Shown: in pieces, positions 1-64,000 of the stretch
Layout: every line of letters begins with the position of its first letter
Position numbering within the stretch: the first letter of the stretch is position 1
Assembly (NCBI GenBank): GCA_964016885.1
Contig: OZ024743.1
Location: 77,128,001-77,192,000 of the forward strand
Length of the DNA: 64,000 nucleotides
From: Eledone cirrhosa
Lineage: Eukaryota
Direction: 5' to 3'
Translations under genes and position numbers: made by a program
The notes under the pieces: generated by a model
What the model was told of the DNA's origin: nothing
Seen by the model: the letters and a program-made list of their open reading frames with translations, nothing else
Database searches by the model: none

Positions 1-750
1 CTATATTATTTATATTATACAGTATATGTCTATATTATATATATATATTATATGTCTATATTATTTATATTATACAGTATATATCTATATTATATATGTA
101 TGTATTATATATATTATATATGTCTATATTATATATGTCTGTATTATATGTCTATATTATAATATATATTGTCTATATTATATATATTTTATATGTCTGT
201 ATTATATATGTCTATATTATATATGTCTATATTATATATGTCTGTATTATATATATCATATATGTCTATATTATATATATTATATATGTCTATATTATAT
301 ATATTATATATGTCTATATTATATATATTATATATGTCTATATTATATATATTGTATATGTCTGTATTATATATATTATATATGTCTATATTATATATAT
401 TACATATGTCTATATTATATATATTATATATGTCCCTATTATATATATTATATATGTCTATATTCTCGCCGAGGTTAACTTTGCCTTTCATCCTTACGGG
501 GTTGATAAAATAAAGTACCAGTAATGTAGTGGGTAATTTGCTGGCCTTGTGTCAATAGTAGAAACAATTATATATATATGTCTATATTATATATGTCTAT
601 ATTATATATCTATATTATATGTCTCTATTATATATGTCTATATTATATATGTCTATATTATATATATATGTCTATATTATATATATTCTATATGTCTATA
701 TTATATACATTATATATGTCTATATCATATATATTATATATGTCTATATT
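1..750. repeat. Degenerate AT-rich minisatellite (TATATTATATATGTC-like units), interrupted by a SINE fragment
   Basis: Recurring tatgtctatattata units; overlapping ORFs encode only Y/I/C/L/M low-complexity peptides. Confidence 0.9.
466..570 (+). mobile_element. 5'-truncated tRNA-derived SINE (family A)
   Basis: gccgaggttaactttgcctttcatccttacggggttgataaaataaagtaccagt...gctggccttgtg...agtagaaacaatta matches the 3' half of the full copies at 47477-47860. Confidence 0.85.
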
Positions 751-1380
751 ATCATTCTGTAAGAAGCATCATATATTGTGTATTTCTCACGGCATTTATA
801 GTCTTTTTCCTCATACAACCAGATCTGCTCTTCATTACTCCCCCCCCCCCCCCAACACACATTTTGTTTCATTACTTAAGTTTGTTTTTATCTTTCATTT
901 TCATACCTATGTAACTATCAATGGTTTCTAAGGCAACTTTGTGAGTTCAACCTCATATATTTTGGTATAATAATTCTGTAGCATCAAACATTGACATCAA
1001 TGAATTGAAGTTATAGAAATTTCTCAAGTAAATTTCATTCATTTCATAATCAAGAAGACAGAAGATTGCTTACTCTGTGTTAATACGAGTTAACTTCTCT
1101 TGTTTTTTTTTAGAAGAATATTTTAAGAGACTGTTGAATTAAAAGTCCATCACTTAGGAGAGTAGTTATTCCCCTTGGTTCTCTTTGTTTATTAGATGTC
1201 ACTACTGTCAATGACATCACGATTATTTGCCACGGGTCGACCGAACCTATTTTGACACTCATTATTATTAACACATAAACACACACTTATATACAACTAA
1301 ACATACCTAGTCATACACACACACACACACTTAGACGACGTTGCAGTCTTTGTTTTTTTTTTTCATTTCATGTTGGCCAG

Positions 1381-1503
1381 ATACTTGATTATTTTGGAAG
1401 TGGAATAAAACATCTTGCGCAATCATCGAGGATACAGAAGATAAACGACACAGAGAGTATACAAGCCTGGATTTCCCGTAGTTTTACTCTTTTGGAAGCG
1501 AGA
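1381..1503 (+). other. Candidate internal exon (123 nt, frame open: ILDYFGSGIKHLAQSSRIQKINDTESIQAWISRSFTLLEAR)
   Basis: T-rich tract and CAG ending at 1380, GTAAGT donor at 1504, length divisible by 3, one open frame; no recognisable homology. Confidence 0.3.
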
Positions 1504-2030
1504 GTAAGTAACTATTCGATCTTTAGGTAGCCATATTGGATGTGTTGTAGTATAGGAGGAGATTGGAGCATTTCTTCACTGAGCGACCGCTTAGTGGAGC
1601 ACAAATAATCTATCAGGGACGTTCATTAGTAATACTGCTGTATACTTTATTAGATCACATCAACTGAAAAGGTTGGTGCCAGCTTTCAGAATTATTCCTC
1701 TATATGGTTGATTTATTAATCTGCCACCTGTCTGTTTGTCTCTTACCGTCCCATTCAGTGTAGAATTATTTCTATGCATGTATTTTATACGTCTCTTATG
1801 TGTATACACCCATCTATATTTTCATTGAAACACACAATCTTTGTAGTGTTATGAAAAAATATCCAAAATATATCAAGACTACATTTTGTTTGTGAAATAC
1901 CTTCAATTAATTTAGTGTAGATGGTTTTTTTTCTCACAGATTTGTGTTATCGCCCCTCATGTGTATATCATCGAAGTCATCGATATTAAACCTCTGATTC
2001 CGTCACCTCCCCTCATTTCCTACACAGATT

Positions 2031-2076
2031 CCTCATGATTTCATACGAATGAAACAGTTCTAGTCCTGTAAAAGCC
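2031..2076 (+). ncRNA. Degenerate minimal hammerhead motif (Penelope-like terminal remnant)
   Basis: CTCATGA (G5 mutated)-TTTCATACGAAT-GAAA-CAG-TTCTAGTC-CTG-TA; same family as 18995 and 30601-30700. Confidence 0.5.
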
Positions 2077-2084
2077 ACATATAT

Positions 2085-2126
<42 letters not shown>

Positions 2127-2488
2127 GTGTGTGTGGTTGAGGGCGCTAAGAGAAAAGAGTACTCAATACCGGAGTAGAGTTTTATTCATTTTATTAAGGC
2201 TAAATGGTGATAAACAGGCAAACCTCCAGAGTAACAAGATTCACTATTTAGCTTTAATAATATATATATATAATATAATATAATTATATATAGATAGATA
2301 GATATATTTATATGTATATATAAATGTGTATGTGTTTTTCATCTCACTATAGCAGTCGGTGCTTCCACTTTTTCCACATATTGCTTTTAATTGTTGATGG
2401 GTTCGACATGAATACAGATATTTGGGAACATAATTTGCCTTGTTTCTTACTAACTTGTACGGATCAATCTGAATAGCTATTTGGACAA

Positions 2489-2525
<37 letters not shown>

Positions 2526-3001
2526 ATATATATACATACTCACACACACACTCACACTGATGTCTGTCTGAGTGTATGTATGTATGTGTATATATTACTA
2601 TGCCTTATCTTAGACTACATTTGTTGCCGTTTGTTTTAAAACATCGAGACATTACACACTTCTAGCTAGACACGCCCATTATATCTCTCCAATTCAGCAA
2701 ACCTTTTCATGTTGAAACTTTTCATTGCTATTTTCACGTCAAGGTCATCTTTAATTTTCTCTAAACGCTTATCTTAATCCCGACATCGATCGTCTTTTCT
2801 GTTGTGATAGAACCATGGTGTAGAAATAACAAACCTACCATAGACTTAGAGAAATAACAAACCTACCATTCTTATACTTCTCTTGTATTTCATCTCTTGT
2901 TCCGCTTTTCATTTAAAACTTGTCTTCTTTTATCTTCGTCTGCCAAACCACATTTTACTACTTAAATATTTTAACCATATAAGCCTCTTGAGTGGCTAGA
3001 A

Positions 3002-3037
<36 letters not shown>

Positions 3038-4095
3038 GCACGATATATTGTGTATTATCTTGAATATATGGTCCTTTTTCTCTCTATGTATACATATTTT
3101 AATTTTGAATTATATATATGTATGTAATTTTTTTGTTTTTGGTGTTGAAGGTAAAAGAAGTAATGTTTTTATGTATTCCATGGATCCCGATGTTACAATT
3201 TGGTGCAATATTTTCATAATTGGTTTTTAAGATACAATTTATGGCGAAATAGTAGTTTCTCTGGCTAAAACAGATCCACTTTCGTGCTCCCACACGGAAA
3301 CGAACGATAATTATATGTAGTATAAATACTAATTTCACACTAATAACTATACTAGAACAATTTGGTGAGCTGCTAGTTAAAATAAAAACCCAGAAAAGCC
3401 TGCCTGCCCTTCTTTCAATCTTGTAAACCGATTTTCTTTTCTACCTTAGTTTTATGTGTATTGGTTAAATGTTCTCCACGACATCCTGCTACAGATACAC
3501 AGACAAATCTTCAACCTCATCTTATATGTTAAGATATTTTTATGACTGATCAGCTGGAGAAAGCTGTTAATAATTTAACTTTGGACTAAATTGATGAAGG
3601 CATGTAATCACCATAAAATGCGCTTGATAGTATATTCTAGTACAAAACTGACGATAATCTCTCCGGTCTGTATCAGCTTAGATATAGGAAGGGTTGATTT
3701 TATGCAATACATTCTACAAGTCTTACCATTAAACCGTATTTAGTTGAGGATTACTACAAAACATCTATAATCTAGCTACAGCTAATATTCTACCTTTTAA
3801 TCTGTGAATAATTAACACGTTTATCACCTCAACATTTTGCGAAACCTTCATTGAAAGTATTCGAGGCTGGTAATAATTTCTTTTCTGTTAATTTGATCAA
3901 TTTCTGCTGCTTTAGTTATCACCAAATCATCTTTTATATATGCTACGTTGTCTGTAAGATGTCTTACAACTCATCAGGCAGCTCAACTGTTTTAATTTCA
4001 ACTTCCTTCTTTTTTCTTCTCTTTCTTTTTCATTTTTTTCTTGTCAAATGCAGTTAATTCTTATTTCTAATTGGCGTCTTGTCATTCATACAGTC

Positions 4096-5405
<1,310 letters not shown>

Positions 5406-5605
5406 NNNNNNNNNNNNNNNNNNNNNNNNNNNNNNNNNNNNNNNNNNNNNNNNNNNNNNNNNNNNNNNNNNNNNNNNNNNNNNNNNNNNNNNNNNNNNNN
5501 NNNNNNNNNNNNNNNNNNNNNNNNNNNNNNNNNNNNNNNNNNNNNNNNNNNNNNNNNNNNNNNNNNNNNNNNNNNNNNNNNNNNNNNNNNNNNNNNNNNN
5601 NNNNN
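5406..5605. other. Assembly gap (200 N)
   Basis: Run of n. Confidence 1.
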
Positions 5606-7911
5606 CTGACTGAAGGCTTATCCGGTCATCCACGCCATTGATGACCTTTTGGAGCTTGGAATCATCAGCGAAAATTTTAATGTTGCTGTGTTTGATGATG
5701 TCAGTGATGTCATTAATATAGATGATGAAGAGAAGTGGGCCCAACACAGTGCCTTGTGGGACTCCACTACTGACTTTGGCTGGGCTTGATTTGACTCCCT
5801 CAACTACAACATGTTGGGTTCTGTTTGACAGGAAGCTCTTGATCCACTGCAGCAGCTTTCCAGTGACACCAATATTGGACAGCTTTCTCAGTAGAATGTT
5901 ATGATCAACCCTGTCAAAGGCCTTGCTGAAATCAAGGTAGATAACATCAGTGTTGGAACCCTCTCCCAAGGCTCTCAAAATGTCATCAAAGTGATGCAGT
6001 AGTTGCGTCAGGCAATCCCTTCCATTACGGAATCCATGCTGGTTGGAGTTCAGCATATTGTTACTCTCAAGGAAGTGGGTCATTCGCGATCTCACCACTC
6101 GCTCAAATACCTTAATGATATGAGAGGTGAGTGAGATTGGACGGTAATTCACGGCAAGGGATTTGTTTCCCTTTTTGAAAACTGGGACAACAGACTGGGA
6201 TAGGTTTTCTGGCACATATCCAGCATCCAGTGAGTTCCGCCACAGATTGGCAAGAGGAGAAGCAAGTTGGTGTTGACACGCCTTCAAGACACAAGCAGGG
6301 AACCTATCGGGACCTACTGCTGAATTATGCTTGATTTCCTTTATTGCCGCCAAGACATCAGGGGCGCCAAACGTTATGTCCGATAAGGTGTAATGGGGAG
6401 TAACATCGCCGATACAGCCCAGATCGGCCATATCAGGATTGCTGAAAACAGAGCAGTATTGTTTCTGCAGTATCTCACCCATGGTTTTAGCATTGTCTTG
6501 AAGAGTGCCATTTTCATCAATTAGAGGGCCAACAGTAGAGCCAGTGATTTTGTGTTTTTTTGCAAATGAAAAGAACACTTTGGGATTGAGTTTGATCTTC
6601 TCAATGGCCCAGGCCTCTTCAGCTCTTCTCTGATTGTTGATGAGGGACATTATGTTGTTTTGGAGGTTATGTTTTTTAATCTCTAGTGATGAAATGGCAG
6701 TCAAGTTGATGTGTTGCTGCTGACAGTATTTCAGCTTGTTGATTTTTTTGTTCGTTCTCTTAATTTTTCTGATGAGCGTTTTTCTATTTCTAGGGATTCT
6801 GCTCTTAGATTTGTTTATAGTTCTTAATGGGGTGTGTTTAGCACATATGTTTGTAACAGTGTCCACAAATGTCTGCCAGGACTTTTTGATGTTAGTGGGT
6901 GTATGAGTGTGCGTGAAGGACCAGTCGACATGTGCAAGATCATGACTGATCGCTTCCCAGTTTGCATTGTGGAAATCCATAGCGTCAAACGGATGGACAG
7001 GAGAGATGACATTGGGTTTGTATATTGGACGGTGGAATCTCAGATCACAGAGAACCATGTCATGATCAGAGAGTAGAGTTTTCTCCACTGCAATATTGTG
7101 GATATTGTCAGTGTGATTGCTGAAAATTAAGTCTAGGACGTTTTTGTGGCACCTCGTTGGTTTGAGCACTAGTTGGGATAGGAAGAAATCATCCATGAAG
7201 TCAAGAAGCGATTCCACAGCTTCCCTGTCAGAGGTTGAGGCAGAAGAACCTGGTGGCAGGGTGTTTGTGGACCAGTCAACTCCGGGGAGGTTGAAGTCCC
7301 CCATCATTAAGATGTTGTCAGGGTGACACTCTTGGATGAAACACTTTATGCTGTTGAGGCATTCCTTGAAGCATGGTACAGGCGTTTGGGGTGGCCTATA
7401 GAGCCCAACTACTAATAGGTTGTTGGTTTGACTGAATACAGTGACTGCCTCACAGTATCCATTAGTGAATATGTTCATAGCCTCTGTTGAGAAAGAATTA
7501 TGGACATAAATGGCAGTTCCGCCCTTTCTTCTGCCAGCGCGATCAGCACGGATGGCTTTGAAATTTTTCACGTTCACCTCGGCTTCCAAGTGGAGGTTAC
7601 TGAGATGGGTTTCAGTGAGGACGAAGAAAGGGATGTGGTTTGGATGGACATCAATCCAGTCCTCCAGGAATTTGATCTTCCATGTTTGAGTATTGGTGGA
7701 AGGGCTGATGCCTTGGGCATTAAGCAAAAATGTAGAGGCGAGAGTGGATGGTTTTAATTGTTTTGGTGTGTTGTTAATTTGTTTGTTTGTTAATGGCAGC
7801 AATGGGAGTTTGTGCAGTGGGGTGATAGTGGAGGGTGGTGCTGGGTGATAGCTCGAATGTTTTTTTCCAGTTCTTTTGCCAGATTCATTATGGCTAAAAA
7901 AGAGGAAGAAG
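5606..7911 (-). mobile_element. CR1/L2-group LINE ORF2 (AP endonuclease + reverse transcriptase); 3' part lost in gap
   Basis: Uninterrupted frame with APE motifs (LLNAQG, LTETHL, YRPP, MGDFN, LDLIF, SDH) and RT motifs (YRPISLTS, QHGFR, DFSKAFD, GVPQGTVLGPLLF, FADD). Confidence 0.9.
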
Positions 7912-7939
7912 TATATATATATATATGTATATATATATG

Positions 7940-7972
<33 letters not shown>

Positions 7973-7981
7973 GTATATGTA

Positions 7982-9475
7982 TCATCATCATCATCATCAT
8001 CAGCGTTTAACGTCCGTGTTCCACGCTTGCATGGGTTTGGACGGGGGTAGTCCCACTTGAGGCAAGAGTGATTGTCTTGCTCGCATAGGACTGTCTGGCA
8101 GGTTTTCTACAGTTGGATGCCCTTCCTAACACCAACCACATTTACAGTGTGGGTCTGGGAGGTTTTTACCGTGTTGCCTACACGGCCACATTACAGCGTG
8201 GACTGTGTGTTTTTTTTGTCGTGACACCTACACGATCTCATTTGTTTCGGCCTCGATGGCGCGGCACCAACATAACTTTACATAGAACGGGGTGGTGTGG
8301 ATCGGGTGGGGGTGGTGGGACGGGGTGTATTTGTTAGAGATGCCTACTGGCTGGAGTAGGTTTTACTATATATTTAGGTAAGGCGGGTCTTCTCTGTTAC
8401 TGAGTACCGCCAAAGGTCTCGGTCCAGTGACATTGTCTTGGAGAGGTGTAAGTGTGTGATGTCGGAGTTTATCAGCTCGTCCCAGGTTTTTCTAGGTCTG
8501 CCTATTCCGTGACTACCGTCTATCTTTATTGCCCTGCACTTTGTTATACAGCTATCGACTTTCATGCGCATCACGTGTCCATACCAACGTAGCCTTCTCT
8601 CGAGTAAACAACATCTGATCCCTCTTATCTCTAATTTATTCCTTAGTTCGTTTATGCTTTGCCGTTCACGTATATTACTGTTACACATCCAGCGGAGCAT
8701 GCAAGCTTCGTTCCTCTCTAGTCTGCGTATATCCTCTGCACACAATGCCCAGGTCTCACTGCCATGCAGCATTGCTGTTCGTATGCAGGCATCGTACAAC
8801 CTGCCTTTCATTTTTAGTGAGAACCCTTTAGCAGCTAATAGTGGTATAAGCTCTCTGAACTTTTTCCAACCAGTTCTGACTCTAGCTACAGTACTTTCAG
8901 AGCACCCTCCCCCACTGCTGATTTTATCGCCCAGGTAACGGAAGCTGTCCACTATTTCTATAGAACCCTCTGCGCAATTGAAAGAGCTAGTAGTTTGTGG
9001 GCACTTGCTGCTACTTATTGCACCAGAGCACCGGCCACATGTAAAATCTATGTTCTTAGTTAGCCTACCTGTGATCCCACTACATCTTTTATGCACCCAT
9101 ACTTTGCATTTAGGACATAAAATGGAGTTTCTACCTACGCCTTTCCTACACACCGAGCACGACCATTTCCCAGAAGGGACCGCCGCCTTGTTTTCTTTCC
9201 TACAAACTAGTACTTTGGTCTTAGCCAGGTTAATTTTAAGTCCTTTTGACTCTAGGCCGTGCTTCCATGTTTGGAATTTCTTCTCTAGCTCGGCCATTGA
9301 TTCCGCTATGAGTGTCAGGTCGTCTGCGTATAGGAGTTCCCATGGGCAGCCTGTCTTGAACTCCTCTGTTATGGCCTGAAGGGCAATAATAAATAGTAGT
9401 GGACTGAGAACAGAGCCCTGATGGACGCCGACTTTTACGCTAAACTCTTCACTATATTCGTTGTGAAGAGTTTAG
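7982..9475 (-). mobile_element. 5'-truncated RTE LINE copy (RT C-terminus, PHD, 3'UTR, (GAT)n tail)
   Basis: Near-identical reverse complement of about 12808-14294; ORF 8374-9297 differs from the intact copy by about two residues. Confidence 0.95.
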
Positions 9476-9594
9476 TATATATATATATATGTATATATAT
9501 GTATATATATATGTATATATGTATATATGTGTATATATATATATATGTGTATATATATATATGTGTATATATATATATATGTGTATATATATAT

Positions 9595-9686
<92 letters not shown>

Positions 9687-9711
9687 GTGTATATATATAT
9701 ATGTATATATA

Positions 9712-9742
<31 letters not shown>

Positions 9743-10003
9743 GTGTGTATATATGTGTATATATATATATATATGTATATATATGTATGTATATGTATAT
9801 ATATGTATATGTATATATATGTATATATATATATATATGTATGTATATGTATATATATATATATATATGTATATATATGTATATGTATATATATATATGT
9901 ATATATATGTATATATATATATATGTATATATATGTATATGTATATATATTTATATATATATATATGTATATATACATATATGTATATATATATATATAT
10001 GTA
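9476..10003. repeat. (TA)n/(TATG)n array
   Basis: Direct reading. Confidence 0.97.
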
Positions 10004-10009
10004 GATTTC

Positions 10010-10342
10010 ATTTTTTTTTTTTTTTTTTTTTTTTCTTTCCTGCTTGCAAGGGTGGGACGGGAACTGATTCTGGCATGATTTCTACAGCTGGATGCCCTTC
10101 CTAACACCAACCTCATTTACAGTGAGTGCTGGGTGCTTTTTTGCCGTGGCACCTCCACGACCACTTTGCAGTGGAATGATAGAGACCCCAGTCCCTATCA
10201 TCTCATTTCTACAGCTGAGTAAACTGGAGCAATGTGAAATAAAGTCTCTTGCTCAAGGAAACAACACATCACCCGGTCTGAGAATTGAACTCACAACCTT
10301 TCGATTGCAAGGCCAATGCTCTAACCACTAAGCCATATGCCT

Positions 10343-10345
<3 letters not shown>
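10010..10345 (-). mobile_element. Full-length composite SINE (family B): tRNA-like head, Nin/Deu-like central domain, RTE-derived tail, poly(A)
   Basis: Minus strand: box A TGGCTTAGTGG, box B GAGTTCAATTC, then TGTTGTTTCCTTGAGCAAGAGACTTTATTTCACATTGCTCCAG, then the RTE 3'UTR segment GGTTGGTGTTAGGAAGGGCATCCAGCTGTAGAAA and an A-run. Confidence 0.8.
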
Positions 10346-10420
<75 letters not shown>

Positions 10421-10619
10421 ATATATATATATATATATATGTGTATATATATATATATATGTGTATATATATATATATGTGTGTGTATATATATATATAT
10501 GTGTATATATATATATATATGTGTGTGTATATATATATATATGTGTATATATATATATATATATGTATGTGTATATATATGTATGTGTATATATATATAT
10601 ATGTGTGTGTATATATATA

Positions 10620-10664
<45 letters not shown>

Positions 10665-10725
10665 ATATATATATATATGTGTGTGTGTATATATATATAT
10701 ATATGTATGTGTGTGTATATATATA

Positions 10726-10768
<43 letters not shown>

Positions 10769-10816
10769 ATATATATATATATATGTGTGTATATATATAT
10801 ATATATGTGTAATATA

Positions 10817-10848
<32 letters not shown>
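10346..10848. repeat. (TA)n/(TATG)n array
   Basis: Direct reading. Confidence 0.97.
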
Positions 10849-13800
10849 ACGCAATCCAAAACCTCAGAGTTGGTACCATAAATGTAGGCACCCTAAAGGG
10901 TCGCGCTAACGAGGTTGTAGAAATGCTTGAACGTAAGGAGGTCGATGTTTGTTGTATTCAAGAGACCAGGTGGAGGGGTGGGTCTGCTAGGTTCATTGAG
11001 GGTAAAAAACGATGTTATAAGCTTTTCTGGGTGGGAAACGACGATGGGCTGGGTGGAGTAGGAATCATGGTAGCAGAAAAGTGGGCAGATAAGATAATAG
11101 ACGTAAATAGAGTGAACGACAGAATAATTAAAATACGACTTGTCCTCAATAGAACTACGGTGACAGTAATATCTGCGTACGCACCCCAATCCGGACTGCC
11201 CGACACTATAAAAGACAGATTCTATGAGACACTGATGCTAACTACCTCCCAAATATCCGACAGTGACTATATAATTATCGCAGGCGACCTAAATGGTCAC
11301 GTTGGACAACATTGTGACGGCTACGACGAAATCCATGGAGGCTATGGGTTTGGTACTAGAAATGAGGAAGGCTCCAGAATCCTGGAATTCTGTGATGCAA
11401 ATAACCTAACTATCTGTAACACTAACTTCAAAAAACGTGACAATCACCTGATCACCTATAGATCCGGGGAACACACAAGCCAGGTAGATTATATCCTTAC
11501 CAGAAGACGTGACAGAGTGTCTGTTGTAAACACTAAATCCCTCCCCCATGAAGAATGCACCTCCCAACATAGACTGATAATTAGCGACCTCATAGTCAGG
11601 ACGAGACGTACTCGACAACAGAAGAGGACTATCCTCAGGAGGAAAATATGGAAGCTAAAGGACCCCACAGCCAGGAATAAATTTCAAAGCATATTACTTG
11701 ATGCTTTCGACAGTAAGGAAGAACATTTAGAGTCGGACAATATAGAGGGAGAGTGGGAATTTCTGAAAGCAAACCTGCTGTTGGCGAGAGACGAAGTCTG
11801 TGGCTGGAGCAGGCCTGTAGGCAGGAGGAGAGTAACATGGTGGTGGAACAGTAAGGTGGAGGGGTCAATTAAGGCCAAAAAGCAGGCTTGGAAAGTATGG
11901 CGGGATGGGGGAAGTAGAGAAGACTATCAAGTGGCCAGGAGGGAAGCTAGGAGACAAGTGTACTTAGCAAGAAGGGAAGCTGAGGAAAGAAAGTTCAAGC
12001 ATGTTCTACAACGCGATGACCAAAAACGTGAGGTGTTCAGGATTGCTAGGCAATGCGTCAAGGAAAACCGTGATATTGTCGGGGAGAAGTGTGTACTAAA
12101 CGACGATGGCACACTTGCCATCACCGACGCTGATAAGAAGGTAGCTTGGAAGTGTCACTATGAAAGGCTACTAAATGAGGAGAATAATTGGGAGAAAGGC
12201 AGTCTCCCCCATATCGACCCAATAGAGGGACCAGCAGTGTTAGTCGAGGGGAGTATAATAAGTAAGGCAATCAAGGATATGAAGACTGGTAAGGCGGCTG
12301 GGCCTTCGGAAATAGTTGCTGAGATGCTGAAGGCATCTGGCACGGTGGGACACACCATGGTCACCCGCATAGTTAACCAAGTCGTACAGAATGGGGTTGT
12401 TCCGAAGGACTGGCATAGCAGCATCATCGTTAACTGTTATAAGGGTAAAGGAGACGCCCTAGATAGGAGTAACTATAGAGGCATTAAATTAATCGACCAG
12501 GTCATGAAGGTCACGGAAAAAGTAATAGCGCAACTAATCAGAGAGAGAATTGACCTAGATGAAATGCAGTTCGGGTTTGTGTCAGGCAAAAGTACCACAG
12601 ACGCTCTTTTCATAGTACGACAACTACAGGAGAAGTACCTAGCTAAAGGTAAACCCCTCTACTTAGCTTTTGTCGACTTGGAGAAAGCCTTCGACAGAGT
12701 CCCCCGCTCCATTATCTGGTGGGCTCTTAGAAAACTAGGCGTTGCCGAATGGCTTGTGAGGGCTATACAAGCCATGTATAAAGAAACAGTCAGCAAGGTT
12801 AGAATTAACAACGAATATAGTGAAGAGTTTAGCGTAAAAGTTGGCGTCCATCAGGGCTCTGTTCTCAGTCCACTACTATTTATTATTGCCCTTCAGGCTA
12901 TAACAGAGGAGTTCAAGACAGGCTGCCCATGGGAACTCCTATACGCAGACGACCTGACACTCATAGCGGAATCAATGGCCGAGCTAGAGAAGAAATTCCA
13001 AACATGGAAGCACGGCCTAGAGTCAAAAGGACTTAAAATTAACCTGGCTAAGACCAAAGTACTAGTTTGTAGGAAAGAAAACAAGGCGGCGGTCCCTTCT
13101 GGGAAATGGTCGTGCTCGGTGTGTAGGAAAGGCGTAGGTAGAAACTCCATTTTATGTCCTAAATGCAAAGTATGGGTGCATAAAAGATGTAGTGGGATCA
13201 CAGGTAAGCTAACTAAGAACATAGATTTTACATGTGGCCGGTGCTCTGGTGCAATAAGTAGCAGCAAGTGCCCACAAACTACTAGCTCTTTCAATTGCGC
13301 AGAGGGTTCTATAGAAATAGTGGACAGCTTCCGTTACCTGGGCGATAAAATCAGCAGTGGGGGAGGGTGCTCTGAAAGTACTGTAGCTAGAGTCAGAACT
13401 GGTTGGAAAAAGTTCAGAGAGCTTATACCACTATTAGCTGCTAAAGGGTTCTCACTAAAAATGAAAGGCAGGTTGTACGATGCCTGCATACGAACAGCAA
13501 TGCTGCATGGCAGTGAGACCTGGGCATTGTGTGCAGAGGATATACGCAGACTAGAGAGGAACGAAGCTTGCATGCTCCGCTGGATGTGTAACAGTAATAT
13601 ACGTGAACGGCAAAGCATAAACGAACTAAGGAAAAAATTAGAGATAAGAGGGATCAGATGTTGTTTACTCGAGAGAAGGCTACGTTGGTATGGACACGTG
13701 ATGCGCATGAAAGTCGATAGCTGTATAACAAAGTGCAGGGCAATAAAGATAGACGGTAGTCACGGAATAGGCAGACCTAGAAAAACCTGGGACGAGCTGA

Positions 13801-13898
13801 TAAACTCCGACATCACACACTTACACCTCTCCAAGACAATGTCACTGGACCGAGACCTTTGGCGGTACTCAGTAACAGAGAAGACCCGCCTTACCTAA
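10849..13898 (+). CDS. RTE ORF: AP endonuclease, reverse transcriptase, PHD finger, RTE C-terminus (native start codon missing)
   Basis: [42 protein letters not shown]; [64 protein letters not shown]; stop TAA at 13896-13898. Confidence 0.93.
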
Positions 13899-14294
13899 AT
13901 ATATAGTAAAACCTACTCCAGCCAGTAGGCATCTCTAACAAAATACACCCCGTCCCACCACCACCACCCCCCACCCGATCCACACCACCCCGTTCTATGT
14001 AAAGTTATGTTGGTGCCGCGCCATCGAGGCCGAAACAAATGAGATCGTGTAGGTGTCACGACAAAAAAACACACAGTCCACGCTGTAATGTGGCCGTGTA
14101 GGCAACACGGTAAAAACCTCCCAGACCCACACTGTAAATGTGGTTGGTGTTAGGAAGGGCATCCAACTGTAGAAAACCTGCCAGACAGTCCTATGCGAGC
14201 AAGACAATCACTCTTGCCTCAAGTGGGACTACCCCCGTCCAAACCCATGCAAGCGTGGAACACGGACGTTAAACGTTGATGATGATGATGATGA
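10849..14294 (+). mobile_element. Near full-length RTE-clade LINE with intact ORF, about 400-bp 3'UTR and (GAT)n tail
   Basis: Single APE-RT ORF; tail gatgatgatgatgat at about 14278-14294; (TA)n on both flanks. Confidence 0.95.
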
Positions 14295-14401
14295 TATATG
14301 TGTATGTGTAATATATATATATATATATGTGTATGTGTATATATATATTTATATGTATATATGTGTATCTGTATATATATATATTTATATGTATATATGT
14401 G

Positions 14402-14434
<33 letters not shown>

Positions 14435-14988
14435 GTATATATATGTATATATATATATATGTATATATATATGTATATATATATATGTATATATATGTAT
14501 ATATATATATGTATATATATATATGTATATATATATATGTATATGTATATATTTATATATATGTATATATATATATATATGTATATGTATATATTTATAT
14601 ATATGTATATATATATATATATGTATATATATGTGTATCTATATGTGTATATATATATGTGTATCTATATGTGTATATATATATATGTGTATCTATATGT
14701 GTATCTACATGTGTATATATATGTGTATATATGTATGTGTATATATATATATATGTGTATGTGTATATATATATATGTGTATGTGTATATATGTATATAT
14801 ATATATGTATATATATATATGTATGTATATATATATATGTGTATGTGTATATATGTATATATATATATGTATATATATATATGTATATATATGTATATAT
14901 ATATATGTATATATATATATGTATATATATATGTATATATATGTATATATATATATGTATATATATATATGTATATATATATATGTAT

Positions 14989-15034
<46 letters not shown>

Positions 15035-15358
15035 GTATATATGTGTATATATGTATATATATATGTATATATACATGTGTATATATATATGTATGTATAT
15101 ATATATATGTATATATACATGTGTATATATATATGTATGTATATATATATGTATATATACATGTGTATATATATATATGTATATATATATATGTATATAT
15201 ATGTGTATATATGTATATATATGTGTATATATGTATATATATGTGTATATATGTATATATATGTGTATATATTGTATATATATATGTGTATATATACATG
15301 TATATATATATGTATATATATATGTATATATATACGTGTATATATATATGTATATATA
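14295..15358. repeat. (TA)n/(TATG)n array
   Basis: Direct reading. Confidence 0.97.
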
Positions 15359-15815
15359 CATCATCATCATCATCATCAACGTTTAACGTCCGTGTTCCAC
15401 GCTTGCATGGGTTTGGACGGGGGTAGTCCCACTTGAGGCAATAGTGATTGTCTTGCTCGCATAGGACTGTCTGGCAGGTTTTCTACAGTTGGATGCCCTT
15501 CCTAACACCAACAAATTTACAGTGTGGGTCTGGGAGGTTTTTACCGTGTTGCCTACACGGCCACATTACAGCGTGGACTGTGTGTTTTTTTGTCGTGACA
15601 CCTACACGATCTCATTTGTTTCGGCCTGGATGGCGCGGCACCAACATAACTTTACATAGAACGGTGGTGTGGATGGGTGGGGGTGGTGGCGGAACGGGGT
15701 GTATTTTGTTAGAGATGCCTACTGGCAAGGCGGGTCTTCTCTGTTACTGAGTACCGCCAAAGGTCTCGGTCCAGTGACATTGTCTTGGAGAGGTGTAAGT
15801 GTGTGAGGTCGGAGT
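15359..15815 (-). mobile_element. Short 3' RTE LINE copy with a small deletion across the stop codon
   Basis: Reverse complement of about 13805-14294; junction gcctactggc|aaggcggg lacks the segment containing the TAA. Confidence 0.92.
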
Positions 15816-16466
15816 AGTGTATATATATATGTATATATATATGTATATATATATGTGTATATATATATGTATATATATGTGTATATATATATGTATATAT
15901 ATATGTGTATATATGTATATATATATGTGTATATGTATATATATAAGTGTATATGTATATGTTATTATATATGTGTATATATGTATATGTATATATGTAT
16001 ATGTATATACATATATATGTATACATATATATGTATATGTATATATGTATATGTATATATGTATATGTATATATGTATATATATATATGTGTATATATAT
16101 ATATGTGTATATATATATATGTGTATATATATATATATATATATGTGTATATATATATATGTGTATATATATATATATGTGTGTGTGTGTATATGTATAT
16201 ATATATATGTGTGTATATGTATATATGTGTGTATATGTATATATATATGTGTGTATATTATATATATATGTGTGTATATGTATATATATATATGTGTGTA
16301 TATGTATATATATGTGTGTATATGTATATATATGTATATGTATATATATATATATGTATATATATCGATTCTTTGCTTAAACTTTAATCTGTTATTTTAA
16401 TAAATATATATATTTATATATATATATATATATGTATATGTATATATATATATGTATATATATATG

Positions 16467-16497
<31 letters not shown>

Positions 16498-16506
16498 ATA
16501 TGTATA

Positions 16507-16552
<46 letters not shown>

Positions 16553-17126
16553 CGTGTATATTTGTATACACTATCTATATACACGTATGTATATATATGT
16601 ATATATACGTGTATATAGATGTATATACATACATATATATATGTATATATACGTGTATATAGATGTATATACATACATATATACACGTATATATATACGT
16701 GTATATAGATGTATATACATACATATATACACGTATATATATGTATATATACGTGTATATAGATGTATATACATACATATATACACGTATATATATGTAT
16801 ATATACGTGTACATGGATGTATATACATATACATATCCACGTATATATGTCTATATACGTGTATATGGATGTAAATACATATATATATACACGTATATAT
16901 ATATATACGTGTATATACATACACATATATATATATATACACGTATATATATATGTATGTATGTGTACGTGTATATATATATGTATATATATATATACGT
17001 GTGTATGTGTGTGTATATATATGTATGTATATATATATATGTGTATGTATGTATGTATATATATATATATGTATGTGTATGTATATGTATGTATGTGTGT
17101 ATATATATATATGTATTTGTGTGTGT

Positions 17127-17168
<42 letters not shown>

Positions 17169-17532
17169 GTATATATATGTATATATACGTGTATATAGAT
17201 GTATATACATACATATATACACGTATATATATGTTTATATACGTGTATATGGATGTATATACATATACATATCCACGTATATATATGTATATATGGATGT
17301 AAATACATATATATATACATACACGTATATATATGTATATATACGTGTATATAGATGTATATACATACACATATATATATAAACGAATATATATATATAT
17401 GTATGTGTACGTGTATATATATATGTATATATATATATATGTATGTATATGTGTATATATATATATATGTATTTGTGTGTGTGTTTATATATATATATTA
17501 TATATATATAACATATATATATATATATATAC

Positions 17533-17583
<51 letters not shown>

Positions 17584-17710
17584 TATATATACACATATAT
17601 AATATATATATATAAACACACACACACACATACATATATACATACACACACATATACAGCTTCTTGCTACAATACTTTCTCTACCTTTCATTTATATATA
17701 TATATATATA
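15816..17710. repeat. Compound (TA)n/(TATG)n array with higher-order tacacgtatatata/tacgtgtatatagatg units
   Basis: Direct reading. Confidence 0.95.
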
Positions 17711-18978
17711 ACTGGGGTCTTTAGAAACCCGTGATATGTTTTCAATCTTAAATGAAAATGACTAAAAAATATTTTTCACCTTGGAACAATATTTCTATAA
17801 ACTACAAAGGAATTTTTATTTGCTGCTTTTTAAAAAGATAATTGTATTTATACGGGGAAATGTTTTAGTGAAACCTTTTAAAACGGTAGGAAATCTGAGT
17901 CACTCATATTAAACAAGTGGAATGCAGATGTGGAGGATAGATTTAACGAAGCTTGTGTGTAGTATGAACAAGGAGTGGTTGATTAGAATATTTTTAGTGT
18001 AAAGATAACCTGAAAGTAAGATTAATATAAGGAGGTTGTCGTTTATTAATTATTCCGAGAAGAAAAGGTTCCAATGTATCAAATACTTCGTTTCAATGTA
18101 GATATGACTGAAGCTATAGGGAAATATTTTCATAATCCAATGTGTCCGACACAAGCACTAACACTTCTACCACACGCCCTTCATCACTCATACATAAACA
18201 CACGAAATGTCAAGCTTCAGTGATTTCAGGTAGAATTCTGTCTTCTATAAAAGAACATTGCTACATCACAACATTAACTAAAGGTGTGTGTGTGTGTGAG
18301 AGAGCGACATATATATTTATTTTGATAATACTGTCCTAATTAGAATTAAATAAAGATAGTAATAATGGAATATGACAATAGAAATTTCGTCTGAATGTGT
18401 GAGACTACTGCTGACATATGATTCTTCAAATATTTAGATCTAATTTGAATATGGAAACCACTTCCTTCTGTAACGATAAACATATAATATATTTATCTAC
18501 CCTTAGAGAAACACTTATTTTCTAATTATATTTACTGTTCCGAGACAGTAGTGATTTAGCGAAATATTGACTACGCTGTTCGTCACCATATCGACTAAAT
18601 AAATTTATTATATATTATATTATAGGAAAGAATGTAACTAAATATATGGTTACTCTCCCTGTCTGTGACGAAGTAAAAAATGATCCAATATGTCAAACTC
18701 CAACACCAGCTGAAGGTTTGTTTATATAGTTTTAGATGGTAGCTGCAGAGAGAAAGAAATATGTCTGTAGACGATATTTCTGGCATATCACTAAGTATGA
18801 TTAGATATTTGATTTTTGAAGATTTTAATAAATTATTTAACTGTAAAATTGCAATTTCTCATATCAACATCTCTTCAGACTGTTTATTTTTAATTTGTTC
18901 ATCACTGCTTCAGTATGACATTTTTATGTAATAATTTACTAATGAAAGTGTATTAAATAGAGTGAAGAGTACTACTGA

Positions 18979-19085
18979 TTCATTTGTATGAAATCAGATG
19001 ATTTCATACAAATGAAACAGAACTAGTCCTGTTGAACCTTTTCTGTATAAAATTCTGTCTTCACTCTACATATGTATTGAATACC
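18979..19085 (+). ncRNA. Degenerate hammerhead motif preceded by an 18-bp inverted duplication
   Basis: ttcatttgtatgaaatca-ga-tgatttcatacaaatgaa palindrome; CAGATGA-TTTCATACAAAT-GAAA-CAG-AACTAGTC-CTG-TT. Confidence 0.5.
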
Positions 19086-19136
19086 TTATTTACTGTGGTT
19101 TCCTCTGGCTCAACTTGGACCTATTTACATATATAT

Positions 19137-19405
19137 CATCATCATCATTTTACGTCCGCTTTTCCCTGCTTGCAAGGGTGGGACGGGAACTGATATATAT
19201 ATATATATATATATATGTGTGTTTTCTACGACTGGATGCCCTTCCTAACACCAACCACATTTACAGTGTGGAACTGGGAACTTTTTACCGTGTTACCTAC
19301 ACGGCCACATTACAGTGTAGACTGTATTTTTTTACCGTGACACCTACACAATCTCGATCTCATTATCTCATTTATTTGGACTGGATGTTGTGGTACCAAC
19401 TTTAC
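19137..19405 (-). mobile_element. RTE/SINE 3' tail fragments
   Basis: (CAT)n, tttccctgcttgcaagggtgggacggg and ggatgcccttcctaacaccaacc motifs. Confidence 0.8.
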
Positions 19406-19839
19406 ATATATATATGAGATTATTGTTCATTTTATAGCATACCATGTTATATTTTGTTAAAGAGGTAACAGCTTTGTTAATAAGGTAATTAGCTCTTTCA
19501 AAACATATGGTAAGGTTTTCAGTCATTTACCTCTCTCAGAATTGTGACATAAATATATTCTAGTATTCTGATTGTACATCAATATTTTCAGAATATTTAA
19601 TTGGATAATAATTTGAGCCCTAACAAACCCAAGTTAATTCACCCTATATATTGATAGATGCTTTACAATTTTACATATTTTGACTCTCAAGAGAGTTCAG
19701 AAATTGTTATCCATCTAAGTTGGAAACCAATTATTCTCTACACCCAATTGAACTTATTCCCTGTAGTCACTGAAGAAATTTCTATCAAAGCCTGTTCCAG
19801 ACATATTTAGTATTAAACTCTTCAGTTAGTCTAATCCAG

Positions 19840-20252
19840 TAGTTTGGTAGGGACTAGTTGCCCTTCCACCTAGATCTCCAGTACTGTTTAGTAGGGGCCA
19901 GTATCCCTTCCCTCCCATTTAAATCTCCAGTACTGTTTGGTAGAGGCCAGTCTCCCCTCCCACCTAGATCTCCAGTAATGTTTGGTAGGGGCCAGTCTCC
20001 CCTCCCCTCCCACCTAGATCTCCAGTAATGTTTGGTAGGGGCCAGTCTCCATCCCCTTTCCACCTAGATCTCCAGTACTGTTTGGTAGGGGTCAGTCTCC
20101 CCTTCCACCTAGATCTACAGTACTGTTTAGTAGGGGCCAGTCCCCCCTGCTACCTAGATCTCCAGTAATGTTTGGTAGGGGCCAGTCTCCCCTTCCACCT
20201 AGATCTTCAGTACTGTTTGGTAGGGGCCGGTCTCCTCTGCCACCTAGATCTG
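19840..20252. repeat. About 45-bp minisatellite, about 9 copies
   Basis: Unit ccacctagatctccagtactgtttggtaggggccagtctcccctt. Confidence 0.93.
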
Positions 20253-20354
20253 GGGGAGAAGATTTCAGGATTCCAATAAGAAAATTGTTTTTAAGTTGAA
20301 AAATTCTTTATTGTTAATCACATTATTTTTACAAGATTTATTTTTCTTAATGTT

Positions 20355-20548
20355 CAATTTACTATTGTATTTTCGTGGTAAAGACTTTATCTCACATAAT
20401 ATCAAATTTACAAGATTTTGATGATGATATTATTTATTTTTAGAACAATACCTTAACATCAGTATGCGTGGCTGGTTATGGCCAGTTTGAACAGAAAGAG
20501 GTGAGATAATTGTGGCCAGATACCACCGGTTTCCATGCTAAAGGGTTA
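20355..20548 (+). mobile_element. Partial piggyBac-like MITE (family P1)
   Basis: Matches 33731-33946; ends atgctaaaaggg-TTAA. Confidence 0.75.
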
Positions 20549-21159
20549 AATTAATTATATTATTGTACAATAACTTGTGTTGTACACAAGACTGTTTTCT
20601 TTTTTATTGTGTGTGTGAGGGAATTTGAATGAGGAATTGGTTGAAGGGTGGATGGGTTTCTACAGAAAAATGTTAAGAAACATTGATATAATAACAAAAT
20701 GGGCCCTTGTTAGTTGATATTTGAAAGTAGTTCTTTTATAGAGGTTATATTTAGATTGGGTTCTATTGAAGTTGTTCAACTGGAATTTTCAGTTGCTGGT
20801 CTTAGTAAAGGATTAAGAATGGTAATCTATACTCTGGTATGTGTTCCAACTGACAGGCTGATGTCATGCTGGAGCACTGCCATTGTATAGTATTTAATAG
20901 TAATTTGAAATGTATATATTTCAGTAGTTTAAAAAAAAAAAAAAATTATTGTTATTTCTATACTATATTTTAGAAGGGTTTATAATAAGGCAACAATTTA
21001 AGGTTTTTATATATCAGCACCTACTGGAATAAGTGTTTGAGGATTCTGCCCCCATGACTCTCTCAAGAATAAGTGGGAGGAGAAGATATGTCAATAACTG
21101 AAGATTATTATTACTTAGGACATATTGAAATTAAATCAATAGCTTATATATTAAACCAA

Positions 21160-21340
21160 CTAGCAGGAGACCCAGGGGTAGACCTTGAGCAAGATGGTTG
21201 GATAATAGCCATAAGTCTTGCTTGGGGATCCAGCCAGATCAGCTGGAAATGATTGCTTCTGACAGGACCCACTGGAAGGAGTATTTGAAGACTCAACCCC
21301 TATGACCCTCACAGGAATAAGTGGGCAAAGAAGAAGATAA
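21160..21340 (+). mobile_element. 3' end of a second, older RTE family
   Basis: Similar to the reverse complement of 30355-30585; related pieces at 23530-23650 and 63390-63490; ends in gaagaaga. Confidence 0.6.
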
Positions 21341-21374
21341 GGAAGGAGCTCATATATTAATATATATTATATAG

Positions 21375-21650
21375 TGAAGGCATCTGGCTTAATGGTTAGG
21401 GTGGTGGGATTACGATTGTAAAGTTGTGAGTTTGATTCCTGGAATAGGCAGCATATTGTGTCCAGCTGGCAACTGTGTTGTATCTGAATTGAAGGGGCCA
21501 ATCACATAACACACTGTCATGCTGAATCTCCCTGGGAACTACATTAAAGGTACACATGTCTGTAGAATGATCAGCCACTTGCATGTTAATTTCCCAAGCA
21601 GGTTGTTCTGTTGATTGAATCAACTGAAGCACTCATCATTGGAAATGACA
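21375..21650 (+). mobile_element. tRNA-derived SINE (family C)
   Basis: Box A TGGCTTAATGG, box B GAGTTTGATTCC; body gctgaatctccctgggaactacattaaaggtacac...gcatgttaattt shared with 40025-40190 and 52278-52850. Confidence 0.75.
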
Positions 21651-22263
21651 GTTCAACACCAGCAGCAGCTTAAATTAAACAAAAGTACCTTTTACGATTA
21701 ATTTTGTGAAAAACTTGTTAAACACACCTGTAGCCATTGAAAACTTGGCAAACAAAGTGTTGGAAGGACTCTCAGTTGTGTCAAAGGTATAACAACCTCT
21801 CTTGAGTACTCAATGGAATGTGAAACTGTACATAAGTGAGACAAAGGTCCCAGCCTGCTTGGGAGATCAGTGGCTTTGTTTCAGTACTGACTTGGTCTAT
21901 GTAGACCTGTCCAACCCTTGCTAGCAGGGAAAGCAGACATTAAAATGATGATGATACTGTAGAAAACATATGGTAAGGACATATTCAAAATTATCTTCCT
22001 TCTGTACTGCACAGTATATATTATGTCTTACATAATTCACATGAGCTTTCTCACATTTCCAGAACTTTCTTGGAGAAAAATCAAGTAACTGATATGATAT
22101 AACAAGTCTACATGTTTTACATTAATACCAGTTGAGAATAGCTAGAGTTTCATAGTATTTCAATCAGTTTTTGCCAATAGTCTATATTTTCTCACTATCT
22201 TGAAATACTCATATTTAACCCTTTCATGACTGCATTTCTAATGAAACACATACACATACACTA

Positions 22264-22742
22264 TCTTAACTATAATAAAGAAAGGAGTGCGGGACTGCAT
22301 CCAGAATATATTTTTTTACCCCGTTTGTAAAATAAGTTGGATTACTTTGAATAAATAATGAATGAATATTACATAATTTATCTACTAAATTTCGTGGCTG
22401 TTGATTAAATATATTTTATAGCTTATTTAAAGATTCACTTCTTTAAAATTGTCAAATGTCAACACTTCCGGTTAGCGGCCGTCATATTATAACACTTATA
22501 ATAGCATATATTTCCGTCGCTAATTTTCTCCTAATGCAGTTTATATATAATATCGTCTTTTTTAAAATGTATCATGGATTACGTTACTGATTACAGGAGA
22601 CAGTGTAACACAGTCTTCATTCAATTTCTGTGTATATTGTCAATTACGATTTTATTTACATGCATAAATATTTGTGTATAATATCAATATATACACTACA
22701 ATTGCTAGCAGAAAACCACCCGAAGGGTGGTTTTTCTGCTAG
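22264..22742 (+). mobile_element. Non-autonomous Helitron
   Basis: A|TCTTAACTATAATAAAG 5' end, subterminal hairpin accacccgaagggtggt, CTAG|T 3' end, no TSD. Confidence 0.75.
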
Positions 22743-22809
22743 TTTTAATTAATGAAGAATTTTGAAGGATTTACTAAATTTATTAATTATTTCATTACTT
22801 AATGTAAGG

Positions 22810-23080
22810 ATTTTTTTTTTTCTTCTCCATTTTACATCCGCTTTTCCCTGCTTGCAAGGGTGGGATGGGAACTGATTCTGGCTTGATTTCTACAGCTGGA
22901 TGCCCTTCCTAACACCAACCTCATTTACAGTGAGTGCTGGGTGCTTTTTTCTGTGGCACCTACACGACCACTTTACAGTATGGGCTGGGTGCTTTTTTGC
23001 CGTGGCACCTCCACGACCACTTTGCAGTGGAATGATAGGGACCCCAGTCCCTATCATCTCATTTCTACAGCTGAGTAAAC
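22810..23080 (-). mobile_element. Headless copy of SINE family B
   Basis: Matches 10010-10225 with one extra 48-bp unit. Confidence 0.85.
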
Positions 23081-24194
23081 TGAGTAAAACTGCTGAGTAA
23101 AAATTATGTTGGAAGATTTTAATTCAAATTAGAAACCTTTAAAATGGGTGAGTTTGGCTGGGTTGGTAACTAAAAGATCTTAATTGTTTACTGTAGTAAA
23201 TTTACTTGGTTTGATACCAGTTTATCTCTAAGTTGGTTGTCATTTTTATAAATGTTTTAGCTGTTCTCCTAATGATTATTATATATTTTGTAAAATAAAT
23301 ATATATAATTACTATTTTCCTTATGAATTATGAGTTCCATCATTTAACGTCTGTGTTGTCCTGTTGTGAGGTAAGTCAGGTCAGGTGACCATGTCTTGCT
23401 CATAGAGAATTGTTTCTGGCTTGGTTTGTATGGGTTGGTGCCCTTCCTAATGCCAACCACATTTATTGTGTGGACTGGGTGATTTTTGTTGTGAAACACG
23501 ACCACTTTATAGTCTGGACTGGGTGCTTATGGATGTTATCCAACCATCTTGCTTGTAGTCCTGGTTGGTTTTGCCTGTAAAATCTGTCCAGCGATTCTTT
23601 CCTTAGACAGTCTAACCACATGCCCATAGTACTGGAGCTGTGATCTCCCAATGCAAAGAATGAAAAAAACAAATAATGTGTGTAAGAATTATAATTATGT
23701 TGTATATTTGTATTAGATTTATTTTATACAATGATTTAACATGAAAGACAAATATAGATGGTCTCCAATGATTTGAAAGGAACAAGGTGACCATGGCTGT
23801 TGGAGGGGACAGGATAAATATAAGATGTTTGGCTTGAAATGAGTTGTTCGTGTATAGTGTAGTTTTGTGAGATGTACCTTTGTTAAATTGGATGTAAGTG
23901 GGAACACTAGTCGTTCAGGACCACACAACTCACATGTACAGCACTGTTGATATCATTAATGTACACTGGTGACACCACACTATGGTACTTCACTTTGGCT
24001 GCTGAACTATAAATAGAAGGTATCAGTAGTCCCAAGATGTCTGTTGTGTAGATGTCACAGCTTCGGTGCATGGGGAGTAGTTTGTGACAAAAGTGGATGA
24101 AGGAAACCAAAGGCCAAAGATCCTAAAGGTATGACAGCATCATAGAATCATACACTCCCTCACAAAAACACACTGATGAAGAGATAGAAGAATT

Positions 24195-24640
24195 ATCATC
24201 ATCATCATCGTTTAATGTCTATTTCCCATGCTAGCATGGGTTAGGCGGGTTCTCCTATTTGAGGTAAGTCAGGTCAGGTGACCGTGTCTTGCTCATACAG
24301 AATTGTTTTGGGCTCAGTTTCTATGGATGGATGCCCTTTCTAATGCCAACCACATTTACAGAGTGGACTGGATGCTTTTTGATGTAGCACCGTAACAATC
24401 AATTTACTATGTGGGCTGGGTGCTTTTTGTTGTATCACCTACATGACAACTTTACAGTGTGGACTGCTTGCTTTTTGTTGTGACACCTACACAACCACTT
24501 TTCAGTGTGTACTGGGTGCTTTTTGTCCTGTCACCTACAGACCACCTTACAAAGTGTACTGGGTACTTTTTGTGATGACATCTACATGACCACTATACTG
24601 TGTAGGCTAGATGCATTTTGTCGTGACACCTACATAAACA
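24195..24640 (-). mobile_element. RTE-type 3' tail with about 6 tandem 48-bp modules
   Basis: (CAT)n, then repeated gtggactgggtgctttttgttgtgacacctac...accactttaca. Confidence 0.8.
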
Positions 24641-24649
24641 CTAATGTAA

Positions 24650-24995
24650 TAAGATCCATCAAAGCTAAAGAAACCACAATTGTATTGGGAGATTTTAATA
24701 CCAAAGTTGGCAGAAAAAACACTGACAATATAACAGATCAAAATGGATTAGGTGAAAGAAATCTAAGATGTAATCAACTGATCCATTTTTATTGAAGAAA
24801 TCTTGTAGTTACCAACACTTGATTCCATTGCCTACCAAGAACATTACATTGAAGAGTCCAATGTCGAGATGACAGCAGATTGACTGGTTACTGATATAAT
24901 TTAAAAATGATATAGTTTAAAAATTGTCTAATGGTTGTAAACACACTCTAGAGTAGATATAAATTCAGATCATAACCTAGTAGTAATTAAACTAT
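24650..24995 (+). pseudogene. Decayed RTE endonuclease fragment
   Basis: IVLGDFNTKVG...GLGERN...QLIHF; downstream tcagatcataacctagta (SDHNL). Confidence 0.7.
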
Positions 24996-25199
24996 GAATG
25001 AAACTTAGTATGAATATTTACACAGTTGTGGGCTTTCTTGGCTGTAGGTAATCTCAAGTTGCAGATAACTATATGGTGACCATCTCAGCCCCTTTAACAT
25101 GAACATCTAGCACAGAATCAAAGAGATTAGAGATAATAACAAAATCAATTATTGATCTCTCTCCTCGACTCACCTTATAATGTGTATTTAGTGATGTCT

Positions 25200-25720
25200 T
25201 TGTTCCTGAAGAACAGATCAAGGTTGCTGTTTCTTCAAATCAATCCTTTCCATGTTAGGTGGTCAGGGATAACATGTACATTGAAGTCTCCCATCGGGAT
25301 ATATGACTCAGTCTTAACTACATCTAACGCTGTGGTGACTTCATGGAGGAAGGATCTGTATTAGGAGTCCTTGTTTGGTGCATAAACTTGCATCCCCACA
25401 GAGACCTATCTTTCAGCCTCAGCTTCAAGAGGCCAATCCTCCTTCCTAATGGGATCTAGTCCATAACACATTCTGGCAGCCAGGAGCCTGTGAGTATCCC
25501 CACTCCCTCCCCTGCAGTCTTGTGCCACACCTGAATAGTGGAGTTTCCATCCTCCATCCAAATCTACAGTACCAGAGGCACAGAACTTTGTTGAGGAAAT
25601 CCTAACAATATCTAGCTGGTAACATCTGGCCTCCTCCACTAGTCCTTGTCCATTACCTTGCCATGGTGTGCTCCTTGAAGTCTTGGGATACATAACCTTT
25701 ATTCTCATACCTCCTAGGAC
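25200..25720 (-). pseudogene. Decayed RTE endonuclease N-terminal fragment
   Basis: LVEEARCYQLDIVRISSTK...LDGGWKLHYSGV; reverse complement of 25280-25295 reads MGDFN. Confidence 0.65.
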
Positions 25721-26534
25721 ATTTTACAGGCCCATTGGCAATTCTTGCAACATTAAATGGAGACTGCAATATATTTCTCGAACAGGCTCCTCTACCTTAG
25801 TCCTGAATGCATCCCTTGTTATCCTGTGTGAAGGATGGTGTGGTATGAATGTCTTATGTCTACCTATATTGCAGTGTTTTGTGGTCTTATTCACACCAGA
25901 CACCAATTTGTTGCTCCCAAAGACAAGACTTTTTTAGAGATGGCGTTTACTCACCTCGTCATAGTTACATCACTAGGTTGTGAGAGTTTTCTTGGGAGTT
26001 AAGTGTCATCCATTGCTCCATCTCCCCTAGTAGTTTACTGCTGTTGGCAAAAGCCCACTAATGTCGCTACTAACTATCATATCTAGTGACCGTATCACTA
26101 TCTGCCACCTGCGACCCATTATTTAGCAGAACAGCTGTCAAGAAATATTACTAAAAAAAAAAAGGAAACAAATTGTTGATACTCTTTCCTGGTTGCCACT
26201 CTGTCAGAAGGAGGGAGTGGGATTTGAACTCAAAACACAGAGAGATTGATTAGATACTGCTAAATATCTGGTCCAATTCTTTAACAATTCTGCCCATCCA
26301 CTTTCCCTAGACTGCTACTTTATTTATTGACCCTCAACAAATGAAAGGTGAAGCTGACTTTGACAAGATTTGTATTCAAAATCATATTTTATCCAACACT
26401 CTAATAGACTCTACTAAATCACTGCCTATCAAGAAACAATATCAAAACCAGAAAAAGATTATTAAAATGTTTCCATTTATCACAGAGTTGAAAAATGTGT
26501 ATTAACAAAAGTATTATCAAATACTTGAAATGAA

Positions 26535-26895
26535 GTAACCATGCTTTATTGGATGTGCAATGCATGTGTGAGAGAAAGGTGAGTTGAGGGAGAAGCTGGG
26601 CTTAAGAGGAATCCGAGGTGGTGTGCAGGAGAGACGACTGCAGTGGTTTGGACAGATGATGTGCATGAACAATGACTGTTGGGTGAAGAAGTGCCAGGAA
26701 ATCCCAGAGGAAGAAAGCTGCATTAGGAGTAGACCGAGAAAGACCTAGGCAGAGGCTTGAGAGCTGACTTCAAATCGCTGAGACTCACAGAGGAGATGGT
26801 GAAGGAACGCGATGAGTGGAGAGATGCTGTGCTGTAAAGGACCTGTCCAACCCTTGCAATCATGGAAAAATGGACATAAAAAGGATGATGATGAA
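26535..26895 (+). mobile_element. Diverged RTE 3' fragment
   Basis: Decayed ELREKLGLRGIR...RRLQWFG frame, then tail catggaaaaatggac...gatgatga. Confidence 0.75.
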
Positions 26896-27649
26896 ATACA
26901 TTAGAAACCTTTGAAATGTGGGTATATAGATTTTTGAGAATATTGTAGACAGAACACATAACCGCCCATAAAGTAATAAGTGACAAAAACTGAAATTTTT
27001 TCAATTAAAAATATTTTAAAAGTGAAAATAGTTTATAGAAATAGTGAATAGAAAGCAAAATGAATGGGTAGCAGTTTGCTGTGTATTGTAATTTTTTGTG
27101 TATGAGGGGACCTCCAAACCTGAAGTGTCCCAGGGCCCACCAAATCTGAAGTGCTCCAGGCCACTCAAAGTCTAAATCCAACCCTGATCATCATCAACAA
27201 CACCGTTTAACATTCATTTTTCCACACTAGCATGGGTTAGATGAGTTGTCCCATTATGAGACAAGTCTCTGGTATCTGTATATTTCTCAGTAAATACTGC
27301 AGTAGCTGTGTTGAACAGCAAGCTCTTCATCTATAGATAACACTCAACAGTATCTGGCGTAGTTATACAGGCAGTTGTTTTATGGAAAGAGTCTGTCTAA
27401 CATCACATCAGTTACAGACTGTTGTTTCAAAATAACTATCTGCTGCTTGATGTTACTAAATTGTTATATCTGCATACCAGACTTTTCATTGACATCAGGC
27501 TGTCTGGCTTCCTATATCGTCAACAACCAATGAGTACTGTTGTGGCTGATTATTCACAACACTACCATGTGATCTGAACCAACCAACAGCAGCTCTTTAT
27601 AACCTCTACTTTCAACCACAGCTCCATTGTTTCTTATTTAGCCACTTAC

Positions 27650-27712
27650 TATACCTGAAGAATTAAACTTGTTTCTTTGTCTTTGGAAACCCACTGGTAA
27701 TGCACAAATAAA
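27650..27712 (+). ncRNA. Degenerate hammerhead motif
   Basis: CTGAAGA at 27655; GAAA-CC-CACT-GG-TA at 27686-27699; AATAAA follows; stems I and II pair poorly. Confidence 0.35.
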
Positions 27713-27974
27713 TGAAACTGATAACACATATGTTCAACTTCCACATTGTGTTGGTTGCTTTTTTCATTTGTTTATACCCACACCAGTGCTCTCTCCACCT
27801 CTCTCTATATACCCATGCTAGCGTGGAAGATAGATTTTAAACTATGATAATGATATATATATATATATTAAACTTAAGCCAAGTCAGATTTTGAGGGGGA
27901 ATATTTGATGTTTTATTACTTCTCTGAGTTGATAATTAATATATTTTATCCTTTCATTGATGCAACAATGTCAC

Positions 27975-28080
27975 ATTGCCAGTCTGAAGAGCAGATCGAG
28001 ATCGATACTAGAGCTGGGTCCATAACTCCTATGGGTGACCCTGAGCCCATCCTCTGCGAAACGTGTGTAACAGATCAATA
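27975..28080 (+). ncRNA. Type I minimal hammerhead ribozyme with intact core
   Basis: CTGAAGA 27984-27990; stem II GCAGA/TCTGC; GAAA 28058-28061; C-GTGT-G; GTA triplet with cut after 28069; stem I GT/AC plus ATTG/CAAT; AATAAA downstream. Confidence 0.7.
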
Positions 28081-28289
28081 CACAATAAAAATCTAAATAC
28101 ATGTAAACAAAACTTCACTGTTCTTATATATATATATATATATATGTATATAAAAGTAGAAGTGGTATTTAATTTGTTGGAAGTCCAACAAACATAAATG
28201 TTTATAACTGATTTAGAGCACTCAACAATTACTGGAGTAAATATTCAATGATATTAAATAAATGGAAACTATATTTATAAAACCATATT

Positions 28290-28354
28290 TATTTTATTAT
28301 ATATATTTCAAGGGAAACCAAGACAACTTTGGTACGCTTTCATCAGATAAAATA
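28290..28354 (-). ncRNA. Type I minimal hammerhead ribozyme with intact core
   Basis: Minus strand TATTTTAT-CTGATGA-AAG..ACC.AAG-TTGT-CTT-GGT..CTT-GAAA-T-ATAT-A-TA-ATAAAATA; perfect 8-bp stem I. Confidence 0.72.
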
Positions 28355-28428
28355 CAAAGTTTGTTTTATAAATAGAGACATACCCATGAAAATCATACCT
28401 TATAGGTTGGAAATTCACTGGATAGTGG

Positions 28429-28479
<51 letters not shown>

Positions 28480-28760
28480 GAATAAATATAACCAGGATTA
28501 GATTACATTAAATTACTTAATTGATTTATGTTTCAATCAGTACAGTAGGAAAATAAGTTTCAACTGTATTGATCGTATTCTGGTTAGTGATGTTGTAAAA
28601 CAACTGAGATTGGAAATTTACCGATTGGATTAAACTTTGAACTGTTTTTTACCTATCTTGCTGTGGACTATAAAATCACATTTGAACTTTGAAATATTCT
28701 TTGCCTTTATATGGTTGTGTTATCAACTTGTCTAAACTATATATATATATATATATATAT

Positions 28761-29398
28761 AGGGATCAGATGTTGTTTACTGGAGAGAAGACTACATTGG
28801 TATGGTCACGTGATGCGCATGAAAGACGACAGCTGTATAAAAAAGTGCAGGGCAATAAAAATAGATGGTAGCCACGGAGTAGGCAGACCCAGAAAAACCT
28901 GGGATTACTTGATAAATTCCGACCTCACACACTTACACCTCTCCAAGACAATGTCACTGGACCGAGATCTTTGGCGCTACACAGTAATACAGAAGACCCG
29001 CCTTGCCTAAGTACAAAGCGAAACCTACAGTCAGTAGGCACCTCTTAACAAAAATACACCCCCGTCCCACTACCCCCACCCCACCCACACCACCCCTTTC
29101 GATGTAAAGTTATGTTTGTACCACAACATCCAGTCCGAAATAAATGAGGTCGTGTAGGTGTCACGGCAAAAAAACACACAGTTCACACTTCAATGTGGCC
29201 GTGTAGGTAACACGGTAAAAACCTCCCAGTCCACACTGTAAACGTGGTTGGTGTTAGGAAGGGCATCCAGCCGTAGAAAACCCGCCAGACAGTCCTATAC
29301 GAGCACGACAACCAATCTTGCCTCAAGTGGGAAAATTCCAGTCCAAACCCATGCAAGCATGGAAGATGGACATTAAATGATGATGATGATGATGATGA

Positions 29399-29401
<3 letters not shown>
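28761..29401 (+). mobile_element. 5'-truncated RTE copy with (GAT)n tail, flanked by (TA)n
   Basis: [17 protein letters not shown]...KTRLA* followed by 3'UTR. Confidence 0.92.
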
Positions 29402-29449
<48 letters not shown>

Positions 29450-29848
29450 TCAGTTACTGGTGTTAATTCAAGGGAATGTGACCTAAAGTGTGAACAGAAG
29501 TGGGAGTGATGACAGAGGAGGAAGAAGTGATAGTGATGACAGCTACATATATGATAGTAAGAGAGAATAAGTGAATAGTAAGAGTGATGTTAAGTGAGAT
29601 AGACAATGGTAAAATAGATTGATTGATGAATAATGAGTGATCTGGTGGGGAAAAGGGAGAGATGACTAGTAGCAAAAGAGAGTGATAATATGGGGCATTG
29701 AATATAGATAGATTTGTTATAATCCTTCATTATATAGAACTCAGGGTGGGAGAGAGAGATAGGAGGATTGCATATGGATAGGATAGATTCACTGCCATCC
29801 ATCGTTATACAGGCAGTATGGTAAAGTAAATTGGAGAAAGAGTATTAA

Positions 29849-30070
29849 CCCTTTAGTTACCAACCTAACCAAAACCAACTCTGGTTCTATGAAATAAAAC
29901 CACCTGTTTTAAAGGTTTCCGATTTAAATTAAAATCTTCCGTAATTTTATATAAGAACTTTACATTAAATTACTATCTTAGTAATGAAATAATAATTTTA
30001 GTAAATCCTCAAAATTCTTCATTAATTAATTAAAACATTGAATTTCATTAGAAATGTGGTGATGAAAGGG
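29849..30070 (+). mobile_element. piggyBac-like MITE (family P2)
   Basis: TTAA-CCCTTT ... AAAGGG-TTAA. Confidence 0.85.
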
Positions 30071-30354
30071 TTAAAGAGAATGAAGTAGATGGAAATTTAA
30101 CAGGAATATAATGAGACATCCAAATGTAAATATATTAACACTTTCCAGTCTGTAGCAATGCCACCTTATTGTCTGACTCATTATAATCCTTTGTCATGTT
30201 TTTTATCAGACTCATCATCATGAGAACAGGCTTCGCCACGTCATCTCATGTTTACACACACCATCATTTTTACATCCACTTTTCCACACTTGCATGGGTT
30301 GGATGGGTTCTTCTCAGTAAGGCATCTCTCCATATGCTCACACATACACACATC

Positions 30355-30585
30355 TTCTTCGCCCACTTATACCTGAGAGGGTTGTGGGGGGCAGTGTCCT
30401 CAAATACTCCTTCCAGCTGGTCCTGTCAGAAGCAACTGTCTCCAACTAATCCGGCTGGATCCCCAAGGGAGACCAGCCAAGCTAATGGGTGTTATCCAAC
30501 CATCTTGGTCAGAGTCTCCTGCCGATTGGTTTTTCCCCGTAAAATCTATCCAGCGATTCTTTCCTGAGATATTCTAACCACATGC
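30355..30585 (-). mobile_element. 3' end of the second RTE family
   Basis: Minus strand decayed HVVRISQERIA...RTSWKEYL; (GAA)n tail. Confidence 0.65.
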
Positions 30586-30600
30586 TAGATAAATATAAAA

Positions 30601-30750
30601 ATGACTTCCACAGTACTAGAACTGTTTCAATTGCATGTAATCATCAGATTTTTCTGATTATTTCATATGAACGATGAAACAGTTCTAGTACTGTAGAAGT
30701 TATTTCTATATAAAATTAAGATGCCTATATTCTACCAATATATTGAGTAC
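30601..30750. ncRNA. Head-to-head pair of degenerate hammerhead motifs
   Basis: Minus: CTGATGA-TTACATGCAATT-GAAA-CAG-TTCTAGTA-CTG-TG. Plus: CTGATTA-TTTCATATGAACGAT-GAAA-CAG-TTCTAGTA-CTG-TA. Confidence 0.55.
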
Positions 30751-31727
30751 CTGTGATCACTTCCCCATACCCATTGGGAATCCACCAATAATTATATTTA
30801 CATATAGTTGGTGTTTGAATACCCAAAGGAGTAGAAAGTACTCAATCTATGTTAAAATGTGTTGTTCCATGTTAATGTGGAAAAATGAACATTAAAGAGT
30901 GATGATGATGATGATATAGTAGCTGGTTAAAATACTACACACATTTCAAAACTGTACATGTGTACAGTTTTGAAACATTTAGCATTTTAATCAATTAGCA
31001 TTTTAATCATCTGTTTGTGCATATAAGAATATACACCTCTGTACATAATGTATTTGTGTGTGTATAGACATTTACTCTGTAGTTTTGTAAGTGTTGTTCA
31101 TTTCCATCCCCTACTCAAAGATATTTTAATGTTTATCTTCTTTCCTAACTTCAAGAAAATATATATTAATTCTTATTGTTAAAAAGATACCTTTGGGTCG
31201 TAATGTCTTTTGTATTTTTAAATATCTGAAAATATTCAAGCTATAATCAATAATTCCTTTCCTAAATAGAATTCTGTTCTCAACATGTGGTGTCAATATA
31301 TTGTTTTTGTTACAAATGGAGCTACTGTTATTGAGGGAATTGTTCAACTAAATCTATTATGATTTTGTTTCTCAGTTAAGCTTTTTAGAAATTACTTTCA
31401 GTCTTACTTCATTATTGTCTAGTTATGTTTTTTTTTTATTTTGGTTGGTTTCAAGAATAAGAAGCAGTTGTCTTATGTGCTGTTCATATACATTCATAAT
31501 TCTTTTTCTCTCTAGTTGTTGTATGTCTTCTAATGCTATTGCTAACATTTCTTTTCCATCCTTTATTTCTGACAATCATCGTATATGATACCTTTTACTA
31601 TATGGAGAAAATTACTCTGCTTAAAAGCAATGGTAATAGTTCCTTAGAGAGTCACTAATGGAACTTCTGCATGGTTGTTTGAGTAAGAAATAACAACCAA
31701 ATTTCCCTCAAAAGACTCTGTCTTTAA

Positions 31728-31939
31728 ACCTTTAGTATTTACATTACTCTATATTTACTATTGTATTTTCATGGTAAATGCTTTGTCTTACATAATTATC
31801 TCACATTATATTGAATCTATGAGATTGTGATATTATTTATTTTGAGAACAATACCTTAACGTCAGCATGAGCGGCCAGTTACGGCCAGAAAGAAGTGAGA
31901 GAATTCCGGCCGGATATGGCCGGTTTAAATGCTAAAGGG
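31728..31939 (+). mobile_element. piggyBac-like MITE (family P1)
   Basis: TTAA flanks; TIR (A)CCTTTAGTATTTA / TAAATGCTAAAGGG. Confidence 0.85.
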
Positions 31940-33070
31940 TTAAATGGAAGGACTTATTGTCTTAGATAACTGTTATCATACTGCCTTTCAGTGTTGTCTC
32001 AGGTTAAGCAACAACACAGTCAGCTTTGCATAATTCTCCAATATATCCACATTAGCTCCACTTGCAGAATGAATTCTTGCTAAGTCTTCTACACATCCGT
32101 TATCGCTGCCATGATGAAGTTACTCCTCCCACTCACCCTGTCCAGCATTGCTATCTGCTTCTTTAGAGAATTCAGTGAAATTTACCTCTGGAAGGACTTC
32201 AAATGCTGGGTCAATTGCTACACCTGACTCACAATGAATGTCAGCTGATAGGAGTTTGTGAAAGTGCTCTCGCCATGTCTTCCCCTTGGACATATACTAC
32301 ATGCTTCCTCTTCTTCTTACCAGAAAGTTCTTTTATCATTCTCCAAGCTTCTCTAGGAGTGTTATTGTTTCTATTATCAAAATCAGCCTGGGATTAGTTG
32401 ATTCTTTCATCCTCCAGATGGTCAAAAGAATAGCGCTGAATTCTCTGGTGATGCTGTACATCTGAAACTGTAGATTTGAGGCTGTTGCTTCTGACTATAG
32501 CCATTGCTGCACTTTCCACAGTGGGTGTGGCATGATATGGGATGTCTTGGTAGGATTTCCTCACCCACTTCATTACAGATGGACACATTAATTAATTGAA
32601 TAAATCTATTCAAGTTAAGTCTGTGAAGTTGCTCCTCATATTATTAATTACCTGAGTATATATTGGCACAGCACAAGTTTATCAGTTTACCTGAAATTCC
32701 AGTCTACCTCGAATCTATTGTTCTTACCTTTATTGATTGCTTATATAATATTGACTTCCTGGCTAATCATTTCCTCCATATCAATTATATCTACTTTTTC
32801 TGGCAGTATTGATTTTGATAGCTTCTGTTACTAATTAGTATTTCAGTAATGCCTCCATCTTAATCATAAGGTTTTTCATTGTAGTTGTCTTTATTTTAGT
32901 TTTAAATTTTAAATTTCATTTTCAGCATTTAGATTTACATCAGAACAGGTTCATCTTTATGCTGAAATCTTGTAAATATTTCATTCTTAAACTTAATTTT
33001 AATGATTTTAATGACTGTAATTAGGAGGAGGATGGAAGCTTCTGACTTAATAGAAACTCTTATGTTTTAA

Positions 33071-33628
33071 CTCTTAACATTCTATAATGTGACGATGTAT
33101 TTGTTTTGCAAGATTTTTTAATATGAAATCGTGTGTTGAAACAGATCTTGTTATATTTGGGGAGGGTCATGTTGTCCTAATATTGCCAAAAAATATAGTA
33201 AAACACACTCACTATTTGGTTTTCGCTTCAGTATATTTAAAAAAATATATAATCACTGAAGATGTCACAGAAATGTGGGATGAAAGAACTTTGATAAATT
33301 ATATTTATATTTTTAACTGTTGGTCAATCAATGACAAACATTGATTGCCAGCTAAATTATTTATAAAAATATATATTTTTTGGTAATATTACAACAGCAT
33401 GACACTCCCCAAATATAACATCCGATAATGACTTTTCAGAAAATATCTAAGAATACGTTTGTTAATTCAATTGTCTAAAGTATCTTTACTAGTGGACAGA
33501 TTGTTGCAAAAAAAAAAATGCAGTATTAAAAACTTTAATATTTAATGTCATGTAGTAGTATTAGTGGTGTTTCAACTCATAAAGAATTTCTTGCTAATGT
33601 GGTTTCATGTGGTACAGGATGTTAAGAG
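33071..33628. mobile_element. TTAA-flanked MITE (piggyBac-like, family P3) with internal inverted repeats
   Basis: TTAA-CTCTTAACAT ... ATGTTAAGAG-TTAA; internal IR gttatatttggggagggtcatg / catgacactccccaaatataac. Confidence 0.7.
33252..33295 (+). ncRNA. Hammerhead-like motif, partly degenerate
   Basis: ATCA-CTGAAGA-T-GTCACA-GAAA-TGTGGGAT-GAAA-G-AA-C-TT-TGAT. Confidence 0.45.
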
Positions 33629-33730
33629 TTAAACTGCTCACTACCAAGTACATCATGGACTATCTCAATGTAGCCTGAGCTACTAAAGTTGAGAGAATGT
33701 ATGTATTCAGAGTCAGAATGAGGTGTTTAA

Positions 33731-33946
33731 CCCTTTAGCATTTACATTACTCTATATATACTATTGTATTTTCACGGTAAAAGCTTTACCTTACATAATT
33801 ATCTCATAATATCGAATCTATGAGATTTTGATATTATCTATTTTGAGAACAATACTTCAACAGCTGTATGAGTGGCCAGTTAGAGCCAGTTTGGACAGAA
33901 AGAAGTAAGATTCTGGCCGGATATGGCCTGTTTAAATGCTAAAGGG
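33731..33946 (+). mobile_element. piggyBac-like MITE (family P1)
   Basis: 14-bp TIR CCCTTTAGCATTTA with TTAA TSD on both sides. Confidence 0.92.
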
Positions 33947-33999
33947 TTAAGATTGCATGGCAGAGAGAGAGAGAGAGATGTGGTGTGGTGTCACAGGAG

Positions 34000-34465
34000 T
34001 AAATTGCTTAAAGGATGAAGTGAGAGAAATTGTAGACTTTGATGAAATTAAGGAAAGGTAGAAGAGATATATAAAGAGGTTGTTGAATGTGAAGACTGAA
34101 TGGGATGGCAACATAGAGAGCAATTCAGCTCTCAGACCTGCAGCAGAGATAACTGAAGAAGTTGAGGAAGCATTGAGAAAGGTGAAGAGTGAAAGATTAG
34201 GAGAGCTGACAGGAGTTGTGAGAGATATGTTAAAGGCAATGGGGTTATGAAGAAGATGACAGAGATATGTTGGTTGGTGGTGAAAGAAGACTATATTCCA
34301 GTAGATTGGGAGTAGAGTGCCTCATCCCTCTGTACTAGGAGAAAGGCAATCCTCTAAATTGTGGCTCATAAACAATTAAGCTATTGAAACATGGGATGAA
34401 GGTACTGGATAAAGTGTTAGAGAAGAGAGTAAGGAAAAAAGTGAATTTGATAAAATGCAGTTAGG
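34000..34465 (+). pseudogene. Decayed RTE RT-region fragment
   Basis: Broken frames resembling EIKER..RLLNV..EWD and IKLLKHGMKVLDKVLEKRVR. Confidence 0.7.
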
Positions 34466-34521
34466 ATAATTTACAGAAATACAAGAGCAAGAGGGAGAGT
34501 TTTTAAGGGTATAAAGTGATT

Positions 34522-34712
34522 GGATTAGAGGAATGGTGGAAATGTGACTGGGTTAGAGGAATGGTGGAAATGTGACTGGGTTAGAGGGGTGGTGGAAATG
34601 TGACTGGGTTAGAGGGGTGGTGGAAATGTGACTGGGTTAGAGGAATGGTGGAAATGTGACTGGGTTAGAAGGGTGGTGGAAATGTAACTGAGTTAGAGGA
34701 GTGGTGGAAATG
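34522..34712. repeat. 28-bp G-rich minisatellite, about 7 copies
   Basis: gggttagaggaatggtggaaatgtgact. Confidence 0.92.
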
Positions 34713-34907
34713 AATGTGGAAAAAAGTAGAAGGGGAACAATGATTTTGGGAGATATGAAAACCAAGAGGAGATGCAGAAGATAGGACAAAAGGGAGAAGC
34801 TTGTTACGGGATCTACGAAGTTAACCGTTGTTTTAGAAAGAAAATGGCCTTATAACATGTTGTCATCAGATTTTTGGTGAAACCTAAAGAAAATTTACTG
34901 TTGACAT

Positions 34908-35046
34908 TAGTGTGGTGAACAATTGTTAGTGTGGTGATGGTTAGTGTGGTGATGGTTAGTGTGGTGACCGTTAGTGTGGTGACCGTTAGTGTGGTGACCG
35001 TTAGTGTGGTGACCGTTAGTGTGGTGACCGTTAGTGTGGTAACCGT
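34908..35046. repeat. 15-bp minisatellite
   Basis: ttagtgtggtgaccg units. Confidence 0.93.
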
Positions 35047-35371
35047 TTGTTTCAATCTTACCACATGTGAGGGTGGTAGCAGACTCATCATATGACATAA
35101 ACATAGAAAAACTTATAATTATTTTAATAAAGTCTTATAGGGAAGAAATATTTAATGAAACAGACATTTCCGAGATCTACTTCAGAATTCTCTTGTATTG
35201 TTTGTTTTCTCCACTGGTTTTCATCATAAAATCTTTAGATATTTTATGTTTGTTTATTCTTTTTAATATTCTGCAATAAGCTCACCTTTCATTATTTGTA
35301 AGTGAAACACAATGATTCATGAAAAAAACTGAATCAGAAAAGTGTAGAAGTTTATCATTCTGTATATCTAA

Positions 35372-35474
35372 TAATTGTTTCTACTTTTGGCACAAGGCCA
35401 GCAATCACCAGTATATTACTGGTACTTTATTTTATCGACCCGTAAGGATGAAAGGCAAAGTTAACCTCGACGGT
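35372..35474 (-). mobile_element. Truncated SINE family A
   Basis: Reverse complement of 466-570. Confidence 0.85.
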
Positions 35475-35696
35475 TATATCTAATAATGATTATTATTCTT
35501 GTATTAACATTAAGTAATGGTTTTCTTTAATGAAAATTTTACTCCATGATTTCCATAAAAAATTATATCCAGGTTTTTATATAAAAAGATCTCAAGAAAA
35601 CCTGACAATAAAGATGGCATTTACAATTGTTAACCCCTATTATGGAAACATCCGAGAAATCTATGAGATTGCATGTCATTGGAGATTAACTGAACT

Positions 35697-36047
35697 TACT
35701 TTCGGAACTTGAATACCTCCCTCCTCCCATTAATTTTTCAGACCCCATCCTTGCTTATTAAATTTTACTAATCTATTTCTGGTGAAATTATATTTTAAGT
35801 GGTAGAATTCCTGCAACAATGAATTTTCTTTAGACATTAAAAAACATTATACATGAAAAAAAAAAGAACATTACTAGAAATCTCATACATTATAAAATAT
35901 ATAGGATGGGTTGGGGTCTCAATATATAAACTAAACAACTAATTCTGGTTTTTAAAAAAAAATCAACGGAGATAACTTAGAAACATTATCAATTTTTCAC
36001 CTCACCCCCATTTATTTCTCCACCCTATTATTTGGTACCCGAGACTA
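35697..36047. mobile_element. TA-flanked MITE (Tc1/mariner-like, family M)
   Basis: Body shared with 43993-44320, 51701-51858 and 54151-54706; degenerate TIR near CTCTCGGGTCCCAAATAA. Confidence 0.65.
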
Positions 36048-37519
36048 CATAGATATACAGTCACACCAAAAACTCTTAGGTACACATGGCTGGAACTTAG
36101 CCCTGTTTTTATGCAAAGTAAGCAGATAACATTCTGTAAGATATCAGTCCTATTAAAGTAACATTCTCTGCAAGACCTTATATCTGTTCTCCTGAATTAT
36201 TTTAAATGAGCCATCATCATCATCATCATCGTCATTTTAACATCAGCTTTCCCTGCTAGTAAGTGTTGGATGGGTCTACATAGACCAAATTACTACTGAA
36301 GTGGAGCCACTGATCTCCCAGGCAGGCCAAGGATCTGTGTCTCATTTTATGTATGGTCTCATGTTCCATAGAGGGCACAGGAGAGGTTGTCATGCCCTTG
36401 ACATGGCTGAAAGATCCTCCCAACCCTTTGTTTGGCAAGATTTCCATGGCTGGATGCCCTTCCTATCACCAACCATTTTACAGTGTGTATTGGGTGTGTT
36501 TATCATGTAGATCACCAAACACTAGAGAAGCTGTCATGTCCTTGACACAGCTGAAGTCCTATGGAATTTAATATCCTGTCGATAGAATCAAAGAAAAGCC
36601 TCTAGCAGAGTTGAACTAAAGGACAATTATGATTTTCCCATACATACAATTGTCAAATTTTGATTTCAGTGGAGATCATCTTAGATATGGCATTTATCAA
36701 CAACATAAAAAAGATAATTATAATAATAGTAAGAAGAAGAAAAAGAAGAAATGAAGCTATCTGTGTAATGTTCCCTTAAGCATTTTATATTTTTCCAAAG
36801 TAAATGATGTTTATAGACTAGTTAAAAGTTGAAATAGCAGATAGCTTAATACTTTGTTTAGCAATCTAATTTAGTCAAAGAAATCATTTTACAGATAAAA
36901 TCTCGGCTGTAATTATAATGCTAATATTACAGCTGCTGGTTTGTAATTGTATATGATTGCAGACCAGGTGTTTGTCTTGGAATTTAAGTATTTCATAAAA
37001 TTCACACTGCGTTAGACTGAAAAAAAAGACAAAATAAAACAAAAAGCTGCTACAAAATCTTTATTAAATCAATTTTGCTCGGAAGTCTTTTGAACTGTTA
37101 TTTTAATGAGGTCGTTATCATTGTGGCTTTAGCATTAATTTTTCCTTTTTGGCTTTATAAAATAGAATGGGTACACCATGTCTCTGCATGTCATGAGAGG
37201 TAATTAAAAGAGTTGCATGAGAAGGGCATCCAGCTTGAAATTTCTATGTACTATGGAAACATTGTATCAATTATTCTCTTCCAACCCATGCCAGCGTGGA
37301 AGAGTGGTTGTAAAAATGATGCTGCTGATGATATATTCTTTACAGATAAAATACTTTTGCTATCTTAATGGTTTCAGATATTGGATTGCATCCATGCTGG
37401 TGCACTCCCTTCATTTACATCCCAATGTCTATTTCGGTTTTATATTTACCATACAATCTTACAGGACAGAGGAACACATGAAGACAACAGTTTTAACTGG
37501 TTTAAACATGAGGACAAAC

Positions 37520-37640
37520 ACACACTACAAACACACACTACATGCACACACTACATGCACACACTACATGCACACACTACATGCACACACTACATGCACA
37601 CACTACATGCACACACTACATACACACACTACATACACAC
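37520..37640. repeat. 13-bp minisatellite cacacactacatg
   Basis: Direct reading. Confidence 0.9.
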
Positions 37641-38596
37641 ACCACATACCACCACACACACTTTCTCTCTCTCTCTGGCATGCTGGTTTGGTATCATCAT
37701 CATCATCATTTAACGTCCATATCAAAAATGTTAATCAAAGAACAGAAAGGATTATTTTCAATTCTGATGGAAACACTGTATTACTGTCGTCTTTCCTTTA
37801 GATAAACCTAGCATTTATTGTCATGCAGTCTAAAGTTGGTGGTGCCTATATTTCTTAAATACCTCACTAGATCCTTAAACCCTGAGATTTATTTACTATT
37901 TTTAGTTCTGTGGGATATCTCTATAATAAGGGCCTTTTAACATTTGAACTGGCCATATCTGGCCAACATTCTCTCACCTTTTTCTGTGAAAATACAATAG
38001 TATATATAGAGTAATGTGAATGCCAAAGGCTCAAAAGGTTCTCAAAGAATTTCTTGCATACAACAGCCATATCCTCTGCTTTAAATTGTTACTTTATACT
38101 AGAATCAAACAGTTTTGTTAACATTAACTACTAAATATAACTAATTATCATTACTTTCTGTCTCGTGTTATCTATAACAACCTAATGATATATTTTGTTT
38201 CTAGAATTGAATCCAAATTAATACCAAATGGATTGTTTTGTTTTTATCAAACTATACACTGATGTTGAAGTGTGATTGATAGAATATCAAACATTTTATA
38301 ACAATATCACTTTTTCATCAATGATCTTTATACTCTGTTTAATTGCTTTCATTAATGTGTTGCCATATAATTATTGATTCACTTTTAATTGAAGCCTAAT
38401 ATTAGTTTGTTTGTTTTTTTTTTTTTTTTGTTAAATAAGCTTTCAATAAATATTTTGGCTGGAAATTGATAAATAATTTGGTTTTGATATAATATTGATT
38501 TTCAAAGGAAAGGAGATTACCATGCTTTTTTTTTTGTTTGTAGTTTAGTTTATTGGTCTAGAAATGTGTTTAGCCAAATTCATCAATATTCAAGGG

Positions 38597-38755
38597 GTGG
38601 GTTGTAATGAAGGTTACTAGGTGAGGGTCGAAATGAAGCTAACCAAGTGAGGGTCATAACAAAAGTAACCAGGGGAGGGTTGTAATGAAGGTAACCAGGT
38701 GGGGGTTGTAATGAAGGTTACCAGGTGAGAGTTGTAACAAAGATTACCAGGTGAC
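38597..38755. repeat. Degenerate 26-bp tandem repeat, about 6 copies
   Basis: gttgtaatgaaggttaccaggtgagg-like units. Confidence 0.85.
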
Positions 38756-41700
38756 TTGAATTACAATATAAAGTTTTTATATGAATTTAATAGGTGTTGT
38801 AAGGTATTAAAGTAACTGTAAATAAGAGGGAAGCTGCTGGGTTAGGATGTTGTAAATCAATGGAGAAGGAGACTTAATGGTAGACAAGATATGACATAAG
38901 TCTGTATCATCATCATAATCATCACTGTTTAATGTTTATTTTCCATGTTTGCATTGGCTAGATGGGTTGTCATATACTGAGGCCAGACTAAGTCCTGTTC
39001 ATATGCTCTGTTTTAGGCTTGGTTTCTATGACTGGATACCCTTTTTAATGTCAACCACTTTACAACATATACTAGGAGCATTTTATTATGACTCCAGCAC
39101 TATCACTGTACAGGGTGGATTGGGTGTTTGGTGTGTCCTTGTTCAGGCTGGGGAAGCACTGATATGGTTAGAATTAAGGCCTGAATTAAGGAATTGTAGA
39201 TCATCCTACTCAAGGTGGCAGTGTTGGGGGTTACAGTGGTGGTGAGGTTCCATATAGAATACTTATATTGATGTTTTCTAAGAGAAAGTATTTTATCTAA
39301 ATATAAAATCTAATTCAACAGTGGCAGAGTTGTTAGGGCATTGGATTAAATGCCTCAGTAATTTGTTCTGGTTCACTGCATTCTGAACTGAAATACTGCA
39401 GAGTTCAACATTACCTTTCATCTTTTCGGGGTTGATAGAATGGGGGATTGGTAGAAATATTAAAGAGTTTGATGTAATGTTTTGTGATATCTAATCCAGC
39501 TTTGTGCATTCTGAGTTTAAACCTGCCCCCTTTTGCCTGGAGTTGTGACCAGCAGATAGTATCAGCAGTAGGAAGACTAATTCAAACCCTGTCCCCTTTT
39601 GCCAGGTGTTGTGACCAGCAGTAGGGAGACTAATTCAAACCCTGTCCCCTTTTGCCAGAGTGACCAGCAGATAGTATCAGTAGTAGGTAGAACAATGGAA
39701 ATATTGTTTCTTTGTTTCATTCAATCTGATGATCGATTCCTTTCCTTTTAACAATGGTAAAAGATGAGGGTATTAGCTATAAATGTAGGCCTTTAAAACC
39801 AGATGAACATTAATCTGACTTTAACTACTCTGACCCTTGCCATATTATATGTTCTCTTTGAATTTAAAATATTATTTTTGAGGTCAGTGTGGGATTAAGA
39901 CTGGATTGACTTGAGTATATTATTTTTGGTAGTTATCATGATTGATGTTAATCTTCTTTCAAGGTCTGTTGTTGTAAAACATCAATAGGGTTTCCTTAGA
40001 AGGTTAGTTTTAGGTAAGGATGTAACATGGCTAAATGGTTCACTTTGCAATCATTAAGTTTTGGGTTCAATCCCAATATGTGGCATCTCAGGTAAATGTT
40101 GCTCAGCCATGTGCATGTTAATTTCACTAGCAGACCATCCCTTTGATCAAACAACTGGAACACTCATCACCACAACTGACGGAGGACCATTCCAGTCCAG
40201 TTTTAGGTGTACAGATTTGTCCCTTTGGTGTATAATTTTATAATCACTATTAGAAGTGCCTAAAGTAGAAACAACTATTAGAATTGAACATTTATTTTTT
40301 AAATTCATCATCATCATCACTGTTTTTACGTCTGTTCTTCCACACTTGCATGGGTTTGACAGGTCCTTCTCAGAACAGTATCTCTCCACTTACTGTGTTT
40401 CTTTGTCATCCCCTCTGTGAGTCTCAGCTATTTGAGGTCAGCTCTCACCACTTCTGTCCAGGTCTTTCTCAGTATTAACAAAACCTTAATTTCTTCTTTT
40501 AGTTGTCCTTCAACCTCAAGCTAGCCCTGGTTGAGTTGACCTATTATAAAAGGCATTCCTACTGTGACCATTCCATCTGTTATGCTAGGTTTAGTGTACC
40601 CATAATATCATCCACGTATCTTTCCTTTTTTCAAGATAATAGGATATGATTCAAGGGAGTATTTGACTGGCTCTGTTGCTGGTCCACTTTTGAAAAGTAT
40701 TTTTAGAGGTTAAACACTTTTATTGTTCATACATTGCTAAATGTATTTAGAGATTATAACATGGGGCATTATTCAGCTTTAAAACTTCAAAGTATTGAAT
40801 AAAATTCTAGAAGTTTCTCTGTATTTAGTTATTGTTATTTTATGTGATATTATTTTCATTGTTGTGTATTTAAATAAAGCTGTCTGAACAATACACAAAA
40901 CAACATTAATCATTTGAAATTCTTAAGGAATGTATGTTTTAATTGAGTATTTCAAATGAGTAACAAAAGTTCTTTTTCCTATCATTAGAGAACTAAATGA
41001 TCAATTACAAAAATCAATATAATTATTGCTGGTCCTGACTATTTTCCTTTGTAAAAAATAAACAATACATTAAATAAAAGTGAACTATTATTTGCTTTTT
41101 GAACTGAAAATATATTCTAATTAGATATGTCTGCATTAGTGTTATGTGGCACCATGAATATTGGTGGTTTGATTGATGTAAAGCTTCAGCCTCAACAGAT
41201 ACAGAATATTCTTGGATAACTGCAAAATACTTAGGAATTTTGATGTTGAATATATCAAGTTTTATTCTATGTTTCTAATATAATTGGTCACGAAACATTA
41301 TCAGCAGTGAATGACAGAAATAATAGGGTACTGGTGAGACAGTCTTTAGACTTAACCTTTTGCATTCTAAGTTCAAATTCTGCCAGTATCAACTTTCAGC
41401 ATTTTAGAATCAATAAAACTGTATCAATTAGCTGAAACACTGCTCTGACTTAGGTGTAGAGTCTGTCACCCTCTCCTCTTCCCCCTTCTGTTGCCTAATA
41501 TCCCTTGCTCTTTCCCTCCTGTTCCTCTCATTTATGCCATTTATAGTCCTTTACTTTCCTATACAGTCAGATCTGCCCTTCTCTACTCCTTCTTTTACAA
41601 ATACCAAATGAGAAGGTTATTTTGTTAAATCCTTTCATATTCTTAATTATTTTCAAAATTAATGTAAATAATAGATTTCATTAGAAATATAGTCAGTGTT

Positions 41701-42457
41701 AATATATAAAACTATAAACACTACAAAATGTTTGTTATTAAAGGGTGTGGTAACTAGTACATAAAGAAAATGTGTTGTTTAAACATTACAATTTCTATTT
41801 CTGTTGGGAAATATATTACCTAAAAGTCAAACTGGTACATTTTTGCTAACAGAGCTGTTCAAACTGTATTTTGTTTTTCCCTTCAAATATTTGTCTTATT
41901 TATATTTATTATTTAAAATTACACCTCACTAAATATAATTTATTTTCTTATAATTTATTCCTTTCAATCAGCTCTCTGTGCTCTGAGTTCAAATGCCACA
42001 ATGGTCAACTTTGTCTTTCGTTTTTTTGGGGTCGATAACATAAAGTCATGGTCAGTAGATTGGTAGAATTGTTAGAACATTGGACAAAATGCCTTGTATT
42101 TTTTCCAGCACTTTGTATTCTGACTTCAAATTCCACAGTACCCTATCTGCCTGGTAGACATATTCTGTCACTTTGTTTAACACCCCCAGTACCACCACCA
42201 CCACATGATCCTTAGTTACCTTCAGTGGAGTTCTTTCTGTTGCAAGCATTTGGGTTAGGTTTCTAGTTTGAAGATGCCCCTTTCCTTCCCACCAGTTTTT
42301 GAGGCTTTGAAAAGTCATAGGCATTGCCTTTTCCATCTCTGGCTAAACTAATGAATTATTTTTAAAACTTTGCTTTACAAATGTTACTTCAAGTTTATAC
42401 TGAGAATATTGTCCCCAACATTGATACTAAATATCAGAAATCCTTTTCCTAACTAGT

Positions 42458-42820
42458 CAAAGAATTAGACCGTGACTTCTGGCGTCACGCAGTAATACAG
42501 AGTACCCGACCTCCCATGGGTACATGCTGAAGCATATAAACAATATGCCCCCCCCCACCGCAAGGTGGTCGTGGAGGTGCCACGGCAAAAAAGCACCCAG
42601 CCCACACTGTAAAGTGGACGTGTAGGCGCCACGAAAAAGCACCCAGCACTTACTGTAAATGAGGTTGGTGTTAGGAAGGGCATCCAGCTGTAGAAATCAA
42701 GCCAGATCAGTTCCTGTATGAGCAAGGCATGGTCAGCCGACCAGACACTGTACACAACAGGACAACCCGTCTAACCCATGCTAGCGTGGAAGAACGGACG
42801 TAAAACGATGATGATGATGA
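42458..42820 (+). mobile_element. 3' end of a sister RTE subfamily
   Basis: KELDRDFWRHAVIQSTRPP parallels [17 protein letters not shown] of the intact copy; 3'UTR with 48-bp modules; (GAT)n tail. Confidence 0.8.
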
Positions 42821-43992
42821 TAAGAAGTATACTTAATCATTAGAACATTACACAGATAAAGTATATTTACTCTCATCTTTTAGCAGCCAGTTTCCCTGCT
42901 AGCAAGGGTTGGACGTGTGTCATCACCAGAGTAGTCAATACTTGAGTGGAGCAGCTGACTTTCAGGTTGACCAGGGGCCTGATATACAATCCCGCACAAG
43001 TGCATTTTATCATTGCCCCAAGACTAAGGTAGTTGTCATGTGATTGACATAGTTGACGAGTCATCTCAACCCTTAGCTCTGCATGTTTACTATGGTTATA
43101 TGTCCTTCCTATCACCAACAATTTTACAGTGTTGTGATAAAAGATATGCAGTAATTAAGTTTCACCTTCTTTGAAGTCTCCTCAGTAAAGCAAGCAAATA
43201 TGTGATTTAGTATTTATAGTTAACGCATGCTAGTGTGGAAATAATGGACGTTAAACTATGATGATGATGAGTTATACTTTAAGTTTGAAAAGCTTTTAAA
43301 AAATACCCAACATTTCTGGGGTTGTCTCTAAAACTTACCAAAGAAAAGAAAAAAATATCCTTATCTGGTATTGATTTATTTTGTCATATGTGTAAATATA
43401 TTTATGTTGTTTGATGTTATAATAATTAGATTTAGTATCATCTACATAATTATCATAGAGATGGTGTTGAAGACAAATCTAATCAGCATTTCTCTAGCTT
43501 CCCAACAACTGTATCATATACAATGTTTGCTAATGTTTCCTAGCTATCACACCAAATGTATCATTTAGTATACTACAACACCAACAACTGTATACTTAGT
43601 TTAGTATACTTACAAAACAATTTGTTTACTAATACTTTCCTAGTTACCACACCAACTGTATAGTTTAGTATACTTACAAAACGGTTTGCTTTTCTGATTT
43701 GCTACATTTTACCAAGAATTGTTTTTAAAATACCCCAGTATTGTCATGGGTTTGCAGTTGAAAAAAAAAAAAAAATTTTATTTTTTTTTTACTTATATTG
43801 TTTTTCTCTAAGAAAAACTGTCTAATTATATGGATGGTATCCAAGATAAATTTGATAGAAGAATTAGATTTCTGTCACAATCTGTTTTACAATAACTCTT
43901 TGATCAGTTCTGGTATTCACTAACCATAATTGTAACATTAAATATTTCAGTTGAAAGTAGTTCCTTAGTTATTGAATGGTGTCACGTTAGAA

Positions 43993-44320
43993 TATTCTAG
44001 GATCTTGAAACTCACCCCCCTAACTTTTCCCAATCTATCTCTGGCAAAATTTTATTTTAAGTCGTAACATTCCTGTGACAATTAATTTTCTTTATACATT
44101 AAAAAATACATGACAAAAAAGTACTTTACTAGAAATCCACCCAATATGTTATAAAATATATAGGATGGGTTGGGGTCTCAATATGTAAACTAAACGACTA
44201 ATTCTGGTTTTTAAAAAATCAATGGCGACAACCTAAAAAAATTACCAATTTTCTGCTCATCCACCCCAATTACTCCCCTCCCCCAATTACTCCCCTCCCA
44301 TTATTTGAGACCCAAGAGTA
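43993..44320. mobile_element. MITE family M
   Basis: Ends ttatttgagacccaagag-TA; body matches 35697-36047. Confidence 0.65.
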
Positions 44321-44489
44321 AGTACACTGAATCTCTACCACTCCACCTAATAATAAAGCTGTAAACATCAAATGGTGCATGTGTTTTATATTGAACAACA
44401 TAACCCTACCAAAGTACAGCACTATTTATCTAAGGTTAATATATCATTTTATATTTGTATTTGACTGATATTTAATATTATATCTTGGT

Positions 44490-45192
44490 ACCTTACTGCT
44501 ACTACCACCACCACCACCACCACTACTACTACTGCAGCTACTACTACTACCACTACTACTACCACCACTACTACCACCACTGCTACTACCACCACTACTG
44601 CTACTACCATCACCACTATCACTGCTACTACCACCACCAGGATCACTACTGCCACCACTACTACCACCACTACTACCACCACTGCTACTACTACTGCTGC
44701 TGCCACCACCATCACTACTACTGCTGCTGCTACTACTACCACCATCACCAGTTCTAACACCACCACCACCACTACCACCACCATTGCTACCACCACCATC
44801 GCTGCTGCTGCTACTACAATTACTACTAATACTAATACTACTGCTGCTGCCACCACCATCACTACTGCTGCTGCTGTTACTACTATTACTGCTGCTACTA
44901 CTACTACCACCACCACTACTACCACCACCACTACTACCACCACCACTACTACCACCACCACCACCACTACTACCACCACCACCACCACTACCACCACCAC
45001 CACCACTACTACCACAACCACCACAACTATCACCACTACTACCACCACTACCACCACCACTACTACTACCACCACAACCACTACTACTACCACCACAACC
45101 ACTACTACTACCACCACAACCACCACCACCACCACCACTACTACTACTACCACCACCACCACCACCACCACTACTACTACCACCACCACCAT
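44490..45192. repeat. Compound (ACC/ACT/GCT)n trinucleotide array
   Basis: Direct reading. Confidence 0.96.
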
Positions 45193-45599
45193 ATTAACAT
45201 TGTTTGATATATGTAATGTTTACCTCAGTAGCTAGATATAGCTGCTAACAATGTTTAGATTCATTTCAATTGACTCAGACAAATAGAATAAACTTGGACA
45301 TTTTCTTAAGTATTCCAAAAGATTAACTTTATGTAGAAATCACTTTTATAAAAAAATAAATAAAATAAGAGGCATTTAAAAGTTTTTAATGTAAACATCA
45401 AGTTCGATTAATTTTCAGTATTAAAGTGAAATTGTAGACGAAATACAATGAAAACTGTTTTAGATTTATAAATACAAATAAGAATTTCATTATTTACATG
45501 GCTTTTATAAAGTAGCTGCCTCTTTCTTCAAAGTAAAAAGCTACTAAAGTAGATTAAAAAACTCAGCTATTTGATTCTTGCAGCTTGTTCTTTAGAACA

Positions 45600-45768
45600 C
45601 CTCTCATTCAATACACATACAGACAGGCACATATACACATGCATTTGTTAGCACATGTCTCATTCAATATGGCTGCGTGTACAGATGTACACACAGCCAC
45701 ACACACACACATGCTAGTACATCTCTCATTCAATATGGCTGTCTGTGTACAGATGTATATATATATAT

Positions 45769-45800
<32 letters not shown>

Positions 45801-45965
45801 TGAATGTGTATACACACATACACATTCATACACACATCTCTTATTCAATATGGCTGTGTGTGTACAGATGTACACATATATATATATACACACACACATG
45901 CATACATATATTAGCACATCTCTCATTCAATATGGCTGTGTAGATGTGTACACAGACATACACAC
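45600..45965. repeat. Degenerate tandem repeat with CA/TA-rich linkers
   Basis: catctctcattcaatatggctgtgtg...tacagatgta recurs 4-5 times. Confidence 0.85.
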
Positions 45966-46163
45966 ACACATATGTGTCTAGTTGTGAATACAGTGGCTGT
46001 GTAGCATAATATAAATATGAAAACAATTGTGTCATGAGATGACAGATTAATAAAGATGGAAGCTGACATAAAGTTAAACAACATAAATATATGGCAGCTG
46101 TTGATTAACATAGTTTTAGCATGTAAATAGTAGTCTTATTGGTTCCATTATCACATACATAGT

Positions 46164-46986
46164 TAGGGCCAGATATAACAGGGGGTCCCCCAGTGACGGC
46201 TGTACTGTTTTATTTTTACCCTCTGCTGGGCTCTTTAGTTTAACCCTTTAGCATTTACATTACTCTAGATTTACTATTATATTTTTATGGTAAAATCTTT
46301 ATCTCACCTAATTATCTCACATAATATCAAATCTATGAGATTTTGATATTATTTATTTTGAGAACAATACCTTAACAGAATATGGGTGGCTAGTTATAGC
46401 CAGTTTGAACAGAAAGAGGAGAGAGAATTCTGGCCGGATATGGCCGGTTTAAATGCTAAAGGGTTAGGATGGTTAGAATTTTTGAATTTACCTGTATTAA
46501 TTTTCAATTGCAATTACTTGTGCCAAGCTGACTTTGATATGTAAAATTGGGGTTTTGATGTAATCTATTTTTTTAAAAAAATTTTTTATTTTTTATTTAT
46601 TTATTTTTTGTTTGAGCCCCCTCCCCTCCCCCATGAAGTGCCATGTACTGGTTTATTTGTGCCCTCCTGTACTGGTTTATTTGTGCCCTCTGCTGCTGGT
46701 GGGCTTTTTAGTTTTAGGATGGTTACATTTTAAAAATTTAATACCTATATGTATAACTTTTCAATTCCAATTATTTGCACCAAGCTGACTTGTAAAATTG
46801 GGCATTTGCTGTGTATTCTAATTTGTTGTGTATGAGGGGGCCTTCCAAACCTGAAGTGACCCCCCCTAACCTGACCCCCCCCCCCCAAAAAAAAAACCTG
46901 AATTGACCCAGACCCTCCAAACCTGGAGTGACCCCCCCCCCCCCACTGAAGTGACCCAGAACCCCCAAGGTTTAAATCCAGCCCTG
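46164..46986. mobile_element. hAT-like MITE hosting a piggyBac-like MITE
   Basis: Ends TAGGGCCAGATATAA / TTAAATCCAGCCCTG; flanking 8-mers tacatagt and cacaaact match 5 of 8; same right end at 27085-27186. Confidence 0.55.
46244..46463 (+). mobile_element. piggyBac-like MITE (family P1)
   Basis: Perfect 14-bp TIRs; TTAA on the left, TTAG on the right. Confidence 0.9.
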
Positions 46987-47184
46987 CACAAACTATGTAT
47001 ACAAAGTCCACTCACACGTGTTACCATACACATACAGTTGTACTCTGTCACACACACATGTGGCCACTGCCACATCAACTATACACACATTCCCTCAGCA
47101 CCTTCACCACATACGGTTAATGCACCTCAACCAAACACACACACAACCACACATACCTACACACACACACACACACCCACACAT

Positions 47185-47340
47185 ACTGACACCCACCCAC
47201 ACACATACTGACACCCACCCACACACATACTGACACCCACCCACACACATACTGACACCCACCCACCCCCACATACTGACACCCCCCACATACTGACACC
47301 CACCAACCCACCCCTACATACTGACACCCACCCACATATG
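47185..47340. repeat. 22-bp CA-rich minisatellite
   Basis: acccacccacacacatactgac. Confidence 0.88.
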
Positions 47341-47476
47341 CCCCCCCCCCCAGCAATATTGACTGATCTGCACACAGCCACCACTACTTCATACACATAA
47401 GCATGGAAACACATACCCACCCACCCCTCCCCCTGAAGCCCCTTTAGAGGAGGTCAGATCACTCATTATTTCTATA

Positions 47477-47860
47477 TAATTGTTTCTACTTTTGGCACAA
47501 GGCCACCAATTAACCAGTGCATTACTGGTACTTTATTTTATCGACCCTGTAAGGATGAAAGGTAAAGTTAACCTCAGCGGGATTTGAACTCGGAATGGCA
47601 AGGGCCGTAACTCTATGCATCAAAGCATGGCGTCCAACCCTCTACCGATACTGCCAATCCACCACCTTAATAATTGTTTCTACTTTTGGCACAAGGCCAG
47701 CAATTACCCAGTACATTACTGGTACTTTATTTTATCGACCCCGTAAGGATGAAAGGCAAAGTTAACCTCGGCAGGATTTGAACTCAGATCGTAAAGGGAT
47801 GTAACTCTTTGCGTCAAAGCATGGCATCCGACCCTCTACTGATACTGCCAATCCACCGCC
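47477..47860 (-). mobile_element. Tandem dimer of full-length SINE family A (47477-47666 and 47671-47860)
   Basis: Minus strand GGYGGTGGATTGGCAGTATCRGTAGA (box A) and GAGTTCAAATCC (box B), then body ending AGTAGAAACAATTA. Confidence 0.88.
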
Positions 47861-47880
47861 TTAATAATGATATATATATA

Positions 47881-50655
47881 TCATCATCATCATCATCGTT
47901 TAACGTCCGTATTCCACGCTTGCATGGGTTTGGACGGAGGGTTTTCCCACTTGAGACAAGAGTGGTTATCTTGCTCGCATAGGACTATCTGGCGGGTTTT
48001 CTACAGCTGGATGCCCTTCCTAACACCAACCACATTTACAGTGTGGGGCTGGGAGGTTTTTACCGTGTTGCCTACACGGCCACATTACAGCGTGAACTGT
48101 GTGTTTTTTTGACGTGACACCTACACGATCTCATTAGTTTCGGCCTGGATGTTGTGGCACCAACATAACTTTACATTGAAAGGGGCGGTGTGGATGGGGT
48201 GGGGGTGGTGGGGCGGGGGTGTATTTTGTTTTGTTAGAGATGCCTACTGACTGTAGTAGGTTTTACTATGTATTTAGGTAAGGCGGGTCTTCTCTATTAC
48301 TGAGTACCGCCAAAAGTCTCGGTCCAGTGACATTGTCTTGGTGAGGTGTAAGTGTGTGAGGTCGGAATTTATCAGCTCGTCCCAGGTTTTTCTGGGTCTG
48401 TCTATTCCGTGGCTACCGTCTATCTTTATTGCCCTGCACTTTGTTATACAGCTATCGTCCTTCATGCGCATCACGTGACCATACCAACGTAGCCTTCTCT
48501 CGAGTAAACAACATCTGATCCCTCTTATTTCTAATTTTTTCCTTAGTTCGTTTATGCTTTGCCGTTCACGTATATTACTATTACACATCCAGCGGAGCAT
48601 GCAAGCTTCGTTTCTCTCTAGTCTGTGTATATCCTCTGCACACAATGCCCAGGTCTCACTGCCATGCAACATTGCTGTTCGTATGCAGGCATCGTACGAC
48701 CTGCCTTTCATTTTTAGGGAGAACCCTTTAGCGGCTAATAGTGGTATGAGCTCTCTGAACTTTTTCCACCCAGTTCTGACTCTAGCTACTGTACTTTCAG
48801 AGCACCCTCCCCACTGCTGATTTTGTCACCCAGGTAACGGAAGCTGTCCACTATTTCTATAGAACCCTCTGCGCAGTTGAAAGAGCTAGTATTTTGTGGG
48901 CACTTGCTGCTACTTATTGCCCCAGAACACCGGCCACATGTAAAATCTATGTTCTTAGTTAGCTTACCTGTGATCCCACTACATCTTTTATGCACCCAAA
49001 CTTTGCATTTGGGACACAAAATGGAGTTTCTACCTACACCTTTCCTACACTCTGAGCATGGTCACTTCCCGGAGGGGACCGCCGCCTTATTTTCTTTCTT
49101 ACAAACTAGAACTTTAGTCTTAGCCAGGTTAATTTTAAGGCCTTTTGATTCTAGGCCGTGCTTCCATGTTTGGAATTTCTTCTCTAGCTCGGCCATTGAT
49201 TCAGCTATGAGCGTTAGATCATCTGCGTATAGGAGTTCCCATGGGCAGCCGGTCTTGAACTCCACTGTTATAGCCTGGAGGGCAATAATAAATAGTAGGG
49301 GGCTAAGAACAGAGCCCTGATGAACACCAACTTTTACACTAAACTCTTCACTATATTCGTTGTTAATTCTAACCTTGCTGACTGTTTCTTTATACATGGC
49401 TTGTATAGCTCTCACAAGCCATTCATCAACACCTAGTTTTCTAAGAGCCCACCAGATAATGGAACGGGGGACTCTGTCGAAGGCTTTCTCCAAGTCGACG
49501 AAAGCTAAGTATAGGGGTTTACTTTTAGCTAGGTACTTCTCCTGTAGTTGTCGTACAATGAAAAGAGCGTCTGTGGTACTTTTTCCTGACACAAACCCGA
49601 ACTGCATTTCATCTAGATCAATTCGCTCTCTGATTAGTTGCGCTATTACTTTTTCTGTGACCTTCATGACCTGGTCGATTAATTTAATGCCTCTATAGTT
49701 ACTCCTATCTTGTAGCAGTTAATGATGATGTTGCTACGCCAGTCCTTCGGAACAACCCCATTCTGTATGACTTGGTTTACTATCCGGGTGACCATGGTGT
49801 GTCCCACCGTACCAGATGCTTTCAGCATCTCGGCAACTATTTCCGAAGACCCAGCCGCCTTACCCGTCTTCATATCTTTGATTGCCTTACTTATTATACT
49901 ACCCTCGACTAACACTGCTGGTCCCTCTATTGGGTCGATGTGGGGGAGACTGTCTTTCTCCCATTTATTCTCCTCATTTAGTAGCCTTTCATAGTGACAC
50001 TTCCAAGCTACCTTCTTATCAGCGTCGGTGATGGCAAGTACGCCGTCATCATTAAGTACACACTTCTCCCCGACAATATCACTGTTTTCCTTGACACATT
50101 GCCTAGCAATCCTGAACACCTCACGTATTTGGTCCTCGCGTTGTAGAACATGCTTGAACTTTCTTTCCTCTGCTTCCCTTCTTGCGAAGTACACTTGTCT
50201 CCTCGCTTCCCTCCTGGCCACTTGATAGTCTTCTCTACTTCCCCCATCCCGCCATACTTTCCAAGCCTGCTTTTTGGCCTTAATTGACTCCTCCACCTTA
50301 CTGTTCCACCACCATGTTACTCTCCTCCTGCCAACAGGTCTGCTCCAGCCACAGACTTCGTCTGTCGCCATCAGCAGGTTTGCTTTCAGAAATTCCCACT
50401 GTCCCTCTATATTGTCCGACTCTAAATGCTCTTCCTTACTGTCGAAAGCATCAAGTAATATGCTTTGAAATTTATTTTTGGCTGTGGGGTCCTTTAGCTT
50501 CCATATTTTTCTCCTGAGGATAGTCCTCTTCTGTTGTCTAGTACGTCTCGCCCTGACTATTAGGTCGCTAATTATCAGTCTATGTTGGGAGGTGCATTCT
50601 TCATGGGGGAGGGATTTAGTGTTTACAACAGTCACTCTGTCACATCTTCTGGTAA
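47881..50655 (-). mobile_element. 5'-truncated, frameshifted RTE LINE copy
   Basis: ORF pieces 49679-50655, 49062-49667, 48786-49019 and 48274-48711 are collinear with the intact ORF; (GAT)n tail runs into (TA)n. Confidence 0.95.
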
Positions 50656-50664
50656 TATATATAT

Positions 50665-51125
50665 TAATGTGGTTGTGTAAGTAGCATGGTAAAAAGCTCC
50701 CAGTCCACACTGTAAATGTGGTTGGATTTAGAAGGGCATCCATCCATAGAAAACCTGCCAGATATAGTCCTATACGAGTGAGACACGGTCACCCGATCAT
50801 TCTTGCCCCAAGTGGGACAATTCCCGTCTAACTCTTGTTAGCGTGGAAGATAGACGTTTTTTTTTTTTTTGCTGTGGTTGTGGAGGTGCCACGGCAAAAA
50901 AGCACCCAGCCCACACTGTAAAGTGGACATGTAGACGCCATGGAAAAAAAGCACTCAGCACTCACTGTAAATGAGGTTGGTGTTAGGAAGGGCATCCAGC
51001 TGTAGAAATCAAGCCAGAATCAGTTCCCGTCACACACTTGCAAGCAGGGAAAAGCGGACGTAAAATGATGATGATGTCCCACCCTTGCAAGCAGGGAAAA
51101 AGCGGACGTAAAATGAAATGATGAA
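50665..51125 (+). mobile_element. Stacked RTE and SINE-B 3' tails with a duplicated terminal segment
   Basis: Two tail motifs; cttgcaagcagggaaaagcggacgtaaaatga occurs twice. Confidence 0.8.
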
Positions 51126-51511
51126 ATGAAATATATATACCCAAAATGGCTGACTGAATATGCACGTGGTTTTTCCTGTTTATTTTCTCATTTTTTCCCA
51201 ATTCCTCTCATCACTCTTTATCTTTTTATTTATCTTCTATTTCTAACTCTATCTTCTGATGGACTAGTGTCCAAAACGTTAACTCTTCCTGCTATTTTAA
51301 GCGTTAAACTAATATATTTCTTCAATGTACTGTGTTGTTTGCTTTGTTATTTGTGTTTACGGTTTACACACACACACATATAAACAATGATTGTGTGTTT
51401 GTCTTGTAGAGGATAAATATGAATATTTTTGAATTAAATGAAGTAAACTGCAAAATCAAATGTCTCTCTGAGTTTGTATCATATTTATGTATATATTTAT
51501 AGATATTGATA

Positions 51512-51630
51512 TAATTGTTTCTACTTTTGGCACAAGGCCAGCAATTATCCCAGTGTATTACTAGTACTTTATTTTATCGACCCCGTAAGGATGAAAGGCA
51601 AAGTTAACCTCGGCAGGAAGGTTAACTTCG
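51512..51630 (-). mobile_element. Truncated SINE family A
   Basis: Matches 47671-47775. Confidence 0.85.
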
Positions 51631-52277
51631 GTATGAAATACATACACATTCACACATATATTATGAGTATTGTGCAAAACTCAGATATTGTACAGAATAC
51701 CGACTCTTGGGTCCCAAATAAGTGAAGGGGTTGGAATAAGTTGGAGGGAGGGGGTTGGAAAATTGGTAATTTTTCTAGGTTGTCTCCATTGATTTTTATT
51801 TTGTTTTTTAAACCAGAATTAGTTGTTTAGTTTACATATTGAGACCCAAACCCATCCGTTTTGACAGCTAGTTCCATGACTAGCTGTCAAAATGGCAGAA
51901 GCTCAGCTGTCGAGCTTTGACTCTTTCTAATATGTATATAATAGGCACCCAAACAAATACTTGTAATTACTGTTTCAATTATTGTAGAACACAGTTCAGT
52001 ACTTAATGGTGACATTTTTAGATCTTTAATCTTTGGAAACGGTTTTTGTTTTATCTTCAAGTAATAGAATTTCAAATGAAAAGGAATATTTAAAAATTCT
52101 TTGTCTTTATTTTTGTTGTTTTAGCTATAAAAACATTATTTACCATGGCTTCTTTACCATTTTTATATAAATTGAGGAATATTTGAATGTTTTCATTCCA
52201 TCTATAACCTTTATTGTAATATTATTGGTTACTGTTATGCATTCTGCTGGTAATTATTCCATTAGCTATGAATATAA

Positions 52278-52850
52278 CATGGCTGAATGGTTAAGAAGTT
52301 CACTTTACAATCATTAGGATCAATTTTGATTCCACCACATTTGGAAGCCAGTTGTATTGAATGTACCTGGAATTAAAGGACTGAATCTCCTTGAGAACTA
52401 GACTGTGCTTGGAATTAAAGTGCCAGCCTTGTCAGATACTGTGTCGGACTGAATCTCCCTGAGAACTAGATTGTGCTTGGAATTAAAGTGCCAGCCTTGT
52501 CAGATACTGTGTCGGACTGAATCTCCCTGAGAACTAGACTGTGCTTGGAATTAAAGTGCCAGCCTTGTCAGATACTGTGTCGGACTGAATCTCCCTGAGA
52601 ACTAGACTGTACCTGGAATTAAAGGACCAGCCTTGTTACACACTGTCAGGCTGAATTTCCCTAAGAACTAGACTGTACCTAGAATTAAAGGACCGGCCTT
52701 GTCACACACTGTCAGGCTGAATCTCCCTGAGAATTACATGAAGGGTACTACATGTGTCTGAAGAATGCTCAGCCACTAGTTTGTTAATTTCACAAACAGG
52801 CTGTTCTGTAGAATGGACAACTGGAATACTTATCATTGAAACCAACAGTA
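52278..52850 (+). mobile_element. SINE family C with an internal 66-68-bp segment amplified about 5-6 times
   Basis: Head tggctgaatggttaag; ctgaatctcc-type starts at 52381, 52449, 52517, 52585 and about 52652; tail matches 21540-21650. Confidence 0.8.
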
Positions 52851-54150
52851 GTCCATTTCACCCCAATCCAGCAGCTACTTACGTGGTTTGCTAAAGAGCA
52901 TTTTTAGAATTATTAAAAAAATGCTTTTGTTGAGCCTGGTAATTCATGAGGCCAGAGCCTCTCCTGGTAGTATGTGGTGTTAAGTAACTGAGAGTACAAA
53001 ACTATCCTCTAGCCTTGGCAAGGTAACCCCTGCCACCAATTGTCACTGGTACACATATTTTTAGCTAGGTGGACATGTCAACCCTTATTAGATAGACCTC
53101 TCGTGTCAATAGGCGGCGAATTGTCAGAACACTTTGTGGTATTCATTCCAGCTCTCTGAGTTCAAATCCTGCCGAGGTTAACTTTGCCTTTCGAGGTCGA
53201 TAAAAAAAAGTACCAGTCTAGTACTGGTGTCTATTCTTCCTCTACATCTCTTTCTCTTTTCTTCTCTCTCACACTTTCCATCTTTCTCTGGAAGAAATCT
53301 GCTGTACTCAGGCCTGGGAAGGGATGGGCTCCGCCAGGCTTAAAAAATGCCCAAGAAATGCTGTATGCTGCCTCTACGACTCTATCAGGAGTTATGGGGC
53401 CATACATACTTGTGTCAACCCTGATTAGACAGACTTCTCATCAAAGACATTCTCACTATGGCAATTCTTTTTTTTTTTCTCTTAGAAGTATCTAGAACTA
53501 TATTATGTTGGTCCCACTCTTGCAAGCAGAGAAAAGCGTACATAAAATGATGATGATATTTATCTTTTACCTTTTTAAAGGCAATAGCATGTTATTTGAA
53601 GGAGATTTGGTTGCTATACCCAGCAGGTTGACCAACCACATAGAGATTCCTTCATTGGCTAATGACTGTGTTAATCCATCCCTGGATTTAGCACCCTTAT
53701 ATATATATATATTTATCATCAGACCAGGTCTCCAATGTAAGAATAACTTTCCAGTAGTTTCAGAGCTCCCTAAAAAGTGTCTTGGCCTTAACAACCAGGT
53801 ATTAAATTAATGAGTATTGATTGGGTCAGGAATTCACGTGTCGTTGCAGGTTGACATTTTGTCTGTGGATAAGGTATTTATTATTACTTGCTTCAGTTGT
53901 TGTCTACTTGATCAAGTCAACTGTGATCAAACAAAACTATGATTAAAAACATTCCAGCTTTAAAACCTCTCCTCTTTTATTCAATCATAATGTATGCAAG
54001 ACTAAGAGACCCCCTTTTTATAGCTGGTTGGGTGATGATATACTGGCTCCTTCACTTGATTCAGTTTATCTTACTGATAGATATATACTAGCATTTTTTT
54101 ACGAAGTTACCTGTAATGTGTCATATCCTAGGAGCAATTCAACCTTAGGT

Positions 54151-54706
54151 TACTCACAGGTCCCAAATAATAGGGGTGGGGTGGAATAAGCAGGGAGGGG
54201 GTTTGGTTGGAAAATCTATACATTTTCTAGGTTGGCTTCCTTGATTTAAAAAAAAAAAAAAAACAGAATTAGTTGTTTAGTTTACATATTGAAACCCCAG
54301 CCTATCATATTTATTTTATAACATGGGATTTCTAGTAATGTACTTTTTGTTATCATCATCATTGTTTAACGTCCATCTTCTACTCTAGCATGGGTTAGAC
54401 GGTTTTGTTCCATTTGATGCGGGAATGGTCGGGAGACCATGTCTCGCTCTCACGGAAGCGTCTCTGGCAGGTTTTTCTTTTTACACCTGGATGCCCTTCC
54501 TAACACCAACCACATTTACAGTGTGGACTGGGTGCCTTTTCACCGTGTCTCCTACATACCCACCTTACAGTGTATAATGTTTTTTAATGTATAAATAAAA
54601 TTAATTGTTGCAGGAATGCTACCACTTAAAATAAAATTTCACCGGAGATAGATTAGGAAAATTTAATAAGTGGTGGGTGTGAGCGATTATTTGAGACCCG
54701 AGTGTA
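54151..54706. mobile_element. MITE family M with a nested RTE tail (about 54350-54575)
   Basis: TA-CTCACAGGTCCCAAATAA ... TTATTTGAGACCCGAGTG-TA. Confidence 0.75.
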
Positions 54707-55416
54707 CGCACCAACCTTAAATTCCTGTGGTTTATGAAAAAAAAAAATAACAATCTATGCTGATCAACTATCAATAAATAATCTAATATTTTATTAGTGC
54801 AGGATTTTATTATTAAGCCTACTATCATATTTATTGTAATAAAGAAGATCAATTATTATAGGATTTAATTTGTAGTTTATTGATTTTTTTTTCCTTTCTG
54901 ACTTGTTATTTACATTGACAAACTGCCAAAAAAGAACTGCTTGCTTGTTGCTTCTGTCATTGTGTATATATATAGTGTAGGATGTCTGTTTTAGTTCCAA
55001 TTTAAACATTAACTACAAGCAAACAAGCATTGTTTCATTACTTTATGTGGATTCTCACCGAGCATAAAATTAGTCACTATTTCTGCTGTTTTAACATGTC
55101 AACATTTTCTATTATGTAAACTGAGAATATAATATAAAAATCTAGGTGAATTGGCAGAATTGTATTAGGCAAACTGCCTTGAAGCACTTATGACACTGTT
55201 TTAAACTTGAAATCCTGCCATAGTTAACCTTTTTTTTATCTTTCTAGCAAAGATAAAATATTAGTGAAATACTGGAGTCAGTATAACTGTACACCACCCC
55301 CTCTAAAGTAGGGTGCAATAAATAGAATTTGAATAAATTGAATTGAATAATTTTACTTTTTATTCAAGTTGAGAGTAAATTTAATGATCAAGTTAATCAT
55401 AATGGTTTCTACATTT

Positions 55417-55778
55417 AAGCACCCAGTCCACACTGTAAAGTTGTCATGCAGGTGTCACAACAAAAAACACCCAGTCCACACTGTAAAGTGGTCATGCAGG
55501 TGTCACAACAAAAAACACCCAGTCCACACTGTAAAGTGGTCATGTAGGTGTCACAATAAAAAGCACCCAGTCCATACTGCAAAGTGGTTATGTAGGTATC
55601 ACAACAAAAAGCACCCAGTCCATACTGTAAAGTGGTTGACATTAGGAAGGACATTCAGCTGTAGAAACCAAGCCAAATCCAGGTTTGTATGAAAAAGTCA
55701 GTCATCTGATCTGGCTTATCTCGCAACAGGACAACTCGTCTAACCCATGCTTGTCCGGAAAAATGATGATGATGATGT
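55417..55778 (+). mobile_element. RTE-type tail with five tandem 48-bp modules
   Basis: acccagtcca at 55421, 55469, 55517, 55565 and 55613; then ttaggaagg...gctgtagaaa and (GAT)n. Confidence 0.85.
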
Positions 55779-56097
55779 ATAATGTATTTGTAAATTTCTA
55801 AGAGATCAATCAAATAATTTACTCTTACACTATAGAAAATATTTTGTTGAATTTATTTCATGATTGTCACCTGACCCAACTTACCTCAAATGGGACGATC
55901 TGTCTAACCTATGTTAGCATGGAAAATGGACGTTAATGATGACACGTTCCTTATTTATTAAAAATTATGAATTACATAAAATTATTGGAATAATTGTGAA
56001 CATTTCTGTAAAAATATTCTAACATTTCACTGCACCCTCTCCCATATTCTCTTAGACATTTTAACATGACCCCCCCCTCTCTCTCTCTCTCTCATAT

Positions 56098-58483
56098 GTT
56101 ATAGTATAGCTACACATAGTATTGTATTATAGTATAGCTACACATTGTATTATAGTATAGCTAGACATTGTATTATAGTATAGCTACACATTGTATTATA
56201 GTATAGCCAGACATTGTATTATATTATATTGATTTCTTTATTAGCCACAAGGGCGCAACAAGAAAGGGGACAATACAAAGACATGCCGGGGATTTTACAT
56301 ACAGTCGTGTAAAAAATATAAAAACAAACAATTTCAACAATCGAAATCCCCAATAGGGGGGAGGCGCCACAAATGGGTTGTTTAATACCCCGTCGATAGA
56401 ATAACCCTCAACTCAAGGAGCGTGTTGTGCAAGTGCTCCTTTCTTCCTTTTGCTCTCTTCCTCAACCTACAGGCTTATAAACAGAGAAGGCCCAATCACT
56501 CGGGCCATTTTCGCTTCATTCACCCACCTTTCAGTAAATTTACTGGGGTGCAGTGCCTTTCTCTCCACCCTGATTCTCCTTCTAAAGTGATACTTAAAGA
56601 ATGGAATCAATTGTTGTCCGGAGAGAAAGGCATCTGTCCTCAGTCCTCTCAACCTCGTCCACCATATAACTTCTTTCACCATAGCCACCGTACAGAGGAA
56701 AACCGCCTCTCTTTCGTTTTTGAAAGAGTCTGGCGGTTTGATCCTTACTATGGATTCGGCAGTCAACTGTATTTGTCCCATACGCGACAGCAGTTGTTCT
56801 GCATAGTTCCACAGGTCGCTTACGCCCGGGCAGTGTACAATTGCGTGCAGAACTGTTTCAATGTCCTGCGCACATCTTGGACACGTCCTCTTGGAAGGAT
56901 CCCTGCCAGGGCGTCCGTGCCTGTAGATCTTGTCACGAACCGGTAGAGCTCCTCGGTAGCACTGCCAGGCCAGGGACCTCTGGAAGTTGTCCATAGGTCC
57001 CGGGCGGAAAGTCCTACCAAACATACTGGTGAGCTCATCGTCTTCGACGCCCAGAGTCTCTCCGAGCACGTCGTCGCCCTTGTAACGTACAATCCCTCTA
57101 TAGAATGTCGAAGTGGAGTATCCACTGATTGCTGCGCCCGCTTGCCAGAGGATTGTATTATATTATATTATAGTATAGCTAGACATTGTATTATAGTATA
57201 GCTAGACATTGTATTATAGTATAGCTAGACATTGTATTATAGTATAGCTAGACATTGTATTATAGTATAGCTAGACATTGTATTATAGTATAGCTACATA
57301 TTGTATTATAGTAGAGCTAGACATTGTATTATAGTAGAGCTAGACATTGTATTATAGTATAGCTAGACATTGTATTATAGTATAGCTAGACATTGTATTA
57401 TAGTACAGCTAGACATTGTATTATAGTATAGCCAGACATTGTATTATATTATATTATAGTATAGCTAGACATTGTATTATAGTATAGCTAGACATTGTAT
57501 TATAGTATAGCTAGACATTGTATTATAGTATAGCTAGACATTGTATTATAGTATAGCTACACATTGTATTATAGTATAGCCAGACATTGTATTATATTAT
57601 ATTATAGTATAGCTAGACATTGTATTATAGTATAGATAGACATTGTATTATAGTATAGCTAGACATTGTATTATAGTATAGCTACATATTGTATTATAGT
57701 AGAGCTAGACATTGTATTATAGTATAGCTAGACATAGTATTATAGTATAGCTAGACATTGTATTATAGTATAGCTAGACATTGTATTATAGTATAGCTAG
57801 ACATTGTATTATAGTATAGCTAGACATTGTATTATAGTATAGCTAGACATTGTATTATAGTATAGCTAGACATTGTATTATAGTATAGCTAGACATTGTA
57901 TTATAGTATAGCTAGACATTGTATTATAGTATAGCTAGACATTGTATTATAGTATAGCTAGACATTGTATTATAGTATAGCTAGACATTGTATTATAGTA
58001 TAGCTAGACATTGTATTATAGTATAGCTAGACATTGTATTATAGTATAGCTAGACATTGTATTATAGTATAGCTAGACATTGTATTATAGTATAGCTAGA
58101 CATTGTATTATAGTATAGCTAGACATTGTATTATAGTATAGCTAGACATTGTATTATAGTATAGCTAGACATTGTATTATAGTATAGCTAGACATTGTAT
58201 TATAGTATAGCTAGACATTGTATTATAGTATAGCTACACATTGTATTATAGTATAGCTACACATTGTATTATAGTATAGCTACACATTGTATTATAGTAT
58301 AGCTAGACATTGTATTATAGTATAGCTACACATAGTATTGTATTATAGTATAGCTAGACATTGTATTATAGTATAGCTAGACATTGTATTATAGTATAGC
58401 TAGACATTGTATTATAGTATAGCTACACATTGTATTATAGTATAGCTACACATAGTATTGTATTATAGTATAGCTCGACATTA
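56098..58483. repeat. 23-bp minisatellite (about 60 copies) interrupted by a LINE fragment
   Basis: Unit agacattgtattatagtatagct. Confidence 0.96.
56231..57151 (-). mobile_element. 5'-truncated L1/Tx1-clade LINE 3' end
   Basis: ORF 56467-57069: SLAWQCYRGALPV...CPRC-x8-H-x4-C (CCHC, zf-RVT-like), IWWTR; AATAAA near the 3' end; 18-bp TSD attgtattatattatatt at 56213-56230 and 57152-57169. Confidence 0.85.
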
Positions 58484-59311
58484 TGTACCAAGTCAAGAGT
58501 ACTCAAACTATACGGTCATATAAAAAGATCAACTCGTGGTGTGAGTAGGTTATGCCTGGAAGGAAGGTTGGTTGGTTAGAGAAGTAGAGGCCGGCAGCCA
58601 AAACAATGGCTTGACAATGTCAACTTATGGATTGGACTTGATCTTTGCTCTTTGAACTCTGCTGCTGGTGATCGAACTTTGTGGAGAGAGATATCACATG
58701 TTAATGCACAGTCTGCAACTGGCGGAGTTTAGCGTTACAAGAGAGAGACATACTAAAGTGTAATAACCACCAATCATATAAAATAGTTCTGTACTATTAT
58801 TCTATGACTGTAGTTGGCAAGCAACAAATGTTAAAATACCTTTACAGAAATATTCACAATTATTCCAATAATTTTATGTAATTTATAATTTTTAATAACT
58901 GGTTCCAGCCTTATTTTCACTTCAGTATGTTTTATTTTTTAATGTATGTATTTGAAAGTGAGAGAAAATAAGCAACTTTTGCTCCTAGTTATACTGTCAC
59001 TATAAAACTGTTTTTATTATTTCATAACTTCATAAACATTTCAGTTATAATATTGCTGGAAAAGGATGTGAAGCTTTTAATATTTGTTTTTTCAGATTTA
59101 ATAGAATCTGTGAATAGATGTGGTTTCATGTCAAACACTAGAAATAGTTAATGTTTTAGAATATTTGAAAAGGAATTCAGATCATTATGAAATATCATAT
59201 GAAGTCTCTCTCTCTCTCACTCTCTGAGATAGAGAGGAGTGACTTCAATGGTTCTTGGATAGGGATTCAAAATATTTCCAAAATTTTGGTTGTACCTTTG
59301 TACGAAGGTCA

Positions 59312-59435
59312 TACGGTCTGAGTTCAAATCCCGTCGAGGTTAACTTTGCCTTTCATCCTTACGGGGTTGATAAAATAAAGTACCAGTAATGCACTGGGTA
59401 ATTGCTGGCCTTGTGCCAAATGTAAAAACAATTAT
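59312..59435 (+). mobile_element. Truncated SINE family A
   Basis: gagttcaaatccc box B plus family A body. Confidence 0.85.
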
Positions 59436-60084
59436 TGGTCTACTTTAGTAAGTTGAAGTATTATATTTATTCCAGTTCATAATAGGCCATCCAGATACAA
59501 TATGTTCATGAAACTACCTAAATTTGTAAACTTATTCAACTTAACCATCATGGAGAACTAAAAACAAAATATATAGGTGAGCTTTTATTCTAGGATTTTG
59601 TTTGTTTTTTTGTATAGACATATTTTTTAATATGAATTTTACAGTTGACTTATGTATTCGATAACACCAAAAGAAAGAACATTTTCCGAAACCAATAGCT
59701 ATAAGATCTTCTATTTTAGTTAAGCATTTTGAAAGCAATTCATTTCTTCTTTTTGCTAGTCAACGACTATATTGGTGCAAATCCCCCCCAAAAATGTTGC
59801 ATTAAGAAATAGAGCATTTGGTCATTGTAAGGTAAATACTACTACTTTTTTTGTGAATATTTTTTCTTAAATTCTAACATTTAAACCCCTAGACATTCCC
59901 TCACCACTAGCAACTAATACCACTAATAAAAGATGTGTGAAATTTTCCCAAACCAATATTTTATTTGTATAATTTAAATACTAAAAATGCACAAAATTAT
60001 TTTAAAATTTCTAACTTCCTAAAGTGGCAATATTTTGAAGTATTAAAAACTATTGAGCTGAGAAGTTTGTATGAAATTGTATTG

Positions 60085-60255
<171 letters not shown>

Positions 60256-61089
60256 AGAAAAAACTACAGCAAGGCTATTGCTGACGCTAGACAAATTATA
60301 AATCTTCAAAATATTGCAGACTTTATTCTAGATAACCTAACCATTGCATGTTTTTAATATTCCACCTAACCAATAAATGCATGATCATGTGATCTGTAAA
60401 TGTCCTAAAATATTTTCCTTTAACACCCAGGAATTGAGACTGACCCTCTTGAAGTCTTTACTAAAATCAATGAATTGTCTATATAACAAGACTATTTTGT
60501 GTAGTAAACTTGAGTTTTATGAAATATGTTAGTAGAGATCAACAAATATGAAATAAATAACTTCCGCAATCAAATGAGTTACAAACCACAGCCACTATCA
60601 TTTGTATCAATATAAAGAAATTATTTCTCCTTTTAAAGCATAACTTCTGAATAATACTTATTGACCGTAGCTCGCTGACAGCTAACCTTTATGAAGACTT
60701 GCTGGTATGGTAGCTGTAACAAAAATCTATTTTAAGCTTTGCATAAACAATTTTTTCTGTTGTAAGCAAATAACTTTTTTTTTTTTCTTATGGATAGAAG
60801 AATTAATATTGGATAAATATTAGTTGAATGAGGCTTAATTGTATTCTTGTTTCAAGAAGGACATTGAATAATGTGGTGAATGTTTGGCCCAACTAAATTG
60901 ATGATGAATAATCATGGTAAATGCACACATGCTATCATATCTCATGCTACCACAGAAATCTTGGATATTAAAGTAATCTTCTTTGCGTATGACATATTCA
61001 CAGTAGAGAGGCAGGTTGAGACCAAGGTGTCATTTATAGTATTATGGATTACCTCCGGGCCACTGGGAAAACATTTGAGGGGTCAATCC

Positions 61090-62060
61090 TGAACAACATA
61101 CAGTACTGACTGGTCAGGGTCCCACAGTCACATGCAGTACTGTCTAGTCAGTCCCCACAGTAACATACAGTACTGTCTGGTCAAGGTCCCCACAGTAATA
61201 TACAGTACTGTCTGGTCAGGGTCCCCACAGTAACATACGGTACTGTCCAGTCAGGGTCTCCACAGTACTGTCTGGTCAGGGTCCCCACAGTAACATACAG
61301 TACTGTCTAGTCAAGGTCCCCACAGTAACATACAGTACTGTCTAGTCAGGGTCCCCCCACAGTAACATACAGTACTGTCTGGTCAGGGTCCCCACAGTAC
61401 TGTCTAGTTAGGGTCTCCACAGTAACATACAGTACTGTCTAGTCAGGGTCCCCACAGTAACATACAGTACTGTCTAGTCAGGGTCCCCACAGTAACATAC
61501 AGTACTGTCTGGTCAGGGTCCCCACAGTACTGTCTAGTCAGGGTCTCCACAGTAACATACAGTACTGTCTAGTCAGGGTCCCCACAGTAACATACAGTAC
61601 TGTCTAGTCAGGGTCCGTACTGTCTAGTCAGGGTCCCCACAGTAACATACAGTACTGTCTGGTCAGGGTCCCCACAGTAACATACAGTACTGTCTAGTCA
61701 GGGTCCCCACAGTAACATACAGTACTGTCTAGTCAGGGTCCCCACAGTAACATACAGTACTGTCTAGTCAGGGTCCCCACAGTAACATACAGTACTGTCT
61801 AGTCAGGGTCCCCACAGTAACATACAGTACTGTCTAGTCAGGGTCCCCACAGTACTGTCTGGTCAGGGTCCCCCACAGTAACATACAGTACTGTCTAGTC
61901 AGGGTCCCCACAGTAACATAGAGTACTGTCTAGTCAGGGTCCCCACAGTAACATACAGTACTGTCTGGTCAGGGTCCCCACAGTAACATACAGTACTGTC
62001 TGGTCAGGGTCTCCACAGTAACATACAGTACTGTCTAGTCAGGGTCCCCACAGTAACATG
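61090..62060. repeat. 35-bp minisatellite with 25-bp deletion variants
   Basis: cagtactgtctagtcagggtccccacagtaacata; variants lack cagtaacata. Confidence 0.95.
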
Positions 62061-64000
62061 CTGGACTGTCTTTCATTTCCCATTGATGGAAATGATTGGC
62101 TGTCCTGGCATGTGTGGATCTGATTAAGGGACACCTGTTGCTTTCTGGAAAGGTCAAAGATGGCTGGTTTAGATGTGGCAGTTCAGGACAAGATTTTGGT
62201 TAGCAGTAATATGTTAAAATAATAATAATGTTGAAGAAATCCATACTAATAATGAGATATAATCTATAAATTGATAAAAAACAGCCCTGACTACTCTTCT
62301 TTTTATTTGATTTAGTTAGCTTATGTTGTCTTGTGTAAGACTAATTTCTAGCTTTTGGTTGATTTTAGTTTCCAACATTACAAACATTCAGAATAGATAA
62401 GATGTTGATATACTGATTCCTATCTGTTTTGACCTCCTTGTATCATTGATGCCAGTCAGTATTAACGGAAATGGTTTCTTACAAGAGACCTGTTCAAATT
62501 CTAACTAATGACTCAGAAAGAAAGCTAACTTTCTATTCAGCAGTGTTTGGTCTTACAGATGGATGAAAGCTTCTGCATGTCATTGGTAACTTATCTAAGC
62601 TGGTTGAAGCTTTACCTGTCCATGATGACCAATTTCAAGTTGGACAGTGTTCCCTTGGTCAGGTGATTAGCCTGGTCCATTGGCAAGTATCAAGGTGGAA
62701 TTTGAACATAACAGGCAAAGAGCCAGAAAAGATAGCACAAGTCATCTCATTCATTGCTCTCACAATTCTGTTGGCTTCAGCAAGATATATAATTATATTG
62801 TAAGATACAAGACTGAATACTGGAAGGTATTCTATCAACTCATAAGCCTGTATTTTGCATAAGCCTGTATTTTGTTCTCGTATTTCATTGGAGATCTATC
62901 CTCAACCAAACAAAGAATGAATACTAGAAACTCTCATGAGGATATGAATTACCAACTGGGTTCCCTGTGGGAATTGAAATATCATTTAGCAGCAACCCAT
63001 AAATATTGATCTTCCCAGTTACACCCGTCTTTAATACCTTGATAAAGTCTATCATAAAGAATCAGACTCATTAGATATTTCTTTCTACTTTACACTAATG
63101 TCCTTTAATTATGCTTCGACTGTAATTCTTCCAGCTTCTATTAATAGTAGTTTCTTCTTCTCCAGAGCACATATCTAATACTGTTGTGACTTAGATGGTG
63201 CTAGATACTCTTAACTAGACTCACTCTTCCAGCCTTCCATCTGGATATTAACAGAAAAAAACTTCTAGTTAGAAATTCCACTTAATTGTTACTATCCATA
63301 AAGTCTAGAGGGGCTCAAAAGAACTATTAGCTCTGACCTGTTCTTTAATTAACTAGTGAACTATTGTCAAAATATTATTCTTCCAAGAAATCTGCTGTCT
63401 TGTTGGTTTGGCCCATAAAGTCTATCCAGTGATTCTTTCCAGAAACATTGTAACTACATGCCCATAATATTGGAGCTGTGATCTCTCCGTTTGGAAAAGT
63501 AGCGGCTCTACCTGGAGCAACTCTCTGATTTTTATCAATTCCTTTATAAAATGAAATAAATAGATAAAAATGCTTTCCTACTTAAAAGAAATTGATTTCT
63601 CACTTTTAAAAATTGATTGAAAGAAAATTTCCAGAATAACAGCAAAGTAAAGTTTAGTATGTTTGATCAATGCTTGTTATGTTAACAGTACATTTCAACA
63701 TTGTTAAAGATATATTAAACATCGTTAAAGATATGTTCAGCTGTGTTCAATATATCTAGATTACTGCTGAGATTGCATTTGTCTTTCATTCATTAAGAGT
63801 TGCTTTATATTTCATCCTTTCAAAGACTAAAACAATACCAGTAATATAATCAGCTACACCTCTTTCATTTTCTAGTTTTTAAATATCTAAATACTTCAAC
63901 TATTGTACCATTTAGATTTTGAATCAATGTTACCAGAATTTAGGTCAGCCTATCTGTATTGGCATGCTAGTGAATTATACTCTCCTAACTAATGTCATAC

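Follow-up and report, generated by a model that had tools for sequence, protein, structure and literature searches.

Two type I hammerheads in the window

We analyze a window of 64 kb of Eledone cirrhosa DNA, in which the initial annotation had pointed out two convergent hammerhead ribozymes with intact catalytic cores. A descriptor scan of both strands of the 64 kb finds exactly two type I hammerheads, and they coincide with those two motifs, here named A (plus strand) and B (minus strand). Both have the CUGAnGA and GAAA boxes of the core together with a cut site of NUH form, by which we recognize a type I hammerhead. Hammerhead positions are numbered, and double hammerheads drawn, following common usage. 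The features of the locus, in window coordinates, are:

27969..28125 (end approximate), plus strand: 3' end (pseudo-LTR) of family A, 5'-truncated, assigned to an old, decayed Penelope-like element (PLE) with a Hydra-type endonuclease
27975..28079, plus strand: type I hammerhead A (from sequence, descriptor scan and folding)
27984-27990, plus strand: core CTGAAGA of hammerhead A
27991-28057, plus strand: helix II region of hammerhead A, 67 nt, including a private 6-nt duplication
27991-27995 / 28053-28057, plus strand: helix II base of hammerhead A, GCAGA / TCTGC
28058-28061, plus strand: GAAA box of hammerhead A
28061-28068, plus strand: helix III of hammerhead A, ACGTGTGT, CpG-decayed
28069, plus strand: position A17 of hammerhead A, with the predicted cut directly after it
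Adjoining the core, plus strand: partial helix I of hammerhead A, of which only 2 bp lie next to the core
28084-28089, plus strand: AATAAA downstream of hammerhead A
28125..28153, no strand: (TA)n tract common to the A and B 3' ends, the likely target of the B insertion
28152..28436, minus strand: last ~285 nt (pseudo-LTR) of family B, 5'-truncated, assigned to a young Hydra-like PLE
28290..28354, minus strand: type I hammerhead B (from sequence, descriptor scan, covariation and pattern counts)
28354-28347 / 28297-28290, minus strand: helix I of hammerhead B, 8 bp
28346-28340, minus strand: core CTGATGA of hammerhead B
Between the core boxes, minus strand: helix II region of hammerhead B, 30 nt, with a base of 3 bp
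28309-28306, minus strand: GAAA box of hammerhead B
28306-28299, minus strand: helix III of hammerhead B, ATATATAT, palindrome AUAUAUAU
28298/28297, minus strand: predicted cut of hammerhead B
28432..28478, no strand: (TA)n tract at the B 5' junction (from sequence)

Sequence and scan together confirm the two intact cores at these positions. In the comparison with shuffled sequence that the initial annotation had proposed, 60 blockwise dinucleotide shuffles yield 0.12 loose matches per 64 kb, not one of them equal in quality to motif A or motif B, a rate that does not account for the pair. The proposed check with the Rfam hammerhead models came out negative: no hammerhead reaches the gathering score over the window, nor E<=10 over 27500-28900. 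The free minimum-energy folds of window A and window B are non-hammerhead, with a stability no better than that of shuffles (z of 0.45 and 0.38). These last two results are what speaks for taking the motifs as chance matches in AT-rich, repeat-rich DNA. Against it stand the shuffles, the thousands of genomic copies for which reversed-pattern controls give 0, and the helix covariation and fixed place at element ends described below; a chance origin is already refuted by the last three of these, and we give it practically no weight.

Family B, the minus-strand motif

The exact B ribozyme pattern, which required the intact core, the helix II base, the palindrome and part of helix I, has 5,717 copies in the 3.0-Gb genome and 0 for the reversed-pattern control. 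Window B is 93-97% identical to its best genomic copies over the full query and 95.5% identical to the 3' end of the ORF-bearing locus L088, and it differs from the majority of its relatives at 7 of 284 columns.

We searched the genome with the frame adjoining one B copy (L030) and fetched 20 of the 116 listed places, L030 included, selected by long frames or high identity. A B-lineage repeat lies within 6.5 kb of the RT frame in 19 of these 20 loci, and in 18 of the 19 that were picked by RT protein alone (all but L030). At 10 of the 20, the repeat stands on both sides of a frame combining RT and GIY-YIG endonuclease, in direct orientation; inverted flanking repeats occur as well. Several of these single frames are open for 743-751 codons, and the paired repeats are 92-98% identical in the five elements compared. 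The DKT motif and the CxCX5C linker are present in 7 of 7 frames checked, the RW motif in 5 of 7 (the other two have no in-frame start region), and CxxC with CxH or CxY in the C-terminal endonuclease of all 4 complete frames; by eye, CCHH is absent from the L103 frame. This frame, a 750-aa Hydra-like RT-endonuclease (L103:1374-3623), matches 315 database proteins at E<=1e-20, and no Pfam family recognizes it or the other Hydra-like frames. The best 120 database relatives of the B frame are 32-48% identical to it, most with the same motifs, and the few that are named come from an octopod. Judging from this sequence context, motif B is the 3' pseudo-LTR of a young PLE whose RT and GIY-YIG frame of ~750 aa carries Hydra-clade motifs. 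A Naiad assignment, considered for B and for a side family F, was rejected for both because of their C-terminal endonuclease.

Among 24 B-lineage ribozymes, 98% of helix cells are paired against 35-64% in slid controls, a fraction inflated by the choice of the set with a pairing descriptor. Double changes occur at 6 of 17 pairs, in helices II and III, and helix I has G-U swaps only; the count of double-change pairs alone is reached by 33 of 500 shuffles. The stem covariation that the initial annotation had proposed to look for is thus present in B-lineage helices II and III and limited to G-U swaps in helix I. The genomic copies it had also proposed to look for exist for both motifs, with the 5,717 exact matches for B and 563 for an 18-mer of A.

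Family A, the plus-strand motif

The window A family has 43 scored matches at 82-91% besides itself, and 2153 candidates. Aligned with 19 other loci over 152 columns, window A departs from the majority letter at 20. The exact A 18-mer counted above has a reversed-pattern control of 0, as do the A ribozymes with the palindrome ACGCGCGT, of which there are 68 exact copies. Helix III of the family is the palindrome ACGCGCGU, CpG-decayed in the window copy.

Walking upstream of A, we find broken GIY-YIG pieces ~1.6-2.6 kb before it on the same strand in three loci (L166, L167 and L177), which share 72-75%. A search with the endonuclease peptide gives top matches of 64-75% identity, with short open frames. 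A is present at 5 of 14 loci chosen by this peptide alone and has no copy near the other 9; the presence expected by chance is ~1% per locus (our estimate, from a few thousand copies in 3 Gb). At all five A-bearing loci an inverted A copy precedes the endonuclease piece, and at one of them a direct copy follows it as well; A lies downstream of endonuclease remnants at L166, L167, L177 and L215. No A repeat is seen on both sides of a frame in direct orientation at the A endonuclease loci. The broken pieces contain CxCX5C, CxxC and CxH; no intact frame and no RW or DKT region was recovered from the family A loci examined. We assign motif A, on its sequence surroundings, to the 3' end of an older, decayed PLE with a Hydra-type endonuclease.

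Genomic A copies decay neutrally, with CpG loss. The core is intact in 19 of 35 distinct A copies picked by upstream sequence, and the palindrome as well in 3 of the 35, so the intact core of window A is unremarkable. Core position 7 is G, A, T or C in 43, 31, 15 and 11 of the first 100 listed copies (hand count), and A6 is changed in 36 copies versus 563 unchanged; a free position 7 and a rarely changed A6 fit selection on the core while family A was active. A likeness of the A insert to a twister ribozyme finds no support in Rfam.

Predicted folding

Folding energies are nearest-neighbour estimates that leave out tertiary contacts. For the five sequences folded, the probability of the monomer hammerhead fold is 1e-3 to 1e-7. 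The double hammerhead is better than free monomers by 6.7 kcal/mol for intact A and by 2.0 kcal/mol for window B, and two other B-lineage copies gain 6.0 and 2.6 kcal/mol from it; for window A it is 14.0 kcal/mol worse. Dimers of PLE hammerheads are reportedly the subject of work by Lunse et al., mentioned in a review that cites it. The initial annotation had invoked cleavage as dimers through a short palindromic helix III. Such a palindrome characterizes both families, but the window copy of A has lost it and is predicted by folding to be inactive. The window A ribozyme is thus predicted to be dead, and that of window B could cut weakly, solely together with a second B RNA. An A-B heterodimer was considered and rejected: although 7 of the 8 helix III positions could pair, the arms of helix I mispair and the two RNAs come off opposite strands. 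With opposite strands and unpaired helix I arms, A and B are predicted not to partner.

PLE hammerheads with a short palindromic helix III are described as cleaving slowly and in dimeric form, and the processing of tandem precursor RNA has been proposed as their role (PMC4209133, PMC6765202). The folding energies given above are in line with this. By the same token, the ribozyme of the parent elements here would cut a tandem precursor RNA as a double hammerhead through its palindromic helix III, and reverse transcripts begun at the 3' end would then frequently be cut short, leaving scattered solo ends.

The junction of A and B

A (TA)n tract follows 18 of 20 A 3' ends and 16 of 17 full B 3' ends, and in the window one such tract separates the two motifs. 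The exact A-(TA)n-B junction pattern has a single match in 3.0 Gb, which is the window itself; since the pattern is exact, decayed A-B junctions could escape it. B is absent from 19 of 19 other A loci, and A from 19 of 19 other B loci and from 40 of 40 further B loci. The convergent arrangement, which the initial annotation had singled out, is therefore a one-off junction by exact pattern over the genome. Its statement that the two motifs differ and do not result from a duplication is borne out, as they belong to two separate repeat families. The lower divergence of window B (7/284, against 20/152 for window A) suggests that B is the younger element and later entered the TA repeat that terminates the older A. 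An inverted 5'-truncated copy next to the insertion is absent at both window copies.

The initial annotation had also raised cleavage of host transcripts. One could propose that the host retains the convergent pair to cut or end transcripts of both strands, for instance a pre-mRNA and its antisense, given the two intact cores, each with an AATAAA after it. The AATAAA, however, belongs to the family sequences of A and B, more than half of the A copies sampled keep the core anyway, window A has no palindrome and is predicted not to fold, the A-B pair is unique in the genome, and identical B ribozymes occur elsewhere by the thousands. A Pfam scan of 83 open stretches in the window, which would miss short exons, gives no family above its cut-off, and no host gene is found there. 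We hold such a host function to be very improbable. The one weak Pfam hit, at 18136-18336 on the plus strand, is a match to MRP-S35 (E 0.0045, 17.3 bits versus a cut-off of 25.1) and probably arises by chance.

We are instead quite confident that the hammerheads are truncated 3' terminal repeats of two PLE families, with B likely nested in the (TA)n of A and the pair accidental. The convergent pair would then be ordinary transposon debris, and we predict from the folds that it does not work as a unit. As a nested insertion of two transposon ends, the locus itself is of little weight. The families offer more: young, high-copy PLEs with long frames and covarying ribozymes suit tests of the role of the hammerhead in the pseudo-LTR (pLTR).

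Solo copies and retrozymes

The initial annotation had placed the motifs at the ends of small non-autonomous retroelements, with Penelope-like terminal repeats and retrozymes as the known settings. Ends of Penelope-like elements they are, since the repeats adjoin RT and GIY-YIG frames (B) or an endonuclease (A). A separate non-autonomous class is not shown by these data, in which A and B are terminal pieces of coding PLE families; no PLE frame is found in the window itself, by tblastn or in the ORF list. A retrozyme is by definition a head-to-tail array with the ribozyme in consecutive units (PMC7229834; bioRxiv 10.64898/2026.07.22.740005), and the window presents single units of two families placed tail to tail, which does not fit the retrozyme label. 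Non-LTR retrozymes do resemble A and B in being short, non-coding, akin to PLE pLTRs and equipped with type I hammerheads (PMC7229834; bioRxiv 10.64898/2026.07.22.740005), with the difference that the window has a single copy of each, both matching ends of coding elements. LTR retrozymes have type III hammerheads in paired LTRs; A and B are type I and unrelated to each other.

To describe solo copies of B, we took 40 in order from the pattern list, skipping reverse-strand partners of close pairs. With copies picked by ribozyme pattern alone, an inverted partial copy adjoins 19 of the 40, and ORF pieces lie near 7 of the 40 within the 2 kb fetched, a stretch too short to show most frames. The alignment extends at most 110 nt upstream of the core in 29 of the 40, mostly 55-95 nt, and several copies abut TA there. 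In the same set (L223-L262), B copies have two preferred 3' sites, ~110-115 and ~200 nt past the core start; together with the many starts 55-95 nt before the core, these suggest a start site or stop point inside the pLTR. Since the 5' ends of many short, solo B copies cluster 55-110 nt ahead of the core, mobilization in trans may be possible.

The solo ends could accordingly be read as dedicated short non-autonomous units, SINE-like or retrozyme-like, transcribed from a start of their own within the terminal repeat and copied in trans by the parent enzyme; the window copies would then be such units rather than truncation products, which is compatible with the nesting. The clustered 5' ends of the 29 copies, several at TA flanks, favor this, as do the A candidates, whose number falls from 2153 for the end to 610 and 67 for sequence farther upstream, the existence of head-to-tail B dimers (L234 and L239), and a preprint that argues for a derivation of animal retrozymes from pLTRs (bioRxiv 10.64898/2026.07.22.740005). 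Yet solo units hardly differ from the termini of coding elements, longer copies break off at a variety of points, some of the short B alignments are due to subfamilies absent from the reference set, a tandem array is absent at the window locus, and a fixed 5' boundary is equally expected from the start site of a full-length element. No tRNA gene is found, so no tRNA-SINE head is detected. Overall we consider dedicated units unlikely, and prefer to see the two window copies as truncated ends of coding PLEs.

Comparison with published elements

Hydra-clade elements are characterized by RW, DKT, CxCX5C, CxxC and CxH motifs and by (TA)n targets (Craig et al. 2021, PMC8557442), and hammerheads have been published for them, including one from octopus (PMC8557442). 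The elements described here share with this clade the single RT frame with C-terminal GIY-YIG endonuclease (in B), the motifs, the (TA)n targets, and a hammerhead close to the 3' end whose helix III is self-complementary, and the helix I and III layout of A resembles that of the Hydra-2_aMil ribozyme (PMC8557442). Membership of the B lineage and of A in the Hydra clade is proposed from the sequence motifs, with which blocks of reference proteins agree by eye. Several features set the present elements apart from the published Hydra rows of PMC8557442, among which neither the A nor the B ribozyme appears, Hydra-1_oBim included. B-lineage ribozymes have 26-36 nt from one core box to the next and A has 61, versus 12-26 for published Hydra (hand count); helix III is an even, 8-nt perfect palindrome; and the elements exceed 3 kb because of long 3' UTRs. 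A B 10-mer is not found in the supplement of PMC8557442, where line breaks could hide a match. By title, no paper of the octopus or cephalopod hammerhead-Penelope literature concerns families A or B, in a comparison that covered mostly open-access papers.

Like A and B, the PLE hammerheads of PMC4209133 are type I, sit in terminal repeats and occur mostly as scattered single truncated copies; they are described as having low activity and needing dimers. B opens helix II with A-U, unlike the G-C of those PLE hammerheads (PMC4209133). Opposite-strand hammerhead pairs 100-700 bp apart are noted in the same work (PMC4209133). In the present genome, same-family opposite-strand pairs less than 250 bp apart are inversions placed head to head (9 among the first 100 listed B copies, hand count). 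The window pair, by contrast, is convergent and joins two families.

Hammerheads with a long helix II

Long helix II regions are not confined to A: in three further families of this genome the core boxes stand 48-54 nt apart. The helix II of families A, D, E and F follows a common plan, in which a basal stem leads through a large inner loop to an apical hairpin, and helix III in this long-helix-II variant is 8-11 nt, palindromic or near-palindromic. A long helix II is not unprecedented, since two spike-moss PLE-X elements have long helix II loops (PMC8557442). Because Rfam misses hammerheads with a long helix II, the ribozymes of such genomes are likely undercounted. More tentatively, and short of an even chance in our judgment, the PLEs of this genome may use long-helix-II hammerheads (48-61 nt, missed by Rfam, in at least four unrelated families), and their thousands of solo and tandem copies (5,717 for B, 3,729 for F) may form a dimer-gated ribozyme pool not recorded before, with short units moving in trans as intermediates between pLTRs and retrozymes.

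Among 221 loci scanned, there are about a dozen distinct hammerhead families with a palindromic or near-palindromic helix III. Further loci of such families are L171:1388-1999 and 7709, L097:5652, L183:329, L174:1596, L168:1074, L112:210, L130:797, L035:1200 and L102:430. Two identical short hammerheads stand 310 bp apart on the plus strand at L177:7321 and 7631, a possible tandem retrozyme.

Family F (L264:5473 and L263:5467, plus strand, and L267-L296) has ~50 nt between the boxes, a 10-nt palindrome and a 5-bp helix I, and 3,729 exact-pattern copies genome-wide. Many copies lie head to tail ~540-590 bp apart in runs of 2-4, and the units hold an inverted repeat; these two properties make the family look retrozyme-like. 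By eye, the letters of helix II change in pairs from one subfamily to another. A broken frame with RT and C-terminal GIY-YIG endonuclease, of a non-Hydra type, lies upstream of one copy.

Other elements in the window

The window also contains near-intact and partial non-LTR RT frames at 8374-13898 (minus strand), 48274-50788 (minus strand) and 28740-29060 (plus strand), which we take to be RTE-like. Within the first, a long endonuclease and RT frame occupies 10332-13898, and 8374-9471 repeats its 3' part. Another LINE-like endonuclease and RT frame, at 5625-8006 on the minus strand, runs into a 200-base assembly gap at ~5410-5610.
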